A stretch of DNA of 49,867 nt from Ginglymostoma cirratum. Lineage: Eukaryota. Position 1 is the first letter of the stretch; each line of letters starts with the position of its first letter. Shown here in pieces: positions 1 to 49,867 of the stretch. The notes below the pieces were generated by a model. That model saw nothing but the letters and a program-made list of their open reading frames with translations. It had not been told where the DNA came from and did no database searches. The position numbers and the translations under genes are program-made. The DNA lies in assembly GCA_024137785.1 (NCBI GenBank), contig JAHRHZ010000018.1, positions 124,001-173,867 of the forward strand, in the 5' to 3' direction.

Positions 1-120
1 TGCATTAATCCTATCCCTAAGAATTCTCTCCAATAGCTTCCCAACCATCTATGTGAGACTCACTGGTCTGTAGTTTCTGGATTATCCCTAGTTCCTTTCT
101 TGAACGGAGGAAAAACATTT

Positions 121-552
121 TGATGTTACTCATACCCTCCCAGACCCTAAGATTACTGGGTCCTCAGACCATCCTAGACCCTGTGATTACTGGGCACTCA
201 TATCCCCTGAGGCCCTGAGATTACTGGGTTCTCACATCCCCTGAGGCTCTGTGATTGCTGGGCACTCAGACCCTCCAAGACCCTAATACTCAGACCCTCA
301 GATTACTGGGCACTCAGACCCTCCAAGACCCTAATACTCAGACCCTCCCTGACCCTGAGATTACTGGAAACTCAGACCCTCCCAGACCCCATGATTACTG
401 GACAATCAGACCCTCGCACACCCTGAGATTACTGGGCATTCAGACCCACTCAGACCCACCCAGACCCTGAGATTACTGGGCCCTCAGACCCTCCCAGACC
501 CTGTGATTACTGGGCCCTCAGACCCACCCAGACCCTGAGATTACTGGGCCTA
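121..552. repeat. Minisatellite, ~34-bp unit (ccctgagattactgggccctcagaccctcccaga)
   Basis: Units start at 465, 499 and 533; degenerate copies upstream. Explains ORF 255..470. Confidence 0.9.
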
Positions 553-3500
553 CAGACAGTGCAGCAGCTCAGCATGGAGGTTTAAGGTGCAGACTCTCAC
601 TGAGATTATTTGGAGCACACTGTCCTCTGCTGGTACCTCTAGCATTGTGCAGATCAACAGCAGGGTCATTTGTGGGAACTGCTCGAATCACAAGTTCCCT
701 CCAGGTCCCAGCACATTCTGTTTCGGAATATCAGCCTTTCCTTCCTCAGAACTGGTCCTGTTATTGGAATTCTCCGGTTATCAGCCAGCACTGGGGTCAA
801 TGGACAGCCCTAGGCAGAAAAAAGCTTAACCAGGATGAAGCAAGTCATGATTTAAATTGGATACATTTGTCACACTGTTAAGAAAAATAACAATTGATAG
901 GTTGATCATTTAAGTTTGAAAATCCCCAGGATGTTGCCTGGGTCTCTGGTTTAATCATGTCTTGATAATCCCACTCAGCCATTACCTCTCCCTCAGTGTG
1001 ATTGGCTCGTTTCCTGTTTTCATTGATGCTTTAATCTTGTCTGGTCATGCAATTTGGATTGGTTTTATTTTGCCAGTCATTTCTGAATTGTTGCCCTCAT
1101 TTTTCAGACACAGGAATATAGGAGCAGGAGTGTACCATTCAGCCCCTCAAGCCTGCTATCCCAATCAGTAAGATGGCGGGTGATCTGGTTGTGTTCTCCC
1201 TCCATTTTCCTGTCTGACCCCTGACCCCTCAACTCCCTTGTCTCCTGAAATCTCCAGCAGCCCATGGACAGAGTAGGGTTGCGAAAAAGGACGGCCAAGT
1301 GTGACAGTCAGTGTCAATGTGGCATCAGGAACTGGGAATTCAACTCACATCCGACTGGAATCTTTCTCCAGATGTTCCTGTGGAAATGCTGGCTCTGCCC
1401 TGGTTCAGCCTGTGCCTTTTAGCTTCATATTACTGACAGAATCTTGCCCCTCTCAGACAGTTTCTGCTAAATTCGGGAGCTCTGTTTCCCTTCCTTTACT
1501 TTCAGCTTTTTGATGGGTGAGGGAGGAAGGGGGTAGTCAGTGACCATTCCTATTTTCTCTCCGTCTTATCCCTACTATCCATCTTTGGTCTTTCTATTAC
1601 TTACCCTCCCTGTACCCTCCACTCTGTTTCCCTTCCCTCCATGTACTACTTCCCGCCCTTCGAACTCCTCTGTCTCTATTCCTTTCCCCAAACTTCTTTT
1701 GTCTTTCTGTGCCCCTCATTCTCCAATTATTTCCTTCCCTCTCTGTGATTGCTATTGCCCTCAATGTTTTACTAACAAATGCTGTCTTGCTGGGACTTTA
1801 GTGGCTGACCATCCCATTGGTCTAAGTGGGTGGAGGACAATCTCGTTTCAGATCCTCACAATGTATTCCACATGCCCTGGCTCCTCCCCCTCCCTTCCCC
1901 AACCAGCTCCGTCTCCAACTTTGCTTTTCCAGAACTTTCAATAGGGTCAGCAACTGCGACACACATACCCTGAGCCTGATTGGTGAGGCCTTACGATCTC
2001 CTGGGATCAATCCTTGGGATCTGATTGGGATCCAGTCAGTGAGGGAGAAAGAGGAACACCAGATTGGGTGAGGACACACATTGGTGAAGCAGCTCATTGG
2101 CTTCACGGTGAGCGTCAGGAATGTTGGACCTCGCTAGGGCACTGGGCCAGTGGTTCCAGGATATAGGGTTGATTGGGAGTCAGAGGAGGGGGATGTTGTG
2201 GAATAAAGAAGAGCTTCTTCGTTACAGGGTAACTTCACAACCCGCTTTCCCTGAGCACAGCAAATGCACTTGCTCCCTGTGTCCATAAGTGATGTCTTAA
2301 ACCAGCTGTTTGTGCCCAATGTCTGTCACGGCCTGTTTAAAGATGGCTCAGGTACTCCTTACACTGTGTGGTGGGCAGTGCACATATTGGGACCTTTTGG
2401 ATTTTTCCAGTTTGTGGTACAGGGCTAGATGCACTAGCAACTTTCCTTTCTCTGTGCTGAGTCCAGGCTCTGTCTAGTAAAGAGTTGTAGAAGAGAGGCA
2501 ACTAGAAAGTCTAAACAAGAAGAGGTATTTGGCTCACATTTGCTTGATGGGGTGGGTGTATACTATTGTCTCATTAACAGAGACTTAAGCACCTAAGGAA
2601 GGTGGGCAAGGGTCAAAATGTCAAGGTTCCCACTTTGTACAGTGTCCGTGTCGGGACTTAATGGGTGACTAATCCTCAATCCATGCTAACATTCTCCTCC
2701 AAAACTGTGTTCTCCTACCTTGGGCAATAATGTTTTTCTTTGTGGTTTATTATTGATTGCTTCTGAAAGTCCAAATACACTGCATCTACTGGTTCCCTTT
2801 TATCAACTCTGTTTGTTATATCCTCAAACAACTCCGGCTTATTTGTCAAAAATCATTTGCCTTTAACAAAACCATGTTAAGTCTGCTTGATTCCATTAAG
2901 ATTTTTGAAAGGTCCTGCAATTTCTTCTTTAATTATGGACTCTAACATTTTCCCAATGACAGCTGTAAGGTTAATGATGGCAGATTTCCATCCCCAAAGG
3001 AAAGTAAAGACTCAAATTAATTTTTAGCACAATCTAGCAGTTTTCAGGATCATTATTAACAAGACTTTATTCCACAAGTTGGCGACAGTGGGTTTTGGAT
3101 ATCTGTGCCCAGAGCAAAGATCAGATCTATGCCTCTGGGTGAATAGTTCAGAGATCTAATCATGAGGCCAAAATACAGCAAAGAACTACAGATGCTGGAG
3201 ACCTTATACAATAACAGAAAGTGCTGGAGAAAAGTGGTTGGTTTATCTCTGGAACCATTGTAATCCTTGTGCAGTAGGATGACCTACAATGCCATTAGAG
3301 TGGGAATTGTAGGATTTTGACCCAGCAACATTGAAGGAACAGCGATATAATTCCAAGTCAGGATGTTGAATGGCTTAGCGGGGAACTTGTAGGTGGTGGT
3401 ACTCTCATATATCTGCTGCCCTTGTGATCATGGATTTGGAGATGATCACATGATCATGTTGAACGGCAGAGAAAGCTTGATGGGCTGAATGGCCCCTACT

Positions 3501-3649
3501 TCTGCTCCAAGTTCTTTTGGTCTTAAGGGCCTCAATAGGCCCGAGGGTGGATGGGCTCCCTGACACTTTCCCCTCCCACTGCTACTTGGGGATAGGTCGA
3601 GAGTGAGAGTTAAGAACCACTGTGTTTCATGGCCCATCGCCTTTTAATG

Positions 3650-3998
3650 GGAGGCAATTGCCTCGTGGTATTATTGATAGACTGTTAATCCAGAGACCCC
3701 AAGAACATTCTGGGGACCCGGGTTCAAATCCTGCTATGGCAGATGGTGGAATTGGAATTCTATAAATATCTGGAATTAAGAATCTTAATGGTGACCATGA
3801 CTCCATTGTCGATTGTCAGGAAAACCCATCTGGTTCGCTAATGTCCTTTAGGGAAGGAAACTTCCATCCTTACCTGGTCTGGCCGACATGTGACTCCAGA
3901 CCTACAGTAATGTGGTTGACTCTTAACTGCCCTCTGGGCAATTAGGAATGGGCAGTAAATACAGCCTGGACAGTGACACCCTCATCCTGTGAACGGAT
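3650..3998 (+). mobile_element. tRNA-derived SINE (family also at ~5165-5550, 22460-22930, 35160-35520, 39055-39390, 42600-42957 on minus, 46455-47030)
   Basis: A box (tggtatt) and B box (gggttcaaatcc) head, a shared core (actccagacc.acag.aatgtggttgactc) and a LINE-like tail. Confidence 0.8.
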
Positions 3999-6900
3999 AA
4001 AGAAAATACACTTGGATTGGAGAGTGTGAAGTTTGTAAAATGAATTCCCTGAAAAAGAGGCACATTTGAAATAATTGGATACTTTAACGGGTTAACGTGC
4101 ACACAGAATGTTCCAAATGCATTCAGATAAAAAGTGGTGAAGATGCTAACTTGAGGGAACACTGACATTGTTTCTCCAAAGCCTGACCAAGAAAACTGTC
4201 AGCTCCATGTTCAATCAGAGGAGGGGCTGATTCAGGGTCGTTGTGTGTCCTTCCCTTTGACCTGTGTTTTTTAATCTGTCCTTGAAATTGTTGATAAAAA
4301 AACCAAAAGAACTGCAGATGCTGTAAATCAGAAACAAAAGCAAAGTTTGCTGGAAAAGCTCAGCAGGTCTGGCAGCATCTGGGAAGGAAAAACCAGAGTT
4401 AACGTTTTGGGTCCAGTGACCCTTCCTCAGAACTGAGATGGTTGATGTTGGTCTGATCAAATCTGCCTCATTGCAGTTAAATAAATTACACACAGCATTT
4501 GGAGACAGTTTAAAATAAAGTTAATCTAAAATATTCTTTATGTGGCAAGCAGAGAGATTCATATCCAATCTGAACATTAATCATTTATTTAAAAAATACA
4601 GTTGTCATTTTCGATGAAAAGTACAAACAAGGGGCCAGAAATTATACAGTTACAGACACGGGACAGTGCACGCAGACTATAGGACCGTTTAGTTGCAGAG
4701 AATTTGAGGAAATATCACCAGTTGCAGTGTTGTCCACGTTATTTACAACACCAATTCATTTGAAATTGTTTCTGGTTTTCTATTTTTTCCATTGCAATGA
4801 GGAAGTATCACTCTGAGACAGTCTTTGCAATATTTCTCGGTGATGTTCGCAAGATGGCTTATGCAAACATTTAACTCACAGAAACTCCTAATTCCAGTAC
4901 AACAGCTCTCATCTCATCTCCAGCTAATCCTCAAATTAATCCAGTGAATTGGAAGAACATTGCAGCTGTCAATTAACAGCAGTGTCTGTCCTAACATCAC
5001 CCTCTGCCATTTGAATCTTTACCCTCTCTTTCTTAGTAAGGATTCCTATAAGCATTCAATATCACAGTAGGAACAAACCATTCTGCCCATCAAATCTGCT
5101 CCTCTCCCTTTAACACAATCATGTTTTATCTTCTGCCTAATCTCCGTTTTCCCACCTGATCGCAGAGATGGTGGAGTAGTGGTACTGTGATTGAATTAAT
5201 GATCAAGTGGCCCAGGCTCATGCTCTGGGTCACTGGGTCAAACTCCACTGTGCTAACTAGTGCTGTTTACGTTCAATTAATTGAATCTGGAATTGTGAGT
5301 CTCAGTGATGGACACCGTGAGAACTGTCACCGATTGTTGTAAAAACCTCCCTGGGGTTTACTGATGCCCTTTAGGGAAGGAAATCTGTCATCCTTACCTC
5401 GTCTAATTGATAAGAGACTCCAGATCCACAACAATCTGACTGACTTACAACTACCCTCTGAAATGACATGGCATGTTACTCATTTCAAGGGCAGTTAGGT
5501 ATAAGCAACAAATGCTGGCCTTGCCAGTGATGCCCACATCACATAAGAAAATAACTATTTTAGAAATCTTAACTTCCCTGAGAGACTAAAAATCTGTTGA
5601 TCCCTGTGGAGAATATGCTCAAGTCCAGAGCACCCATGGATCTCTGGAGTCCCAAATCGAAAAGATGTGCCTGGATCAGGAAATGTCTCCTCATCTCTAT
5701 CCAAAATAATCAACTCCTTATCCTGAGAATGTGTACCCCTGTCCCCACCCCATCCTGCAGCCAGGGGCGAAAACAGCATCGCAGTGTCTACTCTATGAAG
5801 GAACAACATTATCTGAGATGCTCCATCAGATTACTTTTCATTCTTCCACACTCCAAAGGGTACTGATGCATTCTACTCAATTTCACGTCAAAGGCCAACT
5901 CTGCCCACTGCACTCACCCTCACTCCCTATGTTCCTCCATGCTCCCCCATGTTCCCCCACCCCTCTCACACCCCACCCCAGTCCTTGTTTCACCCTTTCT
6001 AAGCTAAGCTTGGATGTGGAGATAAACTATGTAGTACTCCTTTGCGTATCTGATCTAGTCACATACTTCAGTTTGTTGAGAACATTAGAATTGCAAAAAA
6101 TGAAATTAAAATAATGAAGCTGCTTAATAATTTCAGGAGACATACAAGTGTATGACATTATGTATTCCTAAAATATACTATTTTACAATTTAAGAATAAA
6201 AGATGTGAATTTTGCGTTTGGCGCTGAGAGAGGTGAGTGGGTAAAGATTGCAGATCATGACCACTCATCCACTCTATTGAGCTTGATCTTCAGCATACCT
6301 CAAAAGGTTAAAACCATCTCACAAACACATGAAAAGAATGATTCCTGCTTTGGCTGAACATTCATCCCATTTCACTCTTCCCTCTGTTCATTCTAAGTAT
6401 TTTTATTTTGATTTGTCACTATTTCTCAGTTAGCTGTCCTGCTTTAAGCATTTGAACAACAATAAAATCCCGGTCATTCCAAAGTGCCTTGAATAAATTT
6501 TCAATTTGTTAAAATCTCTGCTCCAAAGTGCTTTTCATTTTGTTTGATGCAGTTACATGAGACACTGAAATGGCTGACTTCTCAAATCAGCTCATTGCTT
6601 CCCTGTTAATGAGCAATGATGAAGACCAGTCCAACAGAACCTTCCATGGGAAAGCATGTGAACGAGGTTCAGGCGTCCAGAATACTGGTGTTCTTGGCCG
6701 CCAGGACAGTTTCATTTTGTCAAGTTTAACAAGAGAGAATCTCCTGCTAAGTTTGTTAAACAGGAGGCCTCTTTGGCTTCTGTGACGCTCACTATCCTAA
6801 GGGACGAAGCTGTTGGTGGGCTCAGGGAGTGACCAGATCCTCAGGCTTTCCAAGGGACTGTCCTGGTTTCTCTAAAGTCTTCTGGGCTCCCGAAAATTTC

Positions 6901-7857
6901 CAGAAAATAGTTAAAATAACTCAGTTCTCACCTCTCCTTAGTTAAGAGTGTAAACCAGGACTTCAGAAAAAGTCAGTCTGACATGTTTGTTTCTCTCCAA
7001 GGAAACCCTTATTACTTCACATTGCACTGTACACAGCGAACCCTGTATCCCCCCCTGCCAATACTCAGCCTCGCTCCCTACTCCTCACCTCACCCCTGCC
7101 AGAGAAAGAGAAAACAGGAGTGGGAGTAGGCCATTCAGCCCTTCAAGCCTACTCTGCCATTCAATATGATGATGGCTAATCATCTAAGTCACAACCCTGT
7201 TCTGGCTTTCCCTGACCCCATGCTTTTTGATCCCTTTAGCCCTAAGAATTATGTCTAACTCCATCTTGAAAATAGTTAATGTTTAAGCTTCAAAAACTTT
7301 CTACGGCAGAGAATTCCACAGGCTCACCACTCTCTGGGTGAAAACATTTCCCCTCATCTCAGTCCTAAATGGCCTACCCTATTTCCTTAGACAGCAACTC
7401 CTGGTTCTGGGCTCCAAAGGAACTGTCTTTAGTACTTTGTGGATGACACTGTAGAAACAAAGTTAGGAGAAGGTCACCAACCCCGGCTGAAGATATTCCA
7501 GAAAGTGTCATCACATGACTATTTCTGCCAGTTCCCCACCCACCCTAATTTCGATGCCTAACCTTGAGATTCTTTGCACTGTTCACCCAATGTGGTAATG
7601 ATCAGCAATGTCCAACTTTCCCATGCCCGTTAAACTCACCCTGGTTTCTTGCATTAAAAATCTGGTCACGTTATGGACTCACTACCCAGAGACTTCAATC
7701 TGCCAGGAAGCTGCACCATGCAAATTCTGGAATAATTGTCAAGCAGAGATATCAATAAGTAATTGCGATGATTGATTGTCCTTCGTCCTGCTGGTTTGGG
7801 AGTTAATGGCAGCAAAGACTGCTCTTCATCACTTGCTGAAGAACTGATTACTCGTCA

Positions 7858-7974
7858 CTATGTATATTTGATGGCAGCATACTCGGTTGACTCCTCAGTG
7901 ATCGCTGTAGCTGGCCGTTCGGTTTTCTTTCGGAAGAACTGGATATCAGCATAGTACAACTCCCCTTCCTCCAA
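7858..7974 (-). CDS. Terminal coding exon with ITIM and ITSM
   Basis: Acceptor tctttcattgtgtttcag|TTG, phase 0. LEEGELYYADIQFFRKKTERPATAITEESTEYAAIKYT* with TAG at 7860-7858. LYYADI (7942-7959) fits ITIM LxYxxI; TEYAAI (7870-7887) fits ITSM TxYxxI. Confidence 0.9.
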   Translation of the reverse strand: MEEGELYYADIQFFRKKTERPATAITEESTEYAAIKYT

Positions 7975-9302
7975 CTGAAACACAATGAAAGACACAGGAT
8001 TTTTACAACAGCCAGTAACAAACCCCTCCTGCACCTAATCTCCCCACATACTACACCACAGAGCAAACTCTTCAACCCCTCACCAGGGGAAAAAGTCTGG
8101 ATCTGAGCTCATGGATGTAGAAATCCCTTCAGTCTTTCTGCTAAAGGTTCAAGTTGTTTGAGCAGCTCTAGGAACTTCTGATTCATGAACCCACAGCCCT
8201 TCCTCCTGGCAGAAGTAGTGTCAGATGGGGCATTGGTCAGGAAGGGCAGTTCAAATTGTCGTTTGGCAGTTACAGAACCTAAGTATTGCTAATTAAAGAC
8301 TAATTTTGTCCAAGTTTCTCATCCAGGACATTTCACAAGAATAGAAATCTGGAGGGAGCCAATATCGAGACTACATGAGAGGAGAGTGTGGATTGATTGG
8401 TACCTGGACTCTGATTGTTAGAAGGGCTGCCACAGAGAATGCACCCATCAGTATTGATTGACAGTTAACTGCCAGGCTTTGTTAAATTTTAAACCAATTA
8501 GGTTGAAGCAGATTGGTCAATGAATCAGCAAATAGATACCATATACCTTGTTAATTTGTATCAGGTACAGGGTATGGACATCCTTTTGGCTTCAAAAGAA
8601 TGGGGTCCCGTCTATCTATATGTGCAGCTTTCTATACATGCAAGTACAGCATGCCTCAGGCCTGGAGAATACTCCCAAACTGGGTGTTAGTGAAATTCAT
8701 CATACATTCTGGATTATCCAGCAAGTGCTGTCTAACATGAACATTAACACCCACTATTGGACAAGATTCTGCAATGTGGAGACTCGGGAGAGCTTTCAGC
8801 TCAATGAGGCTCATAGGTGTCTTGCCCAAACACTGTTAAGAGGCACCAGCTGGAGGGTAAACTGAGGACAAGAATAAACCGAGGGTGAGGGCACAGGAGG
8901 TTCCAGTCAGGGAGCTCAAGCAAGTAGGAAATCAGAATTGGGATAGTGAGGCATTCATTGCAGGGAGACAGGGAAGTGAAGGATTTCAGATTTTTTCATC
9001 CCCTAGTCAAATTTTCAGATCACAAGACATAGGAGCAGAAGTATGCTATTTAGCCCATCAAATCTGTTCTGCCATTCAATGAGATTATTGTTGATTTAAT
9101 AATCTTCAACTCAACTTTCCTGCCTTTTCCCTCATAATCCTTGATTCCCTTCCTGATTAAAAATCACTTATATAGTTTAATTATCAGCTTTCAAAGCCGA
9201 AGACAGTACAAATCAAATTCTACAGCCTAACCTCAAAGTGAACCCTCTAAGTTGTGAGAAAACACACTTCAACTGGATTCACAACTTCTAAAGAGTTATC
9301 AC

Positions 9303-9329
9303 CTCAGCAGCTAAGACATTGGCTGCAAT
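9303..9329 (-). CDS. Possible 27-nt symmetric cytoplasmic mini-exon (IAANVLAAE)
   Basis: tttaacttcggtctcag|ATT...GAG|gtgata; phase 0-0 and open. Fits between neighbouring exons but is not needed for frame. Confidence 0.4.
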
Positions 9330-9452
9330 CTGAGACCGAAGTTAAATATAAACCATTTCACAGAAACACAAACACTTCTACCAAAGCCTAGTATGGGACT
9401 TGGTGCTCATTTGCTGCACACACAGGTCACCACCACTTTCCCATGCAGTTTT

Positions 9453-9980
9453 AGAACATAGAACATAGAACATATAGCCCAGTACAGGCCCTTCGGCCCA
9501 CAATGTTGTGCCCACCTGTTATTCTACTAAGATCAATCTACCCTACATTTTACTATCCTCCATGTGCCTACCCAAGAGTCGCTTAAAAGTTTCTAAAGTA
9601 TCTGACTCCACTACCATGGCTGGCAGTGCATTCCACACGCCCACCACACTCTGTGTGAAAAACCTACCTCTGACATCTCCCCTATGCCTTCCTCTAATCA
9701 CCTTAAAACTATGCCCCCTCGTAATAGTCATTTCCGCCCTGGGAAAAAGTCTCTGACTATCCACTCTATCTATCCCTCTCATCATCGTGTACACCTTTAT
9801 CAAGTCACCTCTCATCCTTCTTCACTCCAATGAGAAAAGCCCTAGCTCCCTCAACCTTTCCTCATAAGACCTGCCCTCCAGTCCAGGCAGCATCCTGGTA
9901 AATCTTCTCTGCACCGTCTCTAAAGCTTCCACATCTTTCCAATAATGAGGTGACCAGAAGTGAACACAATATTCCAAGTT
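9453..9980 (-). mobile_element. CR1-type LINE 3' end
   Basis: [33 protein letters not shown] and RGDLIKVY...TRGHSFK...FFTQSVVGVWNALP. Tail of (agaacat)n at 9453-9474. Confidence 0.9.
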
Positions 9981-10731
9981 TTGGTAATGGGTAATAAACA
10001 CTGAGCTAACTGGTGATGCCCTCTTCATGTGAAGGAATAAAGAAAAACCGTTGATAAGGGAAACACTTCGAAACCCCCCCAATAAGGTGTCCAATATGGA
10101 TAACCAAACAACAGAGAGGAGGCCAGGGCTGGTGGAGGCGGTGACTTTAACAAACCCTGGAGGAAGTCATCTCAGAGATAAGGGAGATTGGAACATGGAG
10201 AATTCAGAGACCTCGCTCTATTGTACAAGAATGAGAGGCCGTAGTTTTAAAGTGATTTGCAAGTGAAGCAAGAGTGATGGGAGGAAAAATCTTTTTCACA
10301 CAATGCATGGTCAGGGTCTGGAATGCACTGTCTGGAAATGTGGTAGAGATAGGTTCAATTGAGGTATTTAGAGGAGCATTGAATGATTATTTGGGATAAT
10401 ATGGAAGGGTGTGGATAGAAAGCTGATTGGCACTCAGTAACAACGTTTGTTTGAAGAGCTGATGCAAGCTCAATAGGCCAAATGGCCCCCTCTGCATTGT
10501 AACAATTCTATGATACTGTGATTAGTGCTTCTTTCCAAGCTGTCACAGGTTAAATAGTGACTCAGTGTGATTATGGGAACACATGCAGAGACTGTTTCCC
10601 ACTCAGAGTGACTCCCTCACAACAGCATTGCCAACATCTAATCGAATGAAGTCAAACCAGACAGGATTACAAAGACAGAATGGCCGACATAGCACGATGA
10701 AAATAGCAAAAGGCTTATGTTCAATACTTAC

Positions 10732-10772
10732 TGGAGGAGGGGACACAGTCATTTGTTTATTCTGCACTTCAG
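10732..10772 (-). CDS. Exon: cytoplasmic 2
   Basis: Acceptor ttcttatcttatttcag|CT and donor CCA|gtaagt; 41 nt, phase 1-0, bridging the previous exon to the terminal exon. AEVQNKQMTVSPPP. Confidence 0.78.
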
Positions 10773-10904
10773 CTGAAATAAGATAAGAATTTCTGAGTTT
10801 ATTATCGCTGTCATTTCTGACTGATAATGACAGGAAAACAGGATTGTTGACAAAAATATTAAGTTAGAATGAATCTCTGATGACTATCTGTGTATTCGGA
10901 TGGT

Positions 10905-11492
10905 TCGTGCTGAGAGTATGCCACACTGTCAGAAGGTCAGTACTAACAGAGTGCCACACTGCTGGAGGGTCTGTACTAACAAAGTGCAGCTCTGTCCGTG
11001 AGGGTCTGTACTGAGGGACTACCACATTGCTGGAGGGTCAGTACTGACAAGGGTGCTGCATTGCTGGAGGGTCAGTACTGATAGAGTGCCACACTGTCAG
11101 AAAGTCAGTACTGAGGGAGCGCCGCACTATCAGAGGGTCACTACTGAGGGAGTGCTGCACCATCAGAGGGTCAGTGCTGAGGGAGCGCCGCACTGTCGGA
11201 GGGTCAGTGCTGAGGGAACGCGGCACTGTCGGAGGGTCAGTGCTGAGGGAGCGCCGCACTGTCGGAGGGTCAGTGCTGAGGGAGCGCCGCACTGTCGGAG
11301 GGTCAGTGCTGAGGAAGCGCCGCACTGTCGGAGGATCAGTGCTGAGGGAGCGCCGCACTGTCGGAGGGTCAGTGCTGAGGGAGCGCCGCACTGTCAGAGG
11401 GTCAGTGCTGAGGGAGCGCCGCACTGTCAGAGGGTCAGTGCTGAGGGAGTGCCACACTGTCAGAGGGTCAGTGCTGAGGGAGAGCTGCACTG
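10905..11492. repeat. Minisatellite, 33-bp unit (gagggtcagtgctgagggagcgccgcactgtcg)
   Basis: About 17 tandem copies, homogeneous in the middle and degenerate at the edges. The 33-bp period produces repetitive spurious ORFs on both strands. Confidence 0.95.
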
Positions 11493-11709
11493 TTGGACAG
11501 TCACTTGAGAGGGAATGGTCTTCTCCTGCTCCGATGTTCTAGTTTTGATTTGTACCTCATCCTTGTCTCTCTGATGTCTTCGCACAGGTGATGTGTGGTT
11601 GAAAATAACATGGGTACAAAAGTCATCCCATAATGTTTGATAATTAGTGTTAAACAACAAATATCATTTGGAATGGTCACCAGCGTGGATATTGAATTAG
11701 TTGCCTTAC

Positions 11710-11753
11710 CACTGACTGTTGCATACACCGCATTAAGCTCTTCTTCAGATGTC
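11710..11753 (-). CDS. Exon: cytoplasmic 1 (ITIM-like AVYATV)
   Basis: Acceptor ccatttcaaacag|G and donor AGTG|gtaagg; 44 nt, phase 2-1, matching the TM exon. (G)TSEEELNAVYATVS. Confidence 0.8.
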
Positions 11754-13575
11754 CTGTTTGAAATGGTGCAGAAACATAAAGTTAGTGATTTAATATTGGG
11801 ACTTCAGAAGTAGGAAAGAATGTCAAAGTGATGGAGAATGCCTCTTATTCTGTCTAATAAACCATGCACATGTTGGAAGGGACCAACTGGTGTCCATTTC
11901 TCCATTGTCCATCATGACAGGTTTCGGTTAAACAAACTGAAGCTATTCTCATTGGCTGATGGGACAGGGAGTGGCAGAAACAGATTGAAGGATTTGGATG
12001 AGAAAGGGAGGGCGAATGTGAGGAAAATCTCTAACTAAACAGGGAAATGACCCAGACATTGGTGCCTGTGAGGAAGGTGGAAGGGGAGAGAATGAATGAT
12101 TTCATAAAGAAATTGGACCGGCACTTGAGGAAAATGATCTGGAAAAATTATGGGATGGAGTATGGAGTTACATTGACCTAGATTGATCCACAGCGAGCTA
12201 GTGAAGGCTTGATGGGATGAATGGCCCCCTTTTTTGAAATAAATGACCCAAGAACTGAAGGATGCATCTGAGATTGACCAACTATTTCCTTCAGATAAAG
12301 CAGAATTTCATGTTAGCAGCTAAGAGCTCAGGAATTTCTGAAAGTTGAGTCAGTGCTGGGATCAGTTTTGTTCAGGCTGTGTCCTGTGGACACAGTCAGG
12401 AATATAAATTCATTGTGCAGTGACCTTTCTTCCGGATGTTGCAATAATGTCATGAAACAGCTCTCAGAGACCACAACTTGTCTCTCAGGAGTCATCATCC
12501 CAGGCTGCTTTTGCTTTCACATAGCATGAACATGATGGGCTGAGTAAAAATTTTGGAAAATGACATTTCAGCAGCTGGGATTTGCTGGTCACTGTTCTGA
12601 ATGTTGACCATAACAGGAACCCCTGATTGGTCAATGTACAATGGTACAGGACCCAATAACACTGTCAGCAACATTGACAGACATTTTACACAGAAACGGT
12701 TTGGGGCAGTCTATCAAAAATTATAAATAAGAACTGATGTTCAAGCATAACAATCACCTGCCACAGCTCCCAAAAACCAAACATCAGGAATAAACAACAC
12801 ATCTCCTTTAGGGTGATTCCAGCTGAAAACATGGGCTCATGCCCTGTGACTGAGGTGAGAATAAGAGAGATTTGTCACATGGACATTTGTAGTCATCATC
12901 TTTAACATTCATTTCTATGGATTACAAATGTGTAAAATTCCTTTGTGTACATTCTCTGCACAAATAAGTTGCAGTGATCTTAAACAGCACTTTGCAAGTT
13001 CTAAAATGACAAGAGCATCAGATATATAGGAACACTACCTCCTGCAAGTTTCCCTGAAAGCCACTCACCATCCTGACTTGGGAAATATCACCATTCCTCC
13101 AGTGTTGCTGAGTAAAAATCTTGGAATTCCCTCCCTAAGAGCATTGTGTGTCAACCCAAAGCACATGGACTGCAACGGTTCAAGAAGGCACCTCATCACC
13201 ACCTTCTCAAGGGCAGCTGGGGATGAGGCAATAAATGCTGGACCAGCCAGCAAGAGTCACTTCCTGTGAGTGAATAAAAATATTGAGGGAGAGAGGGTTC
13301 TAAAGATGGACATGGCTGGGAAAAGGGGAAAACACTGACTGACAAGTGGAAGGTGAACTACAAAAGTTGTAGACACATTTTTTGAAATTCAAAACTCCGA
13401 TAGCCATCTGACAAATTGCAATGCATCATAGGTCTGTATAATTCATATTCATTAGGACTCTAAGTGGGAAAATGCCTTTTGACACCATTGCCAAAGTGCT
13501 GATGTCATCCCTCCACCCATCAATATTTAATTCAAGATTATAATCCCATGAGATAGGGAATGTGAATGTAATTAC

Positions 13576-13711
13576 CCTTCTGGTTTTGATCGGTGCTGAA
13601 AACAGGCCCATTTCTTCACATAAAGAAGTATGATGAGAAAGATGCAGAGTAGGACAACAAATGCCAGGGCAATGCCAATGATTATCATTAACCACCACTC
13701 TTCAGATTGCT
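13576..13711 (-). CDS. Exon: transmembrane segment and juxtamembrane region
   Basis: Acceptor ttttggtatcttacag|AG and donor GAAGG|gtaatt; 136 nt, phase 1-2. EQSEEWWLMIIIGIALAFVVLLCIFLIILLYVKKWACFQHRSKPE: a long uncharged helix followed by KK. Confidence 0.9.
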
Positions 13712-14339
13712 CTGTAAGATACCAAAAACTGAAGTTTAATTTCACATCAGTGACATAAATCAAGTAAGCACATGGATTTCAGTCCTTTGGAACAGTTGGT
13801 TTCATACCAGAGTAATGGAGACAGAGAGCTCTCTCTTAATATAAGATTCATTTCAGGCACAATGTGAGGATAGGACTGTCCTGAGGGATGTACTCCAAAC
13901 CCGCAAACTGGAGGAGCAGCACGTCATATTCGCCTCAGGAGCCTACAACCTAATGGGCTAAACATGGATTTTACCAGTTTCAACATCTCTCCACCCCCAG
14001 CCTTATCCGATGACCAACCCTCCCTCTCATCCCCACTTCCTTGACCTGACACAACCTGTCCATCTTCTCTCCCACCTATCTGCCCCTCCAACCCCACTGA
14101 AGAATCCCCACCACTCCCTACCTGCGCTCACCTATCACCATCCCACCTACCTCCCCCAGCCTGAACTATCCTCTCTCTATTTACTTAAGAGCTCCCTTCC
14201 CCCTCCTCGTTTCTGAAGAAGGGTCCTGACGTGAAACATCATCTTTCCTGCTCCTCTGATGCTGCTTGGCCTGCTGCGTTCCTCCAGCTTCACACTGTGT
14301 TTTCTCTGACTCCAGCATCGGCAGTTCTTCCTATCCCAG

Positions 14340-15070
14340 ATGGAGAGAGAATGTTTCCCTTTGTGCAACAATTTAGAATTGGTTTAGGGTAAGGGGCAGT
14401 AGATTTAAAACAGAGATGAGGAGAAATTAGTTCACTTAAAGTGTCATGAATCTGTGGAATTTACTCCCACAGAGTTTGGTGGATGCTGGGAAATTGAGTA
14501 AATTTAAGAAGGAGATGGGCAGAATTTTAATTAGTAACAGATTAAACAGCTATGGAGAGCAGGCAGAAAAGTGGAGTTGAGACTGAGATGAGATCAGCCA
14601 TGATCATATTAAATGGTGGAGCATAACTGAGGGGCTTAATGGCCTACTCCTGCTCCGAGTTCTTATATTCAATTTCTCTCATAATAAGACAAAATCCCAT
14701 TAGTCTTCTCAATCATGGCATGTATCTGGAAGCTAACTTTCTTTGACTCCTGTACAAGAACACAAAGATTCTTCTCAGTGCTGGCAGTCTTTTCCTCTTC
14801 ATGTAATACTCTGCCTTTTTGTTTTTTTTCTGTCAAAGTGAAGAACTTCACATTTTCTCACATCATACTCCATCTGCGAGATTAATACCCAATGTCTCAA
14901 TTGATCTATATTCACCTGCGACTGCATTATATCTTCTTCACAATATAATTCCTGACGGATCACATCTGTGAATTTAGCCAACGTGCCTTCACTCCCCTCA
15001 CCTGAATCATTGATATAAATTGGAAAAGCACTGAATCCTATGAGACTCCACTGATCACTTACTGCCATCA
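14340..15070. mobile_element. Two opposed CR1 fragments
   Basis: A + strand 3' end at about 14340-14670 and a - strand RT piece (IYINDSGEG...LAKFTD) at about 14690-15070. Confidence 0.7.
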
Positions 15071-16657
15071 GTTAAAATATGGCAGAAAACCTTTCACCCT
15101 CCTTCACAGCAAGTGACCTCCATCAAAGGATTCTGCTGTGACAGATTGAACAGTCACCCTTGCTCCTATATCACAGGGTGCTGCAGGTTAATGAGGAATG
15201 TGAGTTGTGGAAAAATTGCATCCTCTCTCTCTCTCTCTCTGAGCCCACCAGCTGTTGGGATCTGTGGCTGCTTGTTTACCCAAAATCCTCCTGTTAATTC
15301 CACAGGGAGCTCTCAGATCCGAAGCTTATTGGATTCTCAATCAGCTGTAGCTCTCTTCCAGGATGAGAGAGCGGACATAGGGCAGTGGCTGGGTCTGGAT
15401 GGAGACTAGCAAGAGTTTACTCTGAAAGTGGTAACCACTTTGAAGCAAGTTACGAGGGAGGGAATGTCTGGGCAGAGTGGAGAGAGAATAGAAGGGAAGG
15501 TCTGTGATTGGATGGAAGATCGGCGAGATCAAATGAATCACAGCAAACAAGGACACAGATTGTGGGAGAAAACAGCAGTGAAGACAATCTGAATTTCATG
15601 AAGTTAGAGCTGAGTTTGCAAAACTGTAGAATCCCAGGTCAAACATGGTTTTCCTTGAGCTTATGTTGAGTTTCATTGAAACAATGTTTGAGGTCAAGAT
15701 CAGAGTGGGAGTGAGAATTAAGATGAGTGTCTGTAAGCATAGCAGTGATGGACGATGTGACCTCCACAGCGGGCCACTGGGTGCCTGGCTGACATTCTGC
15801 ATCAGCTCCCATGTCTCACTGACACTTAATTGAAGGTAACAATGTGCTTCACTACTGGAACCTTCTAGCCAACAGGCACCCCCAGCTTTGTGTGCTCACA
15901 AACATCTTTCCCCCTTCCCCACATATCTGCTGACTGATGAAAACCCACAGTGATCCATGCTGCCCCTCCCTTCTCCACACCACAACCACCCACTTGGTGC
16001 ATCTCCTCCATGTGAGTGCTCTGTATGGACAAACATTCCTGAGCAAGGTCCACCAACAAGACATCCTTCAGATCAAGGAATGGGAGACAGTGGGTTACCA
16101 CTGACACATTCTCCCCTTGTGACAAAGGCTATCTGTCAAAGGGCTGTCTTGGACCTCCCGCACTGAGAGTGGGCCTTGATGAACAGGGTGGGAACCAGCC
16201 AGAGCCCCTGAATCAGCTAGCTCCCTCCCTCAGGAAACCTCAGTCCAAAACCCTCCGTCAGATACGCATGAAGAGACACAGCCTACCCTGTTCCTTTCCA
16301 GTCAGTGTCCCCTTAACAGACAAATGGGCTCATCATAACCACCCCAGCAAATGAGGAGGGGATCACTGGACTCTAGAGGTTTTCATTTGGCGAATAATAA
16401 TTTGGAATATTCCACCAACAATCAGCCAGTCAGAAATATCTCCCGAAAGAGTAGAAAGAGAGATTGACAATTGCTGATTTGATCAGTTGTGAACACTGTA
16501 GAGCTCAAGTGAAAAAAGGTACTTTTTGAGAATTTTTTAAAAAATTTAAGCCATGAATTAAAAGTTTAAAGTAAATATGATTAAATGATCCCCAATCCCA
16601 GCCTCTCCGTCCACCACACAATCAGAGATCAGTTAGTATCATGTAAACAGGACTTAC

Positions 16658-17002
16658 CCATTACTGTCAGCTGGGTTCCATTCCCATTGATATCTCCCCA
16701 CACTTTACAGTAATAGACCCCAGTGTCACTGGGCTGCATATTTGTGATGGTCAGAATGAAGCTGTTACTGGAGGGGTCTCTGGAAGACTGGAATCGCTCA
16801 GTCAATCCTGGGCTCCATTGTGTGATGTTCCTCACGTCATGTGTTAAAACCCACTTTGTGTTGTTCCCCGGTAGCTCCCAGTACCAGTGAACATCGGTGT
16901 GTGTCACTGCGGCATTCCTCATGGTGCACTGTAACCGGGCAGTGTGACCCTCAGTGACATGTTCCAGGCTCGGAGACTGGAGAAGGACTGGGATGTTTGC
17001 AA
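16658..17002 (-). CDS. Exon: Ig V-set domain D4
   Basis: Acceptor cttgccttaaag|TT and donor ATGG|gtaagt; 345 nt, phase 1-1. ANIPVLLQSPSL...LQCTMR...VHWYWELPG...DTGVYYCKVWGDINGNGTQLTVM. Confidence 0.93.
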
Positions 17003-17140
17003 CTTTAAGGCAAGAATATAAACAATGTACAAACTGGACTGCAATCTGAAAATTGTCCTCAATATTTCAGTTGAAAAGTCAGTCAGCATGCACTATCTTG
17101 TCATGAACGCACAGAAATAAAACTAAGCAATTTAGAAAGA

Positions 17141-17523
17141 TCCCAAAACCAGCCCAGCTCATCTCCACCTCCCTAACCTGTTTTTCCACTCACCTCAAGC
17201 CACACCCCCATCTCCTATCTACTAACATCATCCCGCCCCCCTGACCTGTCCGTCCTCCCTGGACTGACCTATCTCCTCCCTACCCCCCTACCTACACTCA
17301 CCTTTACTGGCTCCATCCCCGCCTCTTCGACCTGTCTGCCTCCTCTCCACCTATCCTCTCCTCTATCCATCCTCTATCCGCCTCCCCCTCTCTCCCTATT
17401 TATTTCAGAACCCTCTTCCCGTCCCCCATTTCTGATGAAGGGTTTAGGCCCGAAACGTCAAGTTTTCCTGCTCCTATGATGCTGCTTGACCTGCTGTGTT
17501 CATCCAGCCCCATGCTTGTTATC
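17141..17523 (+). mobile_element. Penelope-like 3' terminal fragment of the same family
   Basis: Near-identical to 27877-28260, with the same end gcttgttatc. Flanked by ttagaaaga (17132-17140 / 17524-17532). Confidence 0.88.
17428..17463 (+). ncRNA. Minimal hammerhead ribozyme motif in a Penelope-like terminal repeat
   Basis: ATTT-CTGATGA-aGGGtttaggCCC-GAAA-CGTC-AAGT: conserved CUGANGA and GAAA boxes, a GGG/CCC stem II, a palindromic ACGT helix III, a GUC cleavage triplet and a short helix I. Confidence 0.7.
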
Positions 17524-18199
17524 TTAGAAAGAAAACCAATCTGTCTTTAAAATGCACATGCAGAATCTTACAAAAAGGCTCCCATAAATCACATGACTTC
17601 CTTTACAGATTCACCTGCAATTGGAATCTCTCCGTAATTATCGGAGGGAAAACGACAAGGACAGTTTTGAATGTTAGTGAACTTTCTGAAAGATAAACAG
17701 AAACTCATTGGCAGTACCATCTCTAAAGGTCTGACTGTCTCCTCCTGTATCATCAAAAACCTGAAAGAATGTGAGGTATAAACAGAGAATGCTGGAGAAA
17801 CTCAGCAGGTCTGGCAGTACCTGTGGAGAGAGAAACAGAGTTCACGTTCACAACTCACTCAGCTCAATGCCGGGAGCTGCCCTTACAGCTGACTCCTGGG
17901 GTGTCCACATAACATGGCTGCTCTCAGCCAGATGCTAATACATTTCACATTTCAAAAATATACCTGCACCCAAACCATCAAACCATGTCAGTTATTGTGT
18001 TATCCCCGTCTGGAGCACTGATCCTGCATTGTCCTGGAGCTGAGGAAATGAACTTTTTAACTGTCTCAGCCTTTAGAAGCAGAGAACCCTTGTGATACGG
18101 AAGGAGGCCATTCAGCCCATCAAGTGTACAGCGACCCTCCAAAGAGCATCCAACCCAGACCTACCCCCTACCCAAGTCCTGTGAACTTGCATTTTCCAT

Positions 18200-18425
18200 G
18201 GCTAATCCACCTATCCTGCATATCCCTGGATACTATGGACAATTTGGCACGACCATTACACCTAACATGCACATCTTTGGACTGTGGGAGGAAACTGGAG
18301 TACCCGAAGAAAGACCATGCAAATATGGACACAATGTGCAAACTCCACACAAACAGTCGCTCGAGAATAGAATTGAACCGGGTCCATGCAGCAGTGGGGC
18401 AGCGATGCTAAACAACATGCCGCCA
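18200..18425 (-). mobile_element. HE1-like V-SINE
   Basis: Minus strand shows a tRNA head and the V-SINE core tgtgtggagtttgcac...ccagtttcctcccacagtccaaagatgtgc. Confidence 0.75.
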
Positions 18426-19697
18426 ATAGGTGCATGGGCTCTTAATCATGTTGGTAAAAGCAAAATAACACGGATTTCTAGAAATCTGAAATCAAACAGA
18501 AAGTTCAGGAGAAATTCAACAAGACTGGTAGCATCAGTGGACAGAGAATCAGAGTTGAAGTTTCGAGACCAAATTTTGCTTCATAACAGATTTGAAGAAG
18601 GATTATAAAAAAAAATCAAACAGTGGCTACAAGAACAGGTGAAAGGCTGGGAATCTTCCAAGGAAAATCTCACCTCCTGGTTTCCCCAGGACTGTCCACT
18701 ATCCACTAAGATCATGTCAGGAGTTTGATGGAAAACACTGTATTTACTCGGATGAATAAGGCTTTAATATCACTCAAGAAGTTTAACAGCATCCAAGACA
18801 ACACAGTGCACTTCTTCATAATCCCATCCACCACCTTAATGTCCACTCGCTCCATCACCAACACTCTGTCACTGCAGTGTGTACTATCTATAAGATGCAC
18901 TGCACAAATTCACCATGGTTCCTTAGACAGCACCTTTCAAATCCACACCCACTTCCATCTAGAAGGACAAGGCAGCCAATACGTGGGAAGCCACAACCCT
19001 CTGCAAGTTCCCTTCCAAGCCACTCACCATCCCTACTTGGAAATACATTGTTGTTCCTTCTGTGTCCTGGGTCAATGTCCTGGTATTCCTTCCCTAAGGG
19101 TATTGTGAGTCTACTTACATCACATGGACTGCAGTGGTTCAACGAGGCAGCTCACTATTGCCTTCTCAAGGGGCAACTAGCGATGGGAAATAAATGCTGG
19201 CCCAGCAAGTGATGCCCATGTCTCATGACTGAATAAAAGCAGACATCAGGTTCACTAATATCTTTGATGGACAGCAATCTGTAATCTTTTGTCTGACCAG
19301 TATATAAATCCAGAATTGTGGCCAGCTCCAAGCTGCCCACTGAAGCAGGTGGGCAACATGCTCATGATATCAAAACTTTAAACCTGTAGATGTTCAGAGA
19401 GGCAGCTCACAGCCACAAACTGAACGGTAATGAGAGACGAGCAATAAACGCTGGTCTAGACCAGTCACACCCACATCCTATAGACGATAGGAAAAGCATC
19501 GACTCATTCTCATGTTTCCACAATTCAACCCTTCCATTTTATCTCTGGAACAAACTTTCCCACTGTCCATTTCATGCCCCTACATGAAGCATGTTGAATG
19601 AAATTACAAGATTCCACCTGTCTGCTCTACTGTGTGAAGGTAAAACAGTTCCCAGTCAGATCTGTGAGGCTACCAGCATTCCCTCCCATTGCCTTAC

Positions 19698-20045
19698 CAG
19701 TTACATTGAGCTGGCTCCCTGCTCCATAGATGTAGCTCCACACACTGCAGTGGTACACAGCAGTATCATTGAGAGTCACATTCACAAGGCTCAGAATGTA
19801 ACTGTTCCTGCCGACGTTCCTGGAAACATGAACACGATCGTGGAAACCCTGTGCCTTGGTGAGGGTGCCATTCACAAACTGGCTTATCACCCACTCCGTG
19901 TTGCTGCCAGGTCGCTGGTAGTGCCAGTGTACATCAGTGTCATTCACACTGGCATTGTACATGGCACACTGGAACTCGACAGTTTCACCCTCTGGTACCT
20001 TGCTGATCACTGGATACTGAATGAGGACTGGATCAGCCAACGGAT
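19698..20045 (-). CDS. Exon: Ig V-set domain D3
   Basis: Acceptor gtttttcacacccag|AT and donor ACTG|gtaagg; 348 nt, phase 1-1. DPLADPVLIQYP...FQCAMY...VHWHYQRPG...DTAVYHCSVWSYIYGAGSQLNVT. Confidence 0.93.
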
Positions 20046-21806
20046 CTGGGTGTGAAAAACAGATGGAGGTTAACGCAAAGAAATATATTACTCCATCTTT
20101 CAAATCTGAGTAAAATCTCAGAAAGGTTTAATGGTCACCTGCCGTTTAATGCACTACTTTCTAAGGTCAGGGGCCAGAAATAGTACGACCCAACAGGGTG
20201 CACTCTGTCAGCCGTGGTTTATTGGGAGCACCGTGAGTCTGAGGTGGAAGGTGATGGGATTCCCATCCCCTCCTGAGGTTTCAGCAGACATCGGGACCAT
20301 CCAGAGCAGCACAGAGGCAGTGAGTTTGGAACAGCCAGCACTGACCTGAGGTGTTAAAACAAGCCTGTCCTTACAGGAGGATGTGAAAAATTCCCAGGGT
20401 ATCATTCAAGCATCAAAAGAAGAGTTCAGCCAGTTTTCGGGGATGGGGCTATTCATTACAATGCTGTTTGTTGGATCTTTCTATGTATTTTCTCCACCCG
20501 TGACTTCAATGTACCTCATTGGCCGTAAATTATGCTCGGACCCTCTGAGGTTGTGAAAGGTGTTACTGAATAAACAATCTAATTCTTTCATCGTTTCATG
20601 CTGCTGCAACAAAATGACATTGAAAAATTGGGATAAGACATCTCCAAATCTGGGAATAATTTGCTAAGGAGTTGCACTGTACTGATGCAAGGTGCTTATG
20701 TGGAGAGCTGTAACTGTGTGGTGTCCCATCCTCAGGGATAGTCAGACAGAGAATGAGACTCAGAGTGATTGTTCACTCTGCTCACAGGGAGAGGGGACAA
20801 GGACCAGTTTGTCAAGATGTATAAAAGCAAATTGCTGTGGGTGCTTGAAAACTGAGATAAAAACAGAAAGTGATGGAAAAACCCCAATACATCTGGCAGT
20901 ATGTCTGGAGAAAGAAAAAACAGAGTTAATATTCTGGGTTCTGAACAAGTCAATTTGGGCTTGAACTTTAACTTTGTCTCTCTCTCTACAGATGTTGCCA
21001 GACTTGCTGAGTTTCTCCAGTAATTTCTGTTTTTACTATAAATAAATATCATTGACTTGATATAAGAGGTATAACTTCTAAGTTTACAGATGATTCAGAA
21101 ATTTCATGAAGGACAGAAGAGGAGCAGACTATCCAGGACAAAGCAGCCCGCTCAATTGCCATCACATCCACGAACATCCACACTCTCCACCACCAGCACT
21201 CAGTAGCAGCAGTGTGTACCATCCACGAGATACACTGCAGAAATTCACCAAGGCTCCTGAGACAGCGTCTTCCAAACACATGACCACTTCCATCTGGAAG
21301 GATAAGGGCAGCAGATAAATGGGAACACCACCCCCTGCACGTTCCCCTCCAAGCCAGTCACCATCCTGACTTGGAAATATATTGTTGTCCCTTCACTGTC
21401 ACTGGATCAAAACCCTGGAAATCCCTCCCTAAGGGCATTTTGGGTCAACCCACAGCACCTGGACGGCAGCTGTTCAAGAAGGCAGCTCACCACTATCCTC
21501 TCAAGGGGCAACTAAGGATGGGCAATAAATGGCCACCTGCCAAAATGAATTATTCTTTTTAAGTATTTCCATTGAGTTTGAGGAACTGATCACTTCTGTT
21601 CTGAGGTGAAATTGTTACAGAAGATGAATTCCACAATGTCATACTCTGAGGGAGAAGTAACAGCTCCATGGAATATGGGTCAGAAATATGCTGGCAACAC
21701 CACAACCCCAAGTCTCCAGTCCTCGCTCCTCTTTACTGGGAGTGTAAAGTTACTGAGTTCACCATTTTGATGCTGTTTTGCATAAAACAAATTTTCATAT
21801 ACTTAC

Positions 21807-22151
21807 CAGTTACAGTCAGCTGGGATCCATTTCCACTGATATCTCCCCACACTTTACAGTGATAGACCCCAGTGTCATTGGGCTGCACGTTTGTGATGGT
21901 CAGAATGTAGCTGTTATTGGAGGAGTCTCTGGAAGACTGGAATCGATCAGTGAATCCTGGGCTCCATTTTGTGATGTTCCTCACGTCATGTGTTAAAATC
22001 CACTCTGTGTTATTCCCTGGTTGCTCCCAGTACCAGTGAACATCGGTGTCTGTCACTGTGGCGCTCCTCATGGTGCACTGTAACTGGGCAGTGTGACCCT
22101 TGGTGACACGTTCCAGGCTCGGAGACTGGAGAAGGACTGGAGGGTTTGCAA
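21807..22151 (-). CDS. Exon: Ig V-set domain D2
   Basis: Acceptor tttttcttttaaaag|TT and donor ACTG|gtaagt; 345 nt, phase 1-1. ANPPVLLQSPSL...LQCTMR...VHWYWEQPG...DTGVYHCKVWGDISGNGSQLTVT. Confidence 0.93.
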
Positions 22152-23039
22152 CTTTTAAAAGAAAAAGTGTGAATAAATTAAAACTAGTTTGAAGCCTGTT
22201 AAACATCTGAAATACTTAATGAGAAGCAGAGCCGCTTATGTTACCTTGGGTGAACTCCAACCTGTTATCAATCAGCCTGATCGGAAAATCTCACGATTTC
22301 TTTAATTTGAAGAATAAGATCTGATGTTCAGCCACTTCCTCCTCGTGCATAAACTTGTTGCATCTCCGTCCCTCATCCCCAGTCACTGCAGAATCTTCCC
22401 AGTATTCTCCCCACACCACCTTCATATTTCCTAATGACTCAGTCCCCATTTATTAATTGGGAGGGAATGGCCCAGTGGTATTATCGCCGGACTGTTAATC
22501 CAGAGACCCAGGTAATGTTCTGGGGGCCCAGGTTCAAATCCTGCTATGGCAGATGGTGGAATTTGAACGTAATAAAAATCTAGAATTGAGAGTTGACCGT
22601 GACCACATTATCGATTATTGGGAAAAACCCATCGAGGTCACTAATATCCATGAGGGAAAGGGAAACTGCTATCTTTCCTGGTCTGGCCTACATGTGACTC
22701 CAGACCCACATTGAGTTTGAGGAATTGATCAATACTGTTCTGAGGTGAAATTGTTACAGAAGATGAATTCCAAAATGTCATACTCTGAGGGAGAAGTAAC
22801 AGCTCCATGGAATATGGGTCAGAAATATGATGGCAACACCACAACCCCAAGTCTCCAGTCCTCGCTCCTCTGGGCAATTAGGGATGGCCAATAAATGCAG
22901 GCCAGCCAGTAATGCCCACATCCCATGAACTCTCCCTTACTGTACTTTATCCTTTATGATACAGCTCACAGAAGTGAGAGTTTCTTCAAACTCAATGTCA
23001 TCAAAACCCTCCTCAAACAAGTCAGTCAAGTGACTGAGA

Positions 23040-24435
23040 AGACCGGAGGTTGGCTAATGTGGTGCCATTATTTAAGAAAAGTGATAACAAAAAACTAGGG
23101 AATGATGGACCAGTGAGCCTAAAGTCAATCCTGGGTAAACTGTTGGAAGGGATTCTGAGGCTCAGGATTTACATGCATTCAGAAAGACAAGGATTGATTA
23201 GGTATAGTCAAGAGTCTTTGTGTGTGGAAAATTGTGTCCCACTAACTTGAGATTTTTGAGGAGGGAGAAAGAAGTCTGATGAAGACAGAATGGTAGACGT
23301 TGTCAATGTGGACTTCAGCAAGGCATTCGACAAGGTTCCGCATGGTATCCTGGTAAGCAAGGATCACATGGGGTCCAGGGGCACCTAGCCAATAGGACAC
23401 AAAATTGGCTTGAAGGTAGGAGACAGAAGGTGGTGAGGAAGCCTGTGACTCAAGGATCTGTCGTGGTTCTATTGCTTTTTGTCATTTATAAGAATGATTT
23501 AGGTGTGAATATAGGAGGCATGGTTAGTAAGTTTGCAACTGACACAAAGATTGGTGATATAATTGACAACGAAGAAGGTTATTTCAGAGTACAATTGGAC
23601 TTTGATCAGATGGGCCAATGGGCCAAGGAGTGGCAGATGGAGTTTAATTGTGATAAATGTAAGGTGTGCATTTTGCTATGGCAAAGCAGTGCAGGACATA
23701 TACAATTAATGGTAGGGTTCTAGGGCGTGTTGCCAAAAAAAGAGATCTAGAGGCGCAGGTGCATAACTCCTTGAAAGTGGGGTTCACAGGTAGACAGGGT
23801 AGTGAAGACGATGTTTGGCATACTTAACTCCATTGTTCAGTGCATTGAGTCTCGTAGTTGAGATATCATTTTGCGGCTGTACAGGATATTGGTTTGACCA
23901 CTTTTAGAATACTGCATTTAATTCTGGTCTCCCTGCTACAGGAAAGTTGTTGTTAAACTTGAAAGGGTTCAGAAAAAAATTACAAGGATATTGCTGAGGT
24001 TGGAGGGTTTGAGTGACAGGGAGAGACTGAACAGGCTGGGGATATTTTCCCTGGAGCATCAGGGGCTGAGGGGCGACTTTAAAAAGTTTATAAAGTCATG
24101 AAGTGCATGGATAGGGTGAATAGCCAGGTTTTTTTTTCTTGGGGTAGGAGAGTACAAAACTAGAGGGCATAGGCTTAAGGTGAGAGGAGAAAGATTTAAA
24201 AATGATCTGAAGAGCAACTTTTTCATGCAGAGCGTGGAGTGTGTATGGAATGAGCTGCCAGAGGAAGTGGTGGAGCCTGGTACAATTACAACATTTATGT
24301 TGGATGGATATATGAATAGGAAGGGTTTAGAGAGATATGGGCCAAAAGCTGGCAAATGGATTTCGGTCAGATTGCAATGTCTGATCAGCACAGATGAATT
24401 GGACCAAAGGGTGTATTTCCATGCTGTATGATTCT
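23040..24435 (+). mobile_element. CR1-type LINE fragment (decayed RT and 3' end)
   Basis: ANVVPLFKK, QGSV...LLFVIYKNDL...SKFATDTKIG and FFMQSVECVWNELP, broken by frameshifts. Confidence 0.9.
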
Positions 24436-25889
24436 AAGTCACCCGAGTCCATTTGTACTCCCTGCTACTGCTGCTGCTGCTGACTCTTCATCTAATCTCC
24501 ATTCCTTACATTCTCAAAACGATCTGTTCAAATCCATCCAGTTCAGCTCCCAGCTCAGAGCATTGAGCTTGGACCCTGCTCATCCATTGCTGGAGGCAGA
24601 CACTCTCTCACTGACTGAGATACTGTGGGAGAAAATTTCTGTTGTGGAAAGTCTGTATGGATTTCATTACATTCCAGAGAAATATGAAAATGGGAGCTAA
24701 ACCCAGGGTGAATTGCCCCCCCTCCGTGTCCTCTCTCTCATTGTCACTCAGCTGCCCATTTCAAATGGGTTCTCACAGCTTCCAAATGGCACACCAGGGA
24801 AATCTGCTAGAAGCTGGGACTGAAGGAGTGCTTGAGAGTTATCTGCGTTGTTTTCGTTGTTGCACTTTTTGTCTCTGGGTCAATGTCTGCCTGATGTCTC
24901 ATTTAGCATTGACCTCTAGCTGCTTTCTGGAACCTGTCAAGTTGTGAAGCTCCTTCTCTGACTCCTGTGTCCAGCTTGGAGCTTCACCAATATTGACCCA
25001 CACCCACCCCACACCCCATGACCTTGGTAATGACTCCTGTAAGTTTACACAAGGAAGTGAAGTTTAGGAAGGGCCAAAATGTGGAATAAAGCTGACAGAC
25101 AGGGGAGGCAAGATTTATCGGGGATTGGGGTGGCAGATATGAAAATAGTGTCAAGGTCATAACCAGATCAGCAATTAACTTATCAGATGAGGGAGCAGAC
25201 TGAGGAGCTGAATGATCCTATGTCCTAGGGTTGTACATGGCTCAGCAGATTGACATCCCTCGGAATTGGTCCTTGAATATCTGGTTTTCTGTCTCAGTGG
25301 GGACTCAGTGCTGGAGGAGGGATCCTGTGGTCAGTCTCCCTGGGAAATCTTCATGTTTCTTCCTCGATCAGTCAGCTTCCAAATATTTCGGCTTCACTGG
25401 CAAATCCCCCCCAGCCCAGAGTCAACATCAACAATCCCACACATAACCACCCCAAAGTTACAATGCACGTCACTTGTCCTGAAATCTCCTTCAGTGACTC
25501 AGTGTCAAATGCAGGTCGGTAAACACTCCTGTGAGATGTTTTTGAATATGTTGCTGCCAGCAAGGTGTTAGAAAAGTTCACCACCACAAGCCCAGACTGA
25601 GAGGGTTATGCTTCAGGACTTGGCCAGCTTGGTTAATGTCGATACAATGGATGCTCAGAGAGAGCTTTGGATCTATTCAATCCTTTACCCATGTGGAGTT
25701 TATCGGAATTATGCTCATCACCGGTGGATGAAGGACTGGAGTTTTCCTCATTGGACTCTGGGTGTGCGGAGGGGCAGGATAATGGAGAGGGAGTGAAAGG
25801 GGTTTGAGGTGGGGCTTGCTAGAGGTGTCGGGTGGGGGTGTCAGAGTGATAGGTCAAGAGGGGTAATAGAGTGGAGGGCACGGGACACT

Positions 25890-26883
25890 ATGAACATGTA
25901 AAGTAAACAGTATAAATAGAGCATTTGGACCATCTAGCCTGCTCTGCCATTCAAAATGGTCATAGCTGATCACTTTGTTGAGAATTCCATTTGTCCCGAT
26001 AACATTTGGTCCACCTATGTCTTAAAAAAGTCCCACCTCCATGGCCTTTTGATGCACAGCATTCCAAATTTGCAACACCCTCTGTGAGAAACAAAACATC
26101 TCCTCATCTCTGTCCTAAGAGGTCAATCACTAAATTTACACAGTGCCCCCTGGTTCTGGACTCACCAACAAGAGGAAACATCCTTTCCACGTCCACCTTG
26201 TCAAAGCCATAAGGGATGTGATACACTTCAATCAAGATGCTCCTCACTCTTCCAGACTCCAGGGGACACAAACTCAGTCAGTCCAACATTTCCTCATCAA
26301 ACAACCCACTCATTCCAGAGGTTAATCCAATCAGCCTTCTCTGAGCCACTTCCAATACATTTACGTCCTTCCTTCAATTAGGCAATCAAAACTGCACACA
26401 GTATTTGGGATGTGTTCTCACTAATGCCCTGGATAACTACGACATAATACCTTTCCTTTTGGGTTCAATTCTTCTGAAAAATGAAGGTTAGCATCCCATT
26501 AGCTTTCTTGACTACATGCTACATCTGTATCCTAATACTTTGCAACTCACACCTGAAAATCTAGATCTCTCCACACCTTGGAATTCTGCAGTTGTTCACC
26601 TTTTAATTAATGCTCTGCTTCTTTACTCTTCCTGTAAAATACAGCAACTTCACATTTTGCTGCATTGTACTCTATCTGATATGTTGAATGAGTGGACAAA
26701 ACTCTATCACTATCCATCTATATCTCCTTTTGATATCTTCACAACACAATTTCCAATCTAACTGGAATCGGCTGTGACTTTAGCTGACATGCCCTCTCTC
26801 CTCGTATATTGGTGTAAGTTGAGGCCCCAGAACAGACTGTTGTGGGATTCCACCCATCACCCCCTGCTGATCAGAAAGAAACA
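25890..26883 (-). mobile_element. Old CR1 fragment interrupted by the Penelope-like element (continues to ~28400)
   Basis: CR1 3'-end and RT motifs on the minus strand; the sequence resumes after the target-site duplication. Confidence 0.7.
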
Positions 26884-26897
26884 CATTTCTGTATTCT

Positions 26898-28260
26898 GGG
26901 TCTCTCCAACACTTGTCTCTCCTTCCTGGACCTCTCTGTCTCCATCTCGGGCAACCACCTAGAAACAGACGTCCATTTCAAGCCCACTGACTCCCACAGC
27001 TACCTGGAATACACCTCCTCCCACCCACCCTCCTGCAAAAATGCCATCCCCTATTCCCAATTCCTTCGCCTCCGCTGCATCTGCTCCCAGGATGAGACAT
27101 TCCACTCCCGCACATCTCAAATGTCCTCATTCTTCAAGGACCGCAACTTCCCCCCCACAGTGGTCGAGAACGCCCTCGACCGTGTCTCCTGCATTTCCCG
27201 GAACACATCCCTCACGCCCCGTCGCCGCAACAATAACCAAAAAAGATTCCCCCTCATCCTCACATACCACCCTACCAACCTCTGGATCCAACGCATCATC
27301 CTCCGACACCTCCGCCATCTGCAATCAGACCCCACCACCAAAGACATTTTTCCCTCCCCACCCTTATGTGCCTTCCGGAGGGACCACTCCCTCCGCGACT
27401 CCCTTGTCCGCTCCACACTCCCCTCCAGCCCCACCACACCCGGCACTTTTCCCTGTGACCGCAGGAAGTGCTACACCTGCCCCCACACCTCCTCCCTCAC
27501 CCCAATCCCAGGCCCCAAGAAGACTTTCCACATCAGGCAGATGTTCACCTGCACATCTGCCAATGTGGTATACTGCATCCGCTGCACCCGTTGTGGCTTC
27601 CTCTACATCGGGGAAACCAAGCGGAGGCTTGGGGATTGCTTTGCAGAACACCTGCGCTCAGTTTGCAACAAACAACTGCACCTCCCAGTTGCGAACCATT
27701 TCAACTCCCCCTCCCATTCCTCAGACGACATGTCCATCCTGGGCCTCCTGCAATGCCACAGTGATGCCACCCAAAGGCTGCAGGAACAGCAAATCATATT
27801 CAGCCTGGGAACCCTGCAGCCCAATGGCATCAATGTGGATTTCACAAACTTCAAAATCTCCCCTCCCCCAACCGCATCCCAAAACCAGCCCAGCTCATCT
27901 CCACCTCCCTAACCGGTTTTTCCTCTCACCTCAAGCCACACCCCCATCTCCTATCTACTAACATCATCCCGCCCCCTTGACCTGTCCGTCCTCCCTGGAC
28001 TGACCTATCTCCTCCCTACCCCACTACCTACACTCACCTTTACTGGCTCCATCCCCGCCTCTTCGACTCGTCTGCCTCCTCTCCACCTATCCTCTCCTCT
28101 ATCCATCCTCTATCCGCCTCCCCCTCTCTCCCTATTTATTTCAGAACCTTCTTCCCCTCCCCCATTTCTGATGAAGGGTTTAGGCTCGAAAAGTCAAGTT
28201 TTCCTGCTCCTATGATGCTGCTTGACCTGCTGTGTTCATCCAGCCCCATGCTTGTTATCT
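26898..28260 (+). mobile_element. 5'-truncated Penelope-like retroelement (RT C-terminus, Cys linker, GIY-YIG endonuclease, 3' terminal region)
   Basis: ORF 26842..27912 contains FLDLSV..., KPTDSHSYL, CDRRKCYTC and NVVYCIRCTRCGFLYIGETKRRL (GIY-YIG). Flanked by the 14-bp direct repeat catttctgtattct (26884-26897 / 28261-28274). Confidence 0.92.
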
Positions 28261-30527
28261 CATTTCTGTATTCTCTCTGTTTTCAGCCAGCCAGCCAATC
28301 TTCTATCTATACTATTATGTTACCTCTGACACATGAGATTTTATCTGCTGCAGTAATCCTTGATGTAACACTTTATAAAATGTTTTTTGGAAATCCAAGT
28401 ACAGTATGCTCTGAAGTCATTAAACCTGTCACACTCCACAATACCAACTCTAATATAACCTACTATCTGATAGTTTCTGACAGCAGCATGTTATAAAATC
28501 ACTCTCCAAAGCATTCTATAAACTCTGCATCCAGGCTATTATTGTCAATCTGATTTTTCCAGTTTATATGTAGATTTAAATCACTCATGATCTATTCCCT
28601 TTATCACAGGCACTCAATATTTCTTCTTGTATACTTTCTTCCACACTGTGGTTGCTGCTGTTGGGCCTGTAGATCACTCCCATGAGTGACATCTTTCCTT
28701 TACTATTCCTCATCGGCGCTCAAACCAATTCCACATCATGATCTCCTGGAACAATGCGTCTCCAGTTGTTGCACCAATGTTATAGAGACATACAAACTAG
28801 GACTAGGAGTCGGCCCTTTGAGCCCACTCCAACATTCAATACAAACTGGCTGGTCATCTAAAATCAGTCTCTTGTTCCTGTTTTCTCCCCATACCCTTTG
28901 ATCCCATTAGCTCGAAGAACTTTATCGCCTTCTTGGAAACACTCAATGTTTTGGCTTCAAGCTTGTTTAACAGTGTTACCCTTTCACCTTTTACCTAGCT
29001 TTTTCTTGACTCTATGGGGTCCTTGGGAGTGCAGGGTGGAACCTGTGGTGATTGAGGGGTATGCAACAATTATGGGAAGCACAGAGGAAGGGTTTTAACT
29101 CCACGGTGTGTTTGTGACTTCACCGGGGTTAGTTTCCAGTTGCTTTGGAGGGGGCGGGGGTATGAGATGATGGGGTCTGAGACATAGACTGCTCCTGAAA
29201 GGGTGCTGAGAGGGAGGGTGAGGTGAAATTTCAGCAATCCCAGTGTGGATAAGGGTTAAGGGTGGATTGGGACCTGGAAAGGTGGACAGCATTAGTTGCA
29301 GGTGGCAAAATGTCTGGCTCCTGAACTCAGGTGCTGGTGATGTAGGGGTGGGTAGAAGAGAGCTATTGAGGGGTGGAGATCTCTTCGAGACCTGGGTTGT
29401 ATGTTTGCGGTTGCCCTTTCATGAGACAGACACAATGTTCCTGGAAGGTAGGAGTAAAGTCCCTGCCATCACAGATCCACTGAGCCCCAGGATGGGATCT
29501 TGCTGTCAATTTTCCTAAGGCTTGGGAAAGCTGATGACCACGGTTAAAGGTGTAGATCTGAACAACACTGAGGCTCACAACCTCATTGTAATATTTAAAG
29601 GAACAGCCTGCCTTCTGGGACCAGATTGGTCATCCACTGACCATCTGAGCCAAATCAAGCTGAAAGGGATGGGCACAAAGTTTGTTTGGGATGGAATTGG
29701 ATTTTTAAGACTTTAACTGATCCCTACACACATCACCCTATTAATTCCCAGAGACAACAATTTTTATTTCTTTGGGCTTTAGCTGCTCTGTCTATTTAGA
29801 GTTAACTGTACAAGAACTAATTTCTACAGGGATTTTCCACTGGAAAATCATGGGTAACGTCCTGAATGTTCAATATATTTTCCCAAATGGGTGAAACTCT
29901 AAGGTTATTGCCTTTACAGCCAGTTTGATACTTTATACTATAGTGGTTATTTAAATTGTCCATTTTCAACTCACAGATTCCAGACTCCTCGTAGGTTGCC
30001 CTTGTTCCCTCTTTGGGTTCCAGCCTCCCCTGGAGTGCTATGTCCTGTGACGACTCCATTCAAATACCCCAACCACAGAGAGAGACCTCATTAGCAAAGA
30101 GTTTCCTGGTAGTCCTGTCTCTTAACAATGCAGTAGCTGAGGAATATGATTCCACATTCCCTAATTACAACTGACAAGATCGTCCGTTGTAGGGTATAGT
30201 CACAAGAGATATTTGGTTTCTTCGATGGGTTCACATTTGGTAATAAGTATTTATTTTTATATACATCCCAGTCAATGTCTCCATGTAATCAGGCAGCTTT
30301 ACTTATTCTGATCATTGTTCCTTTTCCTCAACACTAACTGAACTCTGTGTAAGATGTTGTATCACATTCACATGCTCATTTGTTCAGTTCAATACAAATT
30401 TTACTCTGTTTTGAGGCGATAACTTCCACTGTATAAGTGACGATGTTGTCACATTCATTTCTTTGTGAGATGGTAATTTAATCAGAATATTTGGGACAAA
30501 ATTAATATAATATTAGGGAGTACTTAC

Positions 30528-30881
30528 TGGTTACATTCAGGCGGGTTCCGTTTCCGAAGATCTTGCCCCAAATATCACAGATGTAGGTATTGGTGTCAGT
30601 GAGCTGCAGGTCTCTGATGGTCAGAATGTAGCTGTTACTGGTTACATTTCTGGAAAGCTGAAACCGCTCAGAGAATCCGCTCGATCGGTAAACATGGCCG
30701 TTTACATAATGGCTCATTATCGTAGGCCCACCTCGGGAATGGTGCCAGTGTAGATCATATTTGCCCACAGTGATATCAGCATTGCTGCTTCGCAAATCAC
30801 AGCGAAATGTCACTGTGCCACCCTCAGTCAGTGTCACAGCTTCAGGGGATTGGATAAGAATTGTCTGTGCATCCGCCTGAC
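30528..30881 (-). CDS. Exon: Ig V-set (VJ-type) domain D1 of a 4-V-domain inhibitory receptor, including the end of the signal peptide
   Basis: Acceptor ttttttattcacag|GT and donor ACCA|gtaagta; 354 nt, phase 1-1. Reads (G)QADAQTILIQSPEAVTLTEGGTVTFRC...LHWHH...RFQLSRNVTSNSYILTIRDLQLTDTNTYICDIWGKIFGNGTRLNVT, with canonical Cys/Trp/Cys, DxxxYxC and an FGxG J motif. ADA|QT resembles a signal-peptide cleavage site. Confidence 0.93.
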
Positions 30882-31269
30882 CTGTGAATAAAAAATAACT
30901 GAGATCAGAACATAATAAAAACCTTCAAATCACAGTGGTTCTCCAAACGCCTGTACATTTACAGACACATATTCTGTTATCATTGGTTTTGTAGGCGACT
31001 TATTTTAAACAAAAAATTAAAACAAAGTACTGTCGGTGCTGGAGATCTGAAGTAAACAAAAACAGAATTCAGCAGGTCTGGCAGGATCTGTGGAGAGAGA
31101 AACAGAGTGAATATTTCCAGCCTAATGACCCTCCTTCAGAACTAGCCTGAGCAAAATACTGCAGATTCTGGAAATCTGAAATATACAAAGAACACAGAAA
31201 GTACAGGAGAAACTCAGCAGGTCTGGCAGGATCTGTGGAGAGAAAAGCAGAGGGTATATTTCAAGTATC

Positions 31270-33250
31270 TCAAAAGACTGGTGTGTGTTCTGAGACAAGA
31301 GGCTTCTTAATATTTAATCACATCCTTGCAGAATGACAAAACCACCATATCCCAGTATCCAGGGGTCCATTATCAATCTGGAAATGAATGTGCTCTAAAA
31401 TTGGCCTTTATGATTCACAAAAATCTTTGGCCAGTTCACCTGTTTTGCCAATTTCTCAAAGGAAATGAAAATGGCTTCTACATTGTTTTCATCAAATTTT
31501 GTTAATGTTTGGACATATTTGTACATATCCCTTCCAGGCTGTTGGCCACGATGAGTTCGCTCATCATCACTTCTATCTTGTACTTTTACTTTAAGTTCTA
31601 ACTTAATCTTTTCCAACTCGATCATGCTTTCCCTTTCTTCTCTATCGTTTTGCCTTTCTTCAACTTGGGTGATTCTTTCCTTTTCTCTTTCCTCTGTTTT
31701 TAACCATAATTCAAACTGTTTCAGTTCCCTTTCTTTATCTTCAGCTAGGACTCTTCTTTCCCCCTTTAATTGTCCTCTAACTCCAATGGCCTCATTTGCA
31801 ATTTAATTTTTTCTAACTCCACTGCACTTGACCGTTTCTCTGTGTTACCTAAATGCTTGGCTAATTCAATTATAATTCAGTTTTCTTATGATCCCTAGTT
31901 AAACCCAATTTTAGCTTCTTTGCTAATTCTACAAATGTCATCTTTAGCTGCCTTTCTAAACTTCTTTGGCAAATTTGGGAAGCATCTTCGACACCCAGAA
32001 CGTCTTTAGCAACTTTTAGAGCCTTTTCCCTGCTTTTAATTTAACGAACAACAAGCAAACAAAATTGATCAGATTTTCCATTTCTCGCTTACGTTTTATT
32101 TAAAGATCTAGAACACTAGTCCCCAGGTCTGTTTAAACTTGCTGGGACCTTTCATACTCTAAATCTGTTCAAATCTGTCAAGATCCAGGACATGAGCCCC
32201 CAATCTTTTATAAAGTGGAGATTGACCTCCCTCTGAGAACTAAAGCTGAAACACACAAAGAGGAGCACCTCACCCAATAATCTGTAAAAGGATTGCGAAA
32301 AATGGTGTAACCTGTCTTTCATCAGCTTCAAGTGGTTAAATAAAATAAATCCCTTGCACTCACTTTAAAATCAACAAGTAGCAATTTAATTATCTAACTC
32401 TATTAGTGAACAAATTCGCTAAACTATTAACAAACCAACTAAATCCCTTCTAACTACTAAATATTCCTGAATAAAGGGTTCCGATCTGAAACATCAGCTT
32501 TCCTGCTCCTCTAATGCTGCCTGGCCTGCTGTGTTCCTCCAGCTCCACACTGTGTTATGTCATATTCTAGTGATATGCTGTTCCAATAAATACAAGTCTC
32601 ACATATCAATAAAAAAAGTAGAATTTAGTCTCTAGAAATTACAACCAGGTTAAGAGTCTTCTGGAATGTTCTGTGCCTTCTCCGTTGACTCTTCTGTCAG
32701 GAATGCTTTCACTGTGAATTCTGCTATTCAGGAATATTAACTAGTTGTGCCTTGGTACCATTGTTATTTAGATGGTACTTTCTCGAAAACATAGAGGAAG
32801 CTGTGAAAGCTAAAAATTCTCTCTTGAGAGCTGAGGGATGTTAGCTTGAGCAGATGGAAGTTAGCTCTGAGGTCTTCATCCAACCGCCCCGTTCTTTAAT
32901 ACCCTTGATGACACATCAATATTTCTTACAATAGGATTGATCCTATGTTGTCAAAACTATCATTCTTAAATTTAAATAGGTTTTTGGCATCTAAGTGCCT
33001 GGTTCAAATTGATTGTCTAAATACAAGAACTTGTTTTCTTGGTTAAAAACAAACTGCTGCTTGGCCTGCTAACTGTATGGCCTTTTGATGCAAATATTTC
33101 AATTCGGGTGCTCTCTGTGTACTTGCAAACTTTCAAGCTGCTGCTCACAGACATCCATTTTAAATCTTTAAGTACAGAAGAAGCACATGATCTTTTAAAG
33201 GAACCATGCAATGCTTTCCCCCCTAGTGTTTTACAAGCACCAAATTCTAA
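31270..33250 (-). mobile_element. Degenerate Gypsy-like LTR retrotransposon 5' part (LTR, PBS, gag remnant)
   Basis: The minus strand at 32202-32183 reads TGGGGGCTCATGTCCTGGAT, close to a tRNA-Pro PBS (TGGGGGCTCGTCCGGGAT). Downstream ORF 31395..31625 has NVEAIFISFEKLAKQVNWPK, a gag-like motif preceded by an E/K/R coiled coil. LTR limit approximate. Confidence 0.65.
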
Positions 33251-33299
33251 CTTCCTGCCTCCCAATCCACAAGTACTCTTCCCAACTTTGCAACAATGT

Positions 33300-34330
33300 T
33301 CATTAGGAGCAGGAGTAGGCCACTCAGCCCCTCAAGCCTGCTTTCCATGCAATAATTACCAGCTAAACCTACCTCACTCCTGTTTTCAATGAGCTAGTCC
33401 TGATATTTAAACATCGACATCTCATTCATGATATTTCTGTAAGAGGAAACATCCTCTCCACATCTCCCTGGACAAGTCACCTCAGGATCTGATATTTCAA
33501 TTAACTCACCTCTTACTTTTTGAAAATCCAGTCTCCTAAAATCTAACCATTCTTCATAAGACAGTCCACCCAATCCAAGCATTAGTTTAGTAAACCTTCC
33601 CTGAACTAATTCCAACACATCTCCTTAAATAAGGAAATGCCACAGTACTCCAGGCGTGTCCTCATGAGTGCCCTGCATAACTGAGGCATCACCGCCCTTC
33701 ATTAGTATTCAACTCCCCTCAGGATAAATGATAGCATTCGATTAGCCTTCCTAAATATTCACTGTACCTGAAAACTAAACTCTTACAATTCTGCAGGAAG
33801 ACACCCAACAGCTCAGCTTTGGATAATAAGCTTTTTAAAATTATTCCTGCCAAAAATATCATTTTCAAATTTTACACACCATTTGACAGATCTTTGCCTA
33901 CTCACTTAACTGACTTATATTAATTTGTAGCCTCCTTTTGTCCTTTTCCCAACTTACTTGTCTACGTACCTTTGTGACATCAATAATTTCATCAACAGTA
34001 ACTTCTAACCCTTCACTTAAGTCAGTTATATACATTTTAAAAAGTTCAGGCCCCAATTCTGATTCCTGAGCCTCTCCACGCATTACTCCTTGCAAAACCA
34101 AACAAAATTCCCATGTATGCATATTTTCTGTTCCCTGTAAGCTAGCCAATTTTCAATTCAACTAATTATGTCGCCTCCTTTCTCATGGGCTTTTCACAAT
34201 TTTCCACAATAACCTCAGACATTGCACCTGACCAAGTATTTTCTGGAAATCTAAGTATAGTATATCCACTGGTTCTGCTTTATTTACAGCATATCTTACA
34301 TCTTCAAAGCTCTCTAATAGTTTGAGAATT
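33300..34330 (-). mobile_element. CR1 fragment
   Basis: LELVQGRFTKLMLGLGGLSYEE and VDILYLDFQK motifs. Confidence 0.8.
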
Positions 34331-36668
34331 GCTGAAACAAGATACGTTCTGGTGAGGCTTTTTGTCTCGTGCTCACCAGGACAACTCACAAGAAATACTA
34401 ACGCTAACGGGAAACAAACTTTTTCATAATATATGAGAGTGCCGATTGATTGAGAAGTGAACTCTGATTGGGTGAGATGATGTCATAAATAATGCACCAG
34501 TTAGTTGATGATTAACTGTTAATTGCCAAGCTTTGTTTCAACTTAAACCAGGCAGGATGTTTCTGTATAGTTAATGCAACACCCTGAGAAATTAACCAGA
34601 GATTGAATATCAGCATTTTTTTAGTTGCAAAAGGCACAATGTGCATGCCTAGTCTTTCCACATGTGAAGTAAAGGACATCACGTATTAATGTATGTACTT
34701 TTCATAGTAAAGCCAACTGACAATCCTCAATTTAATTGTCATTATAATCAATGGGACACTCATGTTTATTTAGCAAATGCTGACCAGTGGTAGATTGCAT
34801 CAAATGTAGCACATATTGTGTTTTTTTTCAAGCAGAGGCTAGTTGGGAAGGGCCTGTCTCTCTGCCTTGTTGTTAAAAGCCAAAGTAACAGGTGAAGCTA
34901 GCAGTTTCATACTGCTACAATACAGGAGCAACACAAGTCGTGTTCACAAATAACACAACACTGACTTTGAGCTATAAAGGCATTCTGTCTACCACACAAA
35001 TGAACGATATGATATATGAGTTTCAGTACCAAATGTCCAAATTCTGGTCAATCATACATGTACATCCATTGTCCACCTCCGAAACAATCATGACTGTCTT
35101 GGCATACAGAAGTCCTTCCTTGTACTTGGTGTTTCTTTCAAATTGTTGTAATGGGTATAGAGGGGACAGTGGTGACCTAGTGGCAATGTCATTGGGATAA
35201 TATGAACCTAGGGCCAATATTCCGGGGCATGAATTTGAGTCCCACTATGGCAACTAGTTGAATGTGCACACAGTAAAAATATCAAATTGAACGCTGGCAT
35301 AATGGCGCTCACATAACTATTGTCGTTTGCTGTTAAAACTCATCTGGTTTATGAACATCCTTTACAAAAGGAAATCTGCCGTCGTTACTTAGTCTGGCCT
35401 ACATGTGACTCCAGACCCACAGCCATGGTTTGACTCTGAACTGCCCTCTCAAATGGCCCAGTAGGCCTCTCAGAGCAAGGACAATTAAGGAATGGTAAAA
35501 AATATACTAGCCTTGCTAACAACACTAGGTTCTTCAAAAGATATTTTTTTAAATGTCTAACTGTATTTGTTTTCAGCAATACTTGGGTAATCTATTTCCA
35601 AATTAAAGACTAAATTCAAATAATTTGGTTAAACATAAATTTCCCTTTACAAGCCCATTCAGATTATCTTGACTTTGCCGAAGTGTCTTACATTTTTAAC
35701 AATACATTCTAACTTTCTCCCTCTGGCTGATGTCAAGCTAGCTGGTCCATTGTATTCTGATTCTGTATGACACAAACTTCCTTGGATCCAGTGGATCAAA
35801 AACCAATGCATCAACTATTTCACCAGATACTTCTGTTAGGATCCTACAAAGAAGTCCATAAAGACCCGAGACTTAACAACGTATTGATCCAAAAATTTAC
35901 TCAGTGCCACTTCCCCAGTGACTGTAATATTCTTGAGTTCCTCCCGTCTTTCATTTCCAGGTTTAAAGCTACTTCTAGAATATTGTTTATATCCCCATGT
36001 GGTGAAGACTGATACAAGATACCCTTCCAAATCACATTTTCCAGCTCTAATTCCCAACATTCACTTCTTATTGCTCCAATGTGCATCTTAAGACTTTTCT
36101 TTCTCGACCACAGAAACACTTACTGATTTATAATTCTAACTAACTTTCTGTCATACCCCAATTTTCTCTCCTTAATAACCTCTGAGCCAATTTTTGCTGT
36201 TTTTTGTAACCTACCTTTGTTGACTGTTTGCTATGCCACTACATCAGTCCACAATAACTACCTCTGCTTTCATGTCCTCATAACAGCCCTTATTTATGTT
36301 TAAAATATTAGTCTTAGATCCACTCCTCTCCATCAAATTGAATGTAAAATTTAATCAGAATATATTCACTGCTATCTAGGGTTGCTTTCTCCATTAGATT
36401 ATTAATCATATCTTGTAGTACAATACTGTCTAGTTGGCTCCAGAACATGTTGCGTTAAGAAATTATCCTAAAAGCATTCCACAACCTCCTCATTGAGGTT
36501 ACTTTGGCCCATTTATGTTTTCCAGTCTATATCGAGATTAAAATTCGCCACGTTTATCACCATAGTTTTCCAACAAGCTTCCATTATTTATAACTTTACA
36601 CTCCAGTCAAGCACATGGTTACTGAGACAAAAGGAACTGCAGATGCTGGAGAATCCGAGATAACAAGC

Positions 36669-37068
36669 NNNNNNNNNNNNNNNNNNNNNNNNNNNNNNNN
36701 NNNNNNNNNNNNNNNNNNNNNNNNNNNNNNNNNNNNNNNNNNNNNNNNNNNNNNNNNNNNNNNNNNNNNNNNNNNNNNNNNNNNNNNNNNNNNNNNNNNN
36801 NNNNNNNNNNNNNNNNNNNNNNNNNNNNNNNNNNNNNNNNNNNNNNNNNNNNNNNNNNNNNNNNNNNNNNNNNNNNNNNNNNNNNNNNNNNNNNNNNNNN
36901 NNNNNNNNNNNNNNNNNNNNNNNNNNNNNNNNNNNNNNNNNNNNNNNNNNNNNNNNNNNNNNNNNNNNNNNNNNNNNNNNNNNNNNNNNNNNNNNNNNNN
37001 NNNNNNNNNNNNNNNNNNNNNNNNNNNNNNNNNNNNNNNNNNNNNNNNNNNNNNNNNNNNNNNNNNNN
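36669..37068. other. Assembly gap (400 N)
   Basis: Run of n. Confidence 1.
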
Positions 37069-37104
37069 TTTTCTGATGAAGGGTTTAGGCCCGAAACGTC
37101 AAGT
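37069..37104 (+). ncRNA. Minimal hammerhead ribozyme motif (second intact copy)
   Basis: ttttCTGATGAagggtttaggcccGAAACGTCaagt, with a core identical to 17432-17463. Confidence 0.65.
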
Positions 37105-38548
37105 TTTCCTGCTCCTATGATGCTGCTTGAACTGCTGTATTCATCCAGCCCCATGCTTGTTATCAAGCACATGGTTACTGTTAGGGAGCCTGTATGTCAT
37201 TTTCATCAGAGTGTTCTTATGTTCATCATTTCTTATTTCCACACAAATCTCTCGGGGAAACCAAGATTCAGAACTATGTTCATTCTTCTAATACCATCAC
37301 TAGTTAACAGAGCGACCGCACCACTGTTTCCTCCCTTCCAGTCTTTCTGTTTAGCTTTGAACGCAAAGTACATTTAGATAAGACTTGTGTTTGTATTTTT
37401 GCAGCTCATAATCTTGTCTGCTGATACACATTTAGATTTGTTTGGCCTATCCCTTCCTATCATGGTCTGTTTTACACTTCCAATGAAAACAACTTTCTCT
37501 CTTATCTTGTTTCTACTTTGGTGAATTATCACCTCTTCCCAAAATTTAATTCAGTAAAAATATCTGGAATTAAGAGTCAAACAATGACCATGCAGCTATT
37601 GTAGATTGTTGGAAAAACCCATTTGTTTCTTGCATGTCCTTTAGGGAAGGAAATCCACCGTCCTTAACTGACAGGGGTCCATGCGACTCCAAACCCACAG
37701 CAATGTGGGTGACTCTAAACTGCCCTCTGGGTAATTAGGGATGGGTAATAAATGCTGGTCCAACCAATGACACCCATATCCAGCAAATGAATAGAAAATA
37801 GTAGTTCCAAATTAGAGACACCCTCCCTGACTCATGTTGGCTTTCACAGTTTAAATTTGGTCGATCAACCTAACACATGCTAAGAAACTTCCCCCACAGA
37901 CTTCCTCCTTAATCTGCAAAAATATTTTTCTCTTCAGTTACATGAGAAGCTGTGAATTAGGAACAGGAGACATCCAAATAGACCTTCAGAATTATCATAG
38001 CTCCTTCTGGAAGTTTGTCACTTGCTTTGTAAACATCTTTCTCTCTTGCCATCTTTCCGCTTTATTGGTTTGTCACCTCTTCCTAAATTTGAAATTTTGA
38101 CCTGACTTCTCAGTTTTAAGCTGACTCTACTACCATAGTTTTATAGCTGATGAGAACACTGACTCCAGCATGGTTCGTGTGGAGCCCATCCCACTGGTAC
38201 AAATCCCATTTGGGATACCTGGAACCCACTTCTCCTACACCAGTCTAGTGCCATGCGTTGATCTGGCCACTCAGATTTGGCCTGTCTCAGCTTGCACATG
38301 GCTCAGTCAATAATCCAGAGACTCCCTCAAGCTGGCTATAGATACGGGAAAGGCCAGACAGGCACATTAAAATAATTTGCTCTATGTGGTCATAAGAAAC
38401 CTCCTTTGTGCCAAATTTGTCTTCTCATTCCTTCCAGAAATCCTACCAGAAACCTCTGCACCTACTTATCTTGAAGTGTTCACTCTGTTATCTGGTCCTG
38501 AGGTGAGTTGCACATGAGTAACTCCAGCTCCCACCCCTCATCCCTCAC

Positions 38549-38774
38549 CTTCCCCTGACCTCCACAATCTGGATAACATTGGCCTCTCAGGATAGGCTGT
38601 TTGAATATGGTCACAACACAGTAATAGAGTATACAGAAGAAAAAGTAGGAAAATGAGGTGAAGAAAATTAATACCAGGCCTCCCCACAATACAAAGTTTG
38701 CAAAATTGAAGACAATGATGTGGCTGTTTTTCAGCCTCTGGTCCAACCTGGCCCTAACTTTGTGCTCCTGAAAC
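38549..38774 (-). other. Exon-like segment upstream of the receptor gene (possible 5' or leader-related exon)
   Basis: Strong acceptor ccatttcttttctgtatctgtcag| and donor AAG|gtgagg. One frame is open and hydrophobic (HIIVFNFANFVLWGGLVLIFFTSFSYFFFCILYYCVV). Another frame gives MLSRLWRSGE plus 1 nt, in phase with D1 but not a typical signal peptide. Confidence 0.3.
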
Positions 38775-41629
38775 CTGACAGATACAGAAAAGAAATGGGA
38801 CTGATTGAGCAGAAAACCCTGTCACTCTCAAGGCAATAAAACAATGTGTTTCAGGTCAGGATCAGAAATGTACAGGAATGACCCCCTGTAGCACAGTCTG
38901 TCTGCATTTCCCAGAAATCAGGAGCTAGTGCTCTCCCAGAGGAATGGCTATTTCAACTGTCCACAATCTGCAATTTATGTTTTCGAAGGCCAATGATATG
39001 AATTTCTCCTTCAAGATCTCCCTTTGATCCTCACTGGCAACAACTTGACCATTTAGGGGAAGTGATCGCTTTGTGGTTTTATTACTAGACTATTGACCCA
39101 GCATCCCAGATATTGTTCTGCAGACCTGGGTTTGAATCCTGTCTTGGCAGAGGGTGAAACTTGAATTCAATAAATATCGGGAATATGAATCTAAAGATCA
39201 TTTTAACACCATTGCCAACTGTCAGAAATAACCTACCAGATTCAGTAATGTCCTTTAGCATCCTTCCCTGGTTTGTGACTCTAGGCCAACAACAATGTGG
39301 GTGACTCTCAACTACCCTCTAGGCAATTAGGGAAATGCAATTAATACTGATCTTGACTGTGATGCCCACATCCTGTGAATGAATAAAAACAAGATTTCCA
39401 TCCTAAATTAGCCCCCTCCAAACACTTCTCCCATGTGAAGCTGTAAACCTTTCTGTTTGGCCATTTCCCCTCTCTGCTCACTGTGTGGGTAGGTGTGTGT
39501 GGGAGTTGGGGGTTTTAGTGGTGAAATGCAGTCTGGGTGCCCACTTTGCTGAGCACATTTAGTTCACAGGCATGACCCTGAGCTTCTCATCCCTCTGTTC
39601 TCACTGTACCCAGTCTGACCTATCTGTCCTCGCCTCTCCCACACCTCTGTATAAAGGATTAATATGAGCTGAACCAAGCCACCTACAACCATGCAGAGTC
39701 AGCACTGAGCTCAACAATTTCAGATCATAAATATCTCTTCCAATTTAGAGTTCTGAAGAAAGGTCCCAACCCGAAACGTTGGCTTTCCTACTCCTCTGAT
39801 GCTGCCTGACCTATAGTGCTCCTCCAACTCCACACTGTGTTGACTCTGCTATTGCCATTCCCATCTCCTCTGGATCCTCCCTTCTCATCTCCAATCACCT
39901 TGCACCATCATTCCTTCATTCATTTAATCTCTCCTGCCCTCCACCTGTTATAGACCTCCCATTTTATCCTTCTCCTCTCCAACTATCCTTGTCTCTGTTT
40001 CTGCCAAAAGCCTGCAGGATCACTAACATTTCCCTGTTCCAATGAAAGTCACCAACCAGTAACTCTAACTCTGTTTCTCTCAGCACAGATGCTGCCAGAC
40101 CTGCTTAGTTTCTCCAGCAGATTCTGTATTTTTTATTTCAGATCTCCAGCATCTGCAGTATTTTGCTTTCATCTTAGTCTCTGATATTCTCTGGAGGAGT
40201 CAAAGGGGAGGACATTCAACCCAACAAGCCTTTGTCAGGTCACTGGAAAAGTTTCCCAATGAGTCTCACTCCTCCTGCTCTCTCCCCACAACCCAGGAAG
40301 CAATCCCTTTGCAAGCGTCTGCCCCATTCCCAAGGAAAGGAAGCTGGACTGAGAGTAAAGTCAAAAGACAAGGGGGTCAAAAAGAAAAGATGCAGAGGAT
40401 CTCCAAAGAGATGAAGAAACATACAACAAGAAGACAGCTCCAGATTAAAGAGTCACTAGCAACCCTGAACACAAGTCTAATGTTTTGCAGATTTAGGTTC
40501 AAATCCCACCATGGGATGGGAAATAAATGCTAGCCTAGCCAGTGATGTCCGCATCCATTGAATGATAAAGCAGCTGTCCCAGGTTACAAATGCCCTCCCT
40601 GACTCAGGTTGGCTTTCACAGTTTTAATTTGGCCAATCGACCAAACATGTGCTAAGAAGCTGCTGCCACCGACTTCCTCTTTATTCTGAGAAAATACCTT
40701 TCTCTTCAGTTAAATGAGGAGCTTTGAATTTTCTGTCTGCTTGCCTGCCTATCTATTCTCCTGCCTGTCTGTCTATCTGTCAGTCTATCTATCTGTTCAG
40801 TTGGTGTTCGATGCCATAGCCATCATGGGAATTGTGAACCCACCCAGCTCAATGACAGATGGAAGAGTCAACCCAGCAGCATTTCTCTATAAGAGCCTCC
40901 TATCTCCAGTGTAACTGACTATGGGATTGTTATCCCTGCTCCCGAGAGCTTGCATTGTGATGACATTGTCTATTTGTGATGCTTCTCTCTACATGTGTTG
41001 GCAGCAGTTTCAATGTCGCACTGAGCAGCCAGGGTCCCCAGAGCTGGGGAAATCCAACAACTAAATTAAAGTGATACCAACCAGATTCAGTCAGTAAGTG
41101 TGTCTTAGAGCACTGCATATGGGCCAGGAGCATTCCAGGATTTGCTACCCCTTTGCAAAAAATCCCCTGCCCTCCAAAACCTGCCCCTCACCTCTAAAGA
41201 CTTCCTCCAACTGCCTCCTGAAATCTGCCTCCTTCCCTCCCTCCCAGCTGTGCTCTATTCCTGTTCTCTTGTGATCTAACCCTCTTGCCCCGATGATCTA
41301 CATCAGCCTTCCTAGTGTTCAGTGCCAGATCCCCCATCTCCAGTCTTCTGGTCACAGAATGCACAAGTCTCAGTATCTCACTAAACTCAGGCTAAATAGG
41401 TTGGGACTCTACCCACTGGAGTTTAGAAGATTCAGAGGTGATTGCATTGAAACATACTGGATTTTTAAGGGATTTGACAAAGTAAGTGCTGAGAGAATGT
41501 TTCATTGGTGAATCTAGAGCTAGAGGGCATAGCCTCAGAATGAAGGGCACCAATTTAAGACTGAGATAAAGAGGAATTTCTTCTCTCAGAAGATTGAATC
41601 TCTTCAGAACTCTGTCAGAGCTGTGGGAA

Positions 41630-44170
41630 CAGAGTCATAGAGTCATACAGCATGGAAACAGAACCTTCAGTCCAACTAGTCCACGCTGACCATGATCCCA
41701 AACTAGTCCCACCTGGCTGCTCCTGACCCTTATACTTCCAAATCTTTCCTATTCGTGAAATTACTCAAATGTCTTCTAAAAGTGATAACTGCACCTACAT
41801 CCACCACTAGCTCTGACAGTTCATTCCACACCCGAACCACTCTCTGTGGATGAAAAGGTTGCCCTTCATGTTCTTTTAAAATCTTTATTCTCTCATCTTA
41901 AAAATATGCTCCCTAGTTTAGAATTCCCCTACCCTAGGGAAAAGAACCTTCTCATTCAACTTGTCCATGCCCCTCATGATGTTATAAACATCTATATCGT
42001 AACCCCTCAACCTCCTAGTGAAAATGTTCCAGCCTTTCCAGTCTATTTTTATATCTCAAAGTGTTTATTCCTGACAACATCCTGGTAAATCTTTTCTGAA
42101 CCTACTCTAGTTTAATAATATCCTTCCTATAACAGGAAGCAACCAGAACTGTACGTAATACTCCTGAAGAGGCCTCAACAGTGTCTGGTACAACTTCAAC
42201 ATGACATCCCAACTCCTATACTCAATGACAACAACAGCATCAGATCTGAGGAAGGGTCACTGGACCTGAAACGTTAACTCTGTTTTCTCCTTTACAGATG
42301 CTGCCAGAGCTGCTGAGCTTTTCCAGCAACTTTGTTTTTGTTCCTGATTAACAGCATTCGCAGTTCTTTTGGTTTTTATTTGGCTCCTATACTCAATGAT
42401 CTGAGCAATGAAGGCAAGCATGCTAAATGCCTTCTTAATCACCCTGTCTACATGTGATGCACATTTCAAACAATTACATACCTCTTTCTGTTCTAAAGCA
42501 CTGCTCAGGACACTGCCATGAATTGTATAAGTCCTGCCCTTGTCTCTATTACCAAGATGCAATGCCTCACATTTATTCAAATTAAACTCTTCTTTTTTTC
42601 TTTATTCATTCATGAGTTGAGGGTGTTGCTGACCAGGCAGCATTTAGTGCCCATCCCTAATTGCCCAGAGGCCAGTTTTGAGTCAACCACATTGTTGTGG
42701 GTTTAGAGTCAGATGTAGGCCAGACCAAGTGAGGATGGCAGTTTCCTTCCCTAAAGGACATTAGTGAACCAGATGCGTTTTTCCAACAATCGAAAATGGG
42801 TTCATGGTCATGATTAGATTCTTAATTCCAGATATTTTTATTGAATTCAAATTCCACCAACTGCCGTGGCAGAATTTGAACCTGGGTCCCCAGAATGTTA
42901 TCTGGGTCTCTGGATTAACAGTCCAACGATAATACCACTGTGCCATTGCCTCCCCTATTGCTGCTATTCAATCTTTTAACCAAATTGATTAGGATTTCTT
43001 TGTAATCTTAGATATCCTTCCTTACTCTCCCCTACACCATCAATTTTGATATCATCTGTGAGTTTTCTCACCAAGCCTCCTTTATTCTCATCTGAATCAT
43101 TTATGTAAGTGACAAACAAAAATGGACCTGGCACTGATCCTTGTGGAACATCGCTGGTCACAGGACTCCAGTCCAGAAAACAACCCTCCACGATCATTCT
43201 CTGTCTTCTGCCAGTAAGCCAATTTTGTATGTAATTGGCAAGCTCATCCTGAATCCCATGTGATCTAACTTTACTAATTAGTCTGCCATGCGGAAACTTG
43301 TTAAAGGCTTCACCAAAGTCCAAGTAAACAATATCTACCACCCTGCCCTCAACAATCTTCTTGGATACTTCATTAAAAAATTCAATCAGGTTGTAAGACA
43401 CGATTTCCCTAGCACAAAACCACGCTGACTATCCCTAATCAATCCTTGCCTCTCCAAAGCATGTAAATCCTATCCTTCAGAATCACCTCCAAAAACTTAC
43501 TCACCACCAATGTCAGATTCACAGGTTTACAGTTTCCAGACTTCTCCTTACAGTCCTTCTTAAACAATGGCCGAACTTTAGCTACTCTCCAATCCTCCAG
43601 TTCTTCAACCATATTTTTAGATGTTACAAATATTTCTCCTAGGGACCCTGAAATTTCCTCCCTAACTTTCTACAATGTCCTGGAAAACACTTGATCAGGT
43701 TTTGGAGATTTTTCCACTTTTATGATTACATGAAAGACCTTCAGCACTTCCTCTTCTGTAACGTGAACTGTTTACAAAACATCAATATTTGTTTCCCTGA
43801 GTTCTGTAGCCTCCAATTCTTTATCAATGATTAAAAACTGATTAATATCACTCCCAACTCCTGAAGTTCAAAATAAAGATGACCACATTGATCTTTAGAG
43901 GGTCCTTTCCTCTCTCTAGTTGCTCTCTTGCTCATAATGTATTTGTAGAATCATTTCAGGTTATTTTTAACCTTATCTGCCAATACTATCTCATATCCCC
44001 TCTTTGTCTTCCTGATTTCCTTAAGAATGCCCCTACACTCTTTGTATTCTTCAAGAGATTCATTTGAACCCAGTTGTCTATATCTAATATATGATTCTTT
44101 TTTATCCTTGACTAAAGCCTCATTGTTCCCTAATCTACCAGCCTTACCTTTGACTCTAACAGGAACATAC
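41630..44170 (-). mobile_element. CR1 LINE remnant with a nested SINE and a Penelope-like terminal piece
   Basis: NLIEFFNEVSKKIVEGRVVDIVYLDFGEAFNKFPH...VPQGSVPGPFLFVTYIND (42976-43401); 3' end near 41630; SINE at about 42600-42957. Confidence 0.85.
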
Positions 44171-45189
44171 ACTTTTGAGAAGCACTAAGGAGGCTCGTTT
44201 CAGTGAGTTTGCAAGCTTTCTGTCCAAGAGAATAAGCCTCTGGCATAAGGGGTGCTGTTAGCATAGCAGCCTCCAAATAACCCTGAGGAGAAGAGAAGTG
44301 GCTGAGTGGTTTAATGTCAATTACAGGAAACTCTAGAAACAGAAAATTTTGGAGAGGGAGTTTAAGGAATCCATGTCAAGAAATGCATTAGCTGCAGTAC
44401 CAGTTTAAGAGTCTCACAAAAAGGCATAATATTGAAAAAAATCGAGTGAGTGCAGACATTTTACTGGAAAGAAACCAACTAAGCTATGCCAATGAGAAAG
44501 AAACAATGTGGCTGATTGTTTGTATGTTTGTGGTTAAGGGTAAAATGGTTGAATTTTTATTTCTCATTTGCAGCAAGACCATTTCACATAGTTCTTATGT
44601 CATGTAGTTCATAGTTTCTTTCCCTTTGTGTGTGATAAATTTTGGTGTTCTTTTAGTAAAAACATGGTGCCAGCCTCTTGTGAGTAAGTTCAATAAGTAA
44701 TCACTACAGTATACAAATCGCAAAAGTAAAGATTATCTCTATCAAAGCAGATTTAACTCTGGGTTTGGGCTTGTTCAATATTCCCATCAGCTAGGATCAT
44801 AAAGTGGGGTTCTTGGTGGGATAGACCTTCATCACATTGTTAGGGATCTGTGAATCTTTGAAGAAAATGAAAGTACTGTACATTAGAATGGTTGCATTCT
44901 TGTGAAGCAAGGTACCTGGACGGAACTTTCAAAATGGCTTTGTCTGGCGCTGTAACTTCAAGGACTAGAAAATATATCATTGCATTATTTGAGATCTTTG
45001 ATTGCAGCTAAACTGAAAGTGCAATTGGGTAAATTTAAGGTAGAAATAAAAGGATTACATAAGGATGAGATGCTTAACAGTGAGTACTCAGCATTAAAAA
45101 TTAAAAAGAGGGATATTGGAAATTTATGCATCACTGCTAGAACTAGCTAATATTTAGTTAGGATTGAAATAATATGACTCAGAAAAGAT

Positions 45190-45492
45190 CATAGAATCCC
45201 TACGGTGAGGAAACAGGCCCTTTGGCCCAACAAGTCCCTCAGAGCACCTCACCCAGCCCCATATAACTCACCTCATCTACACATCCCTGAACACTATGGG
45301 CAATTTAACACAGCCAACGCACCTAGACTGCACATCTTTGGGCTGTGGGAGGAAACCAGAGCTCCACAGGAAGCCCACACTGACACAGGGAGGATGGGCA
45401 AACTCCACACAGCCAGTTGCCTGAGAGTGAAAGTGAACCCAGGATCCTGGCACTGTGAGGCAGCAGTGCTAACCACTGTGCCACCATGCTGC
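45190..45492 (-). mobile_element. HE1-like V-SINE
   Basis: Minus strand tggcacagtggttagcactgctgcctcacagtgccagg head plus the V-SINE core. Confidence 0.78.
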
Positions 45493-45809
45493 CAAGAAAG
45501 AAAATGAAAAAGGAAATGAGAAGAGTGGAGAAAGAGAAGCAAAGTGAAATGGAGAAAGAAAAGAAGAGAGAACTAGAAAGAAGAACACAACAGGAGAGAG
45601 ATAAAGAAAGAGCAATGGACTTAGAAAATTCAAAAAGCTAAAACTTCAAATGGAAGAGGAAAACATGTCTAGGCTAGAGAAAAACTTTAATTTAGAGAAG
45701 AAGTAATAGAATTTCAACCCATGAATCTGATTCCAATCAGGGATTTTATCAAAATTTGTACTCAGTACCTAGACTTCCAGTGGACAGAAGTGAAAGATAT
45801 TTCATCTCA

Positions 45810-47445
45810 TAGAGTCATAGAGCTAAACAGCACGGAAACAGGCAATTCATACTGACTCATCCATGCCAACCAGTTATCTCAAATTAATTTAGTCCCGTTT
45901 GCCAGCATTTGGCCCATATCCCTCTAAACCCTTCCTATTCATGTGCTCATTCAGATGCTTTTTGAATGTTGCAATTGTACCAGGCTCCACCACTTCCTCT
46001 GGCAGTTCATTCCATACACGTACCACCCACTGTGTAAAAAAGTTGCCCATTAAGTCCTTTTTAAATCTTTCCCCTCTCACCTTAAACATATGGCCTTTAG
46101 TTTCGGACTTCCCCATGCTGGGACAAAAGCCCTGCATGATTTTATAAACCTCAATAAGGTCACCCCGTTAGCCTCCAATGCTTCGGGGAAAATAACTCCA
46201 CCTAATCAGCTTCTCCTTGTTGCTCAAACCCTCCAACCCCAGCAAAACCCTTATGAATCTTTTCTGCACTGTTTCGAGGTTAACAACATTCTTCCTCTCA
46301 CAGCGAGACCAGAATTGAAAGCAGTATTCCAAAAGTGGCCTAACCAACTTCCTGCACAGCCACAACGGGACATTTTAACTCCTGTAATCAATGCACTGAC
46401 CAGTAAGGGCAAGCACACCAGATGCCTTCTTCACTATCCCATTTAACTAGATGAGAGGTAATGGTCTAGTGCTATTATCACTTGACTGTTAATGTAGGTA
46501 ATATTCTGGGGGCCTGAGTTCAAATCCCAACTACAGCAGGTAGTGGAATTTGCGTTCAACAAAATATCTGGACTTAAGAGTTTAATGTATAACCACTGTT
46601 GGGGAAAAACCCGTTTGGTTCAGATACAGAAGCCTGAACACATGCATCAGCAGGTTCAGGAACAGCTTCTTCCTGGTTGTTATTAGACTGATGAGTGGAG
46701 TCTCTAGCCTCAAATAATGATTGATCTTGCCGAGCGTCATGCCCTGTGCAATGTAACCTGTACCTCTGTCTAAGTTGTTTTTGATCTGTACTATGATCTG
46801 CCTGTACTGCTCATAAACAAAGCTTTTCGCTGTACTTCGGTACACGTGACAGTAAATCAAACAATCAGTCAATAATGTTCTTTAGGGAAAGAAACTGCCA
46901 ACCTTCCCTGGTCTGGCCTACATGTGACTCCCAGCCGACATGTGGTTGACTCTTAAATTCCCTATGGGCAATTAGGGATAGATAATAAATGCTGGTCTAA
47001 CCAGTGGTACTTTCATCCCGTGAATGAATAAAATCCCAAAATGCAACACCTCATATTTATCCGGATTAAACCCCTCTGCCACTCCTCGGCCCATTGTACT
47101 CTGCGATAACCATTTTCACTGTCCACTGCACCACCATGTTTGGTGACATTTGCAAACTTACTAACCATTCCTCCTATAGTCACATCAAAACCATTTATAT
47201 AAATGACAAAAAGCAGTGGACACGGCACTGACCTTTGTGGCACATCACTGGTTACAGACCTCTAGTCCAAATAACAACCGTAAACTATCACCATCTGTGT
47301 CCTACCTTCAAGCTAATTTTGTATCCAAATTGCTAGCTGTCCTTGGATTCCATGTGATCTAACCTCGTTAAAGTGTCTACCATGCGGAACCTTGCCGAAT
47401 GCCTTGTTGGTGCATACAGACAAAGTCCAGTGCTCTGCCTTCATC
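45810..47445 (-). mobile_element. CR1 fragment interrupted by a tRNA-SINE
   Basis: LVRPLLEYCFQFWS, FFTQWVVRVWNELP and PQRSVPCPLLFVIYING; SINE at about 46455-47030. Confidence 0.8.
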
Positions 47446-49867
47446 ATTTTAAAATATAGCTGTGATGTTGAAGTGATGAAAAGATAGTTGAACCTTAATG
47501 GTGAAGAATGTCCTGATGGAAACAGCTATGTGTACACCAGTTTATCAGAAGAACAATCTGCAGACTCTGAAGCTTTTAAAGGTGAACACTCAATGATTGT
47601 TCCTAAAATTTAAAAATTAGTTTTCAGTATTTTATGGAATAAACTTTACCAGAAATTTGTAGAATGTACGAGAGAAAATGAAATTATGGGATTGGTAGTT
47701 TTGATCAAAGTTAGAAAAGAATTTTGAGGATTTGAAGGAAATCATGGTGATGGAGGAATTCAACAGTAGTATTCTGGTAACCATCAAGGTTTATCTAAAA
47801 GAATGTCAAGTATCAAAAAAAATTGAGAAATCAAAATCCGGACCTCTCGCACAGACAGTTACATGTAGTGAAATGGCAATATGGGAATCAACACAGAAAT
47901 TGGAGAAATTGTAAATCTGCAGAGGAAAAGGTTAGTTTCACGGGAAAAACAGAAGGATAGCAAAATAATAAAGAGGAAAGGCTCAAAATTCAAAGCAAAA
48001 TCAAGAAACTTCTGGGCAGTTAGGAACAGACAATAAATGCCAGCCTAGCCAGAGACACCCACGTCCCAAGACTGAATACATAAAAGAATCTGACCAGCCA
48101 TGATCTTATTATCAAGTCACATGATACCAGGCAATAGTCCAACAGATTTATTTGAAATCAGCAATTGCAGATTTCAGATAAACCTGCTGGACTATAACTG
48201 GTGTCGTGTGACTTCTGACTTTGTCCACCCTAGTCCAACACTGGGATCTTCGTATCATGATCCTATTGAATAGAAGAGCAGGCTCAAAGTGTTGAACAGC
48301 CTACTCCTGTTCCTATTTCTTACAGTTTTACAGCCTTAAAGGTAAAGTTATGCGAGCTGTTCACAAACTGCCAGTTAGTGAGAAACACAGGTGATTTATG
48401 TTTATCAAGGAAATGGAAGTTGGAAGTTGAAGATAATCAATAAATTAGCTCGGTCCTTTTGTAGACAGCTTCAAAAAATGAGCAACACTGAAAATAGAAA
48501 CATAAGAGGACCTTCAACAAGAAAGGAAGCCTTTCTGGGTTTTACAGAAGTGGGAAATCCTCAACTGAAGGCATCGAATAAAGAAAAACTAAATAAGGAA
48601 GTGAGTGAAACACGGCAACTCAAAAAAAAAATGAGCAGTTGGTTCCTGCAAAAGGAGGAAAAGGAAGTCTTCAACCATGGTTTCGCATGAGGGAGGTAGA
48701 AACTGAAGCGCCTCATTCTAGTCAGGTCTGAAGTAGTCTGTAGCTGCCCTCAGAATTCAGAGTTAGGAGAGCAAGACTTCAAATTCCTTATCTGGACTTG
48801 GCAAAAACTTAATAGAAAGACAAGTGTTTATTCCCTGCAGTGCTTCAATCAAAGAACTCGCTAAACATCTTCCCAGTGTGATTCCATTCTCTATTGTGCT
48901 GTGACCCCAAAGTAAAAAGTTAAGACTCTAATTCTTCCAGACTCTTCATCGAGGATCACTTTTAACAGTTTGTCATTTGGATGAAACCCTACAGGGATGT
49001 GACATTTATCAATGTTTACTCCATCAGAAAGGAGGAGAGGAGGTTCAAGGGGAATACCAAGAGGGATGGAATGAAACAAAGAAATTAAAGGGCCTAAAAT
49101 AGTTGATCCTGTGAGTGACAGAAACAGAAAGTCATCTAAATATGATGTTTACAGCAGTTTTGAAGCTGGGTTTACAATCCTGAAAGGGATATATAGTCAC
49201 AGGAATTGCTGCTCCTTCAGTGTCACTGGGTCAAAATCCTGGAATTCCCTTTCCAAAGGCCGTTATGAGTTAACCTATATGGATTGCAGTGGACCAAGAA
49301 GACAGCTTACCACCACCTTTAAGGGACAACCAGGGACAAGCAATAAATACTGGCACAGCCAGATATGTCCAAGTCATGAAAGAATTAAACATTATTATAC
49401 AGGGAATAGCATGAAAACAAACTGTCTGACCCATTATCTCTGCACTAACCAAACAAGTTACCCTAATCTGACTTCCCAGTTCTTGGTCTAAACATTTGTG
49501 TTTACTTCCAGGTACTCAGGTGTGTTTGCAACTGGTTCTTAAATGCAGTGAGAGTTTCTGCCTCACTTGATTTTACAGGTACTGAGTCCAAATTGGTTCC
49601 AAACATGTCCTTTCACTGGCTATTAACTCCTGTGAGAGTTAGGGAGGTAGGAGCACAGCACTTTGAAGCAACATTGAACCATTTGACTCTTTGCGTCTGC
49701 ACTTAGATAAATGTGAGATATTACATTTTAGTAATAGAAACAAGGGCAAGACTTATACATTTACTGGTAGGGCCCTAGGTAGTGCTGCAGAATAGACAGA
49801 CCCAGGGTTTAGGTCCATAATTCATTGAAGTTTGCATCAAAGATAGATAGAAGTAGATAGAATCCCT

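What the first reader, a model, noticed from the sequence alone, without database searches (positions are those of the whole stretch)
16658..30881. V domains carry TCR-gamma/Ig-light-chain-like signatures and a very short fixed CDR3 equivalent
Seen: [VL]HW at the C strand, R[FV]xxSR[DN]xxxNS[YF]IL in the D-E strands, and C-x-[VI]-W followed by the J-like x-G-x-G only 6 residues after the Cys (CDIWGKIFGNG, CKVWGDISGNG, CSVWSYIYGAG, CKVWGDINGNG). No RSS lies between the V and J parts. Known: HWY and YYCxxW are typical of TCR-gamma V and some Ig-lambda V. Inference: either a pre-RAG-type VJ exon or a germline-joined antigen-receptor segment co-opted for an innate receptor (sharks do have germline-joined Ig genes).
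Basis: partly seen in the sequence, partly recalled or inferred. Interest (0 to 1): 0.7.

Follow-up and report, generated by a model that had tools for sequence, protein, structure and literature searches.

The report
Antibody-light-chain-derived shark immune receptor family
This is an intact, spliced shark gene for a cell-surface receptor with four antibody-like domains and a likely 'off-switch' tail, one of a family found across cartilaginous fish whose domains most resemble one antibody light-chain type and were likely borrowed from it, which would mean a piece of the adaptive immune system was recycled into fixed, inborn receptors.

Summary
The motifs are there as described. The four V exons belong to one intact minus-strand gene: leader (outside the window), VJ x4, uncharged transmembrane helix, tail with ITIM and ITSM motifs. 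It encodes 594 aa, 535/594 identical to a whale-shark protein. The four downstream introns are spliced in polyA RNA reads. It belongs to a multigene family, next to PTK2B and CHRNA2 in this genome, with members in sharks, rays and chimaera. Of 108 homologues, 43 have ITIM+ITSM tails and 21 have ITAM-like tails, so it looks like a paired receptor family. The 6-residue CDR3 is family-wide (290 of 292 parsed domains; 22 of 314 unparsed). The nearest V relative is not TCR-gamma (26% identity, AU p=0.032) but Ig light chain sigma-2 (39.5%; 95-131 HMM bits against 65 for the next non-family V). A 62-row tree joins family and sigma-2 at 98/90; support falls to 45% or less with long-branch outgroups. 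Best reading: a germline-joined sigma-2 VJ exon co-opted, before chimaeras and elasmobranchs split, into an innate paired receptor family. A pre-RAG relic is disfavoured, not excluded (p=0.094). Ten literature searches found no description.

The parts
30528..30881 (-). V1 exon (VJ in one exon; includes the end of the signal peptide). The phase-1 leader exon lies outside the window, 7.8 kb past its end (G000:C18:181685-181739, locus L001)
   Evidence: leader: tblastn of P0008 residues 1-19, 18/19 identical, GT donor
21807..22151 (-). V2 exon (VJ)
19698..20045 (-). V3 exon (VJ)
16658..17002 (-). V4 exon (VJ); predicted V-set fold, pLDDT 93
   Evidence: splice to TM exon seen in reads
13576..13711 (-). 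Transmembrane exon, no charged residue in the helix
   Evidence: both flanking introns spliced in reads
11710..11753 (-). Cytoplasmic exon 1 (AVYATV; TVYATV in orthologues)
10732..10772 (-). Cytoplasmic exon 2
7858..7974 (-). Last coding exon: ITIM (LYYADI), ITSM (TEYAAI), stop codon

Best explanation
This is an intact, spliced gene for a type I membrane protein with four single-exon VJ domains and a tyrosine-motif tail, likely an inhibitory leukocyte receptor, in a cartilaginous-fish multigene family whose V domain was likely co-opted from a germline-joined Ig light chain sigma-2 VJ exon. Shown: gene structure, splicing of the four downstream introns, family spread, two tail classes, sigma-2 as nearest relative by similarity. 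Inferred origin: RAG joined a sigma-2 V and J in the germline before chimaeras and elasmobranchs split. The leader and VJ exons were then attached to transmembrane and signalling exons in place of CL, and were duplicated as phase-1 modules (1-9 V domains per protein). Inferred function: the glycosylated V domains act as unpaired modules in a chain and bind a cell-surface ligand, probably on the variable C'-C'' face rather than through CDR3. Src-family kinases would phosphorylate the ITIM/ITSM and recruit SHP-1/SHP-2, while ITAM-tailed paralogues would recruit Syk-family kinases, as in other paired receptors.
For: Gene: 594 codons, no internal stop, AG/GT at the boundaries checked, 535/594 identical to P0008, 17 N-glycan sequons in the ectodomain. 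Four of four downstream junctions were seen in polyA raw reads of X22 (2-5 reads each) and in contigs of X1 and X2; X23 showed none. Family: of 108 hits, all those with a species name are sharks or rays; Callorhinchus members exist; 43 of 89 genome matches cluster on C18 and C19. Tails: 43 ITIM+ITSM, 21 ITAM-like, no overlap, of 108. Nearest relative: among the 150 best of 1.84 billion representatives plus the hits, rescored per domain, sigma-2 V scores 95-131 bits and the next non-family V 65. One sigma-2 cluster holds a record named Igsigma-2 and another a skate type I light chain. Mean identity of family to sigma-2 39.5%, sigma-2-like 33.0, lambda 29.1, TCR-gamma 25.7, NITR-like 23.3, IGSF3-like 23.9. 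62-row mixture-model tree: family 100/98, family+sigma-2 98/90, plus catshark/caecilian sigma-2-like 96/89. All IgL without the family is rejected (p=0.018), while all IgL with it is not (p=0.515). Split and joined sigma-2 clusters coexist on C168. Fv-interface residues are degenerate: position 118 is S in 107 and F in 46 of 312 family domains against F in 31 and Y in 15 of 51 sigma-2; a sequon at 120 occurs in 146 of 312. Pooled dN/dS is 1.26 in C'-C'' and 0.29-0.93 elsewhere among 11 paralogous exons.
Against: Only about 101 columns. Family+sigma-2 support is 45% in the 102-row LG+G4 tree. With long-branch non-antigen-receptor outgroups, two IGSF3-like domains fall inside the family (94%) and strict family+sigma-2 gets 2% (family+sigma-2+IGSF3-like 85%), though family+sigma-2 is not rejected there (p=0.36). 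Placing the family outside all sigma-2 is not rejected (p=0.19), nor is placing it with all non-rearranging outgroups (p=0.094). Sigma-2 is as similar to the sigma-2-like pair (41.3%) as to the family (39.5%). HW is in 261/314 family domains but 1/68 sigma-2. No shark sigma, UrIg, NKp30, SIRP, or gar/coelacanth/turtle sigma-2 was in the tree. The dN/dS figure has no significance test. Ligand, cell type and signalling are untested.
Confidence: 0.68

Rival explanations
1. Pre-RAG relic: the family descends from a never-split VJ exon close to the ancestor of sigma/sigma-2 V genes, and its resemblance to shark sigma-2 reflects slow evolution.
For: No RSS trace. Sigma-2 is itself joined in gar, coelacanth and turtle (PMC5985310) and in skates (PMC5192425). 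AU tests do not reject a position outside all sigma-2 (p=0.19) or with non-rearranging outgroups (p=0.094). The family is old (Callorhinchus).
Against: Best trees nest it with sigma-2. All IgL without the family is rejected (p=0.018; control p=0.515). All named members are cartilaginous fish. The neighbours found are PTK2B and CHRNA2, not the MHC or antigen-receptor markers reported beside UrIg/UrIg2 (PMC12227049). No C1 domain.
Confidence: 0.13
2. Sigma-2 origin by another route: retroposition of a somatically rearranged light-chain mRNA, or capture of a V segment next to a pre-existing G strand, without a germline RAG join.
For: The family locus is on different contigs from the sigma-2 locus here (C18/C19 against C168), and contig lengths differ in the other species listed, so the exon moved.
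Against: The split leader with a phase-1 intron is kept as in sigma-2; a retrocopy would lose it. Germline joining by RAG-like activity is documented in sharks (PMC2193156, passages).
Confidence: 0.1
3. Derived from TCR-gamma V, as the HW and CxxW motifs suggest.
For: HW in 3/3 and CxxW in 3/3 TCR-gamma V segments of this genome.
Against: 25.7% mean identity; 0% bootstrap in three trees; AU p=0.032. The TCR-gamma label rests on RSS-23 (2 of 3 segments) and recalled sequence features.
Confidence: 0.03
4. Generic adhesion-type V-set protein (IGSF3/CD101-, JAM- or pIgR-like, as the automatic names say).
For: RefSeq automatic names; ESM Atlas feature neighbours are TIGIT-, pIgR- and MPZL1-like clusters; IGSF3-like rows fall inside the family in one tree.
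Against: IGSF3-like domains score 40-41 bits and 24% identity and sit on end branches near 2 changes per column. The listed top structural matches are antibody V domains and VpreB (TM about 0.85-0.9), though the PDB is dominated by antibodies.
Confidence: 0.04

Closest known systems
Ig light chain sigma-2 (NS5 / type I / sigma-cart)
   Same: Nearest V domain by HMM score, identity, D-E strand motif and best trees; split leader; joined forms exist, one with the same 6-residue xxWGYI junction (L079, P0109-P0111).
   Different: No CL; tandem V domains; transmembrane helix and signalling tail; degenerate Fv interface; different locus. The 6-residue joined sigma-2 genes nest among carpet-shark sigma-2, so they are not the donor and that junction match is likely convergent.
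NITRs of ray-finned fish
   Same: Multigene paired family with single-exon VJ domains and ITIM tails (bioRxiv 2021.06.11.448072, passages).
   Different: No six-cysteine I domain; activating members carry their own ITAM-like motif rather than a charged transmembrane residue; 23% identity to the two NITR-like rows; not grouped in trees.
SIRP-alpha / PD-1-type inhibitory receptors (features recalled)
   Same: V domain(s) plus ITIM and TxYxxI ITSM; paired-receptor logic.
   Different: No C1 domains; four tandem VJ domains; no SIRP or PD-1 sequence was in my comparison.
UrIg / UrIg2 (PMC12227049)
   Same: Elasmobranch non-rearranging VJ exon with split leader.
   Different: Those are VJ plus several C1 domains, linked to the MHC or antigen-receptor complex; this is V-only, has tyrosine-motif tails, is multigene and lies by PTK2B/CHRNA2.
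VpreB and marsupial TCR-mu germline-joined V (recalled)
   Same: Non-rearranging derivatives of antigen-receptor V genes.
   Different: They stay within the antigen-receptor system; here the exon would have left it for an ITIM/ITAM family.

Membership tests
IgL sigma-2 | V domain groups with sigma-2 V | tested here: inconclusive
   Sister to sigma-2 at 98/90 in the 62-row tree, 45% in the 102-row tree; alternatives partly unrejected
IgL sigma-2 | One VJ followed by one C1-set CL | tested here: not met
   Orthologue P0008 has 4 V-set and no C1-set; L079 CL is C1-set
IgL sigma-2 | Conserved Fv-pairing residues, no membrane anchor | tested here: not met
   Position 118 S/Y/F mix and sequon at 120 in 146/312; TM exon spliced
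TCR-gamma | V segment followed by RSS-23, separate J, C1 constant | tested here: not met
   No RSS; 2 of 3 TCR-gamma-labelled V in this genome showed RSS-23
TCR-gamma | V groups with TCR-gamma V | tested here: not met
   AU p=0.032
NITR | I domain with six cysteines | tested here: not met
   Each of the four domains has only the two canonical cysteines
NITR | Single-exon VJ and ITIM tail | tested here: met
SIRP | V-C1-C1 ectodomain (recalled) | tested here: not met
   No C1-set in orthologue P0008
UrIg/UrIg2 | VJ plus multiple C1; MHC or antigen-receptor-complex linkage | tested here: not met
   V-only; neighbours found are PTK2B and CHRNA2; flanks were only partly scanned
NKp30 / XMIV | Single VJ, charged transmembrane residue, MHC linkage (recalled) | tested here: not met
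   Four V domains, uncharged helix; no NKp30 sequence compared
MDIR / CD300 / pIgR-like | Extra C-C' disulfide in the V domain (recalled) | tested here: not met
   Two cysteines per domain in the window gene; the MDIR paper was not held
Paired ITIM/ITAM immunoreceptors (works-like) | Related ectodomains with opposing tails in a gene cluster | tested here: met
   43 ITIM+ITSM and 21 ITAM-like of 108; cluster on C18/C19
Paired ITIM/ITAM immunoreceptors (works-like) | Leukocyte expression; SHP or Syk recruitment | not testable with these tools
   Tissues of the runs are not given

The most novel reading that the evidence does not exclude
An undescribed family of paired innate receptors, at least as old as the chimaera-elasmobranch split, was built from a RAG-joined antibody light-chain (sigma-2) exon. 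Adaptive-to-innate recycling of this kind would show that a single-exon VJ receptor can be a descendant rather than an ancestor of rearranging antigen receptors.
Probability: 0.55. Interest if true: 0.78.

Novelty: new variant of a known kind. Interest (0 to 1): 0.62.

Why it matters
Single-exon VJ genes (NITR, NKp30, UrIg) are usually read as relics of the gene the RAG transposon invaded. This family would be a case running the other way, and a caution for that inference. It gives germline joining in sharks an evolutionary product beyond neonatal antibodies. It also supplies candidate inhibitory and activating leukocyte receptors for cartilaginous fish, currently hidden under inconsistent automatic names.

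Tried and rejected
TCR-gamma origin: rejected. The joined sigma-2 gene on C168 as direct donor: rejected, since it nests among carpet-shark sigma-2 while the family reaches chimaera. A candidate leader between V2 and V3 follows a stop codon with no start codon in frame. PDB sequence searches returned mostly multi-domain antibody constructs and did not discriminate. No listed holder of the V4 stretch was on record as RNA; the RNA evidence comes from a run added by species label. Run X23 gave no exon coverage. Read evidence covers V4 to the last exon only; leader-V1-V2-V3-V4 splicing rests on splice signals and orthologous gene models. No shark sigma V or P0325 orthologue was found in G000; absence is not shown. 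Clusterin lies on another contig, C72. The Pfam scan covered 100 of 781 unique flanking ORFs and found only the CHRNA2 exons and one RT fragment; a second ORF list was not scanned. Our-findings look-ups returned nothing. No complex prediction was run. Trees left out P0191 (broken end) and P0342; the reduced tree dropped 40 further rows (long branches and redundant family or sigma-2 rows).
Full report
Observation. The four V exons and all quoted motifs are present on the minus strand. Each exon holds V and J parts together, with six residues between Cys104 and position 118. There is no exact RSS in the window, and the four 3-mismatch look-alikes lie outside the exons. An AlphaFold model of V4 (pLDDT 93) matches antibody V domains and VpreB at TM about 0.85-0.9.

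The gene. Using homologues, tblastn found a transmembrane exon and three cytoplasmic exons downstream and the leader 7.8 kb beyond the window end. The nine exons give 594 codons without internal stop, with AG/GT at every boundary checked, 535/594 identical to a whale-shark model and with 17 N-glycan sequons. By similarity the host is a carpet shark. The tail holds AVYATV, LYYADI (ITIM) and TEYAAI (ITSM); these consensus definitions are recalled. The helix has no charged residue. All four introns from V4 to the last exon are skipped with CT..AC ends in polyA raw reads of run X22 (2, 3, 2 and 5 reads) and in contigs of X1 and X2; X23 showed none. Junctions upstream of V4 were not examined in reads.

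The family. A search of longer proteins gave 108 hits among 140 candidates; those with a species name are all sharks and rays, under inconsistent automatic names. They carry 1-9 V domains; 290 of 292 parsed domains have the 6-residue junction, and 22 of 314 were not parsed. Of the 108, 43 have ITIM+ITSM tails, 21 have an ITAM-like YxxL-x(6-8)-YxxL/I, none has both, and only one shows a charged residue in the predicted helix. Seven divergent hits looked up are Callorhinchus milii proteins, so the family predates the chimaera-elasmobranch split. In this genome 43 of 89 V matches lie near the starts of contigs C18 and C19, many broken by stops or frameshifts. The neighbours are CHRNA2 on C18 and PTK2B on C19, adjacent at human 8p21 (recalled); flanks were only partly scanned.

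Nearest relative. After the family, the best genome hits are on C168: a split light-chain cluster (V, RSS-12-like, RSS-23-like, J, CL) and a joined one (leader, VJ, C1-set CL). Their relatives include records named Igsigma-2 (horn shark) and type I light chain (skate), which fixes the isotype as sigma-2 by the synonym table of PMC5985310. A family profile run against 1.84 billion representatives and rescored per domain gives sigma-2 95-131 bits and the next non-family V 65 bits; IGSF3-like domains get 40-41. Only the best 150 hits were returned, ranked by whole-protein score, so single-domain relatives under about 95 bits could be missing. A later search added a catshark and a caecilian light chain at 84 and 80 bits and teleost sigma at 61 or less; the C domains of the first two group with sigma-2 (94/95). 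Mean identities: sigma-2 39.5%, sigma-2-like 33.0, lambda 29.1, kappa 28.1, teleost sigma 27.2, TCR-gamma 25.7. Labels of the unnamed reference V domains (TCR, VH, lambda, kappa, teleost sigma, NITR-like, IGSF3-like, CD8-like) rest on RSS, linked C exons and recalled features.

Trees (V region to three residues after Cys104, J left out). 102 rows, LG+G4: family one clade (73/94), sigma-2 one clade (96/95), the two together 45%. 62 rows without long branches, mixture model: family 100/98, family+sigma-2 98/90, plus sigma-2-like 96/89. With long-branch outgroups restored, two IGSF3-like rows fall inside the family (94%) and family+sigma-2+those rows gets 85%; I read this as long-branch attraction, and strict family+sigma-2 is not rejected there (p=0.36). 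AU tests reject family+TCR-gamma (p=0.032) and all IgL without the family (p=0.018; control with the family p=0.515). They do not reject the family outside all sigma-2 (p=0.19) or grouped with all non-rearranging outgroups (p=0.094). The joined sigma-2 genes with a 6-residue junction nest among carpet-shark sigma-2, and the other sigma-2 junctions that parsed have 8-11 residues, so that match is likely convergent.

How it likely works. Residues that pair VL with VH are degenerate, and a glycan site sits in the J motif of 146 of 312 domains, so the domains likely act singly in a chain. CDR3 length is fixed, while variation among 11 paralogous exons peaks in C'-C'' (pooled dN/dS 1.26, untested), which suggests that face binds ligand. 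By established knowledge of ITIM/ITSM and ITAM signalling, this member would inhibit through SHP-1/SHP-2 and its ITAM paralogues would activate through Syk-family kinases. All of this is inference; ligand and cell type are unknown.

Comparison with what is known. It works like NITR- or SIRP-type paired receptors but fails their membership tests, and it is not UrIg, NKp30 or a light chain. Papers seen: PMC12227049 parts 1-4 of 8; PMC5985310 passages and section 29; passages of PMC5192425, PMC2193156, PMC10751288, PMC4279169 and bioRxiv 2021.06.11.448072; abstract and outline of PMC11599192; a term search of the PMC3964593 supplement with no ITIM/ITAM hits. Ten full-text searches listed no description of this family or of a sigma-2-derived receptor. 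Four relevant papers were not held, most subscription journals are not searchable, and supplements of the other papers were not read, so a prior name cannot be excluded.

Verdict. A real, expressed gene; an apparently unnamed paired receptor family of cartilaginous fish; sigma-2 is the nearest V relative; co-option of a germline-joined exon is the best origin (about 0.68), and a pre-RAG relic remains possible (about 0.13). Novelty: new variant of a known kind. Interest 0.62.

Noticed in passing
L079:4239-6154 (G000:C168 about 86-88 kb): Germline-joined sigma-2 light-chain gene with a 6-residue CDR3, conserved in three other carpet sharks (P0109-P0111); may be the joined sigma-2 reported as partner of neonatal IgM1gj. 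It has L instead of F at position 118.
   Followed up: partly
P0325, P0326: A catshark and a caecilian light chain form a second sigma-2-like lineage whose C domains group with sigma-2; the table of PMC5985310 lists no amphibian sigma-2.
   Followed up: partly
L070 / L069 (G000:C19 about 206-222 kb); P0084, P0100: A family member whose second V exon runs on into a long Asn/Gly/Ser-rich repeat stalk rich in N-glycan sequons, before the transmembrane exon; a similar stalk occurs in a skate model.
   Followed up: no
L084:4167-5153 (G000:C166): Single-exon VJ followed closely by a C1-set exon, outside the family; a non-rearranging VJ-C1 gene of unknown identity.
   Followed up: partly
window 26818-27909 (+): 364-aa open frame in the V1-V2 intron resembling a GIY-YIG (Penelope-like) retroelement; label recalled, Pfam gave no hit. 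A similar copy is in L036.
   Followed up: no
window 11066-11497: 33-bp minisatellite, 13 copies, in the intron between cytoplasmic exons 1 and 2.
   Followed up: no
G000:C18 1-260 kb and C19 783-1043 kb: Many family copies are broken by stops or frameshifts, in both orientations, consistent with birth-and-death turnover.
   Followed up: partly
P0184, P0193, P0203, P0224, P0231 (Callorhinchus): Chimaera members carry extra cysteines in the junction (CCVWGDVCG), which could form a CDR3 disulfide.
   Followed up: no
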